Of a stretch of DNA of 64,000 nt, positions 1 to 64,000 are shown one piece after another. The notes beneath the pieces are model-generated. The model saw nothing but the letters and a program-made list of their open reading frames with translations. It made no database searches and was not told the DNA's origin. The DNA comes from a virus: IMG/VR virus record IMGVR_UViG_3300035704_000007, positions 2,946 through 66,945 of that record; one strand, written 5' to 3'. Both the position numbers and the translations under genes were made by a program. Position 1 is the stretch's first letter; each line of letters opens with the position of its first letter.

Positions 1-158
1 TCCAGCACCGCGATCCGCTCGCCCCGCACTGCAGACAACTCCTTCAGCTCCTGCAGTGCGCCCTTGCGGACTTGGGCCACCACCGCCAGGCCGATCAGCG
101 CGAGGGCGATCAGGTTGACCAGGCCGGCAGCGCCCGAGATCCACGGCGGCAGCGACAT
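1..158 (-). CDS. Small membrane protein, holin candidate (runs off the window edge)
   Basis: ATG at 158 after AGGAG; MSLPPWISGAAGLVNLIALALIGLAVVAQVRKG has one hydrophobic helix; follows the peptidase gene. Confidence 0.45.
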   Translation of the reverse strand, partial: MSLPPWISGAAGLVNLIALALIGLAVVAQVRKGALQELKELSAVRGERIAVL

Positions 159-196
159 CGGCGCTCTCCTCGCCACGGCCAGAGTGGCTGACATCG

Positions 197-1225
197 CTAG
201 ATCGTCACCCGGCCGTTGGCGATCAGGCCCGAGGGCGTCGTCGCTTTCACCTCCACGATGGTTCCGGGTGGAACGAACTGTCCCGTGGACATGTGAAGGC
301 TCGCCAGCACCAGGCCGCCGTGATAGACGGCCGGTGCCGAAACCCCCAGGATCAGGCCCGGCTGCGGGAACGGCTGCGGCTGCGGCTGCGGGAACGGCTG
401 CGGCTGCGGCTGCGGGAACGGCTGCGGTTGAGGCTGCGGCTGCGGAGTGGGCGTCGGGGCGGGAGTGTTCCCGGCGTCAATGGCTAGATAGGCAAACACA
501 TAGCCGTTTTGCATGTTTTGCTGCAAAATGTAGGACCAGAGCACTTTGCAGAAGCCGCCATTGCCGAAACTCGGCCCCCAGTTGTTGAGGATGATCGCAT
601 AGCCCTGGCCGTCCGGCGCCGCCTCATCCGCTGTCGATCCCACTAAAGTTTGCTGATGATATCCCGTTGTGATCGATCCACGGCCGCAGACGGCGCCGAA
701 ATCGGACGGCAGCAGCATAGCGATGACACACGGATGGTTCGCCGCAACCGCTGCTTTCAGGGTGTCCTTAAACTGCTGCCCTACCTGCGGCGCGAACGAG
801 TAAGAAGCGATCTTATTCCCATAGCCGCCCGCCAGGAGCGGCGTGCCCCGGCTCTGCAGCTCCTGCAGCGCGGCGCGGGAATCAATGCCGTTCGTTCCGT
901 CACCACCGCAGTCTCGATAGAGCACGTGGCCGGCATACTCCGGTCCGCCGCCCCGATCGATGCTGTCCTCCAGATCCTTCATCGCACAGGAACTGAAGGC
1001 CACACAACTGGGCTCGGCACCTTGATCGTACACCCGGCGAACAAATGAAGACAGGTCGCTGGCGGGTGGCGTTCCGGCTTGGAGAATGGCGCCGATCTCC
1101 GGAACTCGCTCCATGGACCGATCCCGCGCGTCCGGCTGCAGCCGGACTGCGCCAGTCCCCTTCCAGTCAGGATGAGGCTGTACCAGCGTATTCAGAAAAG
1201 CCAGGTGCTCAGGCGTGAGAATCAA
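197..1225 (-). CDS. Papain-like (C1 family) cysteine peptidase with Pro/Gln linker; possible lysin
   Basis: DQGAEPSCVAFS catalytic Q/C motif, GYHQQTLVG His motif, ILNNWGPSFGNGGF Asn motif. Confidence 0.8.
   Translation of the reverse strand: MILTPEHLAFLNTLVQPHPDWKGTGAVRLQPDARDRSMERVPEIGAILQAGTPPASDLSSFVRRVYDQGAEPSCVAFSSCAMKDLEDSIDRGGGPEYAGHVLYRDCGGDGTNGIDSRAALQELQSRGTPLLAGGYGNKIASYSFAPQVGQQFKDTLKAAVAANHPCVIAMLLPSDFGAVCGRGSITTGYHQQTLVGSTADEAAPDGQGYAIILNNWGPSFGNGGFCKVLWSYILQQNMQNGYVFAYLAIDAGNTPAPTPTPQPQPQPQPFPQPQPQPFPQPQPQPFPQPGLILGVSAPAVYHGGLVLASLHMSTGQFVPPGTIVEVKATTPSGLIANGRVTI
360..431 (-). repeat. 24-nt tandem repeat (about 3 copies) encoding QPQPQPFP linker
   Basis: ggctgcgggaacggctgcggctgc repeated on the + strand. 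Confidence 0.85.
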
Positions 1226-1258
1226 GGATTACCCCCAGGAATTGACGAACGAAATAGT

Positions 1259-1861
1259 ATGAAATTCACCACCATCGAGCAAATATTGCAGCGCCTCGTC
1301 TCCCAGCCTCCGACGGTTCTTGAAACCGGCTGCATGGTCTGGCCAGGGGAGAGCGATGGGGCCGGTTATGGTCGCGCCACGCTGAACGGCAGGCGGGCCC
1401 GCGTCCATATCCTTATCGTTGAATCTCTTGTCTGTTCCATTCCCCCCGGCCATCATGTTCACCACCTGTGTAAGAACCGTGCCTGCGCTAACAGAGAACA
1501 TCTCGAATTGGTCAATACCAAAGAACATGGTGAGCGCCACCGAAAGCTATTCTGCCCCAAGGGACATCCCTACGCCACGGAAGGCCGTCCGCACAATGGC
1601 TCTCGGGATTGTCTGACCTGTCATCGCGAGCGCGAATACCGTCGCTCCCAAAAACAGAAGGAAACCCGTCAATATGTTCGAGGCCCCTATCAGATCAAGC
1701 AGCGACGGCGTCCCATGACACCCGAGAAGGTCCGCGAGGTTCGGCGCCTGGCGAGAACCGGGATGCGGTACACTGACGTTGGCCGCCTTCTCGATCTCTC
1801 GGTCAGCCATGTCAGTCAAATCGTCTCCCGTAAAAGTTGGGCTCATCTCAGCGACGGCTAG
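1259..1861 (+). CDS. HNH homing endonuclease with C-terminal Zn module and HTH
   Basis: GCMVW..GYGR..RARVH..HVHHLCKNRACANREHL; CPKGH..CLTC; antisense to its neighbours. Confidence 0.85.
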   Translation: MKFTTIEQILQRLVSQPPTVLETGCMVWPGESDGAGYGRATLNGRRARVHILIVESLVCSIPPGHHVHHLCKNRACANREHLELVNTKEHGERHRKLFCPKGHPYATEGRPHNGSRDCLTCHREREYRRSQKQKETRQYVRGPYQIKQRRRPMTPEKVREVRRLARTGMRYTDVGRLLDLSVSHVSQIVSRKSWAHLSDG

Positions 1862-1888
1862 TTCTCTTCCCACCCCTCTCCAGGGGGT

Positions 1889-1924
1889 GCCGGCTGCCGG
1901 CGAAGGAGAACGCCGGCAGCCGGC
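1889..1924. terminator. Perfect 14-bp GC-rich hairpin between convergent genes
   Basis: gccggctgccggcg-aaggagaa-cgccggcagccggc. Confidence 0.55.
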
Positions 1925-1966
1925 CGAGACGCGCCATCCAATCAGGGATTGCTAATGAAACAGCGC

Positions 1967-2344
1967 CTAGATCGCCGTTCCGTTATCAGTGTGCCTGTTG
2001 ATTACCCGTGTTGTCAAGTACCCGATCCCTGGATAGTGCTCTCGGGAAATGAGCTTTTGCATGGCACTATAGCTGCACCCTGCCTCCCGGGCGAGCGCCC
2101 TGATGGTGACACCCCCGGCGGCATAGCGCGCCCGGTACCGCTCCGCTTCCTCGGTGCCAAAGGAGGCGTTGGGAGCGTCCGCGCCGCACGGGTTCACCGC
2201 CAGCGCCGCCATTCGAGCGACAGCGGCCCCCAGTTGAAATCCCAGCCGTCCCGCCAGCGCGTTCGCTCCGTGAGCCAGTACAGCGGCGAGAACCAGATCA
2301 CCAGCGTCAGCCCCCAGCGACCGCCGCTGACGTCTGCCGCCCAC
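1967..2344 (-). CDS. Small protein with C-terminal HTH (start uncertain)
   Basis: RARYAAGGVTIRALAREAGCSYSAMQKLISRE. Confidence 0.45.
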   Translation of the reverse strand: MGGRRQRRSLGADAGDLVLAAVLAHGANALAGRLGFQLGAAVARMAALAVNPCGADAPNASFGTEEAERYRARYAAGGVTIRALAREAGCSYSAMQKLISREHYPGIGYLTTRVINRHTDNGTAI

Positions 2345-2359
2345 CAGCCGCGCCCGTGG

Positions 2360-2557
2360 TCATTGGCGATCATCGTTCTTCTCCTTTCGGCGTCGCATCT
2401 CGGCTCTGATTGCCGCTCGCCGCCGCCGCCGCCGCCGCAACTGCTGCCCGGAGAGCGGCCCGGTCGGGGCAGCCAGGGCCGCCAGCTCGTGGCGCAGGGC
2501 GTAATCCGATTTCTCGGTCAAGAGGTCGCGAGCCGTCCAGAGGCATTTTTGCGTCAT
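2360..2557 (-). CDS. Hypothetical basic protein
   Basis: ATGA coupling to the methyltransferase gene. Confidence 0.45.
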   Translation of the reverse strand: MTQKCLWTARDLLTEKSDYALRHELAALAAPTGPLSGQQLRRRRRRRAAIRAEMRRRKEKNDDRQ

Positions 2558-3345
2558 GGCGTCATTGCCTCACCAATGAAAAATGTGTAAGCAGGAGGAA
2601 TCGCCTGAGCTAATTCGTCGCGGGTCATCCACGTAATATTCATTGCTCGCCGCCAGGCCGCAACCCCATCCTCGGGACGGCGGCGGATCAATTGCCCGTT
2701 AGTCCGGTCGCGAAGTCCGCTGTTACCCCCGCCCGCAACAGTCACGAAGCCGTCGCGGCCCACGCGCGCTCCTCTGGCCTGGCTTCGCTCTCCGTGTCCG
2801 TGAACGCTGACAAACCCTTCTTTGCCGATAACGGCGCCCCGCTCGGCCAGCGGTCTCCAGCAGCCTCCGGAGACGACGGTGCAGAACCCGTCGCTCCCCG
2901 CCTGATAATCGCCGTGCGCCAGATGAGGCGGCGCCAGGACCAGGCGGCTCGTCTCAAACAGCCGGTGCCGGAACACCTTGAGCCCGAACATCAACCCGCA
3001 GAGCATGACCGGGTTCTCCAGCGGCGCCCCGACGACGTTCTCGATCACCCAGGGGCAGCCGCTCGCCCGCAGCAGCGCCCGCACCGGCGCGACGAGATCG
3101 GGATACGTAAGACGCGCGGCGGCAGGCGTCGCGGCCGAAAACTTCTGACAGGGCGGTGAGCAGTGGATGAGATCGAAGTCGCCCGGCCTGACGGCCGCCA
3201 GAAACTCCAGGGCGTCCCCCTGCTGAAAACAGAATGGATAATTTCGCTGCGGGGCATGATCGATGCCCAATATGTCAGTGAACCCGGCGCGATGGTACCC
3301 TACGGCGGCCCCTCCCGCGCCTGAAAAGCAATCAAGCAGTCTCAT
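2554..3345 (-). CDS. DNA (cytosine-5) methyltransferase, short phage type
   Basis: Motif I LDCFSGAGG, motif IV SPPCQ, motif VI IENV, C-terminal QAIPP. Confidence 0.85.
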   Translation of the reverse strand: MRLLDCFSGAGGAAVGYHRAGFTDILGIDHAPQRNYPFCFQQGDALEFLAAVRPGDFDLIHCSPPCQKFSAATPAAARLTYPDLVAPVRALLRASGCPWVIENVVGAPLENPVMLCGLMFGLKVFRHRLFETSRLVLAPPHLAHGDYQAGSDGFCTVVSGGCWRPLAERGAVIGKEGFVSVHGHGERSQARGARVGRDGFVTVAGGGNSGLRDRTNGQLIRRRPEDGVAAWRRAMNITWMTRDELAQAIPPAYTFFIGEAMTP

Positions 3346-4115
3346 AGCGCCACTCCCTCCCCCAAAAACCTCCGCAGGCGCCGGATGGCCTGTCGGTGAT
3401 ACTGGTGCGAGCGCGACTCCGAGCGGTCCAGCCGGCCGGCAATGGCTTTCAGCGTCAGCCCCTCCTCGTAATAGGCCCGAATGACCTCCCGCTCCGTCGC
3501 CGGCAGCCAGCGCACCGCCTGCCAGAGGATCTCGCTCTCGTTGTCCAAGAGGGCGATCGCGTCGGGGCCGGGTGCCGGATCGGCCACCTGCTCGCCGACC
3601 CGCAAGGGGTCGAAGTCGGCATCCGGGTCGGCCTGGTTGATGAGCGCGTCGAGCGAGACCACGCTGCGACCCTTCGCCTGCCGCTGCAAAGCCTGGAGCG
3701 CCTCCAGGTCGAGCCCGAGGTGGGCGGCCGTCTCTGCGTCCTCGGGTTCCCTCCCGAGCGCGTGTACGAGGCTGTCAGCGGCTTGAGCGAGCACTTTCTG
3801 CTTCGTCCGCACCGAGCGGGGCGTCCAATCCTCCGCCCGTAAATATTCGAGCATCGCGCCCCGGATCATCGAGATACAAAAACTGCTGAACTTGACGCCC
3901 CGCGCCGGCTCGAACCTGTCGACCGCCCGGACGACGGCGATCATCCCTTCGGTCTGCAGGTCCTCCGGGTCGATGCGGACCGGCACGCGCGGGATCACGC
4001 GCGGGATCGTCAGGCGGACCAGGGGCAGGTGCGCCTCGATCAGCGTGGTGCGCGCCTGCTGGCAGTCGTGCGTTTTCAGGGCGTCCCAGAGGGGAGCGGT
4101 GTCAGCCGGTGTCAT
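3342..4115 (-). CDS. RNA polymerase sigma factor, FliA/WhiG (sigma-28)-like
   Basis: EDLQTEGMIAVVRAVDRFEPARGVKFSSF..IRGAMLEYLRAEDWTPRSVR; region 4 YYEEGLTLKAIA..SESR. Confidence 0.9.
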   Translation of the reverse strand: MTPADTAPLWDALKTHDCQQARTTLIEAHLPLVRLTIPRVIPRVPVRIDPEDLQTEGMIAVVRAVDRFEPARGVKFSSFCISMIRGAMLEYLRAEDWTPRSVRTKQKVLAQAADSLVHALGREPEDAETAAHLGLDLEALQALQRQAKGRSVVSLDALINQADPDADFDPLRVGEQVADPAPGPDAIALLDNESEILWQAVRWLPATEREVIRAYYEEGLTLKAIAGRLDRSESRSHQYHRQAIRRLRRFLGEGVAL

Positions 4116-4347
4116 GATCCTCGAATTGCGAACACCATCTTCTGACGGTCGAAAGCGCGGCGCCATATTGCCGCGCTAGCTGCGCTTGCGTGCCTTCACC
4201 GAGCAGCCAGCGCAGGGCGACCTCCTGGCGCGTCTCCGCGGAGCGGGGCGGGGCCCAGTGCCGCGCCGCCCCCCCGGCCCGTCCCGCTTCCCGGTGCGAA
4301 AGGCCGCGCCTCCCTTTCGTCTGCCAGCGCCGGCCACCCTGCTGCAT
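4102..4347 (-). CDS. Small HTH protein
   Basis: TQAQLARQYGAALSTVRRW. Confidence 0.55.
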   Translation of the reverse strand: MQQGGRRWQTKGRRGLSHREAGRAGGAARHWAPPRSAETRQEVALRWLLGEGTQAQLARQYGAALSTVRRWCSQFEDHDTG

Positions 4348-4586
4348 CAGTCAGCCTCCTGCAGCGCCGCTTCCAGCGCTTTGATCGCTCGGCCGAGAAC
4401 CGCGTCATTCTCGGCAACCTGTGCCTCCGTCATGTCGCGCCGCCGCCCGAAATCGCTGATAACATCCGCCATCCGCAGCCAGCCGAGCCATTCGAGCGCG
4501 TCCTCGGCGGCGTCCCGCAGCGCCTGGTCCGGACCGGTCCCAATGGCAGCTTCCGTCTCGGTCATCACTTGCCTCCTAAATCCCAC
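4347..4586 (-). CDS. Hypothetical protein
   Basis: Operon-packed ORF with stop/start overlap. Confidence 0.5.
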   Translation of the reverse strand: MGFRRQVMTETEAAIGTGPDQALRDAAEDALEWLGWLRMADVISDFGRRRDMTEAQVAENDAVLGRAIKALEAALQEAD

Positions 4587-5039
4587 GCCAATCGTCCCCC
4601 TCCTCGTCTTCCTCCTCGTCCGCCAGCAGCCGGCCCAGCGCCGAGAGCAGCAGCGCCAGCACGATCAGCGCGAGGAGCGCGGCCAGGCAGAGGGTGGTCA
4701 AGGTTCTCCCTCCAGCGCCGCATAGCACCGGGCGCAGAGCGGCTGGGTAAAATTCATTGCCTGCTCCTTATGTTTGCTCACTTATCGGCCAACCGCTCTC
4801 CCGCCGCGGCAATCCGCTCGCCCACCGCCGTCTGGGCTTCCACCGCCGCGGTCAGCTCCGCCAGCCCCGCCTCGATCCTCTGCTGCCCGGCCGCGAGCCG
4901 CTCACCCACCAGCGCCACTCGCTCCAGCACCCGCGCGATCTCCGGTAGCCCCTCGCCGTGCCAGGCGCCTTCCGCCGCGCTGGCGATGTCGGCGAGCGCC
5001 TCGGCGATCCACTCGGCGCCGCGCAGAGGGCGCTCTCGA

Positions 5040-5300
5040 TCAGGCACCGCTGCCTCGCTGGCGCTGCCGGATCTCGCCTTGCTCCGAGAGATGGAAGCGG
5101 GGCTCGCTGTCTCCCGCCGGCCAGCGGATCGCCAGGTCGCCCCGGTCGAACGCCTCGACCAGCCCGGCATCGATCCGCGCCTGGTGCAGCCAACCCGTGA
5201 CGCGCTCGATTTCGTCCTCCTGCATCCCTTCCGGCGCACCGAGGATAACCTGATAAAGCAGTTCCTTGTGTTCGTCGTCGCTCATCCGTAGGGGTCTCAT
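5040..5300 (-). CDS. Hypothetical protein
   Basis: RBS-like AAGGGAAG upstream; typical codon pattern. Confidence 0.5.
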   Translation of the reverse strand: MRPLRMSDDEHKELLYQVILGAPEGMQEDEIERVTGWLHQARIDAGLVEAFDRGDLAIRWPAGDSEPRFHLSEQGEIRQRQRGSGA

Positions 5301-5369
5301 GCTGGCTTCCCTTCTTCGTAATGCTTTAGATCGCCCCCAACCGGCCTACCGCCTCCCGGCTTCCCTTCA

Positions 5370-5557
5370 TGCGCGCGCGCGTACTTAGGCTCTACTATAC
5401 GCGCGCGCACGTGCCACCCGAAAACAGCGTACACAGCGTACACTCGTACACTCGTACACGCAAAGCCCCCCCTGATTGCTTGAGTGTACGCTGTGTACGC
5501 TGTTCACGCTGTGTACGCTGTTCATCCTGTTGCTCCTGTTGACGCTGTGTACGCTTT
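5370..5557. repeat. Probable replication origin: 9-bp iteron-like repeats with a perfect 23-bp inverted repeat
   Basis: AACAGCGTACACAGCGTACACTC (5423-5445) is the reverse complement of 5482-5504; further (C)GCTGTGTAC copies; directly downstream of the replication ATPase. Confidence 0.65.
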
Positions 5558-5560
5558 TTC

Positions 5561-6826
5561 TCATTTCTCTCTCACCTCTCTCTCTTCTTCAGAGGGGAAA
5601 GCCAGATCGTAAGAGCCGTTCTTCCGCGTCAGGTCGCCGTCGCGGAACATTTTCAGCATGAGGCTGCGCGTCGTCCCGGCGTTCTTCTCCAGGATGTCGG
5701 CCACGTCTTTGGGCGGCAGGGCACCCTTGCGGGCAATCAGTTCGCGGATCTCGAACCGCTCCGGGCTCCGCTGCGTGTCCTCGAACTCGCCCTCTAAAAC
5801 CCAGATCATCGCCGCTTCGTCCCACTTCAGCGCCAGGTCGCAATCCTGTACGTCGCGCCCGGTTCCCCGCAGCCGCGCCTCAGAGGAACCCCGCGCCCGC
5901 TCAAAGAGCAGGGTCGCATCGGCCGCGCCCGTCAGTCCCACCGAACCGGAAACGCCGTGCGACCAATCGCCCCAGTCCTCTTTTTTATTGGTGTGGTGGG
6001 CGATCAGGAGAGAAATCTCGAAGTCAATGGCGATCCGCAGCAGTGAGCGGCCTAGCTCATAATCCTCCTGGTAGACGCCGCTGCTCTTTTGGCCCACCTG
6101 GCCACTACGGAACGCGGCGAGCGTGTCGATTGCCACGAGGCGCGTCCGCGGATGATCTGTCAACCAGGCGCGCAGCTCCACCAGTCCACCCGCCGAGATT
6201 GAAGGCCATTCGGGGTAGATGTGCAGATCCTCCGGCGCCGGAGTGCCGCCGAGGATTTCGAGAAGCCGCTGCTGCAGCCGCCGGTCGTTGTCTTCCAATG
6301 CCAGATACAGCGCCTCACCCTGCTCCACGCGGATCTTGCCGAGCGCCATGCCTCCCGACGCGACGGCGAGCGTCGTATCATAGAGGAACCGGGATTTGCC
6401 CTTCTTCTGGCCCCCAGCCAGGATCGTCAAGCCCTGCGGGACGATCCGGGGAACCGCCCATTTCTGCTCTGCGATCACCATCCGTTCCAGGTCCTTCGCC
6501 GTGTAGCCGCGTATCGCTGGCCGGAAAGCCTCTGACTCATCAGCTTTCCCGTTACTCGGCGGCGGTGAGCGGGCCAGCGCTTTCGCTTGTGGTGCGGTGC
6601 TGTTAGGCGCCGCTCGTCCATTGCTGCCCAAAGCGATCCGCACCCCCTCACGGATCGCTGCCTCACTGCAGTGGGCCGCGCAGATGGGCTCGAACGTGCT
6701 GCTCGTCAGGGGTTTCAGTTGCAGCGTCGGTCCGTGGCACGCGGGACAAGTGCCCCGCCATACCAACCCGTCGAAGTCCAGATCGTGAATAACGCTCTCG
6801 AATAGCGCGAGCTTGTCTGCCTTCAC
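5561..6826 (-). CDS. Replication protein: N-terminal Zn finger plus AAA_25/RepA-like helicase
   Basis: CPACH..CAAHC; Walker A AGGQKKGKS; YLALED; Walker B LVAIDT; HHTNK; SGSVGLTGAAD. Confidence 0.85.
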   Translation of the reverse strand: MKADKLALFESVIHDLDFDGLVWRGTCPACHGPTLQLKPLTSSTFEPICAAHCSEAAIREGVRIALGSNGRAAPNSTAPQAKALARSPPPSNGKADESEAFRPAIRGYTAKDLERMVIAEQKWAVPRIVPQGLTILAGGQKKGKSRFLYDTTLAVASGGMALGKIRVEQGEALYLALEDNDRRLQQRLLEILGGTPAPEDLHIYPEWPSISAGGLVELRAWLTDHPRTRLVAIDTLAAFRSGQVGQKSSGVYQEDYELGRSLLRIAIDFEISLLIAHHTNKKEDWGDWSHGVSGSVGLTGAADATLLFERARGSSEARLRGTGRDVQDCDLALKWDEAAMIWVLEGEFEDTQRSPERFEIRELIARKGALPPKDVADILEKNAGTTRSLMLKMFRDGDLTRKNGSYDLAFPSEEEREVREK

Positions 6827-6828
6827 GC

Positions 6829-7095
6829 CTAATCACCCCCATCAGGCAACTCGCTCGCCGGCCGCGGCTTCGGACGGTGCGCCAGGAAGTTCATCAGCGC
6901 CGTCTTCGGGATCAACCACTTCCCCCTCACCTTCTTCCCCGGTATCTCCCCGGAATGGAGCCAATCATAGACCGTCTGCACGTGGACTCCGAGCATCTCA
7001 GCGGCCTCGCTGGCGGTGAAAACCCATGGCATCGCGACCGGCCTCCGTGGCGAAAAAGGCTTGCTGATGAACCGTTCCCGAGGGGTAAATGGCAA
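6829..7095 (-). CDS. Excisionase-like HTH DNA-binding protein
   Basis: FTASEAAEMLGVHVQTVYDWLHSGEIPGKKVRGKWLIP; TTG start after GAGGAGG. Confidence 0.8.
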   Translation of the reverse strand: MPFTPRERFISKPFSPRRPVAMPWVFTASEAAEMLGVHVQTVYDWLHSGEIPGKKVRGKWLIPKTALMNFLAHRPKPRPASELPDGGD

Positions 7096-7281
7096 TTCCT
7101 CCTCGCGACTCGCGGCGACTCGGAACATCGATAAATCCCTGCAAATCCCTCAGTGTAAAAAAGATGGCTCGCTTGAGGAGGAAACGGGAGAGACGACGGC
7201 GAATGGCATCGCTGGCAACGATAAGCCGTCCCGCACGGCGCCCCGCCGGTTCCTCGCAAGACCCGGCGGGGCTTCCTCGCT

Positions 7282-7899
7282 TTAGGCTTCGGCAGCCGCT
7301 TTCTCGCCGGCCATTCGGCCTTTCCCATCGGCCACGCACAAGACCACCCCGCCGAACCTCTGGCGAGCGGCCGCCGCCACGCTCGCCGGCACCTCAAGCC
7401 CGCACTCCGCGCAGAACTGCGGCTCGGCCCCGTGCCCGGAGGCGGCGGCGTCACCGGGTGAGTCCGTGGTCCGCGCAACTCGTTCCTCGCGGTAGGTGTC
7501 GGCCTTGCCTTCGTGGCGGGCGAGGGGGCGAGCCGGCGACTCGTCGGCGTCAGGGCCGAGTTCATCGACCGAAGCCATCGCTACGTTTGTTGCAAAGCGT
7601 AGCATACGAGCGATCGCTCTAGTTTCCGCGTGACGGAGAAAAGCGCCCCGCATCTGGCTGTTGCTGGGGTTTGCATCTCCCACGGCGGAAAAGCACGCCA
7701 TGCCGGCCTCGGTACAGAAAGTCCCCGTGGCCTGCACGACCCAGGACTGCTCCTTGGGATCACAGAACTCGGAGAGTATCTGCGTCTCGATCCCGTGCAG
7801 CCCCCGGTTGTGTCCGAGATCGAGTAGCCCGGCAAGTAGCACGAACTCCTTCGGGCCGTTTTTGGTGTTCAACTTGATGACAAAACGAGGATCGATCAC
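7282..7899 (-). CDS. Putative single-strand annealing/recombination protein
   Basis: GDA..AETRAIARMLR..ASVDEL resembles Rad52/Erf-like phage proteins; C-terminal CAECG Zn motif; family is inferred. Confidence 0.45.
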   Translation of the reverse strand: MIDPRFVIKLNTKNGPKEFVLLAGLLDLGHNRGLHGIETQILSEFCDPKEQSWVVQATGTFCTEAGMACFSAVGDANPSNSQMRGAFLRHAETRAIARMLRFATNVAMASVDELGPDADESPARPLARHEGKADTYREERVARTTDSPGDAAASGHGAEPQFCAECGLEVPASVAAAARQRFGGVVLCVADGKGRMAGEKAAAEA

Positions 7900-8020
7900 G
7901 ATACTTCTCCTTGCTCTTCAGAAATCGATTCTGACCGTGCAGAATCGCCCAACCTGGGCGTTCAGGGCTCTCCCCGCGCTTTCGTGCCAACCCCGCCCAA
8001 AGCCCCGCTCATTCGGCGTC

Positions 8021-8314
8021 CTAGAACACCTCCGCCGAGAGCCAATCTGACAGTGACTGCCACTGCTCCGCAGTCAGCCCGGAGAGCGCCGCCGGCACCG
8101 GGCGCCTGAGCCGCAGGAGCGTCACCGGATCGCAGGCCACCGCCCGCGCCAGCAGCACCACCGAGCGGCAGGAGGGCGGCTGCATCTCCCCGGTCTCCAA
8201 TTTCGAGACGTAGCTGTGGCTCAAGCCGGCCGCGTCTCCGACAGCGCGCTGCGACAGTCCCCGCGCGCGCCGCGCCTGGCGCAGCGCCGCTCCAAACCCC
8301 GTCGTCTCGCTCAT
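8021..8314 (-). CDS. XRE-family HTH regulator
   Basis: FGAALRQARRARGLSQRAVGDAAGLSHSYVSKLETG. Confidence 0.85.
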   Translation of the reverse strand: MSETTGFGAALRQARRARGLSQRAVGDAAGLSHSYVSKLETGEMQPPSCRSVVLLARAVACDPVTLLRLRRPVPAALSGLTAEQWQSLSDWLSAEVF

Positions 8315-8535
8315 CGCGCTCTCTCCTCGCTCTCGCGGACGGCGGCAATCGCCGCTGCCGCGGCCTCCAGGTATTCCGCCGAAGGGTCTTTGCGGATTTC
8401 CTGTCCGCGCCGGTAGGTGCGCCACACCTCGGCCTTCAGGGCCGCCGGCACGAGCCGCCAGTGGGCCAAACACATGAACATGCGCGCCGGGACCGGTTTC
8501 TGGCATCCGAGCGCGTGGCAGCGATGCTCGCTCAT
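8311..8535 (-). CDS. Small Cys/His protein
   Basis: HRCHALGC..MCLAHW; ATGA coupling. Confidence 0.6.
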   Translation of the reverse strand: MSEHRCHALGCQKPVPARMFMCLAHWRLVPAALKAEVWRTYRRGQEIRKDPSAEYLEAAAAAIAAVRESEERAR

Positions 8536-9187
8536 GGCTGTCTCTCCGGCGGCCGATAGCCCAGCTCCTTGGCTCGCTCCTCGGTCAGCCCGAGCCAGCC
8601 GAGCCGCCGCTCCCAGTCCGCGGCCGCCCAGGCCCGCCGCCGCTCCCGGCCCTCCTCGGTCACCGGCGCTCCCGGTGGGCCGAAAGCGCGCAAGAAACCC
8701 CGCAAGAGCGCCAACTCACCCCGGTCGGCCGCCGATAACCCGCGCCTCATCGGTTGTTCTCCTCGGCCGCCCGGTCGCGCTCCCGCCAATAGCCATCGAT
8801 CTCCTGCAATTGCCGCACTCGCCGCAGCGCCTCATCAACGTCCGGCTCGAGCCCCGCCCGCCGCCGCCGCTCCTCGCTCGCGCGCTTCAACGCCGCGATC
8901 TCCGCCTGCTCTGTGGTCATCGTCGTTTCTCCTTCCGTTCGCTCGCCACCAGCACCGCCGAGACCGCCGCGAACCAGAGGAAGAAGGCCAGGGCCAGCAG
9001 CCCGAGGAAGAGGGTCATCGCTCCTCCTCCCGCACGAGCGCCAGCAGCTCCGACCGGGTGATCCGCAGGGCTTTGCCCTCCGGCGTCTCCCCCAGGTAGC
9101 TTGGATGCCGTGAGAGGAGGACCGCAGCCCGCAAGATGACGCGCTCCTCGCGTTCGCGGCGGGCCGCTTCTTTCAGGGATTGCTCTC

Positions 9188-9769
9188 TCATGGCTTCACC
9201 AGATCGACGCTGAACCGGCCGAAGGGTCCGCTCTTGCTCGGTCGAAAGTCGCCGACGCCGATAATGGCTCCCGCCAGGTCGAAGACCTGTTGGATCATCT
9301 CGGGGTTCAAGAGCATTGGTTCATATTGAAACTCAACCGTCGTCGCCCACTGCGGCAGCTTCGGACGGGATCGGCTGATCCCCTGGCGCTGCACGACGGC
9401 GCGGCGGATATCGATCTCATACTCCCGCAGCGGGTGCCCGGTTTCCGGGTGATATAACGGCGCTGACTCCTCAATGGCGAACAGGGCTGCCGAGAGAATT
9501 AGCCGGGCAGCCTTCTTCTCGATCTTCTGCCCCGCCGCTGCCGCCAGGATCGCCGAGCGGAAATGCGTTGTCGGCAGATACAGTTGACCCGAGGGCAGCC
9601 GGTAGCAGCCTGCTTCCGCCTCCTCTTCCGGCGATGGAATGACCTTCGGACCGATGCCGGTCTCTTTCCGCCGCGCCATTCCGGCGGGGTTGTGCATCAA
9701 GAGCCCCGCGCCGTGAACGCCCGTCACCTCGAACCGCACTAACCGCAGATCCCCATAATGACTCGCCAT
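9188..9769 (-). CDS. Stand-alone Cas7/RAMP-like RNA-binding protein
   Basis: N-terminal strand VRFEVTG..LLMHN; YLPTTHFRSAI helix; RSRP..W; C-terminal Gly-rich loop AGAIIGVGDFRPSKSGPFGRFSV; RBS AAGGAG. Fold is inferred from motifs. Confidence 0.7.
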   Translation of the reverse strand: MASHYGDLRLVRFEVTGVHGAGLLMHNPAGMARRKETGIGPKVIPSPEEEAEAGCYRLPSGQLYLPTTHFRSAILAAAAGQKIEKKAARLILSAALFAIEESAPLYHPETGHPLREYEIDIRRAVVQRQGISRSRPKLPQWATTVEFQYEPMLLNPEMIQQVFDLAGAIIGVGDFRPSKSGPFGRFSVDLVKP

Positions 9770-9795
9770 TGTTCACTCCTTGACTGGCTGAGAAG

Positions 9796-10371
9796 AAAAA
9801 GACCCTCACCTGACCTCGCCATGCCTCACCGCACCTCGCCATGCCGTAACCGACCTCGCCTGACCTCGCCTCACCAGACCCGGCCCCACCAGATGAAAGC
9901 GTTAGAAAGACCCTCACCCTGCCTCACCTTGCCGCGCCAGGCCCAGCCTCACCGGGCCTCGCCATGCCCGACCGAACCACACCTGACTAGAGCAAACCGG
10001 CGGCGGCCTCACCTCACCCTGCCTGGCCACACCCCGCCGGGCCTAACCGCACCCAACCAAAGCAAGAAGCATGGAAAAAGAACCTCACCCTGCCTTGCCT
10101 CACCCGACCTGACCCGGCCCGACCAGGCAACGCCCCACCTGACCAGACCTCGCCCCGCCAGGCCTCACCCCACCGCGAGAAGTCGCTTGAAAGACCCTTA
10201 CCTCACCGGACCAGACCGTACCCGGACTCACCATGCCACGCCTTGCCTTGCCCCGCCGTACCACAACAAAGCGGGAAAAAAGACCCTCACCCTACCGCGC
10301 CCCACCTGACCGCACCCGGCCATACCTGACCGCGCCTTGCCAGACCTCAGCTGGCCATCCCAAACCATGCC
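9796..10371 (-). ncRNA. Array of six GGY-NN pentamer tracts (putative guide RNAs)
   Basis: About 95 units with strict 5-nt period; five tracts end in GGT(G/A)AGG(G/T)TCTTT; lies between the ParB-like and RAMP-like genes. Confidence 0.75.
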
Positions 10372-10375
10372 TTTA

Positions 10376-11068
10376 TCAAACTGCCGGTTCGAGCCGCTCG
10401 TCCAGCACCCGGTTGAGCACCTCGCGCAGCGTCTCCAGGCGGCCGACGAGCGCCTCGTTCCGCCAGTCCAGCAGATCCCCGCTGATCGCGTTCAGGACCT
10501 GATTGACGGAGAAGAGGACGGACATTCCGGAAGCCCGGTCGTTCGCTCGAAACTGCTCGCCGGTCAGTTCCCGGCCCGCCAGCGATGCCGCCGTGAACTT
10601 CAGGGGGACCAGGGCGGCCTCCGGTCCAATCGCCGTGCGCGTAAGGATGAGGCGCTCGACCGTCTCTACGGTGATTTGCAGCCGCGCCGCGGTTTCGATA
10701 TCGGGGATGCCCAACTGCCGCGCCAGCGCGATGCAGCGCACCCGGTCATAGGTCGCCAGCACCTGCCCATGCCGCGAGTTCAGCAGCATCGCGTCGGCAA
10801 ACAGCGCCGCGTCGGAAGGATAGTCGCGCCACTCCACGGAAATCAGCGCCTCCTCGCCCGCTTCCCGCAGTTCCGCCGCGATCCGATGGAACCCGTCCAC
10901 CACCCGGTTCGTGTGCCGCTGTACGACGACAGGCGGCAGATCGATACCGGCTCGTCGCGCTTCCGCTAGTTGCCGAACGTGCGTATCGTCGATCCCATGG
11001 CGCGGATAGATCGATTCATCCAACACCAGATCCACCGCCCTGACCCGCTCGCCGTGTTCTCGTTTCAT
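10376..11068 (-). CDS. ParB/Srx N-terminal domain protein
   Basis: LDESIYPRH..LPPVVV..VVDGFHRIAA; RBS AAGGAG. Confidence 0.8.
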   Translation of the reverse strand: MKREHGERVRAVDLVLDESIYPRHGIDDTHVRQLAEARRAGIDLPPVVVQRHTNRVVDGFHRIAAELREAGEEALISVEWRDYPSDAALFADAMLLNSRHGQVLATYDRVRCIALARQLGIPDIETAARLQITVETVERLILTRTAIGPEAALVPLKFTAASLAGRELTGEQFRANDRASGMSVLFSVNQVLNAISGDLLDWRNEALVGRLETLREVLNRVLDERLEPAV

Positions 11069-11289
11069 CGTTTGCTCCTTGTGACAGCCCTTGCCGTCCG
11101 TGGTATACTAGAGACGGTTCGGTCTCTTGCTCGGCGGGCGCAGTGTGTCCCTCTACGCTCGACCTTTTTTGTGCCTGCTCCTTGTCCCGCTGCCGCTGGC
11201 GCAGGTGCTCCAGCCAGGCGGCAAGCGGGGGCAGCGCCTCGGCAGGGATGGCGGGGCGGCTCGATTTGGGCTCCATGGCGACGCTCTCC

Positions 11290-11625
11290 TCAGGCGAAGA
11301 TGGCCAGTAACTCGGCATTGGTGAGCGGCGCTTCCGGCTCACGAAGGCCGCTCCTTGAACACAGGGCGCAGGGAATTGGCTCCATATTCGGGTAGCAGCA
11401 GCGCGGCTTCAGGAACCCCTCTCCGTGGCACAGGGCGCACTCTTTTTGTTCGTCCAAATACCGAGCGAGGGCTTCTCCATGACGGCAAAGGCTTCCTGGC
11501 TTATTAGCCAGGCGATAGGCGTAGTGGAGACAGTCACACTGCCCGGTCTCGGCGGAAACCAGATGCTCGTCGCCCGTCAGCCGCACCCGGTACATTCCCG
11601 GCTGACCTTCTACCGGCTCGATCAT
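11290..11625 (-). CDS. SWIM-like zinc-finger protein
   Basis: CDC..CRH plus CALCHGEG..CALC. Confidence 0.65.
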   Translation of the reverse strand: MIEPVEGQPGMYRVRLTGDEHLVSAETGQCDCLHYAYRLANKPGSLCRHGEALARYLDEQKECALCHGEGFLKPRCCYPNMEPIPCALCSRSGLREPEAPLTNAELLAIFA

Positions 11626-11843
11626 ATCCGTGCTTTCAGGTAGTCCTCGGAGCGAAAATGGATCGTCCGCCGCACCTCGCCGCCCATTCGCAGCGTCCAG
11701 TTGAAAAGCGTGCCGCGCGTGACGCCCAGGTGCGCGGCCACCTCTTCCCAGTCCTTGCCCGACTCGATCAACTCGCGAATGAGGATCTCCAGGCACTTGC
11801 CGTGGGCGACTTCGATCTCCCGCATTTGCTTGGTCTTCTTCAT
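11622..11843 (-). CDS. Cro-like HTH protein
   Basis: WEEVAAHLGVTRGTLFNW; divergent from the repressor. Confidence 0.7.
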   Translation of the reverse strand: MKKTKQMREIEVAHGKCLEILIRELIESGKDWEEVAAHLGVTRGTLFNWTLRMGGEVRRTIHFRSEDYLKARI

Positions 11844-11976
11844 CTCTCCCCAGCCCTTCCCGGCTCTTACACGCGTTATAGGTTATTCTACACGATATGG
11901 GATGCAATAGTCAATACAAACGTCTATACTGGGTGTGCGATTACCCCAGTCGTGGATGGGAGGAAGAAGGGCTGTA

Positions 11977-12345
11977 ATGTCGCTGGAGTTCAAGGTCGAG
12001 TTAGGGCGGCGGTTGCGGACAGCCCGCGAGCGCGCCGGTCTTTCCGTCAAGGACATGGCGCAAACCCTGGAGGTGGCGCTCAACACCGTCTACGCCTATG
12101 AGAACGGCCAGAACCAGGCTCCGACCGATGTGGTAGTGGCTTATGCTCGCGCGACGGGTGAGAGCATGGGGCGGTTGGGCGGCCTCGAGCCGGACCCCAA
12201 GGAAACGATCAACTTGATTGCTGCGGCTGCGGAAGAGGTGGTAGCGCCGCCGCGCGATCTGTCCGGCCTTTCCGACCGCACTCTTTCCGCTTTGATCGTC
12301 AAGGCCGGCATCGAAGTCCATAAGCGGTTGCGCCGGCCCGAGTGA
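11977..12345 (+). CDS. CI-like XRE repressor
   Basis: LGRRLRTARERAGLSVKDMAQTLEVALNTVYAYENG. Confidence 0.8.
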   Translation: MSLEFKVELGRRLRTARERAGLSVKDMAQTLEVALNTVYAYENGQNQAPTDVVVAYARATGESMGRLGGLEPDPKETINLIAAAAEEVVAPPRDLSGLSDRTLSALIVKAGIEVHKRLRRPE

Positions 12346-12346
12346 C

Positions 12347-13876
12347 GTGGAGGAACGCGCCTGGCTGCACGTACGCAAGAGTCGTCATCTGGCCGATCCT
12401 GACGACCCGAAGCTCCTCGCCGCCCACAAGGAAACTCTCCTCCGTCTTGCCTTAGCCGATGGCGTCCCCATTCCCCCCGAGCACATCATCGCCGAAGTCG
12501 AGTCCGGCGAATTCCTCAGTCAACGTTCCGCCTTCCGCGCCTGGTTGGAAGAGATCGAGCGCCTCCCCGAGGGCTCCGGCGGCATCCTCTATACCATCGC
12601 CGTGGATCGCCTCAGTCGCGGCCCGCTCTCCGAGCGCGCCCGCATTCAGGAGGCCCTCCAGCGCGCCGCCATCCTCATCCGCACTCCCGCCGGCACGACC
12701 GACCTCTCCGACCCGGATGAGGAATTGCTGGCCGAGGTGCGCGGCTCGCTCGCGCGGCAGGAGCTGCGCCGCTTCAAGGCCCGCCTGGCCCTGAAGCGCG
12801 TCGACAAGCTGCGCCGCGGCGAGATCCTCACCGGCGGCGTCCCTTACGGGTATCGGTGGAGCAAGGACACGGGCCAGCCCGAGCCGCGGCCGGACCAGTT
12901 TCCCATTCTGCAAGCCTGGTGCCGGGAGGTGCTCACCACCTCGGCCCAGCGGTTGAGCCGCCGCTACGGGGTCTCCGGCTCCATCGTCCTGCGCGCCCTC
13001 CACAGCCCGGTCCTTTGCGGCTGGAGCGCCCGGCGTTATGTCATGGGCGAGAACAGCGCCGGCAAGCGGGTCGCCCGCCTCCTCCCCCGCTCGCAGTGGG
13101 TATGGGCCGAGCAGCCGGGCGGCTGGGCCCCGGCCTGCACGCGGGCGGAGTGGGAGGCCATTCAGGCGGTGCTGGCGGCGCGGGACAGTCGCCCGGAATG
13201 GACGCGCGCGACGGAAGATGGCTGGTGTCGGGACGTGCTGCAGTTTCAGGGTGCGCCGGCCGGCGCCTGGGTGCGCCTGGAGACCGGCGGCGGAGGTCCG
13301 GTCTATGCCGGCGTCGATCCGGTCACGCGCAGGCGGTTCGCCTACGTGCCGCGCGAACAGGTCCACCGGGCGGCGACCGCGGCGCTGGGCCCTCTGATCG
13401 CCCGTCCTGACTTCCTGGCCGCAGTGGCGGCGGCGGTCCAGGAGCAGCAGCAGCAGGTCGCCGCGGCGCCGACCGCTCCCGATCTCCTGGCCCGGATCGC
13501 GGCGCTGCGAACGCAGTTGGAACGGGCCGTGCGCGACGGGCTGCAGGCCGCAGGTGAGGAGACCCGTCTGGCTCATCAGCGCGTTCAGCGGGAATTAGAG
13601 CAGGAGATCCAGTCCCTACGCCGCCAACTCGGCAGCGCGAACGGCGCCCGGACCGCCGATCTGGCGCCCCTCTTGCGCGAGGCCGCGGTCCTGCTCGGCG
13701 ACTTCCCCGCCGGTTGGGAGACGCTCCCCGGCACCTTCAAGCGGGCCCTGGTGCGGGCGCTTCTGGTGGCCCTCCCCGTGGTCATCGAACCCGCCCCGGC
13801 CTACCATCCGCGCCGCCGGGAAGTCCTCGCTCCCGTCTGGCAGCCGTGGGTTCCGCAGTGGCTCGACACCTCGTAA
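12347..13876 (+). CDS. Large serine recombinase (integrase)
   Basis: HVRKS catalytic Ser motif, VESG, DRLSR, GVPYGY recombinase domain, coiled coil. Confidence 0.9.
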   Translation: MEERAWLHVRKSRHLADPDDPKLLAAHKETLLRLALADGVPIPPEHIIAEVESGEFLSQRSAFRAWLEEIERLPEGSGGILYTIAVDRLSRGPLSERARIQEALQRAAILIRTPAGTTDLSDPDEELLAEVRGSLARQELRRFKARLALKRVDKLRRGEILTGGVPYGYRWSKDTGQPEPRPDQFPILQAWCREVLTTSAQRLSRRYGVSGSIVLRALHSPVLCGWSARRYVMGENSAGKRVARLLPRSQWVWAEQPGGWAPACTRAEWEAIQAVLAARDSRPEWTRATEDGWCRDVLQFQGAPAGAWVRLETGGGGPVYAGVDPVTRRRFAYVPREQVHRAATAALGPLIARPDFLAAVAAAVQEQQQQVAAAPTAPDLLARIAALRTQLERAVRDGLQAAGEETRLAHQRVQRELEQEIQSLRRQLGSANGARTADLAPLLREAAVLLGDFPAGWETLPGTFKRALVRALLVALPVVIEPAPAYHPRRREVLAPVWQPWVPQWLDTS

Positions 13877-13914
13877 ATCAACCCTGCCTATCAACACCCA
13901 GGAGTAATTTCGCT

Positions 13915-14370
13915 TCAACGGCGGCGGCAGCCCATCAGCGGCAGATCGCCATTCCTCGCCACACGGCCAGAGATACCCTTGAGGGCGATGCGGTCCCCGG
14001 CGTGCAGCCGCAGCAGGGACGCTTCCCGCTGCGGGCAGAAATAGCAGGCGACATCGTGCAAGCCGTCCTCGCTGCCGATCAGGGTCACACAGGCCACGCC
14101 GTCCCGGTCCCGGTCCAGGCTGCGGATGATCCCGTTCATCCGGAGGATCTTGCCGCAGACGATGGCCTCGACCGCCAGCGCGTTGTTCTCCAGGCCACGC
14201 CCGACCTCGGCGGCTTGCAGAACGATGGGCAGTAGATGGGCAGCGCCTACTCGCCGGTCCTGCTCCTGGTGCCGCCGCGCCACGTCGGGGGAAAGCGACG
14301 CCGACGCCGGCGGCGTCAGGGCCGGTGCCAACAACCCGAGAACGATCCACCCCATCAATGCTCGATTCAT
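13915..14370 (-). CDS. Exported OB-fold-like protein
   Basis: Signal peptide; NALA..GKILRMNGII..LHAGDRIALKG resembles tRNA_anti-like OB proteins. Confidence 0.5.
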   Translation of the reverse strand: MNRALMGWIVLGLLAPALTPPASASLSPDVARRHQEQDRRVGAAHLLPIVLQAAEVGRGLENNALAVEAIVCGKILRMNGIIRSLDRDRDGVACVTLIGSEDGLHDVACYFCPQREASLLRLHAGDRIALKGISGRVARNGDLPLMGCRRR

Positions 14371-14408
14371 CTATCTCCTCCCTACCGATCGCCTGTTTAC
14401 TGATTACT

Positions 14409-14436
14409 GAGACGCCGGCCTTCCACGCCTCGTTCC
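14409..14436 (-). promoter_or_regulatory. ECF-type promoter within a 56-bp repeat (copy 1)
   Basis: GGAACG-N16-CGTCTC; 14411-14467 is nearly identical to 14696-14751. Confidence 0.65.
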
Positions 14437-14459
14437 CTACCGACCGGGTGATTATCCGC

Positions 14460-14672
14460 TCATCCCCAGGCAGCGATTTCGCTTGAGAACCCCGTTATGT
14501 CTTCCGGCAGGGGCTCGACCTGAGATCCCGAGCTGCGGCGCCGCTCCAGCGCGTGCGCCAGGCAGAGCGGGACCCGGCGATAGCCCGCTTCCGAGGGAGT
14601 GATCCCCGGAACGCTCGCATCCACGATACAGCCGGTGTGCGTCGCCTCATTCGGGCAATATTCGCAGCGCAC
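14460..14672 (-). CDS. Small Zn-binding hypothetical protein
   Basis: RCEYC..LCLAH; GAAGGAAGG RBS; flanked by the repeats. Confidence 0.6.
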   Translation of the reverse strand: MRCEYCPNEATHTGCIVDASVPGITPSEAGYRRVPLCLAHALERRRSSGSQVEPLPEDITGFSSEIAAWG

Positions 14673-14693
14673 CTTCCTTCTCCTTTGCTCTCT

Positions 14694-14721
14694 TTGACGC
14701 CGGTCTTCCGCGCCTCGTTCC
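14694..14721 (-). promoter_or_regulatory. ECF-type promoter within a 56-bp repeat (copy 2)
   Basis: GGAACG-N16-CGTCAA. Confidence 0.65.
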
Positions 14722-14845
14722 CCATCGAGCGGGTGATTATCCGCTCATCCCCTCGCGTTTGCTACCGGAAAACAGCGGAGGAGAGCGCCGTTGGAATGGC
14801 GAACTGCGGCTCATTGCCCCTAAAGCGACCAGGGAGGCGTTAAGT

Positions 14846-15007
14846 ATGCCCGTGGGCCAGTGCCCGAACTGCCGGAAGCTCTACTTGTGGGAGGCGCGCT
14901 GCCGGCATCAGCGGCGCTGCCGGGAGTGCCGGCGGCGGCTGGAGGCGGTCTCGCGTGAGGAGATGTTGGCGCGGGTGCGGGCGCTGCGAGAGGAGAAGGC
15001 GGCTTAG
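14846..15007 (+). CDS. Small Zn-ribbon protein
   Basis: GGAGG RBS; CPNC..CREC. Confidence 0.5.
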   Translation: MPVGQCPNCRKLYLWEARCRHQRRCRECRRRLEAVSREEMLARVRALREEKAA

Positions 15008-15222
15008 GAGGAAGGAGCCTCGCTGTTGTCTGCCGCCGGCGCTGCGGGAGACTCGCCGGGACGCTCCCGGTCTACCAGGGTCGTCGAGCGCCAGTCATCC
15101 GCACGCAGTTCGACGATGGTGGCGAGGAAACGGCCGCGCGTAAAGCGGACGACGCGCTTCCCTTCCTCGTAAAGAGCCCACCCGTTGCTAAGGTAACACT
15201 CGCGCAACTCCTGCTCGGTCAC
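15004..15222 (-). CDS. Hypothetical protein (leader-repeat cassette)
   Basis: Preceded by the repeat CGTCTGATTGA..GAGAAGCAAGCGAGAAGGAG. Confidence 0.6.
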   Translation of the reverse strand: MTEQELRECYLSNGWALYEEGKRVVRFTRGRFLATIVELRADDWRSTTLVDRERPGESPAAPAADNSEAPSS

Positions 15223-15276
15223 GTCCTCTCCTTCTCGCTTGCTTCTCTGCTCACCAATCAATCAGACGGCGGGCGA

Positions 15277-15615
15277 TTATTCGCTGTCCATGTCCACGAT
15301 CGCCGGGTTCAGCGCGATAGCGAGCGCCTCCCGCACGTAATCATAACGGCTGGCGGCAACGCCGAGATGCGAGCCCGAGAGCACCAATTCTTGTTCGGCG
15401 CCGGAGAAAAGCACGCGCCAGAGTTCGCCATTGTTGGGCGCCAGCGCGATGAGGACCGGCTTCAGGTGCAGCCGCACGCCCTCCAGCGCCCGCCGCGCCT
15501 CCTCCTGCGCGTCGCCGCGCTGTTTCGGCGCCCGCTCGCGCGCCCGCTCGATCAGCGCCGCCGCGCTCGCCAGGGAACGCGTTATCTGCTCGCGGTCGAG
15601 GATCTCTCGCTCCAT
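15277..15615 (-). CDS. Hypothetical protein (leader-repeat cassette)
   Basis: Same leader repeat at about 15625-15667. Confidence 0.65.
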   Translation of the reverse strand: MEREILDREQITRSLASAAALIERARERAPKQRGDAQEEARRALEGVRLHLKPVLIALAPNNGELWRVLFSGAEQELVLSGSHLGVAASRYDYVREALAIALNPAIVDMDSE

Positions 15616-15675
15616 CCTTGCTTCCTCCTTCTCGCTTGATTCTCTGCTCACCTGTCAATCAGACGACTGGCGGGG

Positions 15676-16014
15676 CTAGTCCACAGCGGCGACGTTGGCC
15701 TCCCACCGCTCGACGGCCGCTCGCAGCGTGCTGCCCACCCCAATGGGCGCAAACCGCTCATAGTCCAGGCGCTCGCCAATGGCCGGCTGGTAATCGAGGC
15801 CCGGCAGGAGCGCCCAATTGCCGTTGTGCGTCAGCACGGCGCGGATCTGCAGCGGTTGATCGTCCCAGTTGATCGTTTGCACGAGGCGCTCGGCGACGAT
15901 GACATGGACCGCCGCTTCTTCGCTGCAGCGGCCCTGGTAGTCCAACGTCTCGGCCCGTGTCGGCTCGCGGTGGACGCTCGCCATCAGCCCCTCTATCGTC
16001 AGTTCTTCCATCAT
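15676..16014 (-). CDS. Hypothetical protein (leader-repeat cassette)
   Basis: Same leader plus full promoter GGAACA-N16-CGTCTG at 16053-16080. Confidence 0.65.
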   Translation of the reverse strand: MMEELTIEGLMASVHREPTRAETLDYQGRCSEEAAVHVIVAERLVQTINWDDQPLQIRAVLTHNGNWALLPGLDYQPAIGERLDYERFAPIGVGSTLRAAVERWEANVAAVD

Positions 16015-16097
16015 CTTCTCCTTCTCGCTTGCTTCTCTTATTACCAATCAATCAGACGGCTGGCTGGGCGACGGTGTTCCTTGTATTTCCTCAAGGA

Positions 16098-16916
16098 TTA
16101 GTTCTCTGCCTTCCGTCTGCGGTCCTGTATCTGCCGGTCCCGGTCAACATCCCAGGCGTCCAGATCCCGCTTGTAGACGAGCCGTGCGGCCTTCTCATCG
16201 CCGGCCCTCAGGAAAGGCAGGTGCCCGGCCTCGATGCGCTGATAGACTGCCTGGACGCTGACGCCCTTATATTTAGCGGCATTGCGGATCGAGAATAGCT
16301 CTTCGTTCTTCAACTCGCGTGGCTTCTTCGCTGCTGGCATTCGCTTCCGTTCACTCACTGGCTTGGGTTCACTGATCCTGACCTGTTTAGGCTCTCTGAT
16401 CTTGACTTGATTGCCCGTCGCTAACATGTTGCGCCTCCTTGTCTCCAACCCCTTAGCGGTCGCGGCAGGAGACCTGGGCCGCCGCATTTTGGCTTTTGAC
16501 TCCTCCGTATGCTTCTTTCCTTTTCGGAATGCGGACAGCTTTGCTTTAGCTTGTTCCGTCAGGGTTTGTCCCTGCCGCGCGGCGGCGATCCTCGCCCGCG
16601 TCTCATCAGCGTGCATGAAACCCAGCGACCCCTCTCCTCCTGCTGTCAGATTGGTCAGCGGGGCTCCTCTATCGCGATAATGTTTGATCCAAAACTGCTC
16701 TCTCTGCAGAACCTCATCTGTCTCTTCGAGAATGGCCAGCACCGGTTCTAAGCCCAATCCAAACAGTACGCGTAGCCAGCATGATAGGTGCAGCCTGCTG
16801 CCCCGTGCGGCGGCGTGATAATGGTCTGAAAGCCGCTCATGGCCTCCTCTGTTGGTTTGTCCGATGTACCGAGTATCGCCGGTCCTGGGGTCGAGTAGAG
16901 CATAGACGATCCCCAT
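16098..16916 (-). CDS. GIY-YIG endonuclease with NUMOD3 motifs and C-terminal excisionase-like HTH
   Basis: GIVYAL..RYIGQT..R..EQFWI..N; KHTEESKAKM; LFSIRNAAKYKGVSVQAVYQRI. Confidence 0.85.
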   Translation of the reverse strand: MGIVYALLDPRTGDTRYIGQTNRGGHERLSDHYHAAARGSRLHLSCWLRVLFGLGLEPVLAILEETDEVLQREQFWIKHYRDRGAPLTNLTAGGEGSLGFMHADETRARIAAARQGQTLTEQAKAKLSAFRKGKKHTEESKAKMRRPRSPAATAKGLETRRRNMLATGNQVKIREPKQVRISEPKPVSERKRMPAAKKPRELKNEELFSIRNAAKYKGVSVQAVYQRIEAGHLPFLRAGDEKAARLVYKRDLDAWDVDRDRQIQDRRRKAEN

Positions 16917-16963
16917 CTCTTACCTCCTCCTCCTTTCTCGTCGGTTCCTTCTTCTCGTTGAAA

Positions 16964-16991
16964 TAGACGAACGTGCCAAGGAAGAAGTTTC
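16964..16991 (-). promoter_or_regulatory. ECF-type promoter
   Basis: GAAACT-N16-CGTCTA. Confidence 0.55.
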
Positions 16992-17260
16992 CTCTTCCTT
17001 GGCTCTTGACCTTCCTCGCCCTAAACCGCTTGTAAAGCGACGTTAATCCGGTTCGGGAGGCTCTTAACGTTAGAGTCGTGAACGCTGCAACAAAGTTGCT
17101 CTTAAAGGCGGTAAGTCTTACCGGCTCAGTCTGAGACAATCGTTGAATATCGTCTACGGCTAGCTACTGTTACTCAGACTGAGACTCTGGCGGACAAATG
17201 GAGCAACCTAGCCACCGTAAGCTGAGAAACAGAAGACTGCTAGTCGTTTAAGAAAAACAA

Positions 17261-17288
17261 GGAACACTTCCCTATCATCTAGCGTCTA
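17261..17288 (+). promoter_or_regulatory. ECF-type promoter
   Basis: GGAACA-N16-CGTCTA followed by leader ATGGAAGCAGACAAGAAGCCTCCCC, repeated at about 18996. Confidence 0.7.
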
Positions 17289-17335
17289 TAAGATGGAAGC
17301 AGACAAGAAGCCTCCCCCAACCCGAAGGAGAAGCC

Positions 17336-17755
17336 ATGAGCACCGCGACCCGCACCCAGACTGACCGAGAGTTTGTGATCAGCCACGTCGATTACCGGCT
17401 GCCGGCGAGCGAGCAGAAGCTGACGGCCGCGCAGGAGCGCACGCTCTACTACATGGCAGACGGGTTCGGGAAGCGGACGCCAGCCGAGCTAGAGAGGATC
17501 AACGGCGGCTATGACTGGAGCCACTTCCGCGACAGCAGCGACGCGGCGTTCCGCGAGATGGCGGTAATGATCCGCTGCTGGCAGAATGACCGGGCCGTTG
17601 AAGCCATCCGCTTCCAAACGCTCGCTGAAGTGCGAGCCCAGGCAACCCGGAAGCTGCAGAACGCCCAGACCCGCTTTTATGACAACCCTTCGGCCGAGAA
17701 CTTCATCCTCTGCCAGAAGGAAATGCTCGCTTACCAGGAACTGATCAAAGGCTGA
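17336..17755 (+). CDS. Hypothetical protein
   Basis: AAGGAG RBS, own promoter. Confidence 0.7.
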   Translation: MSTATRTQTDREFVISHVDYRLPASEQKLTAAQERTLYYMADGFGKRTPAELERINGGYDWSHFRDSSDAAFREMAVMIRCWQNDRAVEAIRFQTLAEVRAQATRKLQNAQTRFYDNPSAENFILCQKEMLAYQELIKG

Positions 17756-17814
17756 AAACAGCCGCTAGAGAGTAAAGGGCGTCCCCCTTCCCTGACTTCA
17801 GGAGAACCGAAACG

Positions 17815-18915
17815 ATGACCGCTGCAATGATCCCGCTCGACGATCAGAAGACAGAAACCGAATCGCTCGCTGACCGCCGCCCGGCGCACCTTCCCTGGAA
17901 CGACTGGGAAGCCCTGGAAGTGCAGCCGGTCGATCTGGCGCTCCTGCGCCTCCGCTGCCTGGACAACCAACTCGTCCTCGAGCTGCCCGGCGCCGCGCCT
18001 TACCGGGTCGCGCCTTCGTTTCTCGAAGGGCTCGGCGGCGAGACGACATTTCCGCCCGAGTTCGTCGGCAAGCTCTCACCGGGGCTGCAGGCGCAGATCC
18101 TCAACGAGCGGCTCGACCAGACCCCGCCCCGGATGATGAGCGTCGTCATGAGCGGCGAGACCTGCGTCCGCTTCCTGCCGGGCGACCGGGCGGTACTGGC
18201 TGCGCCCGCCGTCGCCGACCGGATCTATGACCGCCTCCTGACCCGCTACGGCGGCGTGGAGATTGACGAAGCAAAAGCGTACAACGGCGAGCACTGGCTG
18301 CGGCTGACGACCCCCTTCAAAAAGACCCTGACCGGAGAAGTCGTGACGGTCGAGCGCAGCCGGCACGAGATGCTCCAAGAGGACGTGCTGGCGCTCGGAG
18401 TGCAGGTGCGGCACGAGTTCCGCGAGGGGCTGCAAGTGGAACTGCACGTCAAGCGGCTGCTCTGCTACAACTCGGCGACGACGGCGGCGCACCGCTACTC
18501 CTGGCGGCTCAAAGAGGACCGGGGCGAAGCCGCGCAGCTCGCCTGGTTGGACGACGTGCTGGAGCAGCTTCCCGACGAGTTTGACCGCTTCTTAGCCGGC
18601 GGGCGGCTGATGCAGGCCGAGAAGTTTGAAGGCCATCCCCGCACCGCCCTGCAGGCGGCCGCTAAAGCGATGAAGCTGCCGAAGCGCCTGCTGCCGGGAC
18701 TGTTCGCCGCCTTCGATCAGGAACCGGGCGACAACCACTGGGCCATCGAGAACGCTATCACGCGCATGGCCACGCACGGCGACAACCTCTCTCCGGCGCT
18801 GCGGCGGGAATTGTCGAGAACTGCCGGAGAGTGGTGCCTGGATTTTGAAATGGTGAACTGCCGGCTGCCGCGCCCGCTGGCCACCGCCGCAGGGGCGCAG
18901 ATCCTGGCTGACTGA
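17815..18915 (+). CDS. DUF932-like protein
   Basis: RLLCYNS motif and DNHWAIENAITRMATH C-terminus resemble DUF932 family; followed by hairpin 18924-18952. Confidence 0.55.
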   Translation: MTAAMIPLDDQKTETESLADRRPAHLPWNDWEALEVQPVDLALLRLRCLDNQLVLELPGAAPYRVAPSFLEGLGGETTFPPEFVGKLSPGLQAQILNERLDQTPPRMMSVVMSGETCVRFLPGDRAVLAAPAVADRIYDRLLTRYGGVEIDEAKAYNGEHWLRLTTPFKKTLTGEVVTVERSRHEMLQEDVLALGVQVRHEFREGLQVELHVKRLLCYNSATTAAHRYSWRLKEDRGEAAQLAWLDDVLEQLPDEFDRFLAGGRLMQAEKFEGHPRTALQAAAKAMKLPKRLLPGLFAAFDQEPGDNHWAIENAITRMATHGDNLSPALRRELSRTAGEWCLDFEMVNCRLPRPLATAAGAQILAD

Positions 18916-18963
18916 CCGAGAGCGAAAGCGGGGAGAAATCCTCCCCGCTTTCCCGGTCAGCAA

Positions 18964-18991
18964 GGAACAAAACGCCTTCTTGGTTGGTCTA
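18964..18991 (+). promoter_or_regulatory. ECF-type promoter
   Basis: GGAACA-N16-GGTCTA. Confidence 0.65.
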
Positions 18992-19041
18992 TTACATGGA
19001 AGCAGACAAGAAGCCTCCCCCCAGCCGGAAAGGAAACGACG

Positions 19042-19230
19042 GTGCACGCAAACCAGAAGATCCGGATCGCTGAAGAACTGGGCGCTCGGGCCTTCACTTC
19101 CGGCGCTTCCGCCATCCCCGCCCTCGACAAAGCCCTGATCGCGCTGTTCGAGGGGCTCGCAACCGGGGAAGCAGCCTCGATTATTACCGCATGGCAGCGC
19201 GGGTTCATCAACGCGCCGCTGCCTGAATAG
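19042..19230 (+). CDS. Hypothetical protein
   Basis: AAAGGA RBS, GTG start. Confidence 0.6.
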   Translation: MHANQKIRIAEELGARAFTSGASAIPALDKALIALFEGLATGEAASIITAWQRGFINAPLPE

Positions 19231-19239
19231 GCAGCGAGC

Positions 19240-19267
19240 GGAACAAGGCGCCCGTCCGCTTCGTCCT
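19240..19267 (+). promoter_or_regulatory. ECF-type promoter
   Basis: GGAACA-N16-CGTCCT. Confidence 0.65.
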
Positions 19268-19302
19268 ACTAGTAAGCAACCGAGTAAGCAAGGAGAAACG
19301 AA

Positions 19303-19500
19303 ATGAAGCAGATCATCATCCACGAGCGGAAAGACGAGCAGGGATGGCACGCCTGGGTGGAGCAGGCGAAGGGCAAGCAGGTGTTTCGGCTCACTGATAT
19401 CTGCGCCGGCGCCAGCCGGGCCGAGGCCGCTGGCAAGCTGCTCCTGGGCTATCCCGAGATAACGGGGCTCACCGTGGGAACGATCTACCTGGACCGCTGA
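19303..19500 (+). CDS. Hypothetical protein
   Basis: AAGCAAGGAGAAACG leader. Confidence 0.65.
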   Translation: MKQIIIHERKDEQGWHAWVEQAKGKQVFRLTDICAGASRAEAAGKLLLGYPEITGLTVGTIYLDR

Positions 19501-19554
19501 AGAAAGCGGGGCTGGCAAGAGCCCCTTCACTCAAACAAGCAAGGAGAAACGAAG

Positions 19555-19764
19555 ATGAAGCTGACTCTGGCGACCGACGCGCTCCCTTGCCGAAGCATAT
19601 GCCGAGTGGAAGCGCCACGGACAGCAGCGAGGCGCTCGGATCGTGCGGACGCCCACTGGGAGTTACCTCGTGGCCGAGAGCACCCGCGCCCCGGCACTGC
19701 AGCAGCGCGCTGGATGGCAGATCGTCTGGCCAACCTGCAAGCGGTGCAACGACCCCCACGATGA
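19555..19764 (+). CDS. Hypothetical protein, possibly degenerate
   Basis: Same AAGCAAGGAGAAACG leader. Confidence 0.4.
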   Translation: MKLTLATDALPCRSICRVEAPRTAARRSDRADAHWELPRGREHPRPGTAAARWMADRLANLQAVQRPPR

Positions 19765-19816
19765 CGAGATGCTGGAATACTGCGCTGATTGCCGCACCTT
19801 GGAACCCGGCTATTAA

Positions 19817-19844
19817 GGAACAAAGCGCCTGGTTGCTTCGTCTA
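19817..19844 (+). promoter_or_regulatory. ECF-type promoter
   Basis: GGAACA-N16-CGTCTA. Confidence 0.7.
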
Positions 19845-19883
19845 TCAGATAGAACTGAGCGATTGGAAAGTAAGGAGAGCAAG

Positions 19884-20117
19884 ATGAGCACCCGAACCGA
19901 GACCAAAGCCCAGAAAGAACTGATGCGGATGACGCGCTGCTTCGTGGAAACACCCACCGACTACTGGAAGCAAGAAGTGCTGCGGGCGGTTGGCGCGGTC
20001 GAAGAGGAGGCCCGGCTGGCATCCCAGGAGCGCGAAGCCCGATACATCGCCGCCCAGGCTGCCGAGCCGCTCTGGTGGGATGACGCGAGTTATGCCGCCT
20101 ATCAGGCGCGGTCATGA
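19884..20117 (+). CDS. Hypothetical protein
   Basis: TAAGGAG RBS. Confidence 0.65.
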   Translation: MSTRTETKAQKELMRMTRCFVETPTDYWKQEVLRAVGAVEEEARLASQEREARYIAAQAAEPLWWDDASYAAYQARS

Positions 20118-20299
20118 GCGAAGAACAGGAGCCGAAGGAGGGACAGCCACTCAAGGCGGCCCGCTTCACGGTTTGCCTCCCCTTCGCCGATTGGGTCAAC
20201 GCGACGGCGCTGGCCCGACGCCTCCGCCGGGAACACTACTGGGTCGAGGTGTGGGAAGGCGACCGGCTCGTCTCCCGGCGCGAATGGGGAGCCGACTAG
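20114..20299 (+). CDS. Hypothetical protein
   Basis: ATGA coupling. Confidence 0.55.
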   Translation: MSEEQEPKEGQPLKAARFTVCLPFADWVNATALARRLRREHYWVEVWEGDRLVSRREWGAD

Positions 20300-20300
20300 C

Positions 20301-20328
20301 GGAACAAAGCGCCTTCTCGGTTCGTCAT
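20301..20328 (+). promoter_or_regulatory. ECF-type promoter
   Basis: GGAACA-N16-CGTCAT. Confidence 0.65.
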
Positions 20329-20370
20329 AATAAGCAAGCAACCTAGTTCTTGTAAGTAAGGAGAAAGACA

Positions 20371-20592
20371 ATGCGGATGAGCGCCAGCGTTTACACTGTC
20401 ATTCTTAACGGCCAGCGGTTGGCCGACCACGACAGCCGAGCGGCGGCCGAGGCCCAGGCGGCGGCGATCGGGGGCACGGTGCGGCTGCTGGACCGGCGGG
20501 CGGTGAAGCAGGAGGTCAAGCGGCCGGTGGGTTACTCGGTCAAGCTGAGTGGGCCGCGAACGGACGCTGAGGCGCTGGCTTTCTTTGTCTAG
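20371..20592 (+). CDS. Hypothetical protein
   Basis: TAAGGAG RBS. Confidence 0.65.
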   Translation: MRMSASVYTVILNGQRLADHDSRAAAEAQAAAIGGTVRLLDRRAVKQEVKRPVGYSVKLSGPRTDAEALAFFV

Positions 20593-20634
20593 CCAGGGGG
20601 CTGGCAACGGCCCCTTCCTTGAAAGGAGAAACCG

Positions 20635-20886
20635 ATGCGCGACGAGGACCTGGTATTCATCGACGGCGAAGCCTGGCGTGCAGAGGCGTGCGAAGACGGC
20701 TATCTCTGCGAGGGTGGGCCCTTTCCCGACGAGTGTCCCGAGTGGGCGACTTTCTACCTGCGCTCGGCCGAAGGAGAGGGAAGACGTTTCCTGTGCGACC
20801 ATCATTTTGCGGCAGCGCGCGCTATCGGGGAGAAGCGCGGTTGCCGCGGTCAGAAGCTCGTCGTCAAGGGAGATCGGAAGCTATGA
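20635..20886 (+). CDS. Small Cys-rich hypothetical protein
   Basis: AAGGAG RBS; LCEG..ECP..LCDHH. Confidence 0.6.
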   Translation: MRDEDLVFIDGEAWRAEACEDGYLCEGGPFPDECPEWATFYLRSAEGEGRRFLCDHHFAAARAIGEKRGCRGQKLVVKGDRKL

Positions 20887-21131
20887 GCCAACTGACTGAT
20901 CTTAAAGACATCAAGATCATCGAGCGCCACCCGGAGGCGAAGGTAGGCCCGGATTATCAGCGCGCTATTGACGCGAACGGCGCTTGGTGGCATCGAGTCG
21001 TTGGCCATCCGGATTTTCCCCGACGTTGCCACCTCTGCGGCGAATCCGTGCCGCGCGGTTGGGCGCCGGAGGCCGGAGCGGTTACGGCCCTCGATTTCAT
21101 CTGCGATAATCACTTTCTCGGCAGGGAATAA
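20883..21131 (+). CDS. Small Zn-finger hypothetical protein
   Basis: ATGA coupling; CHLCG..CDNH. Confidence 0.55.
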   Translation: MSQLTDLKDIKIIERHPEAKVGPDYQRAIDANGAWWHRVVGHPDFPRRCHLCGESVPRGWAPEAGAVTALDFICDNHFLGRE

Positions 21132-21132
21132 C

Positions 21133-21618
21133 ATGGACATGGAAGAGCGACTGGAGCGCATTGCCACCGGTCATGCGGATGCGGCGGCGGCGGATCGCAG
21201 CGGCGAGACCGTCAGCGATCAGTGGGCAGAGGCGATGGGCTTCGAGGGGGACGACTTCTTCTTCGAGGCAGAAAGCGCCGAGGAAGCACGCGCTAGAATG
21301 TCTCCCGAAGACGCGGAGGCAGACCGCCACTATTGCGCGAAGCTGGAGCGCGAGGCGGACGCGGAGCAGAGCCGGGAGGAGTGGCGCGCTGTGAAGCAGT
21401 GGCGCCACTATGTGGTTCTCGTGCCGGGCCTCGGCGGCTTCTGGATGCCCGACCGGGATCTCGGCTCCCAGGACCGCTACGAGACCCAAGAGGCCGCCCT
21501 GGAGCGGGCGGCCTGGCTCTATCACGAGCGGGCGGTTTCCGCCGTGCAGGTCCATGAGAAGACCGATGCGATTATCGCGGTCTGGCCGGAAGAGGAGAAA
21601 GAGCGATGCAGCGATTGA
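21133..21618 (+). CDS. Acidic hypothetical protein
   Basis: Operon-packed ORF. Confidence 0.6.
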   Translation: MDMEERLERIATGHADAAAADRSGETVSDQWAEAMGFEGDDFFFEAESAEEARARMSPEDAEADRHYCAKLEREADAEQSREEWRAVKQWRHYVVLVPGLGGFWMPDRDLGSQDRYETQEAALERAAWLYHERAVSAVQVHEKTDAIIAVWPEEEKERCSD

Positions 21619-22016
21619 AACCGGGAGGCAACCCTGACAACCCGCAGGACTGGGAGGCGTTCGATTACGTGCAGTTTGCGGCGGACCAGGCCGCGAACGC
21701 GAGCAAACGTGAAACGCTCACCGACACCCTGACGAACGAGCCCGTTCAGCCCTTGACGGTGCGCCGTCTCTCCTGGCAAGAGTTTTGGCACCGTCGCCCG
21801 ACGAAGATCCATCTCGTTGCCCTCACCATGCGCGGCTGGGACCTGGCCGACCGGGCGCTCTGCGGTCAGGTGGTTAACCACGAGGAGGCCCGAGAAGACA
21901 CCGGAACGGGGACGCACTGGGTCTGCAAGCGGTGCCTGATTGCCTATGCGAAGCGACAACTGGCTGAGCCGTCGACAGCGCCGCTTGATGATCCCTTTCT
22001 CGCGGCTCCCCGCTAA
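21606..22016 (+). CDS. Hypothetical protein
   Basis: HLV..ALCG..CKRC motif; last gene of the + operon. Confidence 0.55.
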   Translation: MQRLKPGGNPDNPQDWEAFDYVQFAADQAANASKRETLTDTLTNEPVQPLTVRRLSWQEFWHRRPTKIHLVALTMRGWDLADRALCGQVVNHEEAREDTGTGTHWVCKRCLIAYAKRQLAEPSTAPLDDPFLAAPR

Positions 22017-22675
22017 CGGGCCGGGGCTTGCCGCGCCACCGCCGTCTTCCGCCGGTGCCAGCTCTCCCGGTGCTGGCGCCGGACACAGATGCGGCAAGCC
22101 CGCTTGCCGTTGGGGCGGTGATAGGTATTCTCTTCCGTCAGCCGATGCCCCTGCGGGCAGCAGCCATCGGTGCCGCGCGGCTGGCTCTTCTGGCCCGCGC
22201 CGCGGGCGCGCTGCCGGACGCGCTGGAGGGCGTGGCGGACCGTCGATGCGGGGATCCGCAATTGCTCGCTGGCGGCGGCGCTGGAGAGCCCGGCGCCATA
22301 GACGGCGGCGAGGCAGCGGCGCTCCAGCCGGCTGCTGCCGGCCCAGACCGCCGCCCAGAGCCGCTCCGCTTCCCACTGATCGAGTAAGGGCCCGGTCCAG
22401 TCGTCGCTGACCCCCTCCTGCTCCAACGGCTCTTCGCGCGCCCGCCAGCGGCGGGCCCGGCGCAGATAGTCGCGCGCGGCCCAGCGGGCCGCCCGCATCG
22501 CCCACTGGTCTCGCCCGCAGCCCGTCGCCTCGCTCCAGGTGGACAGGCTCTCCCACATCCGCAGGTAGCCCTCGGCCAGCATATCGTCCGCCTCCGCCGG
22601 GAACGCCTGGAGATCCGGCCAAAGCGCGCTCCGTACCCGCCGCATCAGCCGGCGCACTTCGGCCTCCTCGATCAT
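22013..22675 (-). CDS. ECF-like sigma factor fused to an HNH-associated Zn module
   Basis: EADDMLAEGYLRMW..W..RAARWAARDYLRR (region 2); GLSSAAASEQLRIPASTVRHALQR (region 4); CPQGH..ENTY..CRIC. Confidence 0.65.
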   Translation of the reverse strand: MIEEAEVRRLMRRVRSALWPDLQAFPAEADDMLAEGYLRMWESLSTWSEATGCGRDQWAMRAARWAARDYLRRARRWRAREEPLEQEGVSDDWTGPLLDQWEAERLWAAVWAGSSRLERRCLAAVYGAGLSSAAASEQLRIPASTVRHALQRVRQRARGAGQKSQPRGTDGCCPQGHRLTEENTYHRPNGKRACRICVRRQHRESWHRRKTAVARQAPAR

Positions 22676-23955
22676 CGGGGGACGACCGAGAAGCCCCGGA
22701 AGACCACTGAAACGCCATCGGCCCGCGTTAGCGTCACCGGGAGCAGTGCGGGCAGCGGCGGCGGCGCCGGCACCGTGAACGCAATCTCGGTATCGCTCCA
22801 CGCCAGGACGGGAAGCGGCGCTGCTCCGAGCAGCAATTGCCCCGGCGCCGCGCCAAAACAGGTTCCCTCCGCAAAGGCTGTTTGACCGCCCGCCAGATCC
22901 CAGTCCGGGCCGCTGCCTAACTGCCGCGCCGCGTTGAGGAAATTGGCCAGGAGCGGCAGCCGGCAGGGCACGAAGACCCCCGGCGCCGGTGGGGTCGGCG
23001 TTCCGTCAATCGTGAAATCTGCCGCCGCCGTGAGGAACGTCGTCGCTCCTGGCAGCGTGACCTGAACCGTCTCGTGGACGCGGGGCCCATCGCCCGGATC
23101 AGGCACCGTTCCGCTGATCTGCGTCGCCGTCCACTGACCGATCTTCGCGGGCCCGGTCGGATCGAACGCGACCTGTCCCGCCACGGTGCCCAGGCCGCTC
23201 CCGCGGATCACGAAGGACGCTCCGGGTAGAGCGTGCGCCAGCGGCGTTGCACCGTCTGCCGCGAACAGGCCGCTGATGGTGGCGCTCTGGCTGCCGCTGG
23301 TGATCGGGATCGGCGGCGCCACCATGACGAGCGGCTGCGGGGCGCCGCTGTTGCCCGCCTGCAGATAGAGCCGCACCGGATCGAGGCCCGCCGCGACCGG
23401 CTGCACGACGGCGGTGATCCGGGTATCCGTCCAGGTGAGCACTTTGGCGTCCCCGTCATTGATGATGAGGCGGCCGAAAGTGGGCGGGAGGGGCGTCGTA
23501 AAGCCAGTGCCCAGCACTGTGATCGTGTCGCCCGGCTTCGCGCTCGTCAGGGGCGCTCCCGCCGCGGACTGATAGCCGGTGATCGCGGCCGGGACCGGGA
23601 CGGGGGCCGGGGTCGTCGCCGGCTCCAGGGTGATCTGCTGCAGCCGCGTCACGCCGGCCAGCGTGGCCCGGATCGTCAGGAAGCGGCGAGCTGTCGGGCT
23701 CTTTGTCTGCACCGCGAAACGGGCGAAGCTCTGCCCGGCGGGCACGAGGACCGTCCCCGGCAGCGTCGCCGTGGGATCGTCGGTGGAGAGCGCCACTGGC
23801 GTATCGACGGTCACGGCCGCAGTCAGGACCAGCTTGACCAGGACGAGCGTACCGCCGGGAACGCCGAGCTGGAGGGCCGACAGGCCGGGCGCCGTCGCGT
23901 GCGGGCGGCGGACGGCGGGTGGTGGCTTCGGAAGCGGCTGCGGCTGCCCAAACAT
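22672..23955 (-). CDS. IPT/TIG (Ig-like) repeat protein
   Basis: Three repeats of G.GFG...G....V..W(S/T)DT.I. Confidence 0.65.
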   Translation of the reverse strand: MFGQPQPLPKPPPAVRRPHATAPGLSALQLGVPGGTLVLVKLVLTAAVTVDTPVALSTDDPTATLPGTVLVPAGQSFARFAVQTKSPTARRFLTIRATLAGVTRLQQITLEPATTPAPVPVPAAITGYQSAAGAPLTSAKPGDTITVLGTGFTTPLPPTFGRLIINDGDAKVLTWTDTRITAVVQPVAAGLDPVRLYLQAGNSGAPQPLVMVAPPIPITSGSQSATISGLFAADGATPLAHALPGASFVIRGSGLGTVAGQVAFDPTGPAKIGQWTATQISGTVPDPGDGPRVHETVQVTLPGATTFLTAAADFTIDGTPTPPAPGVFVPCRLPLLANFLNAARQLGSGPDWDLAGGQTAFAEGTCFGAAPGQLLLGAAPLPVLAWSDTEIAFTVPAPPPLPALLPVTLTRADGVSVVFRGFSVVPR

Positions 23956-24783
23956 CTAGCTGGCCCTCCAGTGGAGCATGTTGAGATAGACCGGCGCCGT
24001 CACCGTGCCCCCGCCGTTCGAATTCGCGTAGATGCCGATCCGGGTGGGCGTGATGAACGTATTGCGGGCGACTGAGAACAGGGTCACGAAATTGACGCCG
24101 TCATTGCTGGCGTTGAACGTCCAGTTGGTATTGTCATCGTGGATCTGCAGCCAGAGCAGGCCGCTCGCCATATAGGGAGAGGCCGGCTGCGGGCTCGCGA
24201 TCAGGACGAACTCGGCCGAGAAGGCGCTCGGGGAGGTCCATTTACTCACCGCCATGGAGAGGCCGCTCCCCAGAAACGCGGTACGGGCGACCACGTCGAA
24301 GGTGATGACCCCGCCGCCGCTGCTGTCCCGCAGGCACATTCCTGCCGCTAAGAAGTTGGCGAACAGGACGGTGGGCAGCAGTCCCGCCGTCACCGTGTAG
24401 GGCGGCGTCGGCAGCGCCACGTCGAGGATGCGGAGCTGGTCGGTACTCGAGGAGGGCGCCGTCAACAGCACCGCGCCGTTCGTGGTGCTCATTGTCGCAC
24501 CGCCCTGGTTGGTGAAGGCGAAAGCGGGAATGGTCGGGTCGGTCAGCGGGAAGAGCGGGCCGAACCTTGCGAAAGCGGAGCCGGAGTCACGCTGCAAGCT
24601 GTACCCGTCTGTGGGCAGGAAGAGGCGCCCGTTCCAACCCGCGGCGGGGCGAGTGGCGAAGGCGCCGCTGACGACCGTGGAGGCGGGCATCGCGTCAATG
24701 AGATCCAGGCTTTGATCGATAGGAGTTTCGGGCTGCGATTGTCCGCTGACGACATACGGCAGGCCCAGATGGGTGGTTGGCAT
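23956..24783 (-). CDS. Tail fibre/receptor-binding protein (DUF2793-like N-terminus)
   Basis: TTHLGLPYVVSGQSQPE..LDLID N-terminus; follows the tail tip gene. Confidence 0.65.
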   Translation of the reverse strand: MPTTHLGLPYVVSGQSQPETPIDQSLDLIDAMPASTVVSGAFATRPAAGWNGRLFLPTDGYSLQRDSGSAFARFGPLFPLTDPTIPAFAFTNQGGATMSTTNGAVLLTAPSSSTDQLRILDVALPTPPYTVTAGLLPTVLFANFLAAGMCLRDSSGGGVITFDVVARTAFLGSGLSMAVSKWTSPSAFSAEFVLIASPQPASPYMASGLLWLQIHDDNTNWTFNASNDGVNFVTLFSVARNTFITPTRIGIYANSNGGGTVTAPVYLNMLHWRAS

Positions 24784-24793
24784 GAATGATCCT

Positions 24794-27700
24794 CTAGCCG
24801 ACGAAGAAAGCGGGATAGCCGGCGCTCAGTGCTCCGGTCTGGGTAATGATGAAGCGAACGGAAGACTGCGGACTACCGAAGTCGGTGGTCTGCGCGCTGG
24901 CGAGATAGACCTGACTGGGGCTGGTCGGCGTGAAAGTGCGGAGCACCCGCTCGGCCGTTCCCCCGCTGACGTAGGCCGGCAAGAGATAGAGCGTGCTCAC
25001 GTCGGACAAGGAAAAACTGTTGCTCAGTGCATTGCTCACCGTGCCGATCAGGCCATTGACGCCCACGAGACCGATTACCCCCGTCAGATAGACCTTCTGC
25101 CCGTTGCTGAACCCGTGCGCGGTCGAGTTGAAGGTGGGAACGGACGCCGTCATGATGGCGGTGATCGTTTTCGGCGCTCCCGAGAGCACGGACACGGCAT
25201 ACGCTTCCGTGGTCTCGCCGAGCGGTACCGTCGCGCCGGAAGGCAGCCCCGCCCCCGTCCGCGAGCGCCTGGTCCACGTTAAGGTGATGTCGCCGGCAAG
25301 CCGCGTGGCCGCCAAGTGGCACGGTGCATACGGCTTCGCCTCCTCGCCGCGGATCGACAGGGGCACGGGGGTTGCCGCCGCGATGGCGGTTCCCGAGGTG
25401 ACCGCTTTGAGGATCACCTGCGAGGAGAAGGCACCGCCGCCGAGCACTTCGCGCACCGCCGAGGCGTCCAACAAAGCGAACCGCTCGCCGACACGATGCT
25501 CAGACCATCTCCCGTCCGTGCCGCGCCGGCCGCGCAGGAGCCGCGAGAGGCGATAGGTAGTGCCGGTCAACGGCGTGACGGTGGCGAACTGGATCACCTC
25601 ATCCCCGAGGATGGCCAGGTTCGCCCCCGCAGTCACGTCGGCATCGGAGGTCGAAGTGGGCGCGTCGCCGGCGATCAATGAAATATCGACTGTGTTCGTG
25701 GTGTCGAACGGCCCCGGCTCCGTTCCGGCGGCGAGCGCCGAGAGCGCCGTGCCGATGGCTGGCCCGCTGTTGATGCTCCCGATCAACTGGTAGCTGGCGC
25801 CGGCGTCGAGGCTGAGATAGAGCGCGGCCCCCGGCCAGTACCCGGAGGCGCCGGCATTGGCGACGGCATAGAAGCCGATGGAAGCGGCGTCGGCATCTCT
25901 CAAGGCGTTGCCGCTCCATGCCACCAGCGTGGTGGTCAGCGTGTCCATCACCGCGGCCGGCGGCGTCGTCAGCGCCCCACCCGCAGCGCTCTGCACCAAC
26001 ACGGCGGCGTCGTCCAGCACCCCGGTAATCCGGATCGGTCCCGGCAGCGCCAGGTCCATCTGCTGGATCCGCACCGACAGGCTGCCGGCGGGGGTTGGCA
26101 GTAGGACCGTATCACCAGGAGCGAGATAGAGGTAGCGCGGCCCCAGTACGATTTGCGGCGTCTCGCGCTCCAGCCAGCGCCGATAGAGGATCTTCTCCAC
26201 GATCTGCCGCGCGTGGTCGTCGCTCAAAACGAGCGGCACTGTCACTGTCACCACCTGCTGGAGCCAGGTCTTCGTGACCCGGCTCGCTCCCTGCATCGAT
26301 TGCAGGTAGTTGCGCGCCGGCAGCCCGTAGTACGTGAGTTCAGCGCGGAACGGCAAGTCGAGCTCCGAGAGGCGCGGAATGGTCAAGGTCAGCGGCGGGT
26401 CGCTCTCCGGCCCGTCCACCAACCGCGCCGCCAGGTCTCCCGCCGGGATCGTCGCCACACTGCCCGCGCCCCGCTTCAAGGCGAAAATCTTGCCGTCGAC
26501 CTCCGTCAGGTAGGTATCGTACGCCTGGAGCAGCGGGTCGATCACGGAGCGGGCGTCAGAACGGTCGGCGATAATGAAGCCGTCCACCTTATCCACCGCT
26601 GCGCTGACATCGAACTGCCCGGCCGTCAGGCCCGCTTGCGTGAACAGGTCGGTCAGGATGGTGGAGAGAGCCACCTGGGTCGCCACCAGCAGCCCGGCCG
26701 AGAAATCATCGATCCGGTTGGTCGAGGCGCAGGAGAAGCCGTAGGAGGTCGCTGTCTGGTTGAAACTGTCGCTGGCCGTGCAGACCTGAAGGCCGTTGAC
26801 ATACCCCGTCACGGTCGCCCCGTTGAACGTGAGCTTCAGCACGTCTCCGGCGAGGGCCGGCTGCGTGGAGGTCGTGACAATGGTAAACGCGCCGGCGACC
26901 CGCTTGCCCAATTCGTAATTGCTCGAGTCGAAGGCCGATTGCCCGAACCACCAGTAATTGTCCTTGTCCGAGAGCCGCCCCAGTACGAAGCCGGCGCCGA
27001 GCCCGGAGCCGGTCCCGGTCGTCACGGTGAGCTGCGCGAAGGTGGCATCGCTGACGCTGCAATCGATCCAGGTCGGATGGTCATTGCTGCCGGTCGTGTT
27101 CGCCTGGTTACTGACGACCTGCCCCGCCACGGTGCCGAACTGCCAGGTCTGCCCGCTGTCCGCCGTGATCAGGGTGCCATCCGCCCGGTTGAAGCTGTCG
27201 GAGGCCAGCAGGCCGCTGTCCGCTTTCACCACGTCGAAGCTCAGGGGGTTGGGAAAGGCGTTGTTGAAATCGACCAGGGGCAGGTCCTGAAAGACGACGT
27301 AGGCATCTCCTCGGTAGGCCGGCGTGGTCGCTCCCGCGGAAGCGACGATCAGCGGGTCCGGCATCTGCACCTCGTCGCCGAGGTAGATGCGGATCGTATA
27401 GGAGCTTTGCGGGCTGGCGTTGACATCGTAGATCACCCGGTCCCCGGCCCGGATCTTGCTCACCTGGGTGATCGGTCCCCGGCACAACAAGCAAGCAAAC
27501 GACATGGTGAAGCTCGTGGTCGGGGGTGCGAAATCGGTGAAGTTGGCGATGTCGAAAGGCACCTGCGTCTTGGTCGTGATCGGGTTGCGCGGGTCGGCCC
27601 AGATGACGGTCCCATTTAACCTCATTGACCCCCAGACCTGGCTTATCGGCGTCCCGTAGGCCGAGCCCGTAATTCGCAAATCCGGCAACCTGGCTTGGTT

Positions 27701-27826
27701 GGGCTGCGGCTTATTAGCCGCGTCAAGCGCACCGCCTACAGCCACCCCGACGCTGTACCCCAGGAGCGGATTCCCAAAAGCCAGACCGATGGCCCCACCA
27801 ACCAAGCCTAAGGCTATCGTAGCCAC
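24794..27826 (-). CDS. Tail tip/host-specificity protein (GTA-like central fibre)
   Basis: SAYGTPISQVWGSMRLNGTVIWA; PAYRGDAYVVF; LSRLLRGRRGT; TWTRRSR. Confidence 0.85.
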   Translation of the reverse strand: MATIALGLVGGAIGLAFGNPLLGYSVGVAVGGALDAANKPQPNQARLPDLRITGSAYGTPISQVWGSMRLNGTVIWADPRNPITTKTQVPFDIANFTDFAPPTTSFTMSFACLLCRGPITQVSKIRAGDRVIYDVNASPQSSYTIRIYLGDEVQMPDPLIVASAGATTPAYRGDAYVVFQDLPLVDFNNAFPNPLSFDVVKADSGLLASDSFNRADGTLITADSGQTWQFGTVAGQVVSNQANTTGSNDHPTWIDCSVSDATFAQLTVTTGTGSGLGAGFVLGRLSDKDNYWWFGQSAFDSSNYELGKRVAGAFTIVTTSTQPALAGDVLKLTFNGATVTGYVNGLQVCTASDSFNQTATSYGFSCASTNRIDDFSAGLLVATQVALSTILTDLFTQAGLTAGQFDVSAAVDKVDGFIIADRSDARSVIDPLLQAYDTYLTEVDGKIFALKRGAGSVATIPAGDLAARLVDGPESDPPLTLTIPRLSELDLPFRAELTYYGLPARNYLQSMQGASRVTKTWLQQVVTVTVPLVLSDDHARQIVEKILYRRWLERETPQIVLGPRYLYLAPGDTVLLPTPAGSLSVRIQQMDLALPGPIRITGVLDDAAVLVQSAAGGALTTPPAAVMDTLTTTLVAWSGNALRDADAASIGFYAVANAGASGYWPGAALYLSLDAGASYQLIGSINSGPAIGTALSALAAGTEPGPFDTTNTVDISLIAGDAPTSTSDADVTAGANLAILGDEVIQFATVTPLTGTTYRLSRLLRGRRGTDGRWSEHRVGERFALLDASAVREVLGGGAFSSQVILKAVTSGTAIAAATPVPLSIRGEEAKPYAPCHLAATRLAGDITLTWTRRSRTGAGLPSGATVPLGETTEAYAVSVLSGAPKTITAIMTASVPTFNSTAHGFSNGQKVYLTGVIGLVGVNGLIGTVSNALSNSFSLSDVSTLYLLPAYVSGGTAERVLRTFTPTSPSQVYLASAQTTDFGSPQSSVRFIITQTGALSAGYPAFFVG

Positions 27827-27916
27827 GAGCGACTTACCCCTTGCCTCTCGCGATAATGATCAGCACAATCGCTATCGCCAGCGCGCACCATGTCAATTCG
27901 AGCGCATATTTACTCA

Positions 27917-28324
27917 CTAATAGAGCCCCCGCCACCTATAGACGGCCGCCGTGTGCTCCTGCCAAAAAGCGTCGTAAGCGTGCTCGACCACGCAGCCGGC
28001 TCGCTCCCAGCTATGAATGAGTGTCCCTTCAGCCGTCGTCAAGCCCAGGTGAATAGCCTGCCCGGAGAACTGCAGCAGGACGACATCGCCGGCGTACGCC
28101 TCCCCGCAGACATGCTCCAGATGCTGCTGCAGATAAGCGAACACCTGTTCCGGGTGCACCGGCTGCGAGTAGCGCGGCATCGCGCCATCGGAGAGACCCA
28201 CCGCCTGCGCGCAGGCCAGCAGTAAGCCGGCACAGTCGCAGCCGAGGCCCTTGACCGGGACGCACTTCCTGAACGGCGTTCCCAGCCAGCTTCTCGCTTC
28301 GTCCACCAGATCCTGGCCGGTCAT
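27917..28324 (-). CDS. NlpC/P60 tail-associated peptidase
   Basis: ARSWLGTPF..GCDCAGL..HLGL..IHS. Confidence 0.9.
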   Translation of the reverse strand: MTGQDLVDEARSWLGTPFRKCVPVKGLGCDCAGLLLACAQAVGLSDGAMPRYSQPVHPEQVFAYLQQHLEHVCGEAYAGDVVLLQFSGQAIHLGLTTAEGTLIHSWERAGCVVEHAYDAFWQEHTAAVYRWRGLY

Positions 28325-28338
28325 CGACGAATCCCTAC

Positions 28339-28367
28339 TTGACGCGGCTGAATATTTACGCTATAAT
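28339..28367 (+). promoter_or_regulatory. Near-consensus sigma70 promoter
   Basis: TTGACG-N17-TATAAT. Confidence 0.8.
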
Positions 28368-28407
28368 TCCCCTGTAAGCAGTGAGTAGTCAGCCAAGGAG
28401 AGAACCG

Positions 28408-28761
28408 ATGAGCGAGCATCTTTTGACCAGCCGGAGCCGGAACCTGGGCTATGGATGGAGTAACCAGCCCTCGGGTAATGGCCCTCTGGCGATCTGCAAG
28501 CCGGCCGCGCCCGACGCAAGCGGCGGACTGCGCGCGGTCGAGAATGAGATCACGCGGGCGACGCGGTTCAACTCGGGCAACTTCCGGAGCGGCCAACTGT
28601 TTGTCGCTGGCAAGCCGGTCATCGCTCGCTGGGGCGCCTATGAGGATCAGACAGGCTGGCATCAGGGTTGGGTCTCGCTGGATCGCGGCTTTCTCGTCAA
28701 TGAGTTGCTCGCCGAATTGCGCGACGGCGGCGCCGTGCGCGTGCGAACCAGAGACGATTGA
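28408..28761 (+). CDS. Hypothetical moron protein (anti-defence candidate)
   Basis: AAGGAG RBS; first gene after a strong promoter; antisense to the tail operon. Confidence 0.65.
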   Translation: MSEHLLTSRSRNLGYGWSNQPSGNGPLAICKPAAPDASGGLRAVENEITRATRFNSGNFRSGQLFVAGKPVIARWGAYEDQTGWHQGWVSLDRGFLVNELLAELRDGGAVRVRTRDD

Positions 28762-28762
28762 G

Positions 28763-29176
28763 ATGAAATTCCTTCCCTGGTTCCGCAAGGACCTGGAGGC
28801 GGCGCTGACGATCATCCAGGCTCGCGCTCCCGGTCGGGCGCATGAGATCCAACAGTTCCGCAAGGCGCTCGCGAATGAGAGCGGCATCCTGCCCAAGCGG
28901 TTCGAGGTGCTGCTTGGCAACGCGATGGGTGGCCATGAGCGACACGCCTTCACCGAGGAGGAGAAGCGCGAACTGGGACAAACGCTCGTTCGTCTCGAAG
29001 AATACTGCCGCGACGGTCGCCCCGGTCCCAAGGTGCGCGGCAATGAATATCGGCTCATGGTCTATCTCACGAAGGCAGAGAATGAGGCACTGGTAGAATA
29101 CTGCGACCGCCAGAATACGACGCGCTCCGCGACGGTCCGCGCCGCTCTGCGCTGCCTGCTGGAGCGTGATCCTTGA
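28763..29176 (+). CDS. Hypothetical protein with C-terminal ribbon-helix-helix
   Basis: RLMVYLTKAENEALVEYCDRQNTTRSATVRAAL. Confidence 0.65.
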   Translation: MKFLPWFRKDLEAALTIIQARAPGRAHEIQQFRKALANESGILPKRFEVLLGNAMGGHERHAFTEEEKRELGQTLVRLEEYCRDGRPGPKVRGNEYRLMVYLTKAENEALVEYCDRQNTTRSATVRAALRCLLERDP

Positions 29177-29182
29177 GCCTTT

Positions 29183-29258
29183 CCCTTCCCCACCGCCGTG
29201 GGGGTGAACCGACCGTGCTCCCGATCCCGCTTCCTTCCCCACAACAGTGGGGTCGCCG
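29183..29258 (+). CRISPR. Type I-E-like mini-array: one full repeat, 20-nt spacer, one degenerate repeat
   Basis: CCCTTCCCCACCGCCGTGGGGGTGAACCG (29 nt), spacer ACCGTGCTCCCGATCCCGCT, then TCCTTCCCCACAACAGTGGGGTCGCCG. Confidence 0.7.
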
Positions 29259-29299
29259 ATCCATCGCCGCGCTTCGTCAACCAGATCCTGTCCGGTCAT
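29245..29299 (-). pseudogene. Duplicated 5' fragment of the NlpC/P60 gene
   Basis: MTGQDLVDEARRWIGDP versus MTGQDLVDEARSWLGTP; 29270-29300 matches 28295-28325 at 29/31. Confidence 0.75.
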
Positions 29300-29793
29300 C
29301 TCCGGCCCCTGGCGCGCCGCACCGCCTGCCCCACCGCCGGCGCGGAGCGCCCCAGCGCCCGCGCGCACTCCGCCTGCGTCTCCTGCCGGTAGGCCAACCG
29401 CCGCAGAACCTGTCGCTGCAGCGGCGACAGCCCCGCCAGCAGCGCCTCTGCCTCCAGCCGGTCCAAGAGTGCCGCTTCAAACGACGGCGCGGCCGGCTCG
29501 AACGGCTCGGCCTCGTCGCCATCCTCCCTGCGACTCCCGATCTGCGAGAACGGGATCGCCGCCGGCCGCGCCTCGCCCTGCCGGTACGCCTGCCCGAGCC
29601 AGCGGCGGAACCATTCCGTGGGCGCCCGCTCGGCGGCGAGCCACGCGCCGTGCAGGCCCGCGCGCTGGTAGCCACGCCACGCCTCCAGGTGGGCTTGGGA
29701 TCTGATATCCTGCCATTCCGGGTGAGCACTCCAGCGCGGGCCGAGACAGGCCAGCACCAGGTTCATGAGACGCGGCCCCGGATCCGCAGACAT
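29296..29793 (-). CDS. ECF-like sigma factor (region 4 clear, region 2 divergent)
   Basis: WQDIRSQAHLEAWR; LAGLSPLQRQVL..ETQAECARALGRSAPAV. Confidence 0.55.
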   Translation of the reverse strand: MSADPGPRLMNLVLACLGPRWSAHPEWQDIRSQAHLEAWRGYQRAGLHGAWLAAERAPTEWFRRWLGQAYRQGEARPAAIPFSQIGSRREDGDEAEPFEPAAPSFEAALLDRLEAEALLAGLSPLQRQVLRRLAYRQETQAECARALGRSAPAVGQAVRRARGRR

Positions 29794-30227
29794 CAGAGAC
29801 CCCGGTAGAAGCGCAGGAAGCCGGCATCGAAGCCGGGCGGCGGCGGGCGAGGAGCTTTGTGCCGGGCAGCCCCCGGCAGCGCCCGTACGGTCACGCTGAC
29901 CAGCTTGACGCGGAAGGCCGAGAGGCAGTGCGTCCCATCTGCCGGCAGCACCACGAGCGGCGCTTCCCCGCTCTCCATCCCCGGTGAGACTTGACCCGCC
30001 ACCGCATCGATGCGCGTGTCCGACCACTGCAGCACGCCGTCCCTGCCCCAGCAGTGGGTGACGCTGCCCACGGTCGAGCCGAAGCCGGATCCCAGGATCG
30101 CAAAGTGATCGCCTTCGTGCAGAGAGCGGACGGGCACGCCGCTGCTGTTGATACACTCCGTCACGTTGAAGTTCCAGCCCACCGGCAGGGTCGCCAGGGA
30201 GAGCGCGAGGAATAAGGAAGCGAGCAT
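29793..30227 (-). CDS. Exported single IPT/TIG-domain protein
   Basis: Signal-like N-terminus; ILGSGFGSTVGSV..VLQWSDTRIDAV. Confidence 0.6.
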   Translation of the reverse strand: MLASLFLALSLATLPVGWNFNVTECINSSGVPVRSLHEGDHFAILGSGFGSTVGSVTHCWGRDGVLQWSDTRIDAVAGQVSPGMESGEAPLVVLPADGTHCLSAFRVKLVSVTVRALPGAARHKAPRPPPPGFDAGFLRFYRGL

Positions 30228-30241
30228 TATTAGCCTTCTTT

Positions 30242-31348
30242 CTAGCCACGGCCTCTTAAAAATATACTGTCAAGACCTGGAATTAAATTCTCCGCTCTAT
30301 AATTTATGCTGTTGGCAAACCTGCTATCACACACCCCCAGAGTGCGGTCACAGCCGGCCGTCAGGAGCGCCGTGTCGCCCGGCGCGCAGGCAAACGGAAA
30401 CGCCTCCTGCAGGTCGAGGGTCGCCTGGCCAAAGATCGGGACCGTGTGCGCCTTCACCTCACGCGAGATGCCGGCATTGAGGCCGCTCGTGAAGCTGACG
30501 GTCCCGTAGGAGTAGAATCCTGGGGGCGTAATGTCGCTGTTGAAGACGAGCCGCTGCGAGGTCGAGCCGGGCGTCAGACCGGCGCTCAAGAGCGGGCGCG
30601 TGAACTGGTAGCCGATGAACCCCGCCCCGCCAAACACCGGGTAGGCGCTCGTGTCGATCTGCACCGCAAAGGTGGTGCTGGTCGGCGCGGGAGACGCCAG
30701 CACGGGCTGCACCTGCCCATTCAGCAGCACCATTCCGGTCACGTCGGTAAAGAACGCCCCGTCTCCTGCTATCCGTCCGTGTGCCGTCGCGGTGGTGATG
30801 ACCGCCGGGTTGGTCTGGGTGATGGCCGAGATGGCTACCGCCGTCAGCTTCACTTTGCATCTGGTGTCACCGAGTGCAAAGACGCGACAGGTGCCCGATG
30901 TCTGCTCGCCGATCTGCTGGGTGAGCCGGCTGGAGAGCGCGCGGATCTCGGCGGTGTAGCCGCCGTCGCTGTATTGAAGATTGCCAATGTAGCCCGTGCA
31001 GAGAAGAATTCTGCTGACCAGCGGGCTTTCAGCCCAATTCACCTGAAACAATTCGACGCTCGCCTGGTCATAGAGGCCCGCCAAAAGATCGGCGTCCCGA
31101 ATGAACGAGCTGCTCAACGTGCCGTCGATACTCAAATTGTCCACGCCCGACCCTTGTGACACGCGAAGCGCCGTCGCGTCGATGCCGTCCAGGGTGTGAT
31201 AGACCGTGCCCGCGAAGGTCAGATCCCGGTCAAAGGTCGTCAGGCCCAACACCACGCCCGCGTTCGTGGTGATCTTCATGCAAGTGGCTAGGGTGAGCAC
31301 ACTACCGCCGATGTGCGTCAGTAACGGGGAGGGGATTGTCCTGCTCAT
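30242..31348 (-). CDS. Baseplate hub/tail tip protein (DUF2163-like)
   Basis: LATCMKIT..LGLTTFDRDL; CRVFALGDTRC; AGCDRT..C..RFANSINYR. Confidence 0.85.
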   Translation of the reverse strand: MSRTIPSPLLTHIGGSVLTLATCMKITTNAGVVLGLTTFDRDLTFAGTVYHTLDGIDATALRVSQGSGVDNLSIDGTLSSSFIRDADLLAGLYDQASVELFQVNWAESPLVSRILLCTGYIGNLQYSDGGYTAEIRALSSRLTQQIGEQTSGTCRVFALGDTRCKVKLTAVAISAITQTNPAVITTATAHGRIAGDGAFFTDVTGMVLLNGQVQPVLASPAPTSTTFAVQIDTSAYPVFGGAGFIGYQFTRPLLSAGLTPGSTSQRLVFNSDITPPGFYSYGTVSFTSGLNAGISREVKAHTVPIFGQATLDLQEAFPFACAPGDTALLTAGCDRTLGVCDSRFANSINYRAENLIPGLDSIFLRGRG

Positions 31349-31407
31349 GCCGTCCCCCAGGAAGGAAAAGCGCGGCTGCTTGGAGAACTAGTCAGCGGGG
31401 GAAGTTG

Positions 31408-32307
31408 ATGAGAACACTGTCTGAGACGCATGTCGCCCGCTTCTGGTCTCGCGTTGATATTCATTGCCCGAACGGCTGCTGGCTCTGGACTGCCGGGAAA
31501 ACGGTCGACGGGCATGGACGCTTCTTTGACGGTGTGAGTGAGCGCATGTCCCATCGCATAGCATGGGAGATGATGCGCGGGGAGATTGAGCCGGGACTTC
31601 TTGTTTGTCACGACTGTCCAGGTGGAGACGTGCCTGCCTGTGTAAACCCGTCTCACATGTTCTTGGGCACGATATCGGAAAATACCATGGACCGCTGCCG
31701 CAAAGGAAGGACAGCACGAGGAGACCGCAACGGCTCTCATCAGGCGGCGGTCAGGCGCAGGCTGGGGCTGCCACCACAGCCGCCAGGGCGCGGACGCGGA
31801 TGGAACCGAAAGCTGGCTCCTACGGAGGCTGACGTTCAACGCTTTTGGGAGAAGGTGGCCGTCGGGGATGTTGATGATTGCTGGCAATGGCAACCTGTGA
31901 CAGACAGCGACGGCTACGGACGGATGCGCTGGGATGGCCATTACGTTCGAGCGAACCGAATCGCGTGGATGATTGCCAGAGGCGCCATTCCTACCGGTCT
32001 CTGGGTCTTGCACCGCTGTGATAATCCCCCCTGCTGTAATCCGTCGCACCTCTTTCTTGGCACGTCTCAAGATAACGTCGCCGACAAAATGTCTAAGCAT
32101 CGCCAATCGCGAGGTGAACGGCACCGTTCGAGTTTTAGACCGGGTCATAACCAGGGCGAGCGGAATGGAAGAGCCAAGCTCACGCCTGAAGACGTAGCGA
32201 ATATTAGGTGTCTGGCCAACCTGCTGAGTGCGCCAGAGGTCGGCAGGATCTACGGAATTGCCAAGCCGAATGTCTATCGGATCTGGGATGGCAGTGGTTG
32301 GAAATAA
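31408..32307 (+). CDS. Double-HNH homing endonuclease
   Basis: Two RFW.(R/K)V..CW.W..HR/NR..H.C..C.NPSH.FLGT..N..D domains. Confidence 0.9.
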   Translation: MRTLSETHVARFWSRVDIHCPNGCWLWTAGKTVDGHGRFFDGVSERMSHRIAWEMMRGEIEPGLLVCHDCPGGDVPACVNPSHMFLGTISENTMDRCRKGRTARGDRNGSHQAAVRRRLGLPPQPPGRGRGWNRKLAPTEADVQRFWEKVAVGDVDDCWQWQPVTDSDGYGRMRWDGHYVRANRIAWMIARGAIPTGLWVLHRCDNPPCCNPSHLFLGTSQDNVADKMSKHRQSRGERHRSSFRPGHNQGERNGRAKLTPEDVANIRCLANLLSAPEVGRIYGIAKPNVYRIWDGSGWK

Positions 32308-32309
32308 CA

Positions 32310-33173
32310 TCATCCCTTCAACTCGATTATCCTGACCGAACTCATACTTCTGATGGCCACGTCCTCAAGAGTAAATCCGCTCAGGTCCTGGTCGAAGCGC
32401 ACGGGAATATCAAACTGAAAAGAGGCATCGGTGGCGTCCGTGCTGGCCAGATACTTGGTTGCCGCGCCGCCGCTGACGTAGGCCGAGAAAGTCGACGTGT
32501 TCAGGCTGGTAGTGACTGAAGAACCGCCCACGGAAGTTACCTGCGCGACCAGTCCATTAGCCGCCGTCATTCCGCTGATGCCGGTGAGGAATAGCAGATC
32601 GTTGGTCGCGAAGACCGGCGTCGTGCCAAACTGGATCGTTGCTGTGGCCGAGACGTTGATCCCGGTAATCGCCTGCGTCGAGACCGCATTGAGCGTGACA
32701 ATCCCCGTCGTCGTGTCGATGCTGCTATAAGGCAGGTTGCTGCCGTTCTTCCGCAGAGTGACGGCGGGACTGGCACTGAGCGGTTTATAGATGTTCCGAA
32801 TGTAGGTATTGCCAGCATCACCATAACCGCGGACCAATTGAGCCGTCGCGCTGCCCTTGACTGGATTGAGAGGGCTCTGTGCCGCCGGATAGAGCGGTTC
32901 ATTGGTCGCCACGTAATCGGACCAGTCTTTGAACCGGAAGCCCCGTGCGCGGCCGCTGCGGGCGTACCAGAAGGCAAGGAGTGCGGTGAAGCCGGCCGTA
33001 TCGCGCTGATCGAGAGAGATGGTCCATTCCGCGCGCGGGTCGGCCCACTGCTGAACGCGCTGCTCCTGGCCGCCGGCAGTGGCGACTACCACGGTACGCC
33101 AGGACGGCCCACCTTGCGCTCCGCGCGAGATAAGCGGGCTCATCTGGATCTCGTCTATGGAGGGAGCAGCCAT
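32310..33173 (-). CDS. Distal tail protein (DUF2460-like)
   Basis: GGPSWRTVVV..GQEQRVQQW; GFRFKDWSDY; FDIPVRFD. Confidence 0.85.
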   Translation of the reverse strand: MAAPSIDEIQMSPLISRGAQGGPSWRTVVVATAGGQEQRVQQWADPRAEWTISLDQRDTAGFTALLAFWYARSGRARGFRFKDWSDYVATNEPLYPAAQSPLNPVKGSATAQLVRGYGDAGNTYIRNIYKPLSASPAVTLRKNGSNLPYSSIDTTTGIVTLNAVSTQAITGINVSATATIQFGTTPVFATNDLLFLTGISGMTAANGLVAQVTSVGGSSVTTSLNTSTFSAYVSGGAATKYLASTDATDASFQFDIPVRFDQDLSGFTLEDVAIRSMSSVRIIELKG

Positions 33174-36100
33174 CAGCTTCCCCTCCGTGCTGCTAGCATC
33201 GCCGAACGATTTGCGTCAGCCAGTATTTGGCCCTGTGATTGCCTGAATGCCTGGGGATTAGGCGTCTGGATAATGAACGTCTGGTGCACCGTGGTTCCCA
33301 TCCCCTGCGTCGTCGCTCCGTGCGGCAGGATCATCCCCGGCGTCGGCGGGATGAACGTCTCGCTCCCCCCTTCGCCCACGGTGATCGGCACGCCGGCCTG
33401 GACGTAGCCCCCGGAGGCGAAGTGACTGCCGTAGGAGTTGTCATAAGAGCCGCCGCCTCCTGCGGAACTGCCCCCGCCTAAAGCACCGACTCCGAGATTG
33501 ATGAGTTCGCCCACCAGCCCGGCGCTGCTGCCACTACTGCTGCCGCCTGGCGTCGGGGTCAGCGCATCGGTGATCTTCTTCCGGATCGCCGAGCGGATGA
33601 TCTCCAGCGCAATCGATTGGAACAGGTTTTTGAAGCCGTCGATGATGTTCGCGAAGAACCCTTTGAAGCCGTGCTGCCAGATATTATTCAGCGTATTGGA
33701 GAGGACATCGGCGGTGCCGGTAGCCACGCTCTCGATCAGTTTCTTCTGCTGAGCGACGTTCTTCGCCAGGGTATCATTGGCTTTAGTCGCCGCCTCCACT
33801 CCCTCCAGATACATGATCAGCGCGTCATCGCCCTCGACGAAGGCCTGGTTCAGCGCTGCCTGCACTTCCGTCAATACCTTTGTCGTGCCGGTCAATTCCG
33901 CGTGCCGCTGTCCCTGCGCCACCGCTAGCTTTCCCGCGTCATCCCACAACTTATTGTTCGCCTCCATGGCAGCCTGGGCGTCCTTCTGGCTCTGTGCTAG
34001 TTTTTCGTTGGCTTTGGTGGCGTCTTCCAGCCCCTGCGCCCAGAGGATCAGCAGCGGGTTGCCCGTATTGTAGGCGTCGTTCAGCAGCGTCTGTGCCTCG
34101 GTGAGCGTCTTACTCGTGCCGGTCAGCTTCGCGTGCTCGGTCCCTACCTCTTTGGCACCTTCCGCTAGCCGGTGCAGGAGGTCTTCCTGCGCTTTGGCAT
34201 CCGCTTTCGTGGCCGCTGCCGCCGCCTCGCGGATGGCTTTCTCGGCATTGTTGGTCTGCACCAGGGCAGCGAGTCGCGCTTTCAGCGCGATCTGCAGCGC
34301 GTCGGTGGTCGGCTGGTTCTTGTCCTCGCCCCGCCCGGCGCGGATCTGGCCCTCGACGGTGGCGATCTGCTGCCGCAGGCTCTGCACGGCATGGAGACGA
34401 GCCGCGGTCGCCGCTTCTTCGGTCGCCGCAGCCACGGCGCTGGCACGCGGGCCGGGGTCCGCGCCCGCAAACTGGGCCGACACCTGCTCGGCCGCGCTTT
34501 TAGGCGCTCCGCGGATCTGGGCGTTCATCTCGGCGATCTTCGCCCGCAGTTGCTCGGTGGTCTGCGTGGCGCGCTCGTTGGCGCTGTTCTTTTTCTCCAG
34601 CGCCTTGTCCGCGGTCGTGAGGTCGATCAACTCCTGAACGCGGGCATCATGGAGCAGATGGAAGCGGCCGGCGACCTGGGCCGCGACGTTGCCTTCCCCG
34701 GCGATCAGTTGGGTGTGCCGCTCGCGCTCCGCGTCCAGGGCAGCATCCAGCGACTTGCTTTCCTGCTGTGCGGGCGTGAGCTTTGCGGCGCCCGCCCCCG
34801 CTTTCGCGAGCTTATCGCGGATGTCGGCATCGCTCTCGCCCGTGCCGCCGCCCTTGGAGGTGAGCGAGTTCAGGCGGGCCAGCGTCGTCTTGTAGTCAGC
34901 CAACACCTTATCGAGGGCGCTTTCGGCGGCGCCCTTCGGCTTCGTCGCGCCCGGCTGCTGGAAGTAGGACGGCCCGAGCTGCTTGTCGAGCGCGCGCTCG
35001 TCGCCCGCGGCCTCACCCAGGGCCTGCTGGTAAGCGCCGCCGAGGCCCACGCGTGGCGCTCCCGGCTTGAAGAGGTCGAACACCTTGCCCGGCAGCTTCT
35101 CGGCGGCGCCGCCGAGGATGCGCGTGCCCCGCACGGCATCATCGGTGATCCCGTGCCAGTTCGTCTGAAAGGCTGCCGCCGCGATGCCCATGGCGGCGAA
35201 CACGCCCACCCAGAGCGCCCCGAGCGCGATGGCCGCGAAGCCGATCTTTGCTAGACCGCCCACCACCCCACCGGCACCCGTGCCCGTGGCTACCTGCGTC
35301 ACGACTGACAACTCCAGCGCCGCTTTCTTCATGTCGATGACGGTCTTGACGAACTCGCCCATCTTGACGGCCGCCGGGCCGAGAAGCGCGGCAGCGGCGG
35401 CAATCCCGAGGATGGCCTCCTGGCCGCCCGTCGAAAGCTGGGAAAACCAGTCGATCCCGTCCTTCACGAGGTCCAAAAGTGGTTTCAGGCCGTCCAGGAT
35501 CTGCGCCGCCACCTTCAGCAGGATCAAGCCCAGCGGCGCCAATGCCACCTCAACCTGATTACGGAACTCGCCGAAGACGACCCCGAACGTGCGGGTCTGC
35601 GCCGCTGCTTTGGCGATGGTGTCCGAGCCGTCCGTGAGCGCCTTCTCCAGCCCTTCCAGGCTGAGCTTGCCGCTGCGGATGTCCTGCACCAGGTCATTCC
35701 CGACGCGCGCCCCAAAGAGCCGCGTCGCTTCCTTCAGCGCGTCCATCGGCGTCTTCGCGTGCTCGATGTCGGCAACGATGATCTGGAACGCCCGGTGAGC
35801 ATCCGTCACGCCCGCTTTGGCCAGCTTCGACATCTCCTGGGTGAGGCCGCGCATGACTACCGTGGGCGGGATGCCGGCCTTCTCAAACGAGGCCAGCAGT
35901 GCCACGGAATCGACGATGCCGAGGTTCATCGTGTGGAACACCGGGCTAAAGCGCGTTAGCTCTTCAGCGAGCTTCTGGGCGCTGACGCCGGTCTTCTCGT
36001 GCGCCCGGTTCAACAGGTCGAGCACGGGGATCTGATCGCGGGCGCTGATCCCCCAGGCGGTGAACAGTTGCGTGGTCGCTTTGATGAGCGGGGCGACCTG

Positions 36101-36808
36101 CGAGTCGGTGATCCGCGCGAAGTCGAGCTCCGTCTTCGTCAGGTCTTCCAGCGCCTTGCCGGTCAACCCGGTGCGCGCCGCCACGTCGCCGATGGCTTCG
36201 CCCACCGTCTTCATGCTCTGCGGCACGCTGACGGCAACTTTTTTGAGGCTCTCGTCCAGGCCGGTGAGTTGGCTGCCCTGCGCGCCGGTGCGAGTGCGGA
36301 TCTCCGCTTCTGCCCCCTGCACGTCATAGCCGGAAGCAGCGGCGGCCGCGCCGAGACCCAGGAGCGGCACCGAGACGGCCGAGGTGAGACCGCTGCCCAC
36401 CGTCTGCAGGTTGCGCGCCGCGTTCCGCTTCGCCACGGCCAGCGCCTCATAAGCGGCCGCCTGCTGCTTGACTTCGACCAGCTCGGCCCGGCGCGCGTTG
36501 GAAAGCCCGCTGTAACGAGCGCCGACCTGGGCGACCAGCTTATCTTCCCCCGCCAGCATCTCGGAGAGCTTCGCCCGCGCCGCCGTCAGCTCCCGGTCGA
36601 GGGCGATCTCCTGCCGCTTCACCGTGGCGCTGCGGGCGGCTGAAGCCGTGGCTTCCGCTTCCACCTTCAGGTGCGCGGCCAGGCCCGCCGCCATCTTCTG
36701 CGTCTCGGTGGTGGCCGCTTTCATCGCCGTGATCGACTCGGCCAGGGAGGCTTTGAACTGCGTGGTGTCCAAAGCGAGGACCGAGCGCAGGCTAGATACG
36801 TCTATCAT
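33173..36808 (-). CDS. Tape measure protein
   Basis: 1211 aa, Ala-rich helical; position; HFASGG..VGEGGSETF C-terminus. Confidence 0.9.
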   Translation of the reverse strand: MIDVSSLRSVLALDTTQFKASLAESITAMKAATTETQKMAAGLAAHLKVEAEATASAARSATVKRQEIALDRELTAARAKLSEMLAGEDKLVAQVGARYSGLSNARRAELVEVKQQAAAYEALAVAKRNAARNLQTVGSGLTSAVSVPLLGLGAAAAASGYDVQGAEAEIRTRTGAQGSQLTGLDESLKKVAVSVPQSMKTVGEAIGDVAARTGLTGKALEDLTKTELDFARITDSQVAPLIKATTQLFTAWGISARDQIPVLDLLNRAHEKTGVSAQKLAEELTRFSPVFHTMNLGIVDSVALLASFEKAGIPPTVVMRGLTQEMSKLAKAGVTDAHRAFQIIVADIEHAKTPMDALKEATRLFGARVGNDLVQDIRSGKLSLEGLEKALTDGSDTIAKAAAQTRTFGVVFGEFRNQVEVALAPLGLILLKVAAQILDGLKPLLDLVKDGIDWFSQLSTGGQEAILGIAAAAALLGPAAVKMGEFVKTVIDMKKAALELSVVTQVATGTGAGGVVGGLAKIGFAAIALGALWVGVFAAMGIAAAAFQTNWHGITDDAVRGTRILGGAAEKLPGKVFDLFKPGAPRVGLGGAYQQALGEAAGDERALDKQLGPSYFQQPGATKPKGAAESALDKVLADYKTTLARLNSLTSKGGGTGESDADIRDKLAKAGAGAAKLTPAQQESKSLDAALDAERERHTQLIAGEGNVAAQVAGRFHLLHDARVQELIDLTTADKALEKKNSANERATQTTEQLRAKIAEMNAQIRGAPKSAAEQVSAQFAGADPGPRASAVAAATEEAATAARLHAVQSLRQQIATVEGQIRAGRGEDKNQPTTDALQIALKARLAALVQTNNAEKAIREAAAAATKADAKAQEDLLHRLAEGAKEVGTEHAKLTGTSKTLTEAQTLLNDAYNTGNPLLILWAQGLEDATKANEKLAQSQKDAQAAMEANNKLWDDAGKLAVAQGQRHAELTGTTKVLTEVQAALNQAFVEGDDALIMYLEGVEAATKANDTLAKNVAQQKKLIESVATGTADVLSNTLNNIWQHGFKGFFANIIDGFKNLFQSIALEIIRSAIRKKITDALTPTPGGSSSGSSAGLVGELINLGVGALGGGSSAGGGGSYDNSYGSHFASGGYVQAGVPITVGEGGSETFIPPTPGMILPHGATTQGMGTTVHQTFIIQTPNPQAFRQSQGQILADANRSAMLAARRGS

Positions 36809-36994
36809 TTAGCTTTTCTTCGCTCGCTGCATCGCTTCGTTTTCCGCCCAGTTCTCAGCAGAGATCGCCACGAGGGCGCGGTCTCTCCAATACGCCGGCA
36901 GTTCCTCCAGATCCAGTACGCTCACGCCGAGCCAAACCGCTGCCTTCTGGTCGAGGAACCATTCCGGGCATTCCCCCCGCACGCCGCCAGACAC
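36809..36994 (-). CDS. Tail assembly chaperone, second ORF
   Basis: Position before the tape measure gene. Confidence 0.6.
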   Translation of the reverse strand: MSGGVRGECPEWFLDQKAAVWLGVSVLDLEELPAYWRDRALVAISAENWAENEAMQRAKKS

Positions 36995-37353
36995 TAGGTA
37001 AAGCTTGAGCTGGCGGCCGGTGCTTCCGGGGATTGGCTCGGGAACAGATCGGCGACTATCTCCTTCACCACCGCATTGAGGAACTGCGGCGGCAATTCAT
37101 CGAGCGCCTCTTTGGTAAGTGGATACGGCTCCTTTCCGTCTAAAACATCCCACTTCACGATAATGCGTGAGAGGACGGCGACTGAGAACTCATCATCGAC
37201 CGTCTCGCCCTCGCCCTTGCTGCGGCTGCGGATCTCGCGCCATTCCCGAGTGCTCAAAGCGTTCTGGTTGTAGGTGACGCCCGCTTTCTCGTCGCCATAG
37301 CTGACGGTGACGGAGCTTTGCTTGTCGCGGACCCTATTGACGTGAATGGGCAT
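36994..37353 (-). CDS. Tail assembly chaperone
   Basis: Position; IVKWDV..YPLT.EAL..LP. Confidence 0.7.
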   Translation of the reverse strand: MPIHVNRVRDKQSSVTVSYGDEKAGVTYNQNALSTREWREIRSRSKGEGETVDDEFSVAVLSRIIVKWDVLDGKEPYPLTKEALDELPPQFLNAVVKEIVADLFPSQSPEAPAASSSFT

Positions 37354-37385
37354 GGGTTCTTTCTAAAGAGCCGTGACAGCGCAAC

Positions 37386-37892
37386 TTATGGGGGCCATGT
37401 TTCAGCCCGGATTATCCGACAAATAGATGAGACTGTTACGCCGTAGCGAACGGCTAACTGGCCCCGTGATGCATCGCCAGCCGCATGGCATCGGCGTATT
37501 TCAGCGGCCAATTCATGGTTGAGCTTGCTTGTCGGTGTATGACGCAGCCTGTCTCCTTTGGCCTGGCGCCCCTTACGATTTCTGTCCTGGTTGTTCTGGG
37601 CTCGGGTGCCCAAGAAGAGATGATCCGGCCGACAGCAAAGACGATTGTCGCACGTGTGGCACACGTCGAGATGAGCAGGAAGAAAAGAATGTGTGAGTTT
37701 CCATACAACCCGGCTCGCCTTTGTGCCCCGCTTTCCCGCCCACGTTGTCAGCCCGTAACCGCCGCTCGTACCTGCCGTCCAGTTCCAGCAGCCGCCGCCG
37801 AAAGTAACGTCAATATGACGCCAGAAACGCTGTTCCTCGCTGGCTGTCCGCCGCCGATAGGGTCGTTTGACGCCTGGATTTCCCTTTGGCAT
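37386..37892 (-). CDS. HNH homing endonuclease
   Basis: RFW..CWNWT..GYG..VCHTCDNRLCCRPDHLFLGT..NNQD. Confidence 0.9.
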   Translation of the reverse strand: MPKGNPGVKRPYRRRTASEEQRFWRHIDVTFGGGCWNWTAGTSGGYGLTTWAGKRGTKASRVVWKLTHSFLPAHLDVCHTCDNRLCCRPDHLFLGTRAQNNQDRNRKGRQAKGDRLRHTPTSKLNHELAAEIRRCHAAGDASRGQLAVRYGVTVSSICRIIRAETWPP

Positions 37893-37940
37893 GATGAATA
37901 CCTCCTGTAAGATAGTTCATCAAGTAGCCTTCCGTATCCT

Positions 37941-39209
37941 TCACAGAGCGGTTATTCCACAACTTACGTCCGCCTGCATGAAGCCGGCAAAAGTTGGATC
38001 GTAGATGGCTGCCAGCGTGTAAGTCGAGGAGTAGACCCCGGCGGCGTCCGCGCGCGTATTCGTAATGTATTTGAAGGGGAAGGTGAGCGAGAAGCGGTTC
38101 GGGAACCCGGCTTCCACTGCTGGCCCCCGGCAGAGGATGCGGCAGTAGCGCGTGTTCCGGGCCCGCAGGTCAGCCATCAGTGCCGCCGCGGCCGAGTCAT
38201 GCTCAAGGATCATCGTCGCGCGCGGCTCGACCGCTTTTGGGATAACGTAGCTAAAGGACGGGTCCGCATCGTTCAGGGTCATCGGGAACACGTACCGCTC
38301 CGGCATCGCGAACTCAAAGGAGGAGACACGGGAGAGCTTCGTCAGCCCGCCCGGTGTGGTCGTGGTGATCGTCGGCGGGCCGCCGGTGAACCCGGAGACC
38401 ACCAGCGTGGAGGCGTCGATGCCGGCCAGGTCGCCGGTAAAGGTGATGACATAGTTCGTGCCGGCGACGCCGGTCACGGTGGCATTATTAGTGCCGACGG
38501 TCGAGAGCCCCTGAAGAGCGGTCTGCAGGTTGGCCGTCGTGACCGCTACCGCCTGCGCCGCCGTCGACTGGCCTTCGTACGTGAGCACGAAGGTTCCGGT
38601 CGCGCCGTTGATCAAGAGCGTCTGCACCTCATTGACCGAGGTGCTGCTCCCGACGTAGACCGAGGCCGATTTCGGGTCTACCGGCAGCGCGGCAATGTCC
38701 GTTGGCGTCGGCGTGATCGTAATGCTCTCGCTTAACACCTGCCCCTGAATGGTGCCCGTCAGGCTGGCTTCGACATCCGTCCAGCGCATCGTCAGCGCGT
38801 TCACCACCGCATAGACCAACTGCTCTGCCTGCGCCGCCGTGCCCTTCTGGAGGGTGTAGGTCTGGAAGGCGTCGATGGCCCCGACCGAGGGCTTGAACGA
38901 CCACAGCCGCGTCAGCGAAGCGCCGGCGGGCGTCGTCGGCGAGGTCGTCTTTAGCAGGGAGGAGAGCAAGTAAGGGAGGTCATTAAAACATATAGTGCTA
39001 TTAGATATCGACGCGGTACTCGATTCTTTCCCCTGAACAGCCGTCGTCGGGGCAAGAAACCCGATGGGGGTATAAGGAGTCGTAGGAATCACCGGCGACG
39101 GGTCAAACCCGGTGCATAAAAGTCTGCGGTTACATGGGACAGCAACGCCTGGCGTGCTTTCCACACCCCACTGCCCCACATTAAGTGCGCTTGGTCTCTC
39201 TCCGGCCAT
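37941..39209 (-). CDS. Major tail protein
   Basis: Position; QWGVESTPG N-terminus; NEVQTL insertion domain. Confidence 0.75.
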   Translation of the reverse strand: MAGERPSALNVGQWGVESTPGVAVPCNRRLLCTGFDPSPVIPTTPYTPIGFLAPTTAVQGKESSTASISNSTICFNDLPYLLSSLLKTTSPTTPAGASLTRLWSFKPSVGAIDAFQTYTLQKGTAAQAEQLVYAVVNALTMRWTDVEASLTGTIQGQVLSESITITPTPTDIAALPVDPKSASVYVGSSTSVNEVQTLLINGATGTFVLTYEGQSTAAQAVAVTTANLQTALQGLSTVGTNNATVTGVAGTNYVITFTGDLAGIDASTLVVSGFTGGPPTITTTTPGGLTKLSRVSSFEFAMPERYVFPMTLNDADPSFSYVIPKAVEPRATMILEHDSAAAALMADLRARNTRYCRILCRGPAVEAGFPNRFSLTFPFKYITNTRADAAGVYSSTYTLAAIYDPTFAGFMQADVSCGITAL

Positions 39210-39226
39210 CTATATGCTCGCTTTCT

Positions 39227-39676
39227 TTAACTAATCGCCGTGCAGAAACCGCGATAGCGACCACCGAGGTGGTTGTATCTGATGCCGCTGGCGTCGACTT
39301 CTACGTAACGGATGGGCTCCTCACGGAACATTCCCATCACCTGCAAGTTGGCGCTCGGGATAGAGCCGCTCGCGCCCATCAAAAGTTGGTCGATCCGGTC
39401 GGCGATAGGGGCGGCGGAAGCAAAAGAGTTCGTCTTGGTAATCGCTCGGCAACTAAACAAGATTCTGGTGAAGGCTCGCCGGTCCCCGCCAATCACGTTC
39501 ACGTCCGGTGAAGAGATAAATGCCCAGACAACTACGGGCTCGATAGCACCCTCGGGTGCCTGCTCGGGATAGCACTTTGTGCCCCCTAGCAAGCTAAGCA
39601 TCGTCGCATCGGTAGACAACCGCTGGAAAATGAATTGGTCGAAAGCTTGTAGCTCATTCCCGGTCATGTCAGGCAC
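39227..39676 (-). CDS. Tail terminator-like protein
   Basis: L..DAT...LLG..CYPEQAPEGA..P.VV; position. Confidence 0.7.
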   Translation of the reverse strand: MPDMTGNELQAFDQFIFQRLSTDATMLSLLGGTKCYPEQAPEGAIEPVVVWAFISSPDVNVIGGDRRAFTRILFSCRAITKTNSFASAAPIADRIDQLLMGASGSIPSANLQVMGMFREEPIRYVEVDASGIRYNHLGGRYRGFCTAIS

Positions 39677-39734
39677 AATCCTGAAGGAAAATCGCGCCTG
39701 CTTGGCGAACTTTCAGGTAAGGAGTAAGCGTGCA

Positions 39735-40637
39735 ATGGGAAGGCCAAAGGGCTCTAAGAATGGGGTGCTTACGCTCGTTTGGATTGACTGCGAACGGTGC
39801 GGCACGCCGTTCAGTCGCCGTCCCGGTCACGCCCCAGGAGCAAAGTATTGCTCTCGCAAGTGCTATCGGCCCCCACGCCCGGACTATGTTTGCGAGACGT
39901 GCGGCAAAAGCTATCCGTACCATGCTTCCGTGCGGGGCCGCTTTTGCTCTTCGCTGTGCAAGCGGAACCGGGTGCAGAAATGCTGCCCCGAGTGTGGAAA
40001 GACTTTCGAGCCAACCGTGAGCAAAGCGGCAAAGTTCAATTACTGTTCGATTGGCTGCCGTCGCATCGCCGCAGAACGCGCTCGGGTGAAGATCACTTGC
40101 GAGACATGCGGAAAGCATTTCGAGCGGGTTCCGTCGCAGCCTGTCACAGGGAGGTATTGCTCCAACGAATGCCTGTATGCCAGAGGTCGGGCGACAATCG
40201 TCTGTGCCTACTGCGGCAAAGAGCGGACGGTCAAGAAATATCGCGCCGAGGAGGGGCAGCGATGCTGTTCCAACCGCTGTGCAACGCTCTTGCGGATGCG
40301 AGATGGGTTTGAGCCCGGCGACTTCGGGAACAAGCGCCGGTCGGGTTATCGCACGGACATCGAGCGGTTGACGGAGGCCGTGCTGCTTGAACTCAACATC
40401 ATCTATCTCTTCGAGCACAAGGTTAGTCGCTATTCGGTCGACTTTGCTTTGCCGCTTCACGGCATCGCGCTGGAATGTGACGGCTGGCAGCATTTGACCC
40501 TGGAGGGCCGCGAGCATGACAAAACCCGTGACGCATTTCTTGAGTCGCAAGGCTGGAGGGTCGTCCATGTGCTTGACCGCGAGATCCGCACGGATGCCGG
40601 AACAGCGATCCGGCGGGCTCTGGGAATCAAGAAGTAG
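39735..40637 (+). CDS. Multi-zinc-finger DUF559/Vsr-like endonuclease
   Basis: Five CxxCG..YCSxxC repeats; VDF..IALECDG..H..D..RDAFL..GWRV. Confidence 0.8.
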   Translation: MGRPKGSKNGVLTLVWIDCERCGTPFSRRPGHAPGAKYCSRKCYRPPRPDYVCETCGKSYPYHASVRGRFCSSLCKRNRVQKCCPECGKTFEPTVSKAAKFNYCSIGCRRIAAERARVKITCETCGKHFERVPSQPVTGRYCSNECLYARGRATIVCAYCGKERTVKKYRAEEGQRCCSNRCATLLRMRDGFEPGDFGNKRRSGYRTDIERLTEAVLLELNIIYLFEHKVSRYSVDFALPLHGIALECDGWQHLTLEGREHDKTRDAFLESQGWRVVHVLDREIRTDAGTAIRRALGIKK

Positions 40638-40642
40638 GTGAG

Positions 40643-41047
40643 TCATGGTGCGGGTGGTTCCTTCGGCTGCCCCTTGCCGCCCGATGCCGACGCTACTCGT
40701 TCCACGGCGGAGGCTACTACGCCCGGCAACCGTCCTTCGGCAGCGTCGATAGCAGCGCCTAAAAATGGCCGGCCAGCGCGACCACGGGCACCCTCGTGAA
40801 CGTACTGGCCGTATTCGACCCCATCATGGAGCGTCACTTCTAACGGCCCGGTTTCGGTAGCAGCGAGCGAGTCGCGCAGAGTGCCCGGCGGGTTGCCGTG
40901 GCTGCCATCCTGCGAGACAGGGCAGCGCGTCTTCGCGTCATCAATGACCGCCTGTCCGTAGGCCAGCAGCGCCTCTTCCAGCCCGGCATCCACCGCCAGC
41001 CCGAGCTTCTCCAGCACACTGACATCGAGGGTCACACTGCTCGGCAT
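40643..41047 (-). CDS. Tail completion protein (HK97 gp10-like)
   Basis: AKTRCPV..GTLRDS..YGQYVHEG..RPFL. Confidence 0.75.
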   Translation of the reverse strand: MPSSVTLDVSVLEKLGLAVDAGLEEALLAYGQAVIDDAKTRCPVSQDGSHGNPPGTLRDSLAATETGPLEVTLHDGVEYGQYVHEGARGRAGRPFLGAAIDAAEGRLPGVVASAVERVASASGGKGQPKEPPAP

Positions 41048-41442
41048 CAGACCGCCCCTCCGTAGACGCTGGGCAAGATGGTGAGAAACCCGCGCGCGAG
41101 CGTCCAGATATCGCCGCTGCCATCCTTGCCGCGCAGATCGCAGAAGAGTTTCAGCGGCACGTTGGCGAGCGCGCTGGTATCTGCCTCGGCGATAGACACC
41201 TGCAGCAGCCCGGAGAGGGGCGTCGTCTTCGTGATGCCGGCACTGCCCCCGGTCAGCGTCTTCTGGAACACCGCCGCGCTGTCCGGATCCCCGACCCGCT
41301 TCTTCGCCGTGAACCAGAACTGCGTCCAGGCCGTGACATCCGTCGCCACGCCGTCGATCTTGACCGTCACTGCCAGTAAGAACCTGTCGCCGTGTGAGAA
41401 GGTCGATGAAAAATCAGAAAAGGGACCTGCGGCTGCCATCAA
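41047..41442 (-). CDS. Virion accessory beta-sandwich protein
   Basis: GD...L.VTV...G..D.T..FTAK pattern; in the morphogenesis operon. Confidence 0.5.
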   Translation of the reverse strand: MMAAAGPFSDFSSTFSHGDRFLLAVTVKIDGVATDVTAWTQFWFTAKKRVGDPDSAAVFQKTLTGGSAGITKTTPLSGLLQVSIAEADTSALANVPLKLFCDLRGKDGSGDIWTLARGFLTILPSVYGGAV

Positions 41443-41720
41443 CTCTCCACCACCGTTCCCGTCCGCACCCCAGCCGTGCCCACAGAACCGCCTCTCGCGC
41501 CCGGAGGCGCTTCCGAGCCGCTGCGATGGCCTGCCGCCCCAATGCCGCCCAATCGCACGCCCAGGGCCGCCTCCGTGCCCGCGTGGACCGAGAGCGCCAG
41601 CACCGTGCCGCGCGGGTTGCCCAGTGCCGCGGCCAGCGCGAACCGCTCCAGCCGCACCACGAACGGTGGCCCGAGTTGCTTGCCCGTCCGCAGGGCCGGA
41701 GCGTGATAGCGCCAGGGCAT
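41439..41720 (-). CDS. Hypothetical protein
   Basis: Coupled ORF in operon. Confidence 0.4.
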   Translation of the reverse strand: MPWRYHAPALRTGKQLGPPFVVRLERFALAAALGNPRGTVLALSVHAGTEAALGVRLGGIGAAGHRSGSEAPPGARGGSVGTAGVRTGTVVES

Positions 41721-42424
41721 TAGCTGACTCTCGCGACGGAGCTAGTCAGAAGGTTGCCGCTCCCATCGAAGGTATTAGTCACGTCGTACCGGTGCAGGAC
41801 ACCCGTCGCCCCATCATTCGTCTGAGCATGAAGCAGGCTATCGTAAAGAAAAAGAGAATAGCTGGCCAGCCCGCCGCCGCTGTACACGGTATTCCGCAGG
41901 CCCGAGTTTTGGCCGAGCAGCCCGTGCACCTCGGTCAACTCCAGCGCCGCGCTGCCAATCGTCGCGTTGTCCGGCGCCGTGTAACTCACCGCCGCCAGCC
42001 GGGTCGAGGTCGCCGCGTCGACGTTCGTCTTCACCTGCAGCCCGATACTGGACGCGGCCGAGACCGACGCGGCCAGCACGTCCCAAACCGCCTGACCGAG
42101 CGCCGTGGAGAAGGCCGTCAGCGTGCGGCTGGCGCTCGTCCACACCTTATCCGCCGCGCTCTGGAGAATGTCGACCGTGAAAGCAAAGGCAGTGAGGGTA
42201 CGGGTGGGCACTGTCCAGACCGAGGCCGGCACCGCGGACGTGCGAGAATCAGCGTTCTCCGACTCGGCTGCATTCAGCGCCGCGACCGCCTTGACCACTC
42301 CCGAGGCCGAAAACACCACGCAGCCCTGCTGCCCGTCAATGATGCTGCCGGTCCACTCGTAACAGCCGCCGCCCAACTCCACGAAGCCACTGGTGACGGC
42401 GGCCCCGACGTTCGTGCCGCTCAC
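41720..42424 (-). CDS. Hypothetical virion protein (5' end uncertain)
   Basis: VW...TRTLT repeats. Confidence 0.55.
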   Translation of the reverse strand: MSGTNVGAAVTSGFVELGGGCYEWTGSIIDGQQGCVVFSASGVVKAVAALNAAESENADSRTSAVPASVWTVPTRTLTAFAFTVDILQSAADKVWTSASRTLTAFSTALGQAVWDVLAASVSAASSIGLQVKTNVDAATSTRLAAVSYTAPDNATIGSAALELTEVHGLLGQNSGLRNTVYSGGGLASYSLFLYDSLLHAQTNDGATGVLHRYDVTNTFDGSGNLLTSSVARVS

Positions 42425-42532
42425 ATCTTTGGTCTGTGCGGCCAGCGTCAGGCTCGTATTGCTGGCACCGAGAGCCAGCGCGAAGGTGAGAGAGTGAGCG
42501 ATGGCTTTGCTCCCCGGAGGTGGGGCGTGGAC

Positions 42533-43426
42533 TCACGCCGTCGCGGCCAGCAGCCCGTTCGCCGCTAACGACGCCCGGATAACGGTCAGCGCCGCCTTCA
42601 CTGCGACCATATCGGCCTGGGCATAGGCGGCGCCCGCCGCGATGCCGGAGACGCCAGCCGCCGAAGCGTTGGCCTGGCGGACGACGGGGTCAACGCCGAA
42701 GAAGCTCACCTTATCCGGCTGAAAGTCCATCAGCGTGACACTGGACCCATTGACTCTGATCTGCAAATCCTGCCCGGACAGCGCGCCGGTGTCGTCTACC
42801 AATGCGAGGCCGATGATGTCGGCGATCAGCCCTACTCTGCTGCCGACTGGCGCTGCGGCGTTCAGGGTGAAGTACTGCAGAAACCCCCCCGCTCGGCTGG
42901 CCCCGTCAACCTGTAACCCCACAAAATCCATGTTGCCGCCGGTGGGGGTGATGGTAACAATAGCGTCGAAACTGTCGCCCCAGTCCGCGGAGAAGGCTTC
43001 ATATTGCTCGGCCGTCGTCCCAGCCAGTCCGATGAGCCGGTTGGCGAACAAGTCGCCATTCGGCCGGCTGTAGACGAGATCCGCGCTGCCGGCAGCGTTC
43101 TGCTGCAGGAGCACCGGGCTCGCCTGCGCGTCGGAGAATGGCTTGAGAGTCAGATCCGCGGCGTCCGCCGTCGCCTCGATGACGTTGGTCGTCGAAAGCG
43201 CCGGCGCCAGCGACACAAAGGCCCCGCCGCCCCCGGAAGGCGTCTCCCACGTCGGATCAACCCCCGGCCCGTGAGTAGTCAGTACCTTGCCGTCCGTGTC
43301 CGGCGGCAGGGCGGTCCAGAACGTCGCCGATTTGTAGAAGACGGCTCCTTGCGCGGGTGTGGCGCCGACGTTCACATCAGCGGCCAGATCATTGAGCCCG
43401 GCTGGTACGAACACTGCCAATGGCAT
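42533..43426 (-). CDS. Hypothetical virion/fibre protein
   Basis: GKVLT..G..PTW; FFGV.PV.RQ..L...GL motif of phage fibres. Confidence 0.6.
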   Translation of the reverse strand: MPLAVFVPAGLNDLAADVNVGATPAQGAVFYKSATFWTALPPDTDGKVLTTHGPGVDPTWETPSGGGGAFVSLAPALSTTNVIEATADAADLTLKPFSDAQASPVLLQQNAAGSADLVYSRPNGDLFANRLIGLAGTTAEQYEAFSADWGDSFDAIVTITPTGGNMDFVGLQVDGASRAGGFLQYFTLNAAAPVGSRVGLIADIIGLALVDDTGALSGQDLQIRVNGSSVTLMDFQPDKVSFFGVDPVVRQANASAAGVSGIAAGAAYAQADMVAVKAALTVIRASLAANGLLAATA

Positions 43427-43594
43427 TTAGTCCTTCTCTTCCTCGGCGTCATCCAACGCCGCTAACGCCGCTTTGGCCTGCCGATAATCCAGCCACGCCG
43501 AGTGCACCCGCGCCGCCGCCTGCACCCGCGCCTGCTGCTGCAAACTCGCCTGCTGTTCCGGGGTCAGGTGCTTCAAGTGAGTTTCTTTGGCCAT
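43427..43594 (-). CDS. Small hypothetical protein (not in ORF track)
   Basis: MAKETHLKHLTPEQQASLQQ.. fills the gap exactly. Confidence 0.55.
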   Translation of the reverse strand: MAKETHLKHLTPEQQASLQQQARVQAAARVHSAWLDYRQAKAALAALDDAEEEKD

Positions 43595-43596
43595 GA

Positions 43597-43959
43597 TTAG
43601 TGGATCAACCGCAGGGAGACCCGGAGGCTGGCACCGTCCGTGCTGGCATCCGAGTGCTCCACCACCTCGAAGACAAAATTATTGATCGTCAGGGTATCGG
43701 TCGGCAGCACGCTGGTGCCGTGCGGCAGATAGGCGGTCCACGTCGTCTGCGCCACCACGCGCCCGCCCTCGACGCGCTCCGTCGACGTGAAGGGCCGGCC
43801 CTCCAGCCGCACCGGATACGGCCCGAAGGTCTCGAAGCTGTCCGACTCACCGCCCGAGCTATCCTGGCCGTGGGTGGTGCGCGTGAGCAGGGCTTGATCC
43901 GTCATCAGCCGAAGCTGGCGGCTGGTCAGGAGCCCCAGGCGGCGCGTTGCCGTGGCCAT
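43597..43959 (-). CDS. Head closure (stopper) protein
   Basis: QDSSGG..LPHGTSVLPTDTLTI..FEV. Confidence 0.7.
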   Translation of the reverse strand: MATATRRLGLLTSRQLRLMTDQALLTRTTHGQDSSGGESDSFETFGPYPVRLEGRPFTSTERVEGGRVVAQTTWTAYLPHGTSVLPTDTLTINNFVFEVVEHSDASTDGASLRVSLRLIH

Positions 43960-44417
43960 CAGCGAGCGCGTCCCCCGCCCCGCGCCAGCCACACGGAGGG
44001 CAGGGGCGTCACCGTGCCGCGCAGGTTGATGGCGTCGTTCAGGTAGGCGCTCAACTCCCGGTTGGCCATGCTTCTTAGAGTGGCAGACCTTTGTAGCAAG
44101 TCCGGTGCCTTCAGAGACAAGTGATAATCACCGAGCGCCTCACTGACTAGATTAGGAAGCGCCGGGCAGATCCTGGCTGCGGTCAACAGAATGACTGCCC
44201 GCGTTACGAACGCCCAGCGCACCGGGTCGGTCGCCTCATAGGTCAGCGCCAGCGGGTCGCGGGACAGCACTTCACTCTCGGCAGCGGGCCCGTAGACGAC
44301 GCTCTCGATGATGCTATCAGGCAAGCTATTGCTATCCAGGGAAGAATCAATCGCAGACCTGATCTGATCGTAATAGACCGGCTCTAAGATTTGGAGGAGC
44401 AGGCTGGCGGCTGGCAT
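43959..44417 (-). CDS. Head-tail adaptor
   Basis: Position; SEALGDYH motif. Confidence 0.6.
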   Translation of the reverse strand: MPAASLLLQILEPVYYDQIRSAIDSSLDSNSLPDSIIESVVYGPAAESEVLSRDPLALTYEATDPVRWAFVTRAVILLTAARICPALPNLVSEALGDYHLSLKAPDLLQRSATLRSMANRELSAYLNDAINLRGTVTPLPSVWLARGGGRAR

Positions 44418-44728
44418 CAGGCGCCCTGCAATGACAGCATGTCCAAGAGGGCGCTCGTGGCCGATTCTATTTGTGCATCGGTGGCGGCAGCGAGGGTCGT
44501 CTGCGCCGCTACGGTGGCATCCACGGCGACCAGCACGGCGCACCGCTGTGCGTAGCCGCTCGGGTTGGCCAGGATGCGGCCCACGAGCAGGAGCCGCACC
44601 GCGTGGTTCGTGGTGCCCGCTGCCTCATTCTGGATGGCCGGACATGCCTTCAAAAGAGCCGCCTTCACCCTCGCCACGTGCAGCGCGTCCGTGTCCGACT
44701 GGCCGGCGGTCAGATCATTAGTTGCCAT
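44417..44728 (-). CDS. Hypothetical protein
   Basis: Coupled ORF. Confidence 0.55.
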   Translation of the reverse strand: MATNDLTAGQSDTDALHVARVKAALLKACPAIQNEAAGTTNHAVRLLLVGRILANPSGYAQRCAVLVAVDATVAAQTTLAAATDAQIESATSALLDMLSLQGA

Positions 44729-44730
44729 CG

Positions 44731-45774
44731 CTACTTTAGCTCCGAAACATCGAGACGGTAGGTGAAGCTGGGAGTGGTGCCGCCGAGCGTGGAAACGAGC
44801 CGATAACTGCGGGGGAGTTGACCGTTATATTGCTTGCCGGTCGTGGTCAGCTTCTCGACGATGCCGGGGCAAATCTTCAGGGTATCACTGCCAGTCGTAG
44901 TCTTCTGCGCGAAGGCGACGGCATTCCCGGCTGAGTCGGTGAGATCAAAGAACGTGCCCGCGCCGTCCGCGATCTGGACTTTGACATCGAGGGTCGGCGT
45001 CGTGCCGGAGGCGGCGGTGATGTTCAATGTCAGGATGGCGCCGGCGTTGTTGTAGTTGGTTTGCGGGGTGTGGTTGGTGGCGCCGACCGTCGTGTTCGTG
45101 CCATTAAACTGGTTGGTGGTGACGTTGTTCCGCACCCGGTCCCAGGTCGTGCCGTTATAGGAGCCGCCATAGGTCGCGACCTGCAATGCGGCAAAAGTGG
45201 TGGCGGCCGCGTCGCTGCTTCCCTGGATACCCGCACCGATCAGGTTCACGCCGCTGTACAGGGAGGTGCGGAGGTTCGGGGTGGCGGCGGACTGCACCTG
45301 TAGACTGTTCACGGTCGTGCCACCCGCCGGATCGACGCCGCCGTTCAGGATGGGATTTCCCGCCGGGACGGCGCCCGCTGCCGCCGTTCCCTGCACGTTC
45401 AGCGTGGCCGCCTCCACCAGCCCCTGTCCCGCGCGCAAAGTCGCGGTGATCGGTCCCGAGGTAAAGGCCGTGCAGCGCACCCGCACCCGCGCCAGGCCCG
45501 CCCCCGAGACGAACCGCCGCCCCGCCGCCGAAAGCGTCGCCGTCGCCACGGTCAGCGAAGCGTTGAGCGCCACTGGCGTGAACCAGTCCGCCCCCGCCGG
45601 CCCGGCCTCCGCTATCGCCTCGATGACCAGGGTGGCCGTAAACGCGCCTTCCAGGTCCAGCGAGACGGCCGGATGGTCCTCGACGCCGATGTCGAGAAAC
45701 GAGCCGGCCGGCGGATTGACGCCGCCGGTGCCGTCGACCAGGGTAATGCTGCCGCTGTTGACGAGATCAGGCAT
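44731..45774 (-). CDS. Hypothetical virion protein
   Basis: Thr/Gly/Ala-rich; YNGTTWDR; SGTTPTLDVKVQ. Confidence 0.6.
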   Translation of the reverse strand: MPDLVNSGSITLVDGTGGVNPPAGSFLDIGVEDHPAVSLDLEGAFTATLVIEAIAEAGPAGADWFTPVALNASLTVATATLSAAGRRFVSGAGLARVRVRCTAFTSGPITATLRAGQGLVEAATLNVQGTAAAGAVPAGNPILNGGVDPAGGTTVNSLQVQSAATPNLRTSLYSGVNLIGAGIQGSSDAAATTFAALQVATYGGSYNGTTWDRVRNNVTTNQFNGTNTTVGATNHTPQTNYNNAGAILTLNITAASGTTPTLDVKVQIADGAGTFFDLTDSAGNAVAFAQKTTTGSDTLKICPGIVEKLTTTGKQYNGQLPRSYRLVSTLGGTTPSFTYRLDVSELK

Positions 45775-45786
45775 CGCTGGCTTTCT

Positions 45787-46251
45787 TTAGCTGGGCGTGA
45801 ACGTCAAAATGGCCACCGGCTCGGTGACGGTGTTGGCCAGGGTGCCGGTCGCGCTGGTCTGAAAGGTAATGACATCCCCGAGCGCCACGACCAGGTTGGC
45901 CGGCGTAGCGGACAGCGCCAGCACGCGGCGCCCGTAGGCCGCGAGCGCCGCGCCCCCCGTCACCTGGGTTGTCTGGCCGGTCGCCGCCAGCATCACCGCG
46001 TTGCTGTTGCTTTTATTGGTCACGGTGAAGGTCAGGAAGTTGGTGTCACTGGCCGCCAGCGCGTCCTTCGCCGCGAGCGCCGCCCCGGCGAGCGTGCCGG
46101 CGCAGGGGGCGACGAAGAGGATCTCCTGGCTGCCCGTCGTGGCAATCGTCGCCATCAGGTGCGAGCGCGAGGTCGCCAGCGCGTTGCTGCTGAGGTTCGC
46201 GGCCGTGATCGGCGTCGTCACCTGAATTTGATCTAAGTTGGTGACCCCCAT
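45787..46251 (-). CDS. Hypothetical virion protein
   Basis: Beta-rich; in the head operon. Confidence 0.55.
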   Translation of the reverse strand: MGVTNLDQIQVTTPITAANLSSNALATSRSHLMATIATTGSQEILFVAPCAGTLAGAALAAKDALAASDTNFLTFTVTNKSNSNAVMLAATGQTTQVTGGAALAAYGRRVLALSATPANLVVALGDVITFQTSATGTLANTVTEPVAILTFTPS

Positions 46252-46556
46252 CAGTCCCACGCACCTTTGGCCGGGGCGGTGGCCACCGCCCCGAGCTGAG
46301 CCTCGCGCTTACTGATCTCCTCGGGCGTGGCCTCGCGCAGTTCGCCCATCCGCAGCTTGGCGTTCACCTCCGAGGTCAGCGCTGCTTTAGACGGCACCTT
46401 GCCGTTGAGGTAGAGATCGGTGTCAGGGTGGTCGGTGTCGCGCTCCCACCAGCCGCGGTCATCCGAGCGGGTCAAAACCACCCAGACCGTTTTGGGCTTC
46501 GAGGCCGGCGCTTCCTGGCCCTGCGCGTCGGTTTTCGTTGTCGTCGGATCGGGCAT
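46251..46556 (-). CDS. Hypothetical protein
   Basis: GGGAGG RBS. Confidence 0.6.
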   Translation of the reverse strand: MPDPTTTKTDAQGQEAPASKPKTVWVVLTRSDDRGWWERDTDHPDTDLYLNGKVPSKAALTSEVNAKLRMGELREATPEEISKREAQLGAVATAPAKGAWD

Positions 46557-46630
46557 TGTTAGCCTCCCTCAAAAGGAACAACCGGTCGCTTGGTCGAATC
46601 TAATTACGTGTGTGCGAGAGGAGAAACAAG

Positions 46631-47620
46631 ATGGCATCTAGGGCGCGACGATCGCTCGAAGAGCGGTTTTGGGAGAAGGTTGAGATTGCCGGCCCGGATG
46701 ACTGTTGGGAATGGATGGCGTGCCGCGATTTCCGTGGCTATGGCCGGCTCGGCTTTGGCGGCCACAATGGTGGCGTCGGGTGGGCTTATCGGATCGCCTA
46801 CCAACTGACCAAAGGACCGATCCCCAAGGGCTATGATGTCCGTCACTTTGTTTGCCACCATCCCCCGTGCTGCAATCCGAAGCACCTGATCCTGGGAACC
46901 AGAGTCGATAACGTCAGTGACATGGTGGCGGCTGGTCGCTGGAAGAACGCGCCGGTCGCGCCGCCTGATCCGAACCGGGAGCGCTGGGAGCGTCCGCCCG
47001 ACCCCGAGTACGTCTGTCACACTTGCGGGTTGATCTTCTCCCGGTCCTTCGGCCGCACTCAAATCGGCAAGCACACCTATTGCTGCCGGGAGCACTACTT
47101 CGCCGCTAAGGAGTTTCGGCTGGCAGAGCGTTTCTGGGAGAAGGTCGACAAACGCGGGCCTGATGAATGCTGGCCGTGGTTGGCGGCGCTTGGGCCGAAT
47201 GGCTATGGTGTGATTGGGAAGCCCGGCGGCGGCGGTCTCCAGGCTCACCGGGTCGCCTGGGAGTTGGCTCACGGATCTATTCCCGCCGGGCTGATCGTGC
47301 GTCATTACGTCTGCGATAACCGCCCCTGCTGCAACGTCGCGCATATGAAGTTGGGCACCCGGCGACAGAACAGCGAGGACATGGTTCGAAAGGGACGCCA
47401 AGCTACCGGCGACCAAAGCCCGCGCAACCTTCACCCGGAAAGCTATGCCGTGGGCGAGGCGCATGCCAACTCCAAGCTGGTGCCGGAACAGGTGCGAGCG
47501 ATTCGGCAGGAGTATGCCCGAGGAGGCATCTCCTTCAGATCGCTCGCCCTGCGGTATGGCGTCTGCGCTGGCGTGATTGATCGGATCGTGCATCGCGAAA
47601 CCTGGAAGCATATCGAGTAG
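46631..47620 (+). CDS. Double-HNH homing endonuclease
   Basis: Two ERFWEKV..CW.W..GYG..RH..C..CCN..H..GT..N..DM domains. Confidence 0.9.
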   Translation: MASRARRSLEERFWEKVEIAGPDDCWEWMACRDFRGYGRLGFGGHNGGVGWAYRIAYQLTKGPIPKGYDVRHFVCHHPPCCNPKHLILGTRVDNVSDMVAAGRWKNAPVAPPDPNRERWERPPDPEYVCHTCGLIFSRSFGRTQIGKHTYCCREHYFAAKEFRLAERFWEKVDKRGPDECWPWLAALGPNGYGVIGKPGGGGLQAHRVAWELAHGSIPAGLIVRHYVCDNRPCCNVAHMKLGTRRQNSEDMVRKGRQATGDQSPRNLHPESYAVGEAHANSKLVPEQVRAIRQEYARGGISFRSLALRYGVCAGVIDRIVHRETWKHIE

Positions 47621-47630
47621 AAAGCAAACT

Positions 47631-48899
47631 TCAGGCAGAAAGATTGAGGACACGGCAAGCAAGCTGATCGAAGACGATAAAACCATCCTCGTACGACATA
47701 AAAATTGTCGAAGCCTGGCGTTCCATGAAGCGTTCCATTTCCTGGATCTCGGAGCCGATCTCGGTGACGTGCTCAATGGCGAAGCGCGAGTCGAAGCCGA
47801 CGATGCGGGAGGCGGGCGCGTCGCTCGTGAGCCCGACAGTGACGCCTTCTCCGAGTTGCGGCTGTTGCAGGTTGAGTTGACCGAGGCCCGAGGCGGCGTT
47901 GATAGCGACCATGGGAATGTTCGCGGAACCCAGGTTCAGCAGTTCGAGCTGGACCACTGGCCCCGATTGAGCAAGGACATGGTCGAGGCGGTAAGGGTTA
48001 ACGAACAAGGCTTTGAACGACAACCAGGCTTTGGCCGTCAGGGTGCCCACCGTCGCCGCCGGATCGAGGGTGGTCAGGTTAGAGACCGTCGCGGCCGTGT
48101 TGGCGTTGCCGTCGCCGTTGACGAATACATCGATGGCGGCGGCAACCTTATCGATTTCCGTCTGCACCTGCATCCGCGCCAGGTGCAGGCCGATCAGATC
48201 GATCCGCGCCCGGCGCAGGATCTCGTAAGTCATGTCGAGACCTTTGCCGTATTTGTGCAGCCTCACCGTCCGGTCCGCGCCCAGGAGCTTCGCACGAGGG
48301 ATCTCAGCGCCTTGCGCCACGCGGTTGAACCGCTGGCTCGGCGCGTCGTTGACCAGGTAGAAGGCGCGGTAGGCGTCACCCTGGATCGGCGTCGTCATGG
48401 CGACCAGGTCCGCTAGCATGATCGCCGGGGCAATCTGCGGATAACGCGCCTGGGCGGCGTTCGCGAACGGCTCGATGACCGAGCCGACTGGCTGATCGGT
48501 CGAGGCGTAGAGGGCGCGGGTGTTCGGGTTGCGCCCGGAGGCGCGCTTGCAGACGCGCATCGCCCACTCGTAACCCAGCGCCCGCGTGTTCACGTCGCGG
48601 TCGAATGCCTCCCAGCTATCCGAACAATAACCGGTGTCCGCGTCCGACATGACGGAAATACCGGCGACCTGAAGCTGTCGCTGGAAGGCATCGAAGCCAT
48701 CCCGATACTGCGAGGAGGGGTCGTGCACCTCCAGGTAGGCCGACAGCCCCATCCCGCGCTCGCCCGCCTCGCGGATGAACTGGTGGCTGTTGAGCGTGCG
48801 GAACAGTTCCGCCGGTCCCGGTCGCTGGCCGTGCGTCACGGCGCGCGGATCGGGAGGAAGCCCTGGGTTCGGGGGTGCAACGGGTGCGGCGGCTGCCAT
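47631..48899 (-). CDS. Major capsid protein
   Basis: RVAQGAEIPR..LHKYGK..TYE.LRR; position after protease and decoration genes. Confidence 0.8.
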   Translation of the reverse strand: MAAAAPVAPPNPGLPPDPRAVTHGQRPGPAELFRTLNSHQFIREAGERGMGLSAYLEVHDPSSQYRDGFDAFQRQLQVAGISVMSDADTGYCSDSWEAFDRDVNTRALGYEWAMRVCKRASGRNPNTRALYASTDQPVGSVIEPFANAAQARYPQIAPAIMLADLVAMTTPIQGDAYRAFYLVNDAPSQRFNRVAQGAEIPRAKLLGADRTVRLHKYGKGLDMTYEILRRARIDLIGLHLARMQVQTEIDKVAAAIDVFVNGDGNANTAATVSNLTTLDPAATVGTLTAKAWLSFKALFVNPYRLDHVLAQSGPVVQLELLNLGSANIPMVAINAASGLGQLNLQQPQLGEGVTVGLTSDAPASRIVGFDSRFAIEHVTEIGSEIQEMERFMERQASTIFMSYEDGFIVFDQLACRVLNLSA

Positions 48900-48954
48900 A
48901 TTAAAACCTCACTTGGATCGAAGGAAAACGTCTCTTGTTTGGTGAACTTACAGT

Positions 48955-49248
48955 CAGCGGTCTGCAACCAACGGCGCCTTCGGGATGCCTCTGCACCGGA
49001 CCGCTGTTTCTTGTCCGGTGAGGCATGGTGTTCCGCAAGGGACCGTGCGGGTTGAGGGACCTACCGTACCCCTCGCCGGGCAGGCTGATAAGACAAGCCC
49101 AGAGGCTTGCGCCCCTTGGTCGGGGGCAATCACCCAGCCCAACGCGCTGCGGCGGTCCGCAAGTAATGCGTCGGGAGTGGTTCTCATGGAACGGAACCTG
49201 TCTTCTCCTGGGCGCAAGCCCCCAGGCTAAAGCCTTCGGGTAGGTGAT
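48955..49248 (+). ncRNA. Structured RNA ending in an orphan TnpB omegaRNA/right-end-like scaffold
   Basis: ATCACC(49129)..CAAGCCCCCAGGCTAAAGCCTTCGGGTAGGTGAT; multiple hairpins with GCAA/UUCG loops. Confidence 0.6.
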
Positions 49249-49257
49249 ATTCGTCTC

Positions 49258-49692
49258 CTATTTGCGGACCACGACGGCTGTCGGGTCGGATGCGTCCCAA
49301 ATCTGACCGCTGCCCTTGACCAGCTCAGCGGCGGTGCCGGAGGCCGTGGTGCGGATGAACCCTTTGGCGGAGGCCGCTCCCAGCGCCCCGACGATGGTCG
49401 TGCCGTCAGTCAGCGTCGCCGACGCGCCGCCCGGCAGGCTCATACACCCGCCGACCTGAACTGTGGCTTTGTTGTCCTGCTCCACCAGCACCAGCTTGCC
49501 GACGATGGCCTCGCCGTCCGAGGCAAGCTGAATGGTTTTGTCCGTCGACAGCGAGACCGCTTTATTGAGGGTTGCCGCTGCCGTGCCGCCGGCCAACGTC
49601 GAGTCAAAAACAATCGTGACGTTATCGATGATGAAGGTAGTAAATACCTCATCGATGCCTTCAAACCCGATGACGTTACGGGGGTCAGCCAT
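49258..49692 (-). CDS. Head decoration/cement protein
   Basis: Small beta-rich protein between protease and capsid genes. Confidence 0.65.
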   Translation of the reverse strand: MADPRNVIGFEGIDEVFTTFIIDNVTIVFDSTLAGGTAAATLNKAVSLSTDKTIQLASDGEAIVGKLVLVEQDNKATVQVGGCMSLPGGASATLTDGTTIVGALGAASAKGFIRTTASGTAAELVKGSGQIWDASDPTAVVVRK

Positions 49693-49706
49693 AATTGCTT
49701 ACTCCT

Positions 49707-51416
49707 CTATCCAGCGTAGGCGCCTTTGGGCGTCCAGTCATTCTTGCCCACGACCGGCGCCGCATTCGGGTCCGGCTCGCCTTTATCCGCCGAGACGCGC
49801 CCGCCGGCCAGGGCCGCCTGCGCCTGCTGCTCGTAAGCCGCTTTCAGCGTTTTGAGCTGATCGAGCGTGGCATTGGCGAGTAAGGCCCGCTGCGTCTCCA
49901 GCGGAAAGCCGTTTCCCTGCGCCCGCACGCCCTCGGCCAGGGTCGCCTCCAGCAGATCGACGTGATACTGCCGGCCCATATCAGCCAGCGGCGTCAGGCG
50001 CTTCACCTCGTCGGCCAGGGGCAGCAGCTGGTCGCGCTCGGCCCGCAGCGTCGTCACCTCGCGGATCTGGGGCGCCATCTCCAGCACGTGAGCGACCGGA
50101 TCGATGGAGGGGTCCTGCATCTCCAGCAGCCGGCGCAGATCGCGGCGCACGTCGTCCAGGGTCATTTCTGGCATAGTGGTTTCCTTGTCGGGTATGAAGC
50201 CGTCAGCATAACGGGCGCGCTCGCACTCTTCAAGAGTGTCCAGGGCGAGTTGACGGGCGTTCTCCAGCGATAGGCTGCTGACGCTGTTGCTACCTTTGAG
50301 GTCCGCGCCGCTCCAGGCGCGATGGGAAGCAGGTAAAGCGATCCGATATTGAGCTTCGAGCAGCCGCGCCGTCTGCGGTTCTAGCAGCCCCGCTTCGCTA
50401 GCGCGCTGAGCTTTCAGGACGCCAGCGCCCGGCGTCGCGCCATCATAGACCGCGCTCAGTTCGCCCATGTGCGCGCCGTCGATGCCAGCGGTCGCCATCA
50501 CCGGCTCTTTGCGGCCTTCCACGGGATAGCGAATGCCGGGGAAGTGATTGCACTCGTTCAGGTCCCGGTTGCAGATGTCGCAGATATACCGGCCGTCCGT
50601 GCCCAGGTAAAACCCAACCGAGTTGTCATTAATTAAGCCGGATCGGATGCCCCGGATCAGATCATCCGTCGGCACGCCATTCAGGTTGAGACCCGGCAAG
50701 GTATAGAAGTCGCCTTCAGCGCGCGCGACCCCGTTGCCGCCGCCGCCCACGAACCGGCCGTCGAGGCTGTGCCCAAAGCCCAACTCGTCCGTCTTATGGC
50801 TGTTCTGGAAGTTGACGCCCGCCTGCATATCGGCCGCGAAGTTCCGCAGCGTCGAAGGCAGCATGTGCGTCATGTAGGCGTCCATGCGCGAGGAGGAGGC
50901 TTCAGAAGACCAGAAGAAGGGCGGCGTCTCGTCGAAGATTGAGGGATCGGCGGCGGCGGCGCGGACCTTGGTCAGCAGCGCTGCCGTGTCCCGAGCCCGG
51001 ACGACACGCATAGGGAAAGCGAAGGGTGCCGTGCGTCCCTTGTCGTCGGCATCCGGTTCACTACCCGGATCGGGATTGATCTTGTCGAAATAGGTATCGA
51101 GGACGGCGCGCGCTTGAGCCCGCACATCGTCGGGGAGTCCATCTTTTTGTGGGAGGCGACTCGCGGCTGCCCGCAGGCCGGAAGCCAGTGCAGTCAGCTT
51201 GCCCTCTTTCACCGCTGCGAACGGCAGGGAATACGAGCCCTTGAGATCCGCCGCGCTGCTGTCGTAGCAGAGAAACGCGCGTTTGGCCTGATCGGGCTTC
51301 GGGTTGTCCGGCCAGCCGTAGGCGCTGAACACACTGTCCTGGGCGGCGGCACCATCCCATGCTGACTCTTTGTCGAGCGGCAAAGAGTCGGACGCGGCAC
51401 AAGTCCAATCAGCCAT
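49707..51416 (-). CDS. Prohead protease/scaffold
   Basis: NSH..G; SVGF; CDIC..CNHFPG; ELSAVYDGATPGA; coiled-coil C-terminus. Confidence 0.8.
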   Translation of the reverse strand: MADWTCAASDSLPLDKESAWDGAAAQDSVFSAYGWPDNPKPDQAKRAFLCYDSSAADLKGSYSLPFAAVKEGKLTALASGLRAAASRLPQKDGLPDDVRAQARAVLDTYFDKINPDPGSEPDADDKGRTAPFAFPMRVVRARDTAALLTKVRAAAADPSIFDETPPFFWSSEASSSRMDAYMTHMLPSTLRNFAADMQAGVNFQNSHKTDELGFGHSLDGRFVGGGGNGVARAEGDFYTLPGLNLNGVPTDDLIRGIRSGLINDNSVGFYLGTDGRYICDICNRDLNECNHFPGIRYPVEGRKEPVMATAGIDGAHMGELSAVYDGATPGAGVLKAQRASEAGLLEPQTARLLEAQYRIALPASHRAWSGADLKGSNSVSSLSLENARQLALDTLEECERARYADGFIPDKETTMPEMTLDDVRRDLRRLLEMQDPSIDPVAHVLEMAPQIREVTTLRAERDQLLPLADEVKRLTPLADMGRQYHVDLLEATLAEGVRAQGNGFPLETQRALLANATLDQLKTLKAAYEQQAQAALAGGRVSADKGEPDPNAAPVVGKNDWTPKGAYAG

Positions 51417-51446
51417 AAGGTTTCTAGCGAACCAACTAAAAAAGCA

Positions 51447-51506
51447 AAGAGCCCCGGCGGGCCAACCACGGATCAGATGATCCTGGCGGGCTCGTCGGGG
51501 CTCTTT
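51447..51506. promoter_or_regulatory. Long inverted repeat upstream of the head genes
   Basis: aaagagccccggcgggcc..ggctcgtcggggctcttt. Confidence 0.45.
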
Positions 51507-51807
51507 GCCAGTAAGGAAGGAACTATTCAGTTATGAAACACGCACAGCGAGAGGTATTCTCGCCCATCAGTTTAGCGCAAGTTTGCAAAAGTCGCAACTG
51601 CGCCATCTACTGGTTCCTGCCCCAGGCACAGGCGCAGCCGCTCCATGTGCGCCCAGGAGACGGTATGCTCGCTGCGGCACATTGAGCACCAAACGTGCAG
51701 ACCGTAGACCGTAAAGCGAGCGAGTAAGCGATGGTCATAGCGGCCATCCACACAGCAGCAAACCCGAGCTTCGCTGTCCGGCGCGACCAGGGAAACGCGG
51801 GCCTCGG

Positions 51808-52041
51808 TCAAGGAGCGGGCTCTTCCCTGCGCCGTCCCGTTCCCGCGCAATCCGGGCAGAGGATCGGCTTGACGATGCCCAGGCGCACGGCGACAGCGGA
51901 GGCTTCCGGCAGCGCTTCCCAGACACGCCACGGCTCACCGGCCTCGCTATTGGCGATCCGGCCGCAGCCGTCGCAGCGCGGGCAGGGTTCGCGAATGACG
52001 GCATCGCCGAAACCCGTTTCGGCGTTGATGCTGTGTTTCAT
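51808..52041 (-). CDS. Small DnaJ-type Zn-finger protein
   Basis: CPRCDGCG..CPDCAGTG. Confidence 0.55.
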   Translation of the reverse strand: MKHSINAETGFGDAVIREPCPRCDGCGRIANSEAGEPWRVWEALPEASAVAVRLGIVKPILCPDCAGTGRRREEPAP

Positions 52042-52259
52042 CCCTCGAGTACCTCCTCGACTTTGGCCTCCGGCAGTGACAGCAGCCGGCTGCAGACCGG
52101 GCAGCGCTTCAGGAGCGCGGCCGGCGGAGCAGGCGGGCCGCTCTGCACGCCCACCAGCGAGGCGCGGCCGTGGATGTCGCTGACGATCCAGCCGTTGCCG
52201 GTCCAGGACCAACGGCAGCCACACCCGCAAGCGCCCGAGGGCAAGAGATGTTCAGGCAT
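52038..52259 (-). CDS. Small Cys-rich protein
   Basis: CGCGC..CPVC; GAGGAG RBS. Confidence 0.5.
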   Translation of the reverse strand: MPEHLLPSGACGCGCRWSWTGNGWIVSDIHGRASLVGVQSGPPAPPAALLKRCPVCSRLLSLPEAKVEEVLEG

Positions 52260-52377
52260 TGCTATTTCTCCTCACCCATCAGCGGCGATCCATCGCGCGG
52301 AACCCACGCCAATTCATTGGCAGTGGAGGAGCGCGATACCTGCTTGTCTGAAGGATTGGTGCTATAATAATGGTGGT

Positions 52378-53514
52378 ATGACGAAAACACTGGTGGTCTC
52401 CTTGCGGCCTACTGAGCAGCAGTTACCGGATTTATTCCTGGCAATGGAAGCGTTCAACGCTGCCTGTAATTGCGTCTCAGCGATTGCCTGGGAGACGCAG
52501 GAGTTCAATAACTATCGGCTCCGTCGGCTCGCCTATCGAACGATCCGCGAGCAGTTTGGACTGCCGGCACAACTGGCGCAGCAGGCCATCGCTAAAGTCG
52601 CCAATGCCTACAAGGTCGCGAAGCATCGGCGCGCCGAGTTCGAGCCGCATGGCGCTGTCACCTATGACTGCCGCGTGTTCCGGCTGTTGGGTGTTTCTGC
52701 CGTCTCCATGACGCTGCTCTCCGGTCGCGCTAAAATCGCTCTCTCGCTGGGCGGCTATCAGGCAGAGCGTCTGCGAGGGGCGAAGGTGGGTGAGGTCGAT
52801 CTGTGCTATCTTCCCGAGAAGCATCGTTTCCGGCTGCACCTCTCGCTCAAAACCGAGACGCCGCCGGTCGCCGAGACGGAAGAGTTTCTCGGCATCGACA
52901 TGGGCATCAAGAACATCGCCGCCGACAGCGACGGCACCCTCTACGCGGGCGGCAAGCTGCGCCGGCTGCGAAAGGTGGCCCGGCGGGTGCGCCGCCGTCT
53001 GCAAAAGCTCGGCACTCGCGGCGCTCGTCGCCTGCTTGTTAAACGACGCCGCAAGGAACAGCGGCGGGTTGCCCATATCAATCACTGCATCTCCAAACAG
53101 ATCGTTCAGGCTGCCAAAGGCACCGGGCGTGGGGTCGCGGTCGAAGACCTGACCCACATCCACGACCGGATAACGGTTCGCCGGGCAGACCGGGCTGAGC
53201 ATTCGGGCTGGGCTTTCCACCAACTGCGCTCCTTTATCGAATACAAGTGTGTCAACGCCGGCATTGCCTGCATCGCCGTCGATCCCCGGAACACCTCCCG
53301 CACCTGCCCCCGCTGTGGGTGCGTCGATAAGCGGAACCGCCCATCCCAGTCCGAATTCCGCTGTGTCAAATGTGGAGAGACCGGTCATGCGGATCTCTTC
53401 GCCGCGCGAGAAATTGCGCTCAGGGGCCGCTCGCTAAGCCGGCCAAACTGCTCGGAGGGGAATGCCGCTGAAACCGGCTCCGCTGTCCTTCAGGGCAAAG
53501 CCACACCCCTTTAG
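52378..53514 (+). CDS. tnpB: TnpB RNA-guided endonuclease (IS200/IS605 family, no tnpA)
   Basis: RuvC triad GIDMG / VEDL / HADLFAA; Zn ribbon CPRCG..CVKCG. Confidence 0.92.
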   Translation: MTKTLVVSLRPTEQQLPDLFLAMEAFNAACNCVSAIAWETQEFNNYRLRRLAYRTIREQFGLPAQLAQQAIAKVANAYKVAKHRRAEFEPHGAVTYDCRVFRLLGVSAVSMTLLSGRAKIALSLGGYQAERLRGAKVGEVDLCYLPEKHRFRLHLSLKTETPPVAETEEFLGIDMGIKNIAADSDGTLYAGGKLRRLRKVARRVRRRLQKLGTRGARRLLVKRRRKEQRRVAHINHCISKQIVQAAKGTGRGVAVEDLTHIHDRITVRRADRAEHSGWAFHQLRSFIEYKCVNAGIACIAVDPRNTSRTCPRCGCVDKRNRPSQSEFRCVKCGETGHADLFAAREIALRGRSLSRPNCSEGNAAETGSAVLQGKATPL

Positions 53515-53531
53515 GGGCTGTGGTCGCTTAC
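53421..53531 (+). ncRNA. TnpB omegaRNA scaffold/right end
   Basis: TAAGC..CAAAGCCACACCCCTTTAGGGGCTGTGGTCGCTTAC overlapping the tnpB 3' end. Confidence 0.7.
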
Positions 53532-53792
53532 AATCTTGATCGCCATCTCTTGTATATCAATGCCTATCCGCTGTCCGGCTTTCCTGGACAATTCCTCTGT
53601 GAGGAGTTGACGCGGCGTCTTCGGTTTCGCTTTAGCGATCTCCCACTGCTCGGTCAGCAACTCACCCCACGCCTTCAGCCCCTTGTCCCACCAGTCAGGC
53701 GGATCGATCCAGGGACAGTCGCAGGGGATCGTCGCGGTCTCGCCATACTGCTTGAGCCGGATCGAAGCGATAGACTCCGTGGCTTCAGGCAT
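53511..53792 (-). CDS. Hypothetical protein, 3' end probably interrupted by the TnpB element
   Basis: GAGGAG RBS; last codons run into the element's right end. Confidence 0.55.
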   Translation of the reverse strand: MPEATESIASIRLKQYGETATIPCDCPWIDPPDWWDKGLKAWGELLTEQWEIAKAKPKTPRQLLTEELSRKAGQRIGIDIQEMAIKIVSDHSP

Positions 53793-54068
53793 CGCTACTC
53801 CTCAATCTCGCCGCCGGCCGTCTGTTTGAAAATACGAATGCGGTCTACCAGCGCCATTGTCAGCCTCCGTGCTTCCGGCGCCGCTCCTGCTCCGCCGCCG
53901 TGAACTTTAGCCTTGGATCGCGCCGCCTGGCCTTGACGGTCGGCTGCTGCGTGTCCGAGCCGCAGGATGGGCAAAAAGCTGGGATCGTCATCGCTCCCGG
54001 CGGCGCGAGGTTCTTGCCACAAACGGGACAGGTGGGCGCTTCGGTAAAGCTCTTGTCATCGACCGGCA

Positions 54069-54377
54069 TCAACCCTTCCCCACTTTCGCCGCCGCGCGGA
54101 GGAAGAGGCGCAGCGCGTCGCGCTTGCGGCGGCCCGGCGCATCATTGTAGAGCCCGAGCGTCACGTACGGCGCCGGTAGGCCACTCTCCACGAGGCGGCG
54201 CAGCGCGATCCACGTCGCGTCGTCCTGCAACCGGGATCGCTCCAAGAACGCCCGTTTCAGAGCGGTGATGGCGCACTCCGCATGTCCTTTCGCCGGCAAC
54301 AGGCCGTGGAACCAGGGCGCTCCATCCAGCAGTGCGTAGGCCAGCGCCAGCACATCGAGCGTTTGCGCTTCGTTCAT
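54069..54377 (-). CDS. Hypothetical protein
   Basis: GGAGGAG RBS; CAITAL..YNDAPGR..D motif. Confidence 0.6.
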   Translation of the reverse strand: MNEAQTLDVLALAYALLDGAPWFHGLLPAKGHAECAITALKRAFLERSRLQDDATWIALRRLVESGLPAPYVTLGLYNDAPGRRKRDALRLFLRAAAKVGKG

Positions 54378-54608
54378 GGTCGTTTCTCCTCCAGTGGCCA
54401 GCCCACTGTCTTCCTCGTCTCCTCCACGGACCGGACCTGCGCCGCCATCAGCCAGCGCAAGAGCGGCTCGCGGAACGCCGTGATGATGAAGCCGCCCTGG
54501 CCGTCCTCGTGCGCCAGGGAAAGGCCGTGCATCCGGCAAAGGCTGTCCAGATCCGAGAGAAAGCAGGCCGCTTGTTCTGGCGTCGGTTGGCTCAAGGAAG
54601 TTTTCCCC

Positions 54609-55358
54609 TTAATACGGATACCGGCTCGTCGCCGCCTCGGAGCCGTCCGGCAGCGAGGCGATCGCGTAGTCGCCGAAGACGGCCGGCGCTTCCCGCTGCA
54701 GCTCGCGCAGGAGGGCAATCGCCAGAGCGCGGATCTCGCGGTCGGCGTGCTCGCTGCCCCGCATGTGGATAAACCAGCGCCAGGCCCGGAAGTTGCCGGT
54801 CACGACAATCTTCGTCTCGGTGGCGTTCGGCATCACACTCCGCGCCGCCTGCCGGGCCAGCTTGCGCCGCAGAGTCCGGTCCTCTACGTCCGCGTACCGT
54901 GCCGTGAGCTTCTCCAAAAGCTTATCGTACGCCGCCTGACACGTCTGCACTGTCTCCAGGAACAGCGCGTGCAGCTCCGGGCCCGCCGCGATCGGCTCCG
55001 GCTCGATGAAGCTGGCGTCGGTCTCGGGGACATAGCGCTGGCTCTGCTGGGAAAAACTCAAATGCCTGTGCCTGACCAATTCGTGGGTTAGCGAGCGGGA
55101 GACGCCGGAGATGAAGAAGGTCGCGTTGGCGTGCTCGATCACGCTTAGGTGTCCGTGGTCGAGCATGTTGGCAATGTATTCGGCGTTGGTCCGCCCCGCC
55201 GGATTGGACCAGCTCTGATAGCACGTCCGGCCGGCGAACTCGATCAGGAGCTGGCTCTGAATCTCCGTGTCGCTGGTCCACTGCGCCGCGACAGCGGGCG
55301 GCGCGGCAAACCGGGTGAGCGCCACGAGGGCAACACGCGGGGCGGTGATGATCTCCAT
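54609..55358 (-). CDS. thyX: Flavin-dependent thymidylate synthase
   Basis: [10 protein letters not shown]; GHLSVIEH; [18 protein letters not shown]; QAARSVMPN. Confidence 0.95.
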
Positions 55359-55367
55359 CGTTTCTCC

Positions 55368-56974
55368 TTAACCGAGCGAGCAGCCATTCCGCTCCCGGAG
55401 CCAGTAGTCGCCCGGCCGCAGCACCACGCGATCCAGGCTGTCCGCCAGCGTGAACACCGCTTCGATCTCGCGGTCGGCCAGCTTCGAGGCCGCTTCCACG
55501 GTCACCGGCAGATCGCCGTGAATGGCACGCAGGCTCTCCAGGCGGCGGCAGAGGTCGCTGATGGTCATGGAATTGCCGCCCCCTCGCTGGATGGCCAGCG
55601 CCCGGTCCAGCGGCTGACCCACGGGTTGTGCCCCGCGCAGTCGTCGGTCAGCCGCTGCCCGCCGCAGACCGAGCAGCGCTCCACGTCGCAGCCGACCTCG
55701 TGCGGCTCGCCCACGGGCACGTTGCAGTCAGGACAGCGCGGCATCACCGGCTGCGGCTCGGCGGCGTAAAGCAGCAGGGCGCTCATGTTCGCCTCGGTGC
55801 AGTGCGAGACCGCCATGAACAGGTGCAGGGCCACCCGGGCCCACTCCTGCCGCTGGATGGCCAGGGCGGCGTCTAGGAGCGCCTGCTGAGCGTGGGCGTG
55901 ATACCGCTGCAGCGTATCGAGGGCTTCGCTCAAGGCCCTGACTTCGCTTTCTCGCCGCGATGAATGACCACCTCGCCCGCCGATTCGCCAGCGCCGCGCG
56001 GTGAACGCCATTCAAAGACACCCAACAGCCGCTCGAACGCCGCATCCAGGGTGAGAAACACCTCCGTCCACCCGTCGGTGCTCGATGTCTCGGTGACAAT
56101 ATAGCCATTGTTCGCTTGCTCGATCTCCAGCCGGCGGTTCAAGGCGCTTTGCCCATCAGCGCCACCCCTCCAACCGGATCTTCTGCCGCGTCGGTTGCCA
56201 CGTCGCCCCGCCGTCGGTCGAATACTCCGAACACTCCTTCCGCGCTCCCCGCGCCGGGCCGCCGGCGATGGCCCGCGCCAGTCCCTGATACGCCTGCCAC
56301 TCCTCGGCGGTGAGCGTGCCCGGTATCTCGGGAGAAGGCGGCGGCTCCGGCTTCGGACGCCGGCCAAAGAAGAGGCTCATCCCTTGTTCCTCGTTTCCTT
56401 CTGCCAGTGCAGGAGCCGGGCCAGCTCAGCCTGTTCCGCGCGCCCGAGGAAGATGACGAACTTCTGGCCTTCGCGCGTGAATCGCAGGTGAATGCCTGCT
56501 TCGCCTGAGGGGGCGGTGGCCGCATAGAGATCGAGAGTCCAATCTTTCTCTGCACCCACCTTCATTCTGCAGCCCTCGGCTCATCGTCGGCAACGACGAT
56601 GAGCCAATCCACCAGGTAGCGGCAGAGCGCCAGCCAGTCGTCCCGCTCGGCCGCCGTCCAGCTCTCTCCGGGACCGGGGAGCAGTATCATCAGCCCCGCG
56701 AAGAAGTGACGCTGCGCCTGGTTCGTGATGACCCGGGTCTTCGCAAAGCGGCTCATCCCTCACCCCTGGGCTCGCACCAGCGCTCATCCACCGCCAGCAC
56801 CGCCTCCCGGTCGCGGGCATCGGTATCGGCTACCCGCGCCCGCGTGCGGATCAGCCGGCAGAGTTCCTCGGCCTCGGCTTCGGTGATCACCACCGCGCCG
56901 ACCAGATTCCAGAGGCGGCGCTTCACCTGGGCAAAAAGCTCGGCGTGAATCTGAGCGTAGAGGTCCCCCGCCAT
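55368..56974 (-). other. Cluster of about seven small coupled hypothetical ORFs
   Basis: ORFs ending at 55368, 55565, 55930, 56156, 56377, 56562 and 56753 with stop/start overlaps. Confidence 0.55.
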
Positions 56975-57147
56975 CAGCCCTCACCCCTCCCGTTCCCGTT
57001 GCGCGTCCCGGCCAGCGGCATTCCCTTGTTGCTCCCCGGTTCTGGTTGCACGGCAGGATTGTCAGCCACAAACGGCGAACTAAAGAGTGCGGGGCGCAGC
57101 GTCACCTGCCCCCGCTTCGGCACCGAGAAAGGACCTGGTGTTCCCCG

Positions 57148-57732
57148 ATGCAACTTGATTCTATCGAAGTCTGGATGCCCGTGCCCGGCTATGAAGGGCT
57201 GTACTGTGTCTCCAGCCTGGGGAGGGTCCGCACCAACGCGTCCTCGCCCCGCATATCTCCCGACCGCATTCTGCGGAGCCACCCAACCGGCACTGGCGGC
57301 TATTTGACTGTTTGGCTCCAGGGAAACGGCGCTCCCAAGAATCGCATGATCCACATTCTGGTTGCGGCGGCTTTCATCGGGCCCAAGCCACCGGAAATGA
57401 GCGTCAACCACATCGATGGGGTAAAGACGAACAACCGTGCTTCCAATCTTGAATATCTGACGCGCGAGGGACAGATGCGACACGCTCAGGACATGGGGCT
57501 GACTCGACGCCGGTCCGAACTGCAACCCCCTGCGCGTCGGCCCTATCCCGCGCAGTCGGTCCGCAAGGGAGCGGCGCACCACAACGCGAAGTTGACTGAT
57601 GCGCAGATCGAAGAGATCAGGCGCCGCCGCGTCGCTGGCGAAACCGGCGTTGCCCTGGCCCACGAGTTCGGTATTCATCCTCGCCATCTGCGAGCGATTG
57701 TCAATGGAGGACGTTGGGATCATCGGGAGTGA
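57148..57732 (+). CDS. NUMOD4-HNH homing endonuclease
   Basis: EVWMPVPGYEGLYCVSSLGRVR; IHILVAAAF..VNHIDGVKTNNRASNLEY. Confidence 0.9.
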   Translation: MQLDSIEVWMPVPGYEGLYCVSSLGRVRTNASSPRISPDRILRSHPTGTGGYLTVWLQGNGAPKNRMIHILVAAAFIGPKPPEMSVNHIDGVKTNNRASNLEYLTREGQMRHAQDMGLTRRRSELQPPARRPYPAQSVRKGAAHHNAKLTDAQIEEIRRRRVAGETGVALAHEFGIHPRHLRAIVNGGRWDHRE

Positions 57733-59246
57733 AGTCCTCCCTTGCCATTTCCCGGCACAGTGAGCGGACCTGCTTTGTTTTGCCCAGGTTCCGGATTCGT
57801 TGTCCCAGGCTCCTCGATCTTCGAGCCGGTAATAGAGATCGGCTGCGTCGGCGTCCGCGGTTCCGGCACGTCGGCGCGATCCTTGCCGGTCGCATAGAGC
57901 GCCGCCTCGTCCTGGCTGATATACCCGGCGGAGTAGTTGAACAACGCCGTCTGCGCGCGCAGCGATTCTACCTGCGCGTCGCGCAAAAGCTCGGCGGCCC
58001 GGGCCTCCCCGAAGCGAAACTCGGTGCGCGCCTGCAGCCCTTGCGCCTGAAGAGCCAGGGTCAGGAGGTGTTCCAGCATCCCCTCGCAGAGGTGCTGAAG
58101 GCTCTTGACCCCTTGTATATATTGCTCGTACTGCCTGTTTGCTTGCGTCTCGTTACTTGAGCCTGCTAACCCCATCAGTAAGGGGTTGCTTTTCAGCGCT
58201 CTTTGGAGCATCCTTTCGAGTGCTTCAATCAAGCCGCCAATGCCCGACAGGCTGCTGGCATCGGCTGTCCCGATGGGCCGGTTCAACTTGACTACATCTG
58301 TATGCACATAGCTGTCTTCCGGGCTCAGAGCCGCGAAACTTGCGCCAACTTCCCTTACTACCTCATTCAGCCACTGGTTCATTGACACCGGATCGGCCGC
58401 CAGATCCGGCGGCATGCTCTTCACTAACTCCTCCAGCGACACTTCCACGTCGATCCGCGGGTAGCCCTGCTGCGCCACCACCCTGGCCAGGTCGTGCAGC
58501 AGCCGCAAGGTGAACAGCGCCGTGAACAACGCGGGCGTCGCCATCGGCCGGCCATACGGAGACGCCGGCAGCGGGTCCACCGGCACGTAGCGGATGGTCG
58601 GCACCATCAGCGAAACGGCGAGCCCGCGCTGAAACTGATACGGCTCCCAGATCGGCCCTACCTGCGGATCGAGATAGATCCTGAAGTAGGTCCACACGGC
58701 GTCAGGAACCGCGATATCCAAGGGCATCCGCCCGGCGTTGTCCAGCACCAGTTCGGCCATAAAGGCGCCGCGCAGGAAGGCCAAGACGAAGAGGCGATTG
58801 ATCACCACATCCGCACTGCCGTGGCGCTCTTTCAGCACGTCGAAGAAGGCATCCAAGGCCGCCTGCGCCCGCGTGTCCGGCACGTCGTCCCCGGTGAGGC
58901 TGTATGCCTTGCACTCCCAGCCGGGATTGCCGAGCCGCAGGAGGTTCCAGAGCGCGAGGCTGATCTCCGGCGACAGATCGGCCAGCAGCTCCATCAGTTG
59001 CGGCGTGCCGATCTTGTCGAGGGTCAGCTCGTCCAGATCGAGACCGCGGAAGCGCCTTTCCGGGTCGAAGGGGGCGAGCAAGGTCAGGCCCTGGAGGTAG
59101 GAAATGTTCGGATTGTCGCTGCTGATCCTCAACCTTTTGCCGGCGGCGGCGTGCGTGGGTGGGCGCAGGCCGGCGGGGCTTTTCGGGCTGGCGGGTGGGG
59201 CGGGCTGGATGCCGAGCCAGCTTCTCGCTCTGTCTTTGAGGGTCAA
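57720..59246 (-). CDS. Portal protein
   Basis: About 508 aa; SPYGRP motif; between terminase and head genes; TTG start after GGAGGAGG. Confidence 0.8.
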   Translation of the reverse strand: MTLKDRARSWLGIQPAPPASPKSPAGLRPPTHAAAGKRLRISSDNPNISYLQGLTLLAPFDPERRFRGLDLDELTLDKIGTPQLMELLADLSPEISLALWNLLRLGNPGWECKAYSLTGDDVPDTRAQAALDAFFDVLKERHGSADVVINRLFVLAFLRGAFMAELVLDNAGRMPLDIAVPDAVWTYFRIYLDPQVGPIWEPYQFQRGLAVSLMVPTIRYVPVDPLPASPYGRPMATPALFTALFTLRLLHDLARVVAQQGYPRIDVEVSLEELVKSMPPDLAADPVSMNQWLNEVVREVGASFAALSPEDSYVHTDVVKLNRPIGTADASSLSGIGGLIEALERMLQRALKSNPLLMGLAGSSNETQANRQYEQYIQGVKSLQHLCEGMLEHLLTLALQAQGLQARTEFRFGEARAAELLRDAQVESLRAQTALFNYSAGYISQDEAALYATGKDRADVPEPRTPTQPISITGSKIEEPGTTNPEPGQNKAGPLTVPGNGKGGLHSR

Positions 59247-59247
59247 C

Positions 59248-59424
59248 TTACCGTTCCTCCTCCTGGGATCGCAGGAAGGCTTCAATCGCGGGAGCGAGAG
59301 GGCGCGGGCCCTCATACTTCTCGGGGTGGCAGCGGGGGCAGGGCCGCGTCCAGCCGCCGGGCGCGAGCAGCCCGGTCCCGCCGCACCACTCGCACGGGGG
59401 CGGGTAGACCTGTTTCAGAGACAT
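59248..59424 (-). CDS. Small Zn-finger protein (not in ORF track)
   Basis: MSLKQVYPPPCEWCGGTG..PCPRC; GGAGGAG RBS. Confidence 0.55.
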   Translation of the reverse strand: MSLKQVYPPPCEWCGGTGLLAPGGWTRPCPRCHPEKYEGPRPLAPAIEAFLRSQEEER

Positions 59425-59474
59425 TCCATTCTCCTCCTGCCTCTCACGGAAAACCCTTTCTTGTTCGTCGTCAG

Positions 59475-59547
59475 TGGGTTCCGCAAGTCCCCAGACCCTG
59501 CGCAGGCGGGCTCAATGCCCCCTGCTTTAGCAGCGGGGATAGCTTAC
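59475..59547 (+). ncRNA. Compact orphan TnpB omegaRNA/right-end-like scaffold
   Basis: GCAAGT..CAATGCCCCCTGCTTTAGCAGCGGGGATAGCTTAC; same GCTTAC end as the tnpB element. Confidence 0.55.
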
Positions 59548-59789
59548 TACTTGCCTGCTTTCTTCGCGTCTCGCTGCGCCCGCAAGGTGAGCGCGTTCAC
59601 CGCGTTCGCCAGCTCATGGACCCGCTCTTCCAGCTTCGCCAGGTCGCTCCCCATCACCTGCCGCTCAGCCTCGCCGTGGTGGCAGAAAGGGCACACCAGC
59701 GCCACCACGGGCGCTGTCTGCCCGCTGTAGTCCATCCGCGCGTGGAAGAGCCCGCAGGCCAGGCAGCGATAGGAGGGCGGGAGGGTCAC
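59547..59789 (-). CDS. Small Zn-ribbon protein
   Basis: CLACG..CPFC. Confidence 0.55.
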   Translation of the reverse strand: MTLPPSYRCLACGLFHARMDYSGQTAPVVALVCPFCHHGEAERQVMGSDLAKLEERVHELANAVNALTLRAQRDAKKAGK

Positions 59790-60214
59790 GCTGCTTCCGG
59801 CGTCTCGGGCCGTCCCAGCCAGTCATGCTCCTCCCCGTCGCGCGCGTAATGCTTGTTCCAGATATAATCACTGACCTCTTGCCGCAGATCGTGATAATAC
59901 TCCCGCGCCCGGGCTCGCGCTTCGTCCCGCTCCCGCACTGCCCGGGCGTAATCCTCCCGCCAACGATGCTCGGTTCCGTAGCTGCCGTGGAGAGCGTCGG
60001 CGAGCAGGTTCGCTCGCTCTGCCTCGGCCCGCTGCGAAGCCCGCGCCTCATCCCGCTCCTGCCGCGCTTCATCGCGCTCCTGCCGCGCTTCATCGCGCTC
60101 CCGCGTCAGCGCGGCGATGACGCCGTGCGCTACCGCGCTCACGCCGGGATCGCGCGCCGGCCGCGCTCCCGGCGGCGGGTCGGTTTCTGCCGCATAGCCC
60201 TGCCTTCCTTTCAC
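59786..60214 (-). CDS. Coiled-coil protein with ERDEARQ tandem repeats
   Basis: 21-nt repeats at about 60042-60104. Confidence 0.55.
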   Translation of the reverse strand: MKGRQGYAAETDPPPGARPARDPGVSAVAHGVIAALTRERDEARQERDEARQERDEARASQRAEAERANLLADALHGSYGTEHRWREDYARAVRERDEARARAREYYHDLRQEVSDYIWNKHYARDGEEHDWLGRPETPEAA

Positions 60215-60439
60215 CCGCTCGCCGCGCCCTTCTCGGCCGCCCCGTCCGCCTGCAGGAGCAGATGCCGCGCCAGCCGCCGCGCCGCCCGGGGCGAGAGGCG
60301 CAGGCGCACCTGATCGACGTAACTCTGCCACGTCAGCTCGCCCGGCGCGGCGTCCAACACCACTTCAATCAACGGCTCCCGCACCCGCTCGCCTCCCCGC
60401 CCGCCGGCTCTTCGTGACACTCGCCGCAGTAATCCAGCA

Positions 60440-60967
60440 TCACCAACCTCTCGCTTTCGCGTGCGCCACGATGCCGGCCAGAGGGTTGACCGGTTGCTCT
60501 GACAGCACCAGGAAAGCAGACGAACAGGCGTCAACAATGTCGTCATGGATGCCTGCTGACGGGAAGCTGCACATCTCGTCCACCAGCTTTTGGTTCCACG
60601 CTCCCTGAACAAGCAGCACGTTGCCTGCCTCCATCTGCGAAGCCAGCGGCCCGGCGCGCGTGATCTTGTCGCCGGTGGAGCGCCGCCCCGAGACGCGGTA
60701 GCCGGCGAGCATCGCCACGAGTTGCGCCACCTGGGCGACGCCGGCCGAGCCGGGCTCCTGTTCGATGACCACCTCCACGGCGCGGCCGTCCACTTGGGCC
60801 GTCTGCAGGATGATGTCATTCCTTGGACCAGGCGACCAGCGGCCGTGGACCAGATCCTCTATGTAGAACTTCGTGCCATCGCGGGACATCTTGACGCCGG
60901 CACTCGCGTCTGCGTCCGGCGTTGCTGTGGCGGCGAGGTCCCAAAACCTTACTCGTCTGCAGGGCAT
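60440..60967 (-). CDS. Terminase large subunit, C-terminal nuclease part
   Basis: RFWDLAAT..D.SAG; EQEPGSAG; GDKITRA; FP...HDDIVDA. Confidence 0.85.
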   Translation of the reverse strand: MPCRRVRFWDLAATATPDADASAGVKMSRDGTKFYIEDLVHGRWSPGPRNDIILQTAQVDGRAVEVVIEQEPGSAGVAQVAQLVAMLAGYRVSGRRSTGDKITRAGPLASQMEAGNVLLVQGAWNQKLVDEMCSFPSAGIHDDIVDACSSAFLVLSEQPVNPLAGIVAHAKARGW

Positions 60968-60989
60968 TCCTGATACCGTCGCCTACCGG

Positions 60990-61178
60990 TCACCGATTTG
61001 CCTCGTCAGCAATGCAGCGCCTCTGATGCTCAAGCATGCACGCTTCGCCCGCTTTACCGCGATGACAGATCATCGCCCTACAGATAGGGCAGCGGCGTCG
61101 CTGACGCATAATCGCTGGCCGGCGACAAACCACACAGAGAGGGATAAGGTTGCTCGTGTTGCCTCGCCGCTCTTTCAT
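60990..61178 (-). CDS. Small Cys-rich ORF between the terminase halves
   Basis: CVVC..CPIC..CH..C..H; ATGA-coupled to the ATPase part. Confidence 0.55.
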   Translation of the reverse strand: MKERRGNTSNLIPLCVVCRRPAIMRQRRRCPICRAMICHRGKAGEACMLEHQRRCIADEANR

Positions 61179-62014
61179 GCCGGCCCTGCTTCCACGATCC
61201 GAAACCACTCCCTGCGGAACAGTTTCCCCTCCGGCCGCACGTCCCAATCCCCCTCCAGCAGTTGGCGGCGCGTCACCGGGTCGAGCTGATTGAGCGCCTG
61301 CGTATACTCCTCGGCGTCCAGATACGGGTTGTCCTGCAAGCGCGCCGGCACGAAGACCCGCTCCGGGTCGTCGTGCGGCTCGATGAACCGCTGCTTCACC
61401 CACTCGGCGCCGGGGTTGGTCGCCGCGCGCATCCGAATGGGGATCTTCGAGCCACCCGAGCGCCGGATGCGGCTGAACAGGTAGCGATACGAGCTTTCAC
61501 TGAAGTGGGATAACTCATCGAAGCAAACGAGCGAAAACTCGGCGCCTTGATAGCGATACTTGTCATTCTCCGTCTGCAGGTAGCCGAAGCTGATCGTCGC
61601 TCCCGACGGGAAGCGCCAGGTCTTCTCGGCGTCGTGCCACTTCGCCGCGGTCGGCCGCAGCCATTCGCCGGCCCGGTCCATCAACGCCCCCGGCAGCGCC
61701 AGATCCTGATAGGTGCGCCGGAAGAGGATCGCGGTGTAACCGGGCACCTCGACATACTGCAAAGCGGCCATCAGAAGGCAGTCCGACTTGCCACCGCCAG
61801 CCGCACCGCCAAACAAGGCTTCCCTTGCTTGCACGTCAAGGAACTGCGCCTGCCGGGTCGTCGGGGTGTGCGGGCAGAACGGGATCACTCCCGCCGCCTT
61901 CGCCTTCGCTTTCGGGTTCTGCTTCGTCTTCTCCGCTAACAGCCGCTCGATCAAGAGCAGCCGGAAGTCGTCGGAGTAGACGGTCGCGCTCGGCGCGGAG
62001 TTGGTCCTCATCAT
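61175..62014 (-). CDS. Terminase large subunit, N-terminal ATPase part (start uncertain)
   Basis: FGGAAGGGKS; CFDE; ATNPG; DNPYL; LLEGDW. Confidence 0.9.
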   Translation of the reverse strand: MMRTNSAPSATVYSDDFRLLLIERLLAEKTKQNPKAKAKAAGVIPFCPHTPTTRQAQFLDVQAREALFGGAAGGGKSDCLLMAALQYVEVPGYTAILFRRTYQDLALPGALMDRAGEWLRPTAAKWHDAEKTWRFPSGATISFGYLQTENDKYRYQGAEFSLVCFDELSHFSESSYRYLFSRIRRSGGSKIPIRMRAATNPGAEWVKQRFIEPHDDPERVFVPARLQDNPYLDAEEYTQALNQLDPVTRRQLLEGDWDVRPEGKLFRREWFRIVEAGPA

Positions 62015-62396
62015 AGTTCATCAGTTCCAGCACGAAGCCTGGTAATCCTTCAGCCGAGCGTTCGAGAGCCACGCCTTCTTTGATCGCGGCAATGGCCTCG
62101 CGCCCCTCTTCCACTTCGTGCTTGACGAAGTATTCCACGCCCCGCCGCCGCAGCAGCTCGCCGGCCTTTGCCTGCTCGGCCAGGATGGAAGCCCGCCGCT
62201 GAATGGCCTGCTTCTCTGCTTGCTTCGCCGCTTCCTGGTCGCGGGCATCGGCGCGGGCGTGCCATTTGAACTCGCTGATCCACACCGCGACGGCTTGTTC
62301 CGAAACGGACAAGCGTTCAGCAACAGTCCGTCTACTGCGATCCGACGAGTACCAGATTTCGAACGCATCGATATGGCGCTGGCGTTCCCGCTTCAC
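61836..62396 (-). CDS. Terminase small subunit
   Basis: N-terminal HTH with W..EFKW..RA; immediately upstream of terL. Confidence 0.65.
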   Translation of the reverse strand: MKRERQRHIDAFEIWYSSDRSRRTVAERLSVSEQAVAVWISEFKWHARADARDQEAAKQAEKQAIQRRASILAEQAKAGELLRRRGVEYFVKHEVEEGREAIAAIKEGVALERSAEGLPGFVLELMNYDEDQLRAERDRLLRRLPAALDRAAVSGEDEAEPESEGEGGGSDPVLPAHPDDPAGAVP

Positions 62397-62411
62397 TTTC
62401 CCGCCTGAAAC

Positions 62412-62440
62412 GGAACACGAGCCGCCTGCTTGAGCGTCTT
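62412..62440 (+). promoter_or_regulatory. ECF-type promoter, probably giving a leaderless mRNA
   Basis: GGAACA-N17-CGTCTT, 6 nt before ATG 62447. Confidence 0.55.
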
Positions 62441-62446
62441 ATCAGT

Positions 62447-62656
62447 ATGGAAACGACAAGCCTGGAAGCCCTGATTGCCCGCACGAACGAGACCCGCGAG
62501 CGGATGCGCCGCTTGCAGGTGCGTCACGCCGAGGGCCTCTGCTCTTACGAAGAGATGGTAGACGCGGCGAAAGCGTTCTGCGGCGCCTTCGATGCCTACC
62601 ATAAGGCCAAGTACGGCAAGGGCAAAAAGCTAGATTGGCGTGCCGTCATCCGCTGA
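62447..62656 (+). CDS. Small hypothetical protein
   Basis: Antisense ORF between terS and the methyltransferase. Confidence 0.55.
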   Translation: METTSLEALIARTNETRERMRRLQVRHAEGLCSYEEMVDAAKAFCGAFDAYHKAKYGKGKKLDWRAVIR

Positions 62657-64000
62657 TTCTTCCTCCCCCACGTCCCCGAACTGGCAGTCCGCCGCGATCT
62701 CGGGGATACGCTGCGGATCGCCCCGGTAGAACACGACGACCGACTGGTGCGTCTTCCCTAGCTTGCGATAGCTGCCGAATTGCTTACCCACCCGGATCGG
62801 CAGGGAGCCGACGGCAGTCACCAACACCGCATCGTTATAGAGCCGCATCCCGGCATCCTGAAAGGCGGCGACAGTATCGGCCACGAAGTTGCGATAGAAC
62901 CCTTTCGGGTCGCGCACGTCGCCCACCACGAAGCAGGCGAAGCGGTTCTCCTTCAGCCGCGCCACGGAGGCGGCAATGATCTCGCGATAGGCGGCCAGGA
63001 AAGCCGGATAGGCCAGCGTCGAGAGGTCGCGGGGATCGTCGGAGTAGACTTCCAGGTCCGCATAGGGCGGGCAGGAAAACACGAAATCGAACTCGCCGCC
63101 CACGAGCGGCACACAGTCGCGGCTATCGCCCACGATCCACTCGGGGACCACCCCGATCCGTTCCGCCTGCAGCCGGTTCGCGGCAATCTGCCCCTCGGAA
63201 AGATCGATGCCCACGTAAGAGCGCCCCAGACAGCCGGCCACGATGCCGCGCACGCTGCCCCCCGCGAACGGATCGAGGACCCGCCCCCGCTCGGGACAAA
63301 ACCAGCGGTACGCCAATTCACAGAGAACCGGATCGAAGATGGAGGTGCCCGAGGTCTGCGTCGTTTCCTGTTCGCCATTCCGCACCCGGTACGTGTCAAA
63401 CTCGGCTTGACCTGGGGTCAAGCCGAGTTTCTCCCCGACGACATGCTCCCCGCGCATCAAATCCTGGCCGCTGTTTCGGCCAGGATTTGATGCCATCTTT
63501 CGCCCTTTGCCGTCGCCGCGTACCGTGTGCCCGTCTTCGCCCAAGCGCGCGGCCTGCCGCGCGCTGCCGCCGGGAGAGGCACTGCGATAATGGCTTAGCG
63601 CCTGCTCGGATTCTCCGAGCAGGCCGTTATCACTACCATGTCGTCCAACGAGGGGCGCGGCATAATCCGCCATCTGCGCCCGTGAGTTCTTCAGGTGGCC
63701 TGCTGCGGCCATCAAAGTCGCAGCCTCATCCTTGGTGAGCGGTCGCCCGGCCTCGGCTTCCAGCCGGCGTTTCTGGGCGTAGAAATCAATCGTACTCGTT
63801 GTCTCCGGGTGGGCCTGCTCCAGGTTCACAATCCCCCGCCCTAACTCGCTCTCGATGCCCATCGCCAGCCAGGCCCGCTTCCGCTCCTGCCAATAGCCCT
63901 GCCGGGCGTCTAGCACCGAGAAGGGCGGCACGCCGAACCGTTCCGCTAACGTCACCTTGGCAGCTTCCTGATCGGGCGTGTTGCCGCTCCCCGGCTCCCC
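62630..64000 (-). CDS. DNA amino-methyltransferase (N4C/N6A type), 5' partial
   Basis: LAERFGVPPFSVLDARQGYWQ; TSIFDPVLCE; LDPFAGGSVRG; SCPPYADLE. Confidence 0.85.
   Translation of the reverse strand, partial: GEPGSGNTPDQEAAKVTLAERFGVPPFSVLDARQGYWQERKRAWLAMGIESELGRGIVNLEQAHPETTSTIDFYAQKRRLEAEAGRPLTKDEAATLMAAAGHLKNSRAQMADYAAPLVGRHGSDNGLLGESEQALSHYRSASPGGSARQAARLGEDGHTVRGDGKGRKMASNPGRNSGQDLMRGEHVVGEKLGLTPGQAEFDTYRVRNGEQETTQTSGTSIFDPVLCELAYRWFCPERGRVLDPFAGGSVRGIVAGCLGRSYVGIDLSEGQIAANRLQAERIGVVPEWIVGDSRDCVPLVGGEFDFVFSCPPYADLEVYSDDPRDLSTLAYPAFLAAYREIIAASVARLKENRFACFVVGDVRDPKGFYRNFVADTVAAFQDAGMRLYNDAVLVTAVGSLPIRVGKQFGSYRKLGKTHQSVVVFYRGDPQRIPEIAADCQFGDVGEEESADDGTPI

Follow-up and report, generated by a model that had tools for sequence, protein, structure and literature searches.

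A probable VIPR locus with a ParB-like accessory gene in a temperate tailed phage

A pentamer array between two genes

On the minus strand of the window, by which we mean the whole 64,000-nt stretch of DNA that was analysed (positions 2,946 to 66,945 of the 66,945-nt contig IMGVR_UViG_3300035704_000007), a gene for a 230-aa ParB/Noc/KorB-like protein is followed by six tracts of GGY-NN pentamers and then by a gene for a 193-aa RAMP/Cas7-like protein, here denoted vipr (Table 1). In the terms used for VIPR (Viral Interference Programmable Repeat) systems, the tracts would be guide RNA (vrRNA) genes, and the six guides would share 1.9 kb of high-GC DNA with a single accessory gene and a single effector gene. 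The contig carries terminase, portal, major head, tape measure and tail protein genes and is a temperate tailed phage from soil. The source database classes it as a virus record. One or more HTH repressor-like genes and then a serine recombinase gene, assigned with Pfam, are found on the plus strand, and the minus-strand VIPR operon diverges from them. The VIPR genes are placed upstream of replication-type genes, and the locus sits in the early or regulatory region of the phage. A promoter-like site, a consensus match only, would by its position head a minus-strand operon running from the ParB-like gene through the array to vipr. The short ORF that overlaps the end of vipr had no match in Pfam or PHROGs and no tblastn match in 97 related loci, and it is doubtful that it is part of the VIPR system.

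Table 1. Features of the VIPR locus and its surroundings (window coordinates)
Feature	Coordinates	Strand	Basis or description
58-aa ORF	9015..9191	-	ATG overlaps vipr stop codon (ATGA)
vipr gene, RAMP/Cas7-like, 193 aa	9188..9769	-	Homology to SUSP1 Vipr and AF2 fold
vrRNA array: six tracts of GGY-NN units, their tails and the pyrimidine-rich linkers	9796..10371	-	Phase parse
vrRNA 6, 18 units	9801..9890	-	Degenerate unit 9 GTTAC; end GGTGA GGGTC
vrRNA 5, 15 units	9909..9983	-	No degenerate unit; end GGTGA GGGTC
vrRNA 4, 11 units	10004..10058	-	Without common tail; end GGTGA GGTGA GGCCG
vrRNA 3, 19 units	10080..10174	-	Degenerate unit 10 TGCCT; end GGTGA GGTTC
vrRNA 2, 14 units	10193..10262	-	Degenerate unit 8 GTCCG; end GGTAA GGGTC
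vrRNA 1, 18 units	10282..10371	-	Degenerate unit 5 GCTGA; end GGTGA GGGTC, then T-run
ParB/Noc/KorB-like accessory gene, 230 aa	10376..11068	-	Directly upstream of array; phrog_1033, ParB-like, E 2.3e-10
Promoter-like site TTGACT-18-TAGAAT	11885..11914	-	Consensus scan, 10/12 hexamer positions; consensus match only

Read in phase, the minus strand from 10371 to 9801 resolved into tracts of 18, 14, 19, 11, 15 and 18 pentamers in the order of transcription, with a total of 95 units. The first position was G in 94/95 units, the second was G in 92/95 and the third was C or T in 90/95. All 16 dinucleotides were present at positions 4 and 5, with GA the most frequent (21/95). The phase ran unbroken through the four degenerate units (GCTGA, GTCCG, TGCCT and GTTAC). 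When an in-phase GGY score was computed over 12 successive units, 12/12 was reached at the array alone, and the maximum for the plus strand was 4. With a threshold of six GGY in eight units, the 66,945-nt contig gave a single match, which spans the array, and none of 50 shuffles gave any.

The tail GGT(G/A)A-GG(G/T)TC-TTT closes five of the six tracts and is missing from tract 4, and the linkers between tracts are 18-21 nt long and about three-quarters pyrimidine. Predicted folds of the tract tails were no more stable than those of shuffled sequences (z -2.05 to +1.32) and gave no consensus structure, with hairpins appearing in single folds, and a scan against Rfam returned no family at threshold and one sub-threshold chance match. 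The window's tail, with ~13 conserved nt followed by the linker and no predicted pseudoknot, differs from that of phage SUSP1, which is a pseudoknot of ~40-60 nt as described in the main texts of the VIPR preprints cited below. The initial annotation of this DNA, made from the letters alone, had reported a strict 5-nt GGY-NN period, six tracts of these lengths, pyrimidine-rich linkers and a common tail on five of the tracts. All of this was reproduced, save that its tract ends were off by 2 nt.

The Vipr protein and the arrays beside its relatives

A distance of 26 nt separates the last T-run of the array from the vipr ATG, which is preceded at 6 nt by AAGGAG. The encoded protein has a glycine-rich loop, GVGDFRP, at residues 171-177, near the C-terminus, and both the gene's position and this loop were as initially described. 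A Pfam search of the 193-aa protein returned no family, while in PHROGs it corresponds to phrog_4652, whose function is unnamed (E 1e-19). The only match found by single-sequence phmmer against PDB was 36pp_D, ‘SUSP1 Vipr protein’ (E 0.007). Counting the window's own protein, 112 family members were found at E ≤ 1e-3, none of which carries a name. A profile built from 48 of these 112 proteins (the window's own and 47 homologues) matched 36pp_D end to end with an E-value of 2.5e-21, and the runner-up, at E 0.53, was noise. This alignment spans positions 3-184 of 187 in the profile and residues 1-190 of 202 in 36pp_D. With the Vipr family profile, 9,058 cluster representatives were retrieved at E ≤ 1e-3, and 5,723 of them reached E ≤ 1e-10.

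The AF2 model of Vipr (pLDDT 93.9, pTM 0.88) was matched by Foldseek to type III Csm3/Cas7, type VII Cas7 and Cas7-11, with 53 matches at E ≤ 0.001, and also to phage RAMP-like proteins in BFVD (best E 5.8e-10, TM 0.71). With domains assigned from the alignment and the fold matches, the modelled protein has RAMP architecture, consisting of an RRM core, a glycine-rich loop and a thumb, which agrees with the RAMP/Cas7 fold anticipated in the initial annotation. The same elements are found in class 1 Cas7 proteins (Csm3 of type III-A, 6ifl and 6ifn; type VII Cas7; Cas7-11), for which the Foldseek E-values ranged from 3e-5 to 7e-4, although the TM-scores are just 0.4-0.58 and the identity is 9-16%. 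By analogy with these proteins, Vipr would polymerise along guide RNA at a fixed period and flip bases at each step. The period in VIPR is 5 nt with three of five bases sequestered, however, as opposed to 6 nt with one base flipped for class 1 Cas7, and the specificity of a VIPR guide is written into the repeat itself, unlike in class 1 CRISPR systems.

The window also differs from class 1 CRISPR loci in having no CRISPR array, Cas6/Cas5, large subunit or adaptation genes. No CRISPR-like tandem repeat was found within it, the repeat scan and PADLOC gave no cas1/2/3/5/6, as the initial annotation had also stated, and a search of the window for Cas5/Cas6 or for large or small class 1 subunits beside the Cas7-like gene was negative. 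The sole cas-type match from PADLOC, for which the input was 42 of 84 ORF calls plus 9015-9191 and 11290-11625, was a TnpB/Cas12f-like gene 42 kb from the vipr locus.

VIPR was described in preprints of 2026 (bioRxiv 10.64898/2026.04.26.720920, 10.64898/2026.04.26.720927, 10.64898/2026.10.15.759431; 760802), whose main texts present a small Cas7-like protein that, with guide RNAs of five-base repeats, binds and silences rival DNA. According to these texts, vrRNA genes are tandem YNNGG/GGYNN repeats of at least four and typically 9-16 units beside vipr. One protomer is bound per pentamer, such that GGY is sequestered and NN is exposed, and the target is dsDNA, of which one base is skipped per NN. 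Binding creates an R-loop triplex and represses rival phages or satellites. The experiments described there used two type II systems, one from Escherichia phage SUSP1 and the other from a prophage of Pseudomonas fulva. The name VIPR, which the initial annotation had offered, was correct. Its proposed scheme, in which one subunit binds each pentamer through GGY, the NN dinucleotides read the target discontinuously, rival phages are the probable opponents and binding or repression is favored over cutting, corresponds to what the preprint main texts report as shown experimentally for SUSP1 and would extend to the window by analogy.

In the cryo-EM structure of SUSP1 Vipr, as presented in those texts, H17 and D177 hold G1, R138 and W178 hold G2, and R179 holds Y3; the equivalents given for P. 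fulva Vipr are R136, Y176 and R177. SUSP1 residues H17, R138, D177, W178 and R179 align with H26, R135, D174, F175 and R176 of the window's protein, respectively, and in the 48-sequence alignment R135 and R176 are invariant and D174 is nearly so. The locus is thus like the SUSP1 and P. fulva systems in having a homologous Vipr with the GGY-contact residues kept. It is also like them in its tracts of 11-19 GGY-NN units, which lie on the vipr strand and have conserved 3´ ends (here in 5/6 tracts), in its minimal layout with one accessory gene, in being phage-borne beside lysis/lysogeny regulators and in lacking self-targets.

Related loci were gathered with a 16-sequence alignment, and arrays were called where at least six of eight in-phase units were GGY. 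This gave 97 loci with Vipr relatives (IMG/VR, 14; genomes, 3; metagenomes, 80), of which 89 were distinct by vipr DNA. GGY arrays were present on the vipr strand in 70 of the 89 distinct loci and on the opposite strand in two, and the array totals over 371 kb were 172 same-strand versus 2 opposite-strand. The 19 loci without an array at this threshold were mostly short contigs. Where both flanks extended for 1 kb or more, arrays were found in 32/37 loci, the exceptions being L001, L009, L011, L025 and L075. The NN content was unrelated between loci, with the GGY phase kept. In the cultured phages Pseudomonas LESphi2, DSL-LC04 and Mycobacterium Zizzle, arrays lie directly upstream of the vipr homologue, as they do in the window. 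Collectively, these data favor the initial reading, for which 5-nt-period arrays beside homologues of this protein had been named as a check.

The related loci also revealed a regularity at the tract ends. The last in-phase GG unit had a purine at position 3 in 153 of 265 tracts (from 66 related loci), compared to 37 of 2,869 non-terminal units. At least one GGR-ending tract was present in 48/66 loci, and the unit preceding the GGR end carried GA, AG or AA in 118/153 cases. The window's GGTGA-GGGTC matches this family end signature, GGY-RR-GGR. Because the published Y3 pocket excludes purines, as stated in the main texts of the VIPR preprints, the filament may stop at the GGR unit. The 3´ end conserved in these tracts (GGY-RR-GGR, then Ts) may therefore mark the stopping point, with GGR as a built-in signal that sets filament length.

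The ParB-like accessory gene

The initial annotation had called the Cas7-like gene stand-alone. This did not hold. In the window a ParB-like gene immediately precedes the array, and homologues of this gene accompany vipr in 61 of the 89 distinct loci, in every case on the same strand. Among the 37 long-flank loci, 31 have it. Of the 61 ParB-linked loci, 53 have the accessory gene downstream of vipr and the other eight have it upstream, in the order accessory-array-vipr. The window has the latter order, with all six vrRNAs between the accessory gene and vipr, and a quick Vipr tree suggests that the accessory-upstream order arose several times. The cultured-phage VIPR loci (LESphi2, DSL-LC04 and Zizzle) differ from the window in that they carry a small gene downstream of vipr rather than a gene for a 230-aa ParB/Noc/KorB-like protein.

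A profile of 36 accessory sequences searched against PDB matched ParB (7o0n, E 9.5e-9), Noc (7ng0, 4.6e-7) and Spo0J (6sdk, 8e-6). The Pfam family ParB_N was detected at E ≤ 0.01 in nine of the 36 family members, the window's protein not among them. For the AF2 model of the window's protein (pLDDT 95.3), the best Foldseek matches were ParB, Noc and KorB. In the model, a ParB-type N-terminal fold precedes a helix-turn-helix, as in ParB/Spo0J, Noc and KorB (plasmid RK2), and the remaining, C-terminal part is helical. KorB itself is a transcriptional silencer.

The family invariants are R23 in the motif YPR, G59 and R62 in DGFHR and N97 in LNxxHG. Upon alignment to M. xanthus ParB, these three motifs correspond to the QPR, GxRR and ENLQR boxes, and the accessory protein is thus like the ParB clamps in that arginine, glycine and asparagine are kept at three ParB boxes. 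Judged from this alignment, the invariant residues would bind nucleotide. The sequences of the boxes diverge, however, reading YPR, DGFHR and LNxxHG and not QPR, GERR and ENLQR, with the ENLQR glutamate lost, and the C-terminal half is unlike ParB. Another difference from the ParB clamps is that neither a partner ParA nor a parS-like site was identified. No tblastn match to the accessory protein was obtained at E 1e-5 among 50,697 phage records. The term ‘ParB’ does not occur in the main texts of the 2026 VIPR preprints, the scope of this comparison; the VIPR types (I-VII) and the genes vap1-6 are defined in their figures and supplements. Given its sequence and linkage, we regard the ParB-like gene as a candidate vap gene of this VIPR clade, and we infer that its product is a DNA-binding helper of the clade.

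Targets, alternative readings and proposed working

We searched for targets of the six guides in several ways. On the contig, with skip rules 0-3, no self-target scored above shuffles, and the systems in the VIPR preprints likewise lack self-targets according to the main texts. Guides read as codons against the six frames of the contig gave no match above the null. In the related loci (442 kb), with mismatches allowed, nothing exceeded a unit-order-shuffle null except a score of 23/30 for v1, which in all likelihood is the L018 match from the v1 seed scan of IMG/VR, itself 23/30. Scans of IMG/VR with exact 9-unit seeds yielded three matches for v1, one for v2, one for v3 and three for v6 (two of them identical), and none for v4, for v5 or for the 5´ seed of v1. 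These seven seed scans therefore produced eight matches, about one per seed, which is approximately the chance level for 18 specified bases.

Among the seed matches, v2 agreed at 20/22 clean positions with G001, in a small tail-fibre-like ORF on a 13-kb provirus fragment (GC 0.53), and v1 agreed with the tape-measure genes of two high-GC phages at 20/22 and 18/22 over units 6-16. Extension past the seeds was at chance, barring v2 on G001 (4/6 further positions) and v1 on G002 (2/4, units 6-7), and given the number of matches examined these two extensions are not significant. When the whole records G001-G003 were scanned, no second guide converged on any of them. Three of the six independent seed matches fell within open frames such that the wobble base was the one skipped, the v2 and v1 matches being the best candidates among these. 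Such wobble-frame matches were not counted as evidence because an NNx pattern resembles codons in any case. The scans of the contig, the related loci and the IMG/VR seeds established no natural target.

We conclude that the locus is very probably an intact VIPR system in a temperate tailed phage. VIPR systems of this kind have already been published in the 2026 preprints, and the locus is a genuine, ordinary further member. It is barely credible that the tracts lie beside a RAMP-like gene by chance and are instead a low-complexity ORF or a repeat acting at the DNA level, as G-rich structural DNA or iterons bound by protein. Both strands of the array can be read as long ORFs, such as one of 183 aa at 9758-10309(+), and ParB-family proteins do bind repeated DNA sites, but a period of five is not the codon period, the GGY phase with free, unrelated NN recurs on the vipr strand across the 70 related loci with arrays, and the homologous SUSP1 Vipr was solved in complex with exactly such RNA. 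We also consider it very improbable that this is a decaying or idle copy, in which the gene and repeats are present and the guides are degenerate and direct nothing. The four degenerate units, the tail-less tract 4 and the target scans that established none would fit such a copy. However, vipr encodes a full-length protein that aligns with SUSP1 Vipr from end to end with the key residues kept, the start codon of the gene has a ribosome-binding site, and 90 of the 95 units are canonical GGY. In addition, internal degeneracy of vrRNAs is frequent according to the main text of a VIPR preprint, and missing targets are weak evidence given an incomplete database.

Another reading concerns what the system does once bound. 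The locus could be a VIPR locus with an output beyond promoter occlusion, in which the ParB-like partner is a ParB/Srx-type nuclease or a CTP-dependent clamp that spreads from the Vipr site. The consistent same-strand linkage of the ParB-like gene to vipr, the invariance of the four residues inside the ParB boxes and the presence of the CTP-dependent clamps ParB, Noc and KorB among the Foldseek matches all point in this direction, and according to the main texts of the VIPR preprints, vap genes for nucleases or helicases occur in some VIPR types and vap1 is required in vivo. We nevertheless consider this reading unlikely, as the accessory family has lost the glutamate of ENLQR, the nucleotide role of the kept residues is an alignment reading, and the VIPR relatives in cultured phages do without a ParB-like protein and work with a small, unrelated gene located downstream. 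It is also unlikely that the Vipr filament is a programmable loader for a ParB/KorB-like nucleotide-switch clamp, which would be recruited at the vrRNA-bound target and would then slide or spread along the rival genome. If this were true, a footprint of ~40 bp would lead to long-range silencing, and ParB loading would be RNA-guided, without a parS site.

For the preferred reading, an intact VIPR system, a working can be proposed by extension from SUSP1 and P. fulva. The array would be transcribed as part of the operon, because the 18-21-nt linkers are too short to hold promoters of their own, and the transcript would be cut within these pyrimidine-rich linkers to give six vrRNAs. One Vipr protomer would bind each pentamer, with neighboring protomers locking G1, G2 and Y3 via H26, R135, D174, F175 and R176 and leaving N4-N5 exposed. 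The exposed NN of the filament would pair with dsDNA, skipping one target base per unit, and the bound filament would block transcription of a rival phage, prophage or satellite. The 1-nt skip and a target of DNA rather than RNA rest on homology, because the identity to SUSP1 Vipr is low.

Relative to the main texts of the VIPR preprints, the additions from this work are small and consist of the family-wide GGR end unit and the conserved putative nucleotide-binding motifs of the ParB-like protein. The locus has value as a compact and clean representative, in high-GC DNA, of the ParB-linked VIPR branch. It raises the questions of whether nucleotide binding by the accessory ParB boxes might couple RNA-guided binding to spreading and whether the filament might be ended by the position-3 purine of the final repeat (GGR).

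Array ends and layout in related loci

In a related IMG/VR phage (L002:4597-4920), a tRNA-like T-arm/acceptor element (GGTTCGACTCC...) follows each vrRNA tract, which suggests that the tracts are released by host tRNA-processing enzymes. Two other loci encoding Vipr relatives carry staggered arrays (L013:1440-2702 and L008:5330-5663), in which every tract's last unit is GGA or GGG and successive tracts are separated by one base, such that the phase moves by one from tract to tract. This layout agrees with the 'staggered' arrays as described in the legend to fig. S18 of the VIPR preprint (10.64898/2026.04.26.720920).

Gene annotation in Mycobacterium phage Zizzle

In the cultured Mycobacterium phage Zizzle (MZ274306.1, L107), most of the GGY array (locus 2041-2237) falls within annotated CDS 53 (2000-2188), and the array extends to the 5´ end of CDS 54 (2240-2986). 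The start of CDS 54 is far upstream of the region that matches Vipr (2501-2983). At locus 2000-2986, the deposited gene calls probably overrun guide RNA genes.

Other genes in the window

The small ORF with the SWIM-like Cys/His pattern is located between the Cro-like HTH gene and the ParB-like gene, and the three HNH or homing-endonuclease-like genes are dispersed over the phage genome. The ATPase and nuclease ORFs of the large terminase are separated by a gap of ~207 nt, spanned by a third, cysteine-rich reading frame with CxxC pairs. Possible explanations are a split gene, the remnant of an intron or homing element, or an error in the assembly.

Additional features of the window
Feature	Position	Strand	Evidence or remark
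Small ORF, SWIM-like Cys/His pattern (CxC...CxH)	11290-11625	-	Motif read by eye only
Cro-like HTH gene	11622-11843		
HNH or homing-endonuclease-like gene	16098-16916		PHROG E 1.6e-17
HNH or homing-endonuclease-like gene	39579-40637		PHROG E 2.3e-16
HNH or homing-endonuclease-like gene	46610-47620		PHROG E 5.7e-54
TnpB/Cas12f-like gene, 493 aa	52033-53514	+	PADLOC Cas12f model E 9e-45; PHROG 'transposase' E 1e-41
Large terminase, two ORFs	60440-62014	-	
Terminase nuclease part	60440-60967	-	Separate ORF
Terminase ATPase part	61175-62014	-	Separate ORF

The TnpB/Cas12f-like gene is surrounded by phage structural genes. It would be a second RNA-guided-nuclease-type gene of this phage, unrelated to VIPR.

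Follow-up and report, generated by a model that had tools for sequence, protein, structure and literature searches.

Among the RNA-guided systems that bind DNA, VIPR (Viral Interference Programmable Repeat) is a very small one; it was described only recently and has been proposed to be older than CRISPR. It consists of Vipr, a stand-alone RAMP protein, an accessory gene named vap, and vrRNAs composed of 9-16 GGY/NN repeats with a constant 3' tail (10.64898/2026.04.26.720920). Target choice lies with the NN bases of the vrRNA, which address double-stranded DNA and pass over one base for every two that are read. Evidence for this "1 nt skip rule" came from pangenome searches, from binding in vitro and from repression of GFP, and the skipped bases fall mostly at codon position 3 (10.64898/2026.04.26.720920). 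Small-RNA sequencing identified the arrays as the RNAs bound by Vipr; the natural targets are rival phages, prophages and satellites, and no self-targets were found in the described systems (10.64898/2026.04.26.720920). The structural basis is given in 10.64898/2026.04.26.720927 and the biology of the systems in 10.64898/2026.10.15.759431. The available text of the latter reports the same skip for a satellite recombinase target, and describes solo vrRNAs by which satellites and VIPR-null phages redirect the Vipr of a rival. According to the available text of 10.64898/2026.10.21.760802, VIPR arrays have also been recovered by their 5-nt periodicity. The systems closest to the one described here are those of Escherichia phage SUSP1 and of a Pseudomonas fulva prophage (called type II; PDB 36pp).

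Here, a locus is described that very probably represents a complete VIPR system of an uncultured soil siphovirus, the components (vap, six vrRNA genes and vipr) all being encoded on the minus strand, with the function of the vrRNA genes assigned by homology. It is an additional member of an already published family, and the wobble-skip mechanism of that family is known. The original prediction had recovered the wobble-skipping code from the sequence alone, without tools.

Organization of the locus

All coordinates refer to the window, that is, the whole stretch of 64,000 nucleotides that was analysed. The features of the locus, in the direction of the minus strand, are the following.

10376..11068, minus strand: vap candidate, 230 aa, with a ParB/Srx-like N-terminal domain and a helix-turn-helix; conserved neighbour
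10263..10371, minus strand: putative vrRNA F; 17 pentamers at 10371-10287, the first five partly degenerate; tail GGGTCTTTTTT... at 10286-10263
10175..10262, minus strand: putative vrRNA E; 13 pentamers at 10262-10198, unit 8 degenerate (GTCCG); tail GGGTCTTTC...
10059..10174, minus strand: putative vrRNA D; 18 pentamers at 10174-10085, unit 10 degenerate (TGCCT); tail GGTTCTTTTT...
9984..10058, minus strand: putative vrRNA C; 10 pentamers at 10058-10009; atypical tail GGCCGCCGCCGGTTT...
9891..9983, minus strand: putative vrRNA B; 14 perfect pentamers at 9983-9914; tail GGGTCTTTC...
9782..9890, minus strand: putative vrRNA A; 17 pentamers at 9890-9806, unit 9 degenerate (GTTAC); tail GGGTCTTTTT...
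9188..9769, minus strand: vipr, encoding the 193-aa Vipr, a stand-alone Cas7-like RAMP; AAGGAG at 9781-9776 ahead of the ATG at 9769

Repeat arrays

On the minus strand, positions 10371-9806 were found to hold six tandem arrays of GGY-NN pentamers with 89 units in total (5' to 3': F 17, E 13, D 18, C 10, B 14 and A 17). The vipr gene, which is encoded on the array strand, starts 37 nt after the final pentamer of array A. The first G was present in 88 of the 89 units, the second G in 86, and C or T occupied the third position in 88. Compared with this conserved GGY, positions 4 and 5 are hypervariable and all 16 dinucleotides occur there. An independent parse returned the six NN strings of the original prediction letter for letter. 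They are mutually different, as it had stated, since no pair has more than four NN in common at any offset. Its observation that GA is enriched and that TA occurs once was reproduced as well, with GA in 21/89 units and TA in 1/89. When the last two, semi-constant units of each array were set aside, GA accounted for 14 of 77 units, compared with an expectation of 9.2% derived from codon positions 1-2 in the ORFs of the same phage (binomial P 0.010). Six of those 14 units belong to guide A.

A search for six consecutive GGYNN units gave 38 matches in the window, every one of them on the minus strand of the locus, compared with 0 matches in 100 dinucleotide-preserving shuffles. In the 66,945-bp virus record, seven consecutive units matched 30 times on the array strand and never on the opposite one, and the reversed control pattern gave no match in the whole record. 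Outside the locus a single run of four GGYNN units was observed (29563-29582).

Units that break the GGY motif occur in arrays A (GTTAC, 9846-9850), D (TGCCT, 10125-10129), E (GTCCG, 10223-10227) and F (GCTGA, 10347-10351), all on the minus strand; F also contains GGGAT. The degenerate unit is approximately central in A, D and E; in F, units 3 and 5 of 17 are affected. Such a unit may mark a break in the Vipr filament or the point at which a long array is split into two guides.

The 3' ends of the arrays are largely constant. In five of the six, a terminal GGTGA is followed by GGGTCTTT or GGTTCTTT and then by approximately 15-20 CU-rich bases, the constant end being GGTGA-GG(G/T)TCTTT. Array C terminates in GGTGA GGTGA GGCCGCC and the common tail is missing; it may be a guide that has degenerated, or may belong to B as a 5' extension. 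Among 179 arrays of related loci, the last two NN were A-rich (A 42-61% per position). It had been proposed that the last one or two NN belong to the constant tail, and both this composition and the GGTGA end of the five arrays fit the proposal. In the minimum-energy folds of F, E, D and B (4/6 units) the CU-rich spacer is paired to the final repeats, and the tail folds of the six units did not differ significantly from those of shuffled sequences (z from -2.05 to +1.32). No Rfam family was matched in the window, CRISPR repeat families included. Neither a sigma-70-like promoter nor an intrinsic terminator was found within the array block, so that the arrays are likely co-transcribed with vap and vipr and then processed.

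Vipr protein and its linkage to the arrays

For the 193-aa Vipr, 112 relatives were found in the protein collection, none of them named. A profile of 62 of these 112 homologs retrieved PDB entry 36pp_D, the "SUSP1 Vipr protein", with an E value of 2.9e-19, residues 2-183 being aligned with 1-190. The single-sequence search against SUSP1 Vipr gave an E value of 0.007 over 62 residues, and no family was matched among the Pfam, NCBIfam and PADLOC models. The nearest genomic relatives of the protein were found in two MAGs, one of the Burkholderiales (47%) and one of the Xanthobacteraceae (40%).

In SUSP1 Vipr, residues H17, R138, D177, W178 and R179 hold G1, G2 and Y3 of the repeat, as described in the available text of 10.64898/2026.04.26.720927. 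They align with H26, R135, D174, F175 and R176 of the present protein. Four of the five contact residues are thus identical to those of SUSP1, and the change from W to F is conservative. In the family alignment (A1), R135 and R176 do not vary, and D174 is conserved to 90% or more.

The association of arrays and vipr was evaluated from both sides. Stretches of nine consecutive GGYNN units were estimated at 3,500 in the viral collection, with at least 137 loci among the matches listed, these loci being counted with redundancy and not de-duplicated. Many of the 137 carry several arrays with locus-specific constant ends, in some cases followed by hairpins. An ORF matching the Vipr profile was present in 77 of these 137 listed loci; for the 80 that have 3-kb flanks, the count is 61. 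The ORF shares the strand of the array in 75 of the 77. Among 83 loci found by Vipr similarity alone, at least nine GGYNN units were located on the vipr strand in 56 and on the opposite strand in 1. The membership of the locus in the VIPR family is well supported.

Of the 80 listed pattern loci with 3-kb flanks, 19 were devoid of a Vipr-profile ORF. One of them (L047) is a plain GGCCC repeat, and the remaining ones could be solo vrRNAs or be accompanied by divergent Vipr genes.

Vipr homologs were also detected in 32 records of isolate phages (25 of Mycobacterium, 5 of Gordonia, 1 of Pseudomonas and 1 other). Unannotated VIPR loci are present in the cultured phages LESphi2 (Pseudomonas; OQ594955.1, 2055-2359 of locus L229) and Zizzle (Mycobacterium; MZ274306.1, 2019-2251 of locus L230). 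In both, the GGYNN arrays are located just upstream of the Vipr homolog and beside cI/cro or immunity-repressor genes. The arrays of Zizzle underlie the annotated hypothetical CDSs 52-54, which indicates that gene callers probably mis-annotate vrRNA arrays as proteins.

Proposed mode of action

If the locus works as its homologs in SUSP1 and P. fulva do, the 570-nt stretch would be transcribed and would yield six guide RNAs of about 75-120 nt. Vipr protomers would polymerise along each RNA, one per pentamer, with G1, G2 and Y3 accommodated in Vipr pockets and the two variable bases presented. The resulting filament is expected to bind double-stranded DNA by reading NNxNNx..., every third target base being flipped out. 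In coding targets the flipped base would mostly be the wobble position, so that synonymous mutations would leave the target bound. Binding of the filament would silence transcription of a rival phage, prophage or satellite. What the analysis of the locus itself demonstrates is the anatomy of the repeats, a Vipr homolog that has the RAMP fold and retains the GGY contacts, the conserved ParB-like neighbour and the lack of self-targets. All of the steps above, from expression and processing of the RNAs, through filament formation, the one-base skip and silencing, to rival mobile elements as targets, are taken from the published systems.

Codon reading and target searches

According to the original prediction, the guides match coding DNA while skipping the wobble base, and would thereby resist synonymous escape. 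This reading is supported by the membership of the locus in the VIPR family and by the published mechanism, not by a decoded target. The check that had been suggested for it, a search for gapped matches, was carried out with skips of 0-3 on the phage's own genome and on sets of 1.04 Mb and 1.55 Mb; no excess over shuffled guides was observed in these searches, which have low power.

In a test that requires no target, the NN dinucleotides were scored against codon-position models derived from the ORFs of the same DNA. For the present locus (83 NN), "sense positions 1-2" scored -318.5 bits and "antisense positions 2-3" -316.0 bits, and both exceeded the genome dinucleotide background (-329.7 bits) and the other four phases. 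These two scores are nearly equal, so that the locus alone does not decide the codon phase. The test was also applied to 232 guides from 112 non-redundant loci, with 2,162 NN. Here a skip of codon position 3 scored +248 bits, compared with +151 for position 1 and -242 for position 2, on gene models that are crude (stop-to-stop ORFs) and whose bias is equal for all three phases. The advantage of position 3 over position 1 was 97 bits (bootstrap 95% 40-156), and position 3 was the best phase in 118 of the 232 guides, versus 89 and 25. This result supports the wobble-skip code of the VIPR family independently of target searches.

Exact scans of the viral collection with a one-base skip gave 0 matches for guides A (NN1-16), D (NN2-16), B (NN2-12) and F (NN6-15). 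The same was found when the degenerate unit was treated as a wildcard, for E (NN1-7 and 9-11), A (NN2-8 and 10-15) and D (NN4-9 and 11-15). In the metagenome collection, an exact one-base-skip scan with guide E (NN2-7 and 9-13) also gave 0 matches. The exact collection scans thus covered guides A, B, D, E and F with the one-base skip. They tolerate no mismatch and the papers accept at least 80% NN identity, which makes them weak tests. With up to three mismatches allowed, guide A matched in 0 of 2 genomes and in 0 of 401 genomes sampled from one class, a small set that was not targeted to an identified host.

Within the phage's own genome, the best NN match at skips of 0-3 was 62-75%, equal to that of shuffled guides, and no self-target was present at 80% identity or above. 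When 251 guides were compared with the 1.04-Mb set at skips of 0-3, no real match of at least 0.9 was obtained at any skip, and shuffled guides gave 0-1. For 266 guides and the 1.55-Mb set, at a threshold of 0.85 or above, real guides gave 4, 2, 3 and 3 matches at skips 0, 1, 2 and 3, and shuffled guides 2, 1, 3 and 3. The six guides of this locus reached 64-75% at best in the latter scan. The local databases are far too small for targets to be expected, and the negative results consequently carry little power. Published searches, as far as the available text of 10.64898/2026.10.15.759431 and that of 10.64898/2026.04.26.720920 describe them, used at least 80% identity on whole pangenomes or all of IMG/VR.

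These outcomes bear on a different reading of the locus, in which the arrays are true vrRNA genes that do not serve as silencers of this phage, being instead decoys or hijackers like the solo vrRNAs of satellites, or partly decayed copies. Solo vrRNAs that redirect the Vipr of a rival do exist in satellites and VIPR-null phages (available text of 10.64898/2026.10.15.759431), the target searches for the six guides gave none, array C is devoid of the common tail, and four arrays contain degenerate units. However, the arrays are flanked on the same strand by a conserved partner gene and by an intact vipr in which all five GGY-contact residues are aligned. The layout is that of complete systems, and seven related loci share the vap-arrays-vipr order. 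We consider decoys or decayed copies very unlikely and a complete VIPR system is preferred.

Accessory gene

The ORF of the vap candidate ends five bases before array F. Of the 83 loci with Vipr relatives, 54 have a homolog on the vipr strand; it follows vipr in 47 of them and precedes it, like the present ORF, in 7. The order vap-arrays-vipr of the present locus was observed in seven related loci. One related metagenome locus with this order (L159, 971-1418) has seven arrays only 8-9 bases apart (GGAATTGN), and its guide block is far more compact than the six-guide block described here.

The protein sequence was compared with several collections. It matched the PHROG ParB-like partition protein with an E value of 2.3e-10, and the profile of its family matched PDB ParB chains with an E value of 1.7e-6. 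Pfam ParB_N was matched by 5 of 25 family members, and a DGFHR motif is conserved in the family. A tblastn search against isolate phages gave no match. The AF2 model (pLDDT 93.2) resembles CTP-bound ParB, Noc and KorB. Structure matches included M. xanthus ParB (7bnr_A, E 8.4e-6) and KorB (8qa9_B, TM 0.47/0.51), and the rmsd with C. crescentus ParB (6t1f_D) was 3.8 A over 146 columns. We take the ORF at 10376-11068 to be the vap gene of the clade and treat it as a candidate.

The ParB-like fold allows a speculation on the function of the partner. On plasmid RK2, KorB acts in long-range silencing. A sliding clamp of the ParB type might be loaded at the RNA-programmed Vipr filament, spread outward over the DNA beyond the footprint of about 50 bp and turn a point block into long-range silencing of the rival genome; alternatively, the partner might mark the rival DNA for a nuclease. 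Both ideas are rather unlikely. If true, RNA-guided recognition would be coupled to a nucleotide-switch clamp, a pairing that the available main text of the VIPR preprints does not describe. The term "ParB" itself does not occur in the main text of 10.64898/2026.04.26.720920 or 10.64898/2026.10.15.759431.

The same neighbour raises the question of whether the pentamers could be DNA sites, as iterons or a centromere for the ParB-like protein, and not RNA genes. The arrays adjoin a gene with a ParB/Noc/KorB-like fold, and short tandem repeats act as centromeres in some plasmids. ParB sites, however, are palindromic, and the repeats described here are strictly strand-asymmetric and co-oriented with vipr (56 versus 1 of 83 loci). 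Moreover, arrays accompany Vipr also where a ParB-like gene was not detected: 54 of the 83 loci have such a gene, and some of the others contain at least nine units. Finally, only two of the five positions vary, as in the published RNA guides. A role as DNA sites is therefore highly improbable, and the arrays are better read as vrRNA genes.

Two ORFs run across the arrays, one of 183 aa (9758-10309, plus strand) and one of 148 aa (9471-9917, minus strand), and both are probably artefacts of the repeat. That the stretch is protein-coding through these open frames, or is a structural DNA or RNA element such as an R-loop origin or two-tier G-quadruplexes, which a GG every 5 nt could in principle form, is the least credible reading and extremely improbable: no reading frame stays constant over repeats with a 5-nt period, hundreds of loci have the same arrays linked to Vipr genes, and published small-RNA sequencing revealed Vipr-bound RNAs (10.64898/2026.04.26.720920).

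In the light of the VIPR literature and of the linkage described above, several first ideas on the repeats had been dropped: a TRAP-like protein-binding RNA, a CsrA sponge, primase sites, a G-quadruplex or R-loop origin and ParB centromere repeats.

Genomic context and host

The record represents a complete virus genome, which has terminal repeats and genes for the tape-measure, tail, major head, portal and terminase proteins. Further small ORFs are found beyond the locus on the minus strand, together with genes for an XRE-type regulator, an excisionase-like HTH protein, an AAA_25 replication protein and a sigma factor. The VIPR locus is situated in an early or regulatory region. Among public runs, the locus was found in one soil-metagenome DNA run only, which may be its source.

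A 1010-aa tail protein (24794-27826, minus strand) displays about 30% identity to the "gene transfer agent host specificity protein" type of Caulobacter, Brevundimonas and Rhodobacter phages. The host is probably an alphaproteobacterium, as hinted by this resemblance to the host-specificity protein of alphaproteobacterial phages.

Other elements were observed in the window. The region 52033-55769 (plus strand) contains a transposase ORF (PHROG transposase, E 1e-41) and four plus-strand ORFs amid the minus-strand head and packaging module, and looks like an insertion sequence in the phage genome. The ORF of the terminase large subunit (61175-62368, minus strand) is short, with 279 aa that cover positions 151-425 of a profile of 642; the gene is possibly split or interrupted. 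A second ParB-like element was found at 62630-63955 (minus strand), where a ParB-like nuclease N-terminus is fused to a DNA methyltransferase in a protein of 441 aa. Free-standing endonuclease genes of the GIY-YIG/NUMOD3 homing and HNH types are located at 16098-16916 and 37386-37892, respectively (both minus strand).

Comparison with known systems

The VIPR mechanism is already in print, and the value of the locus therefore lies in cataloguing. It contributes a complete system from an uncultured soil phage, in which the six guides form a single block and the partner is ParB-like. The connection with a ParB/KorB-like accessory protein and the target-free test of NN composition (232 guides) are possibly useful beyond this.

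Like the systems of SUSP1 and P. fulva, the locus encodes a stand-alone Cas7-like Vipr of about 20 kDa, in which the GGY-contact residues are aligned (four of five identical, W replaced by F). Co-oriented tandem GGY-NN guide genes with a constant 3' end and one conserved accessory gene are also common to them, as are the phage-borne state, the location in an early or regulatory region and the lack of self-targets. In contrast to these relatives, to which its sequence similarity is only distant (single sequence E 0.007), the present locus has its six guides in one block between vap and vipr. The tails are short and CU-rich, start with GGGUCUUU and have no supported pseudoknot, whereas the published SUSP1 tail has one. 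Arrays A, D and F contain 17-18 units, compared with the 9-16 stated in the VIPR paper (10.64898/2026.04.26.720920). The partner displays a ParB/Srx-plus-HTH fold, and "ParB" is a term absent from the main text of two VIPR papers.

With the CTP-dependent DNA clamps ParB, Noc and KorB, the partner model has in common the N-terminal domain and the HTH, although the sequence similarity is weak. No ParA-like ORF was found among the 16 neighbours scanned.

For class 1 CRISPR-Cas, the backbones compared were Csm3/Cas7 of type III-A, the type VII Cas7 and the Cas7-11 domains. No cas or adaptation genes were found in the 23 kb around the locus, where the neighbours are regulators, replication genes and unknowns, and the PADLOC models gave no match with Vipr, the vap candidate or a 58-aa ORF. 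The period of the present arrays is 5 nt with three guide bases hidden, compared with 6 nt and one hidden base in CRISPR. In addition, the target is read at two of every three bases, and there is no repeat-spacer array.

A more general resemblance was found with TIGR-Tas and CRISPR arrays, in which conserved and variable segments also alternate in an RNA that programs a protein (available text of 10.64898/2026.10.21.760802). Those arrays have periods of 18 nt and 60-79 nt and contiguous guides, whereas the period described here is 5 nt and the guide is non-contiguous.
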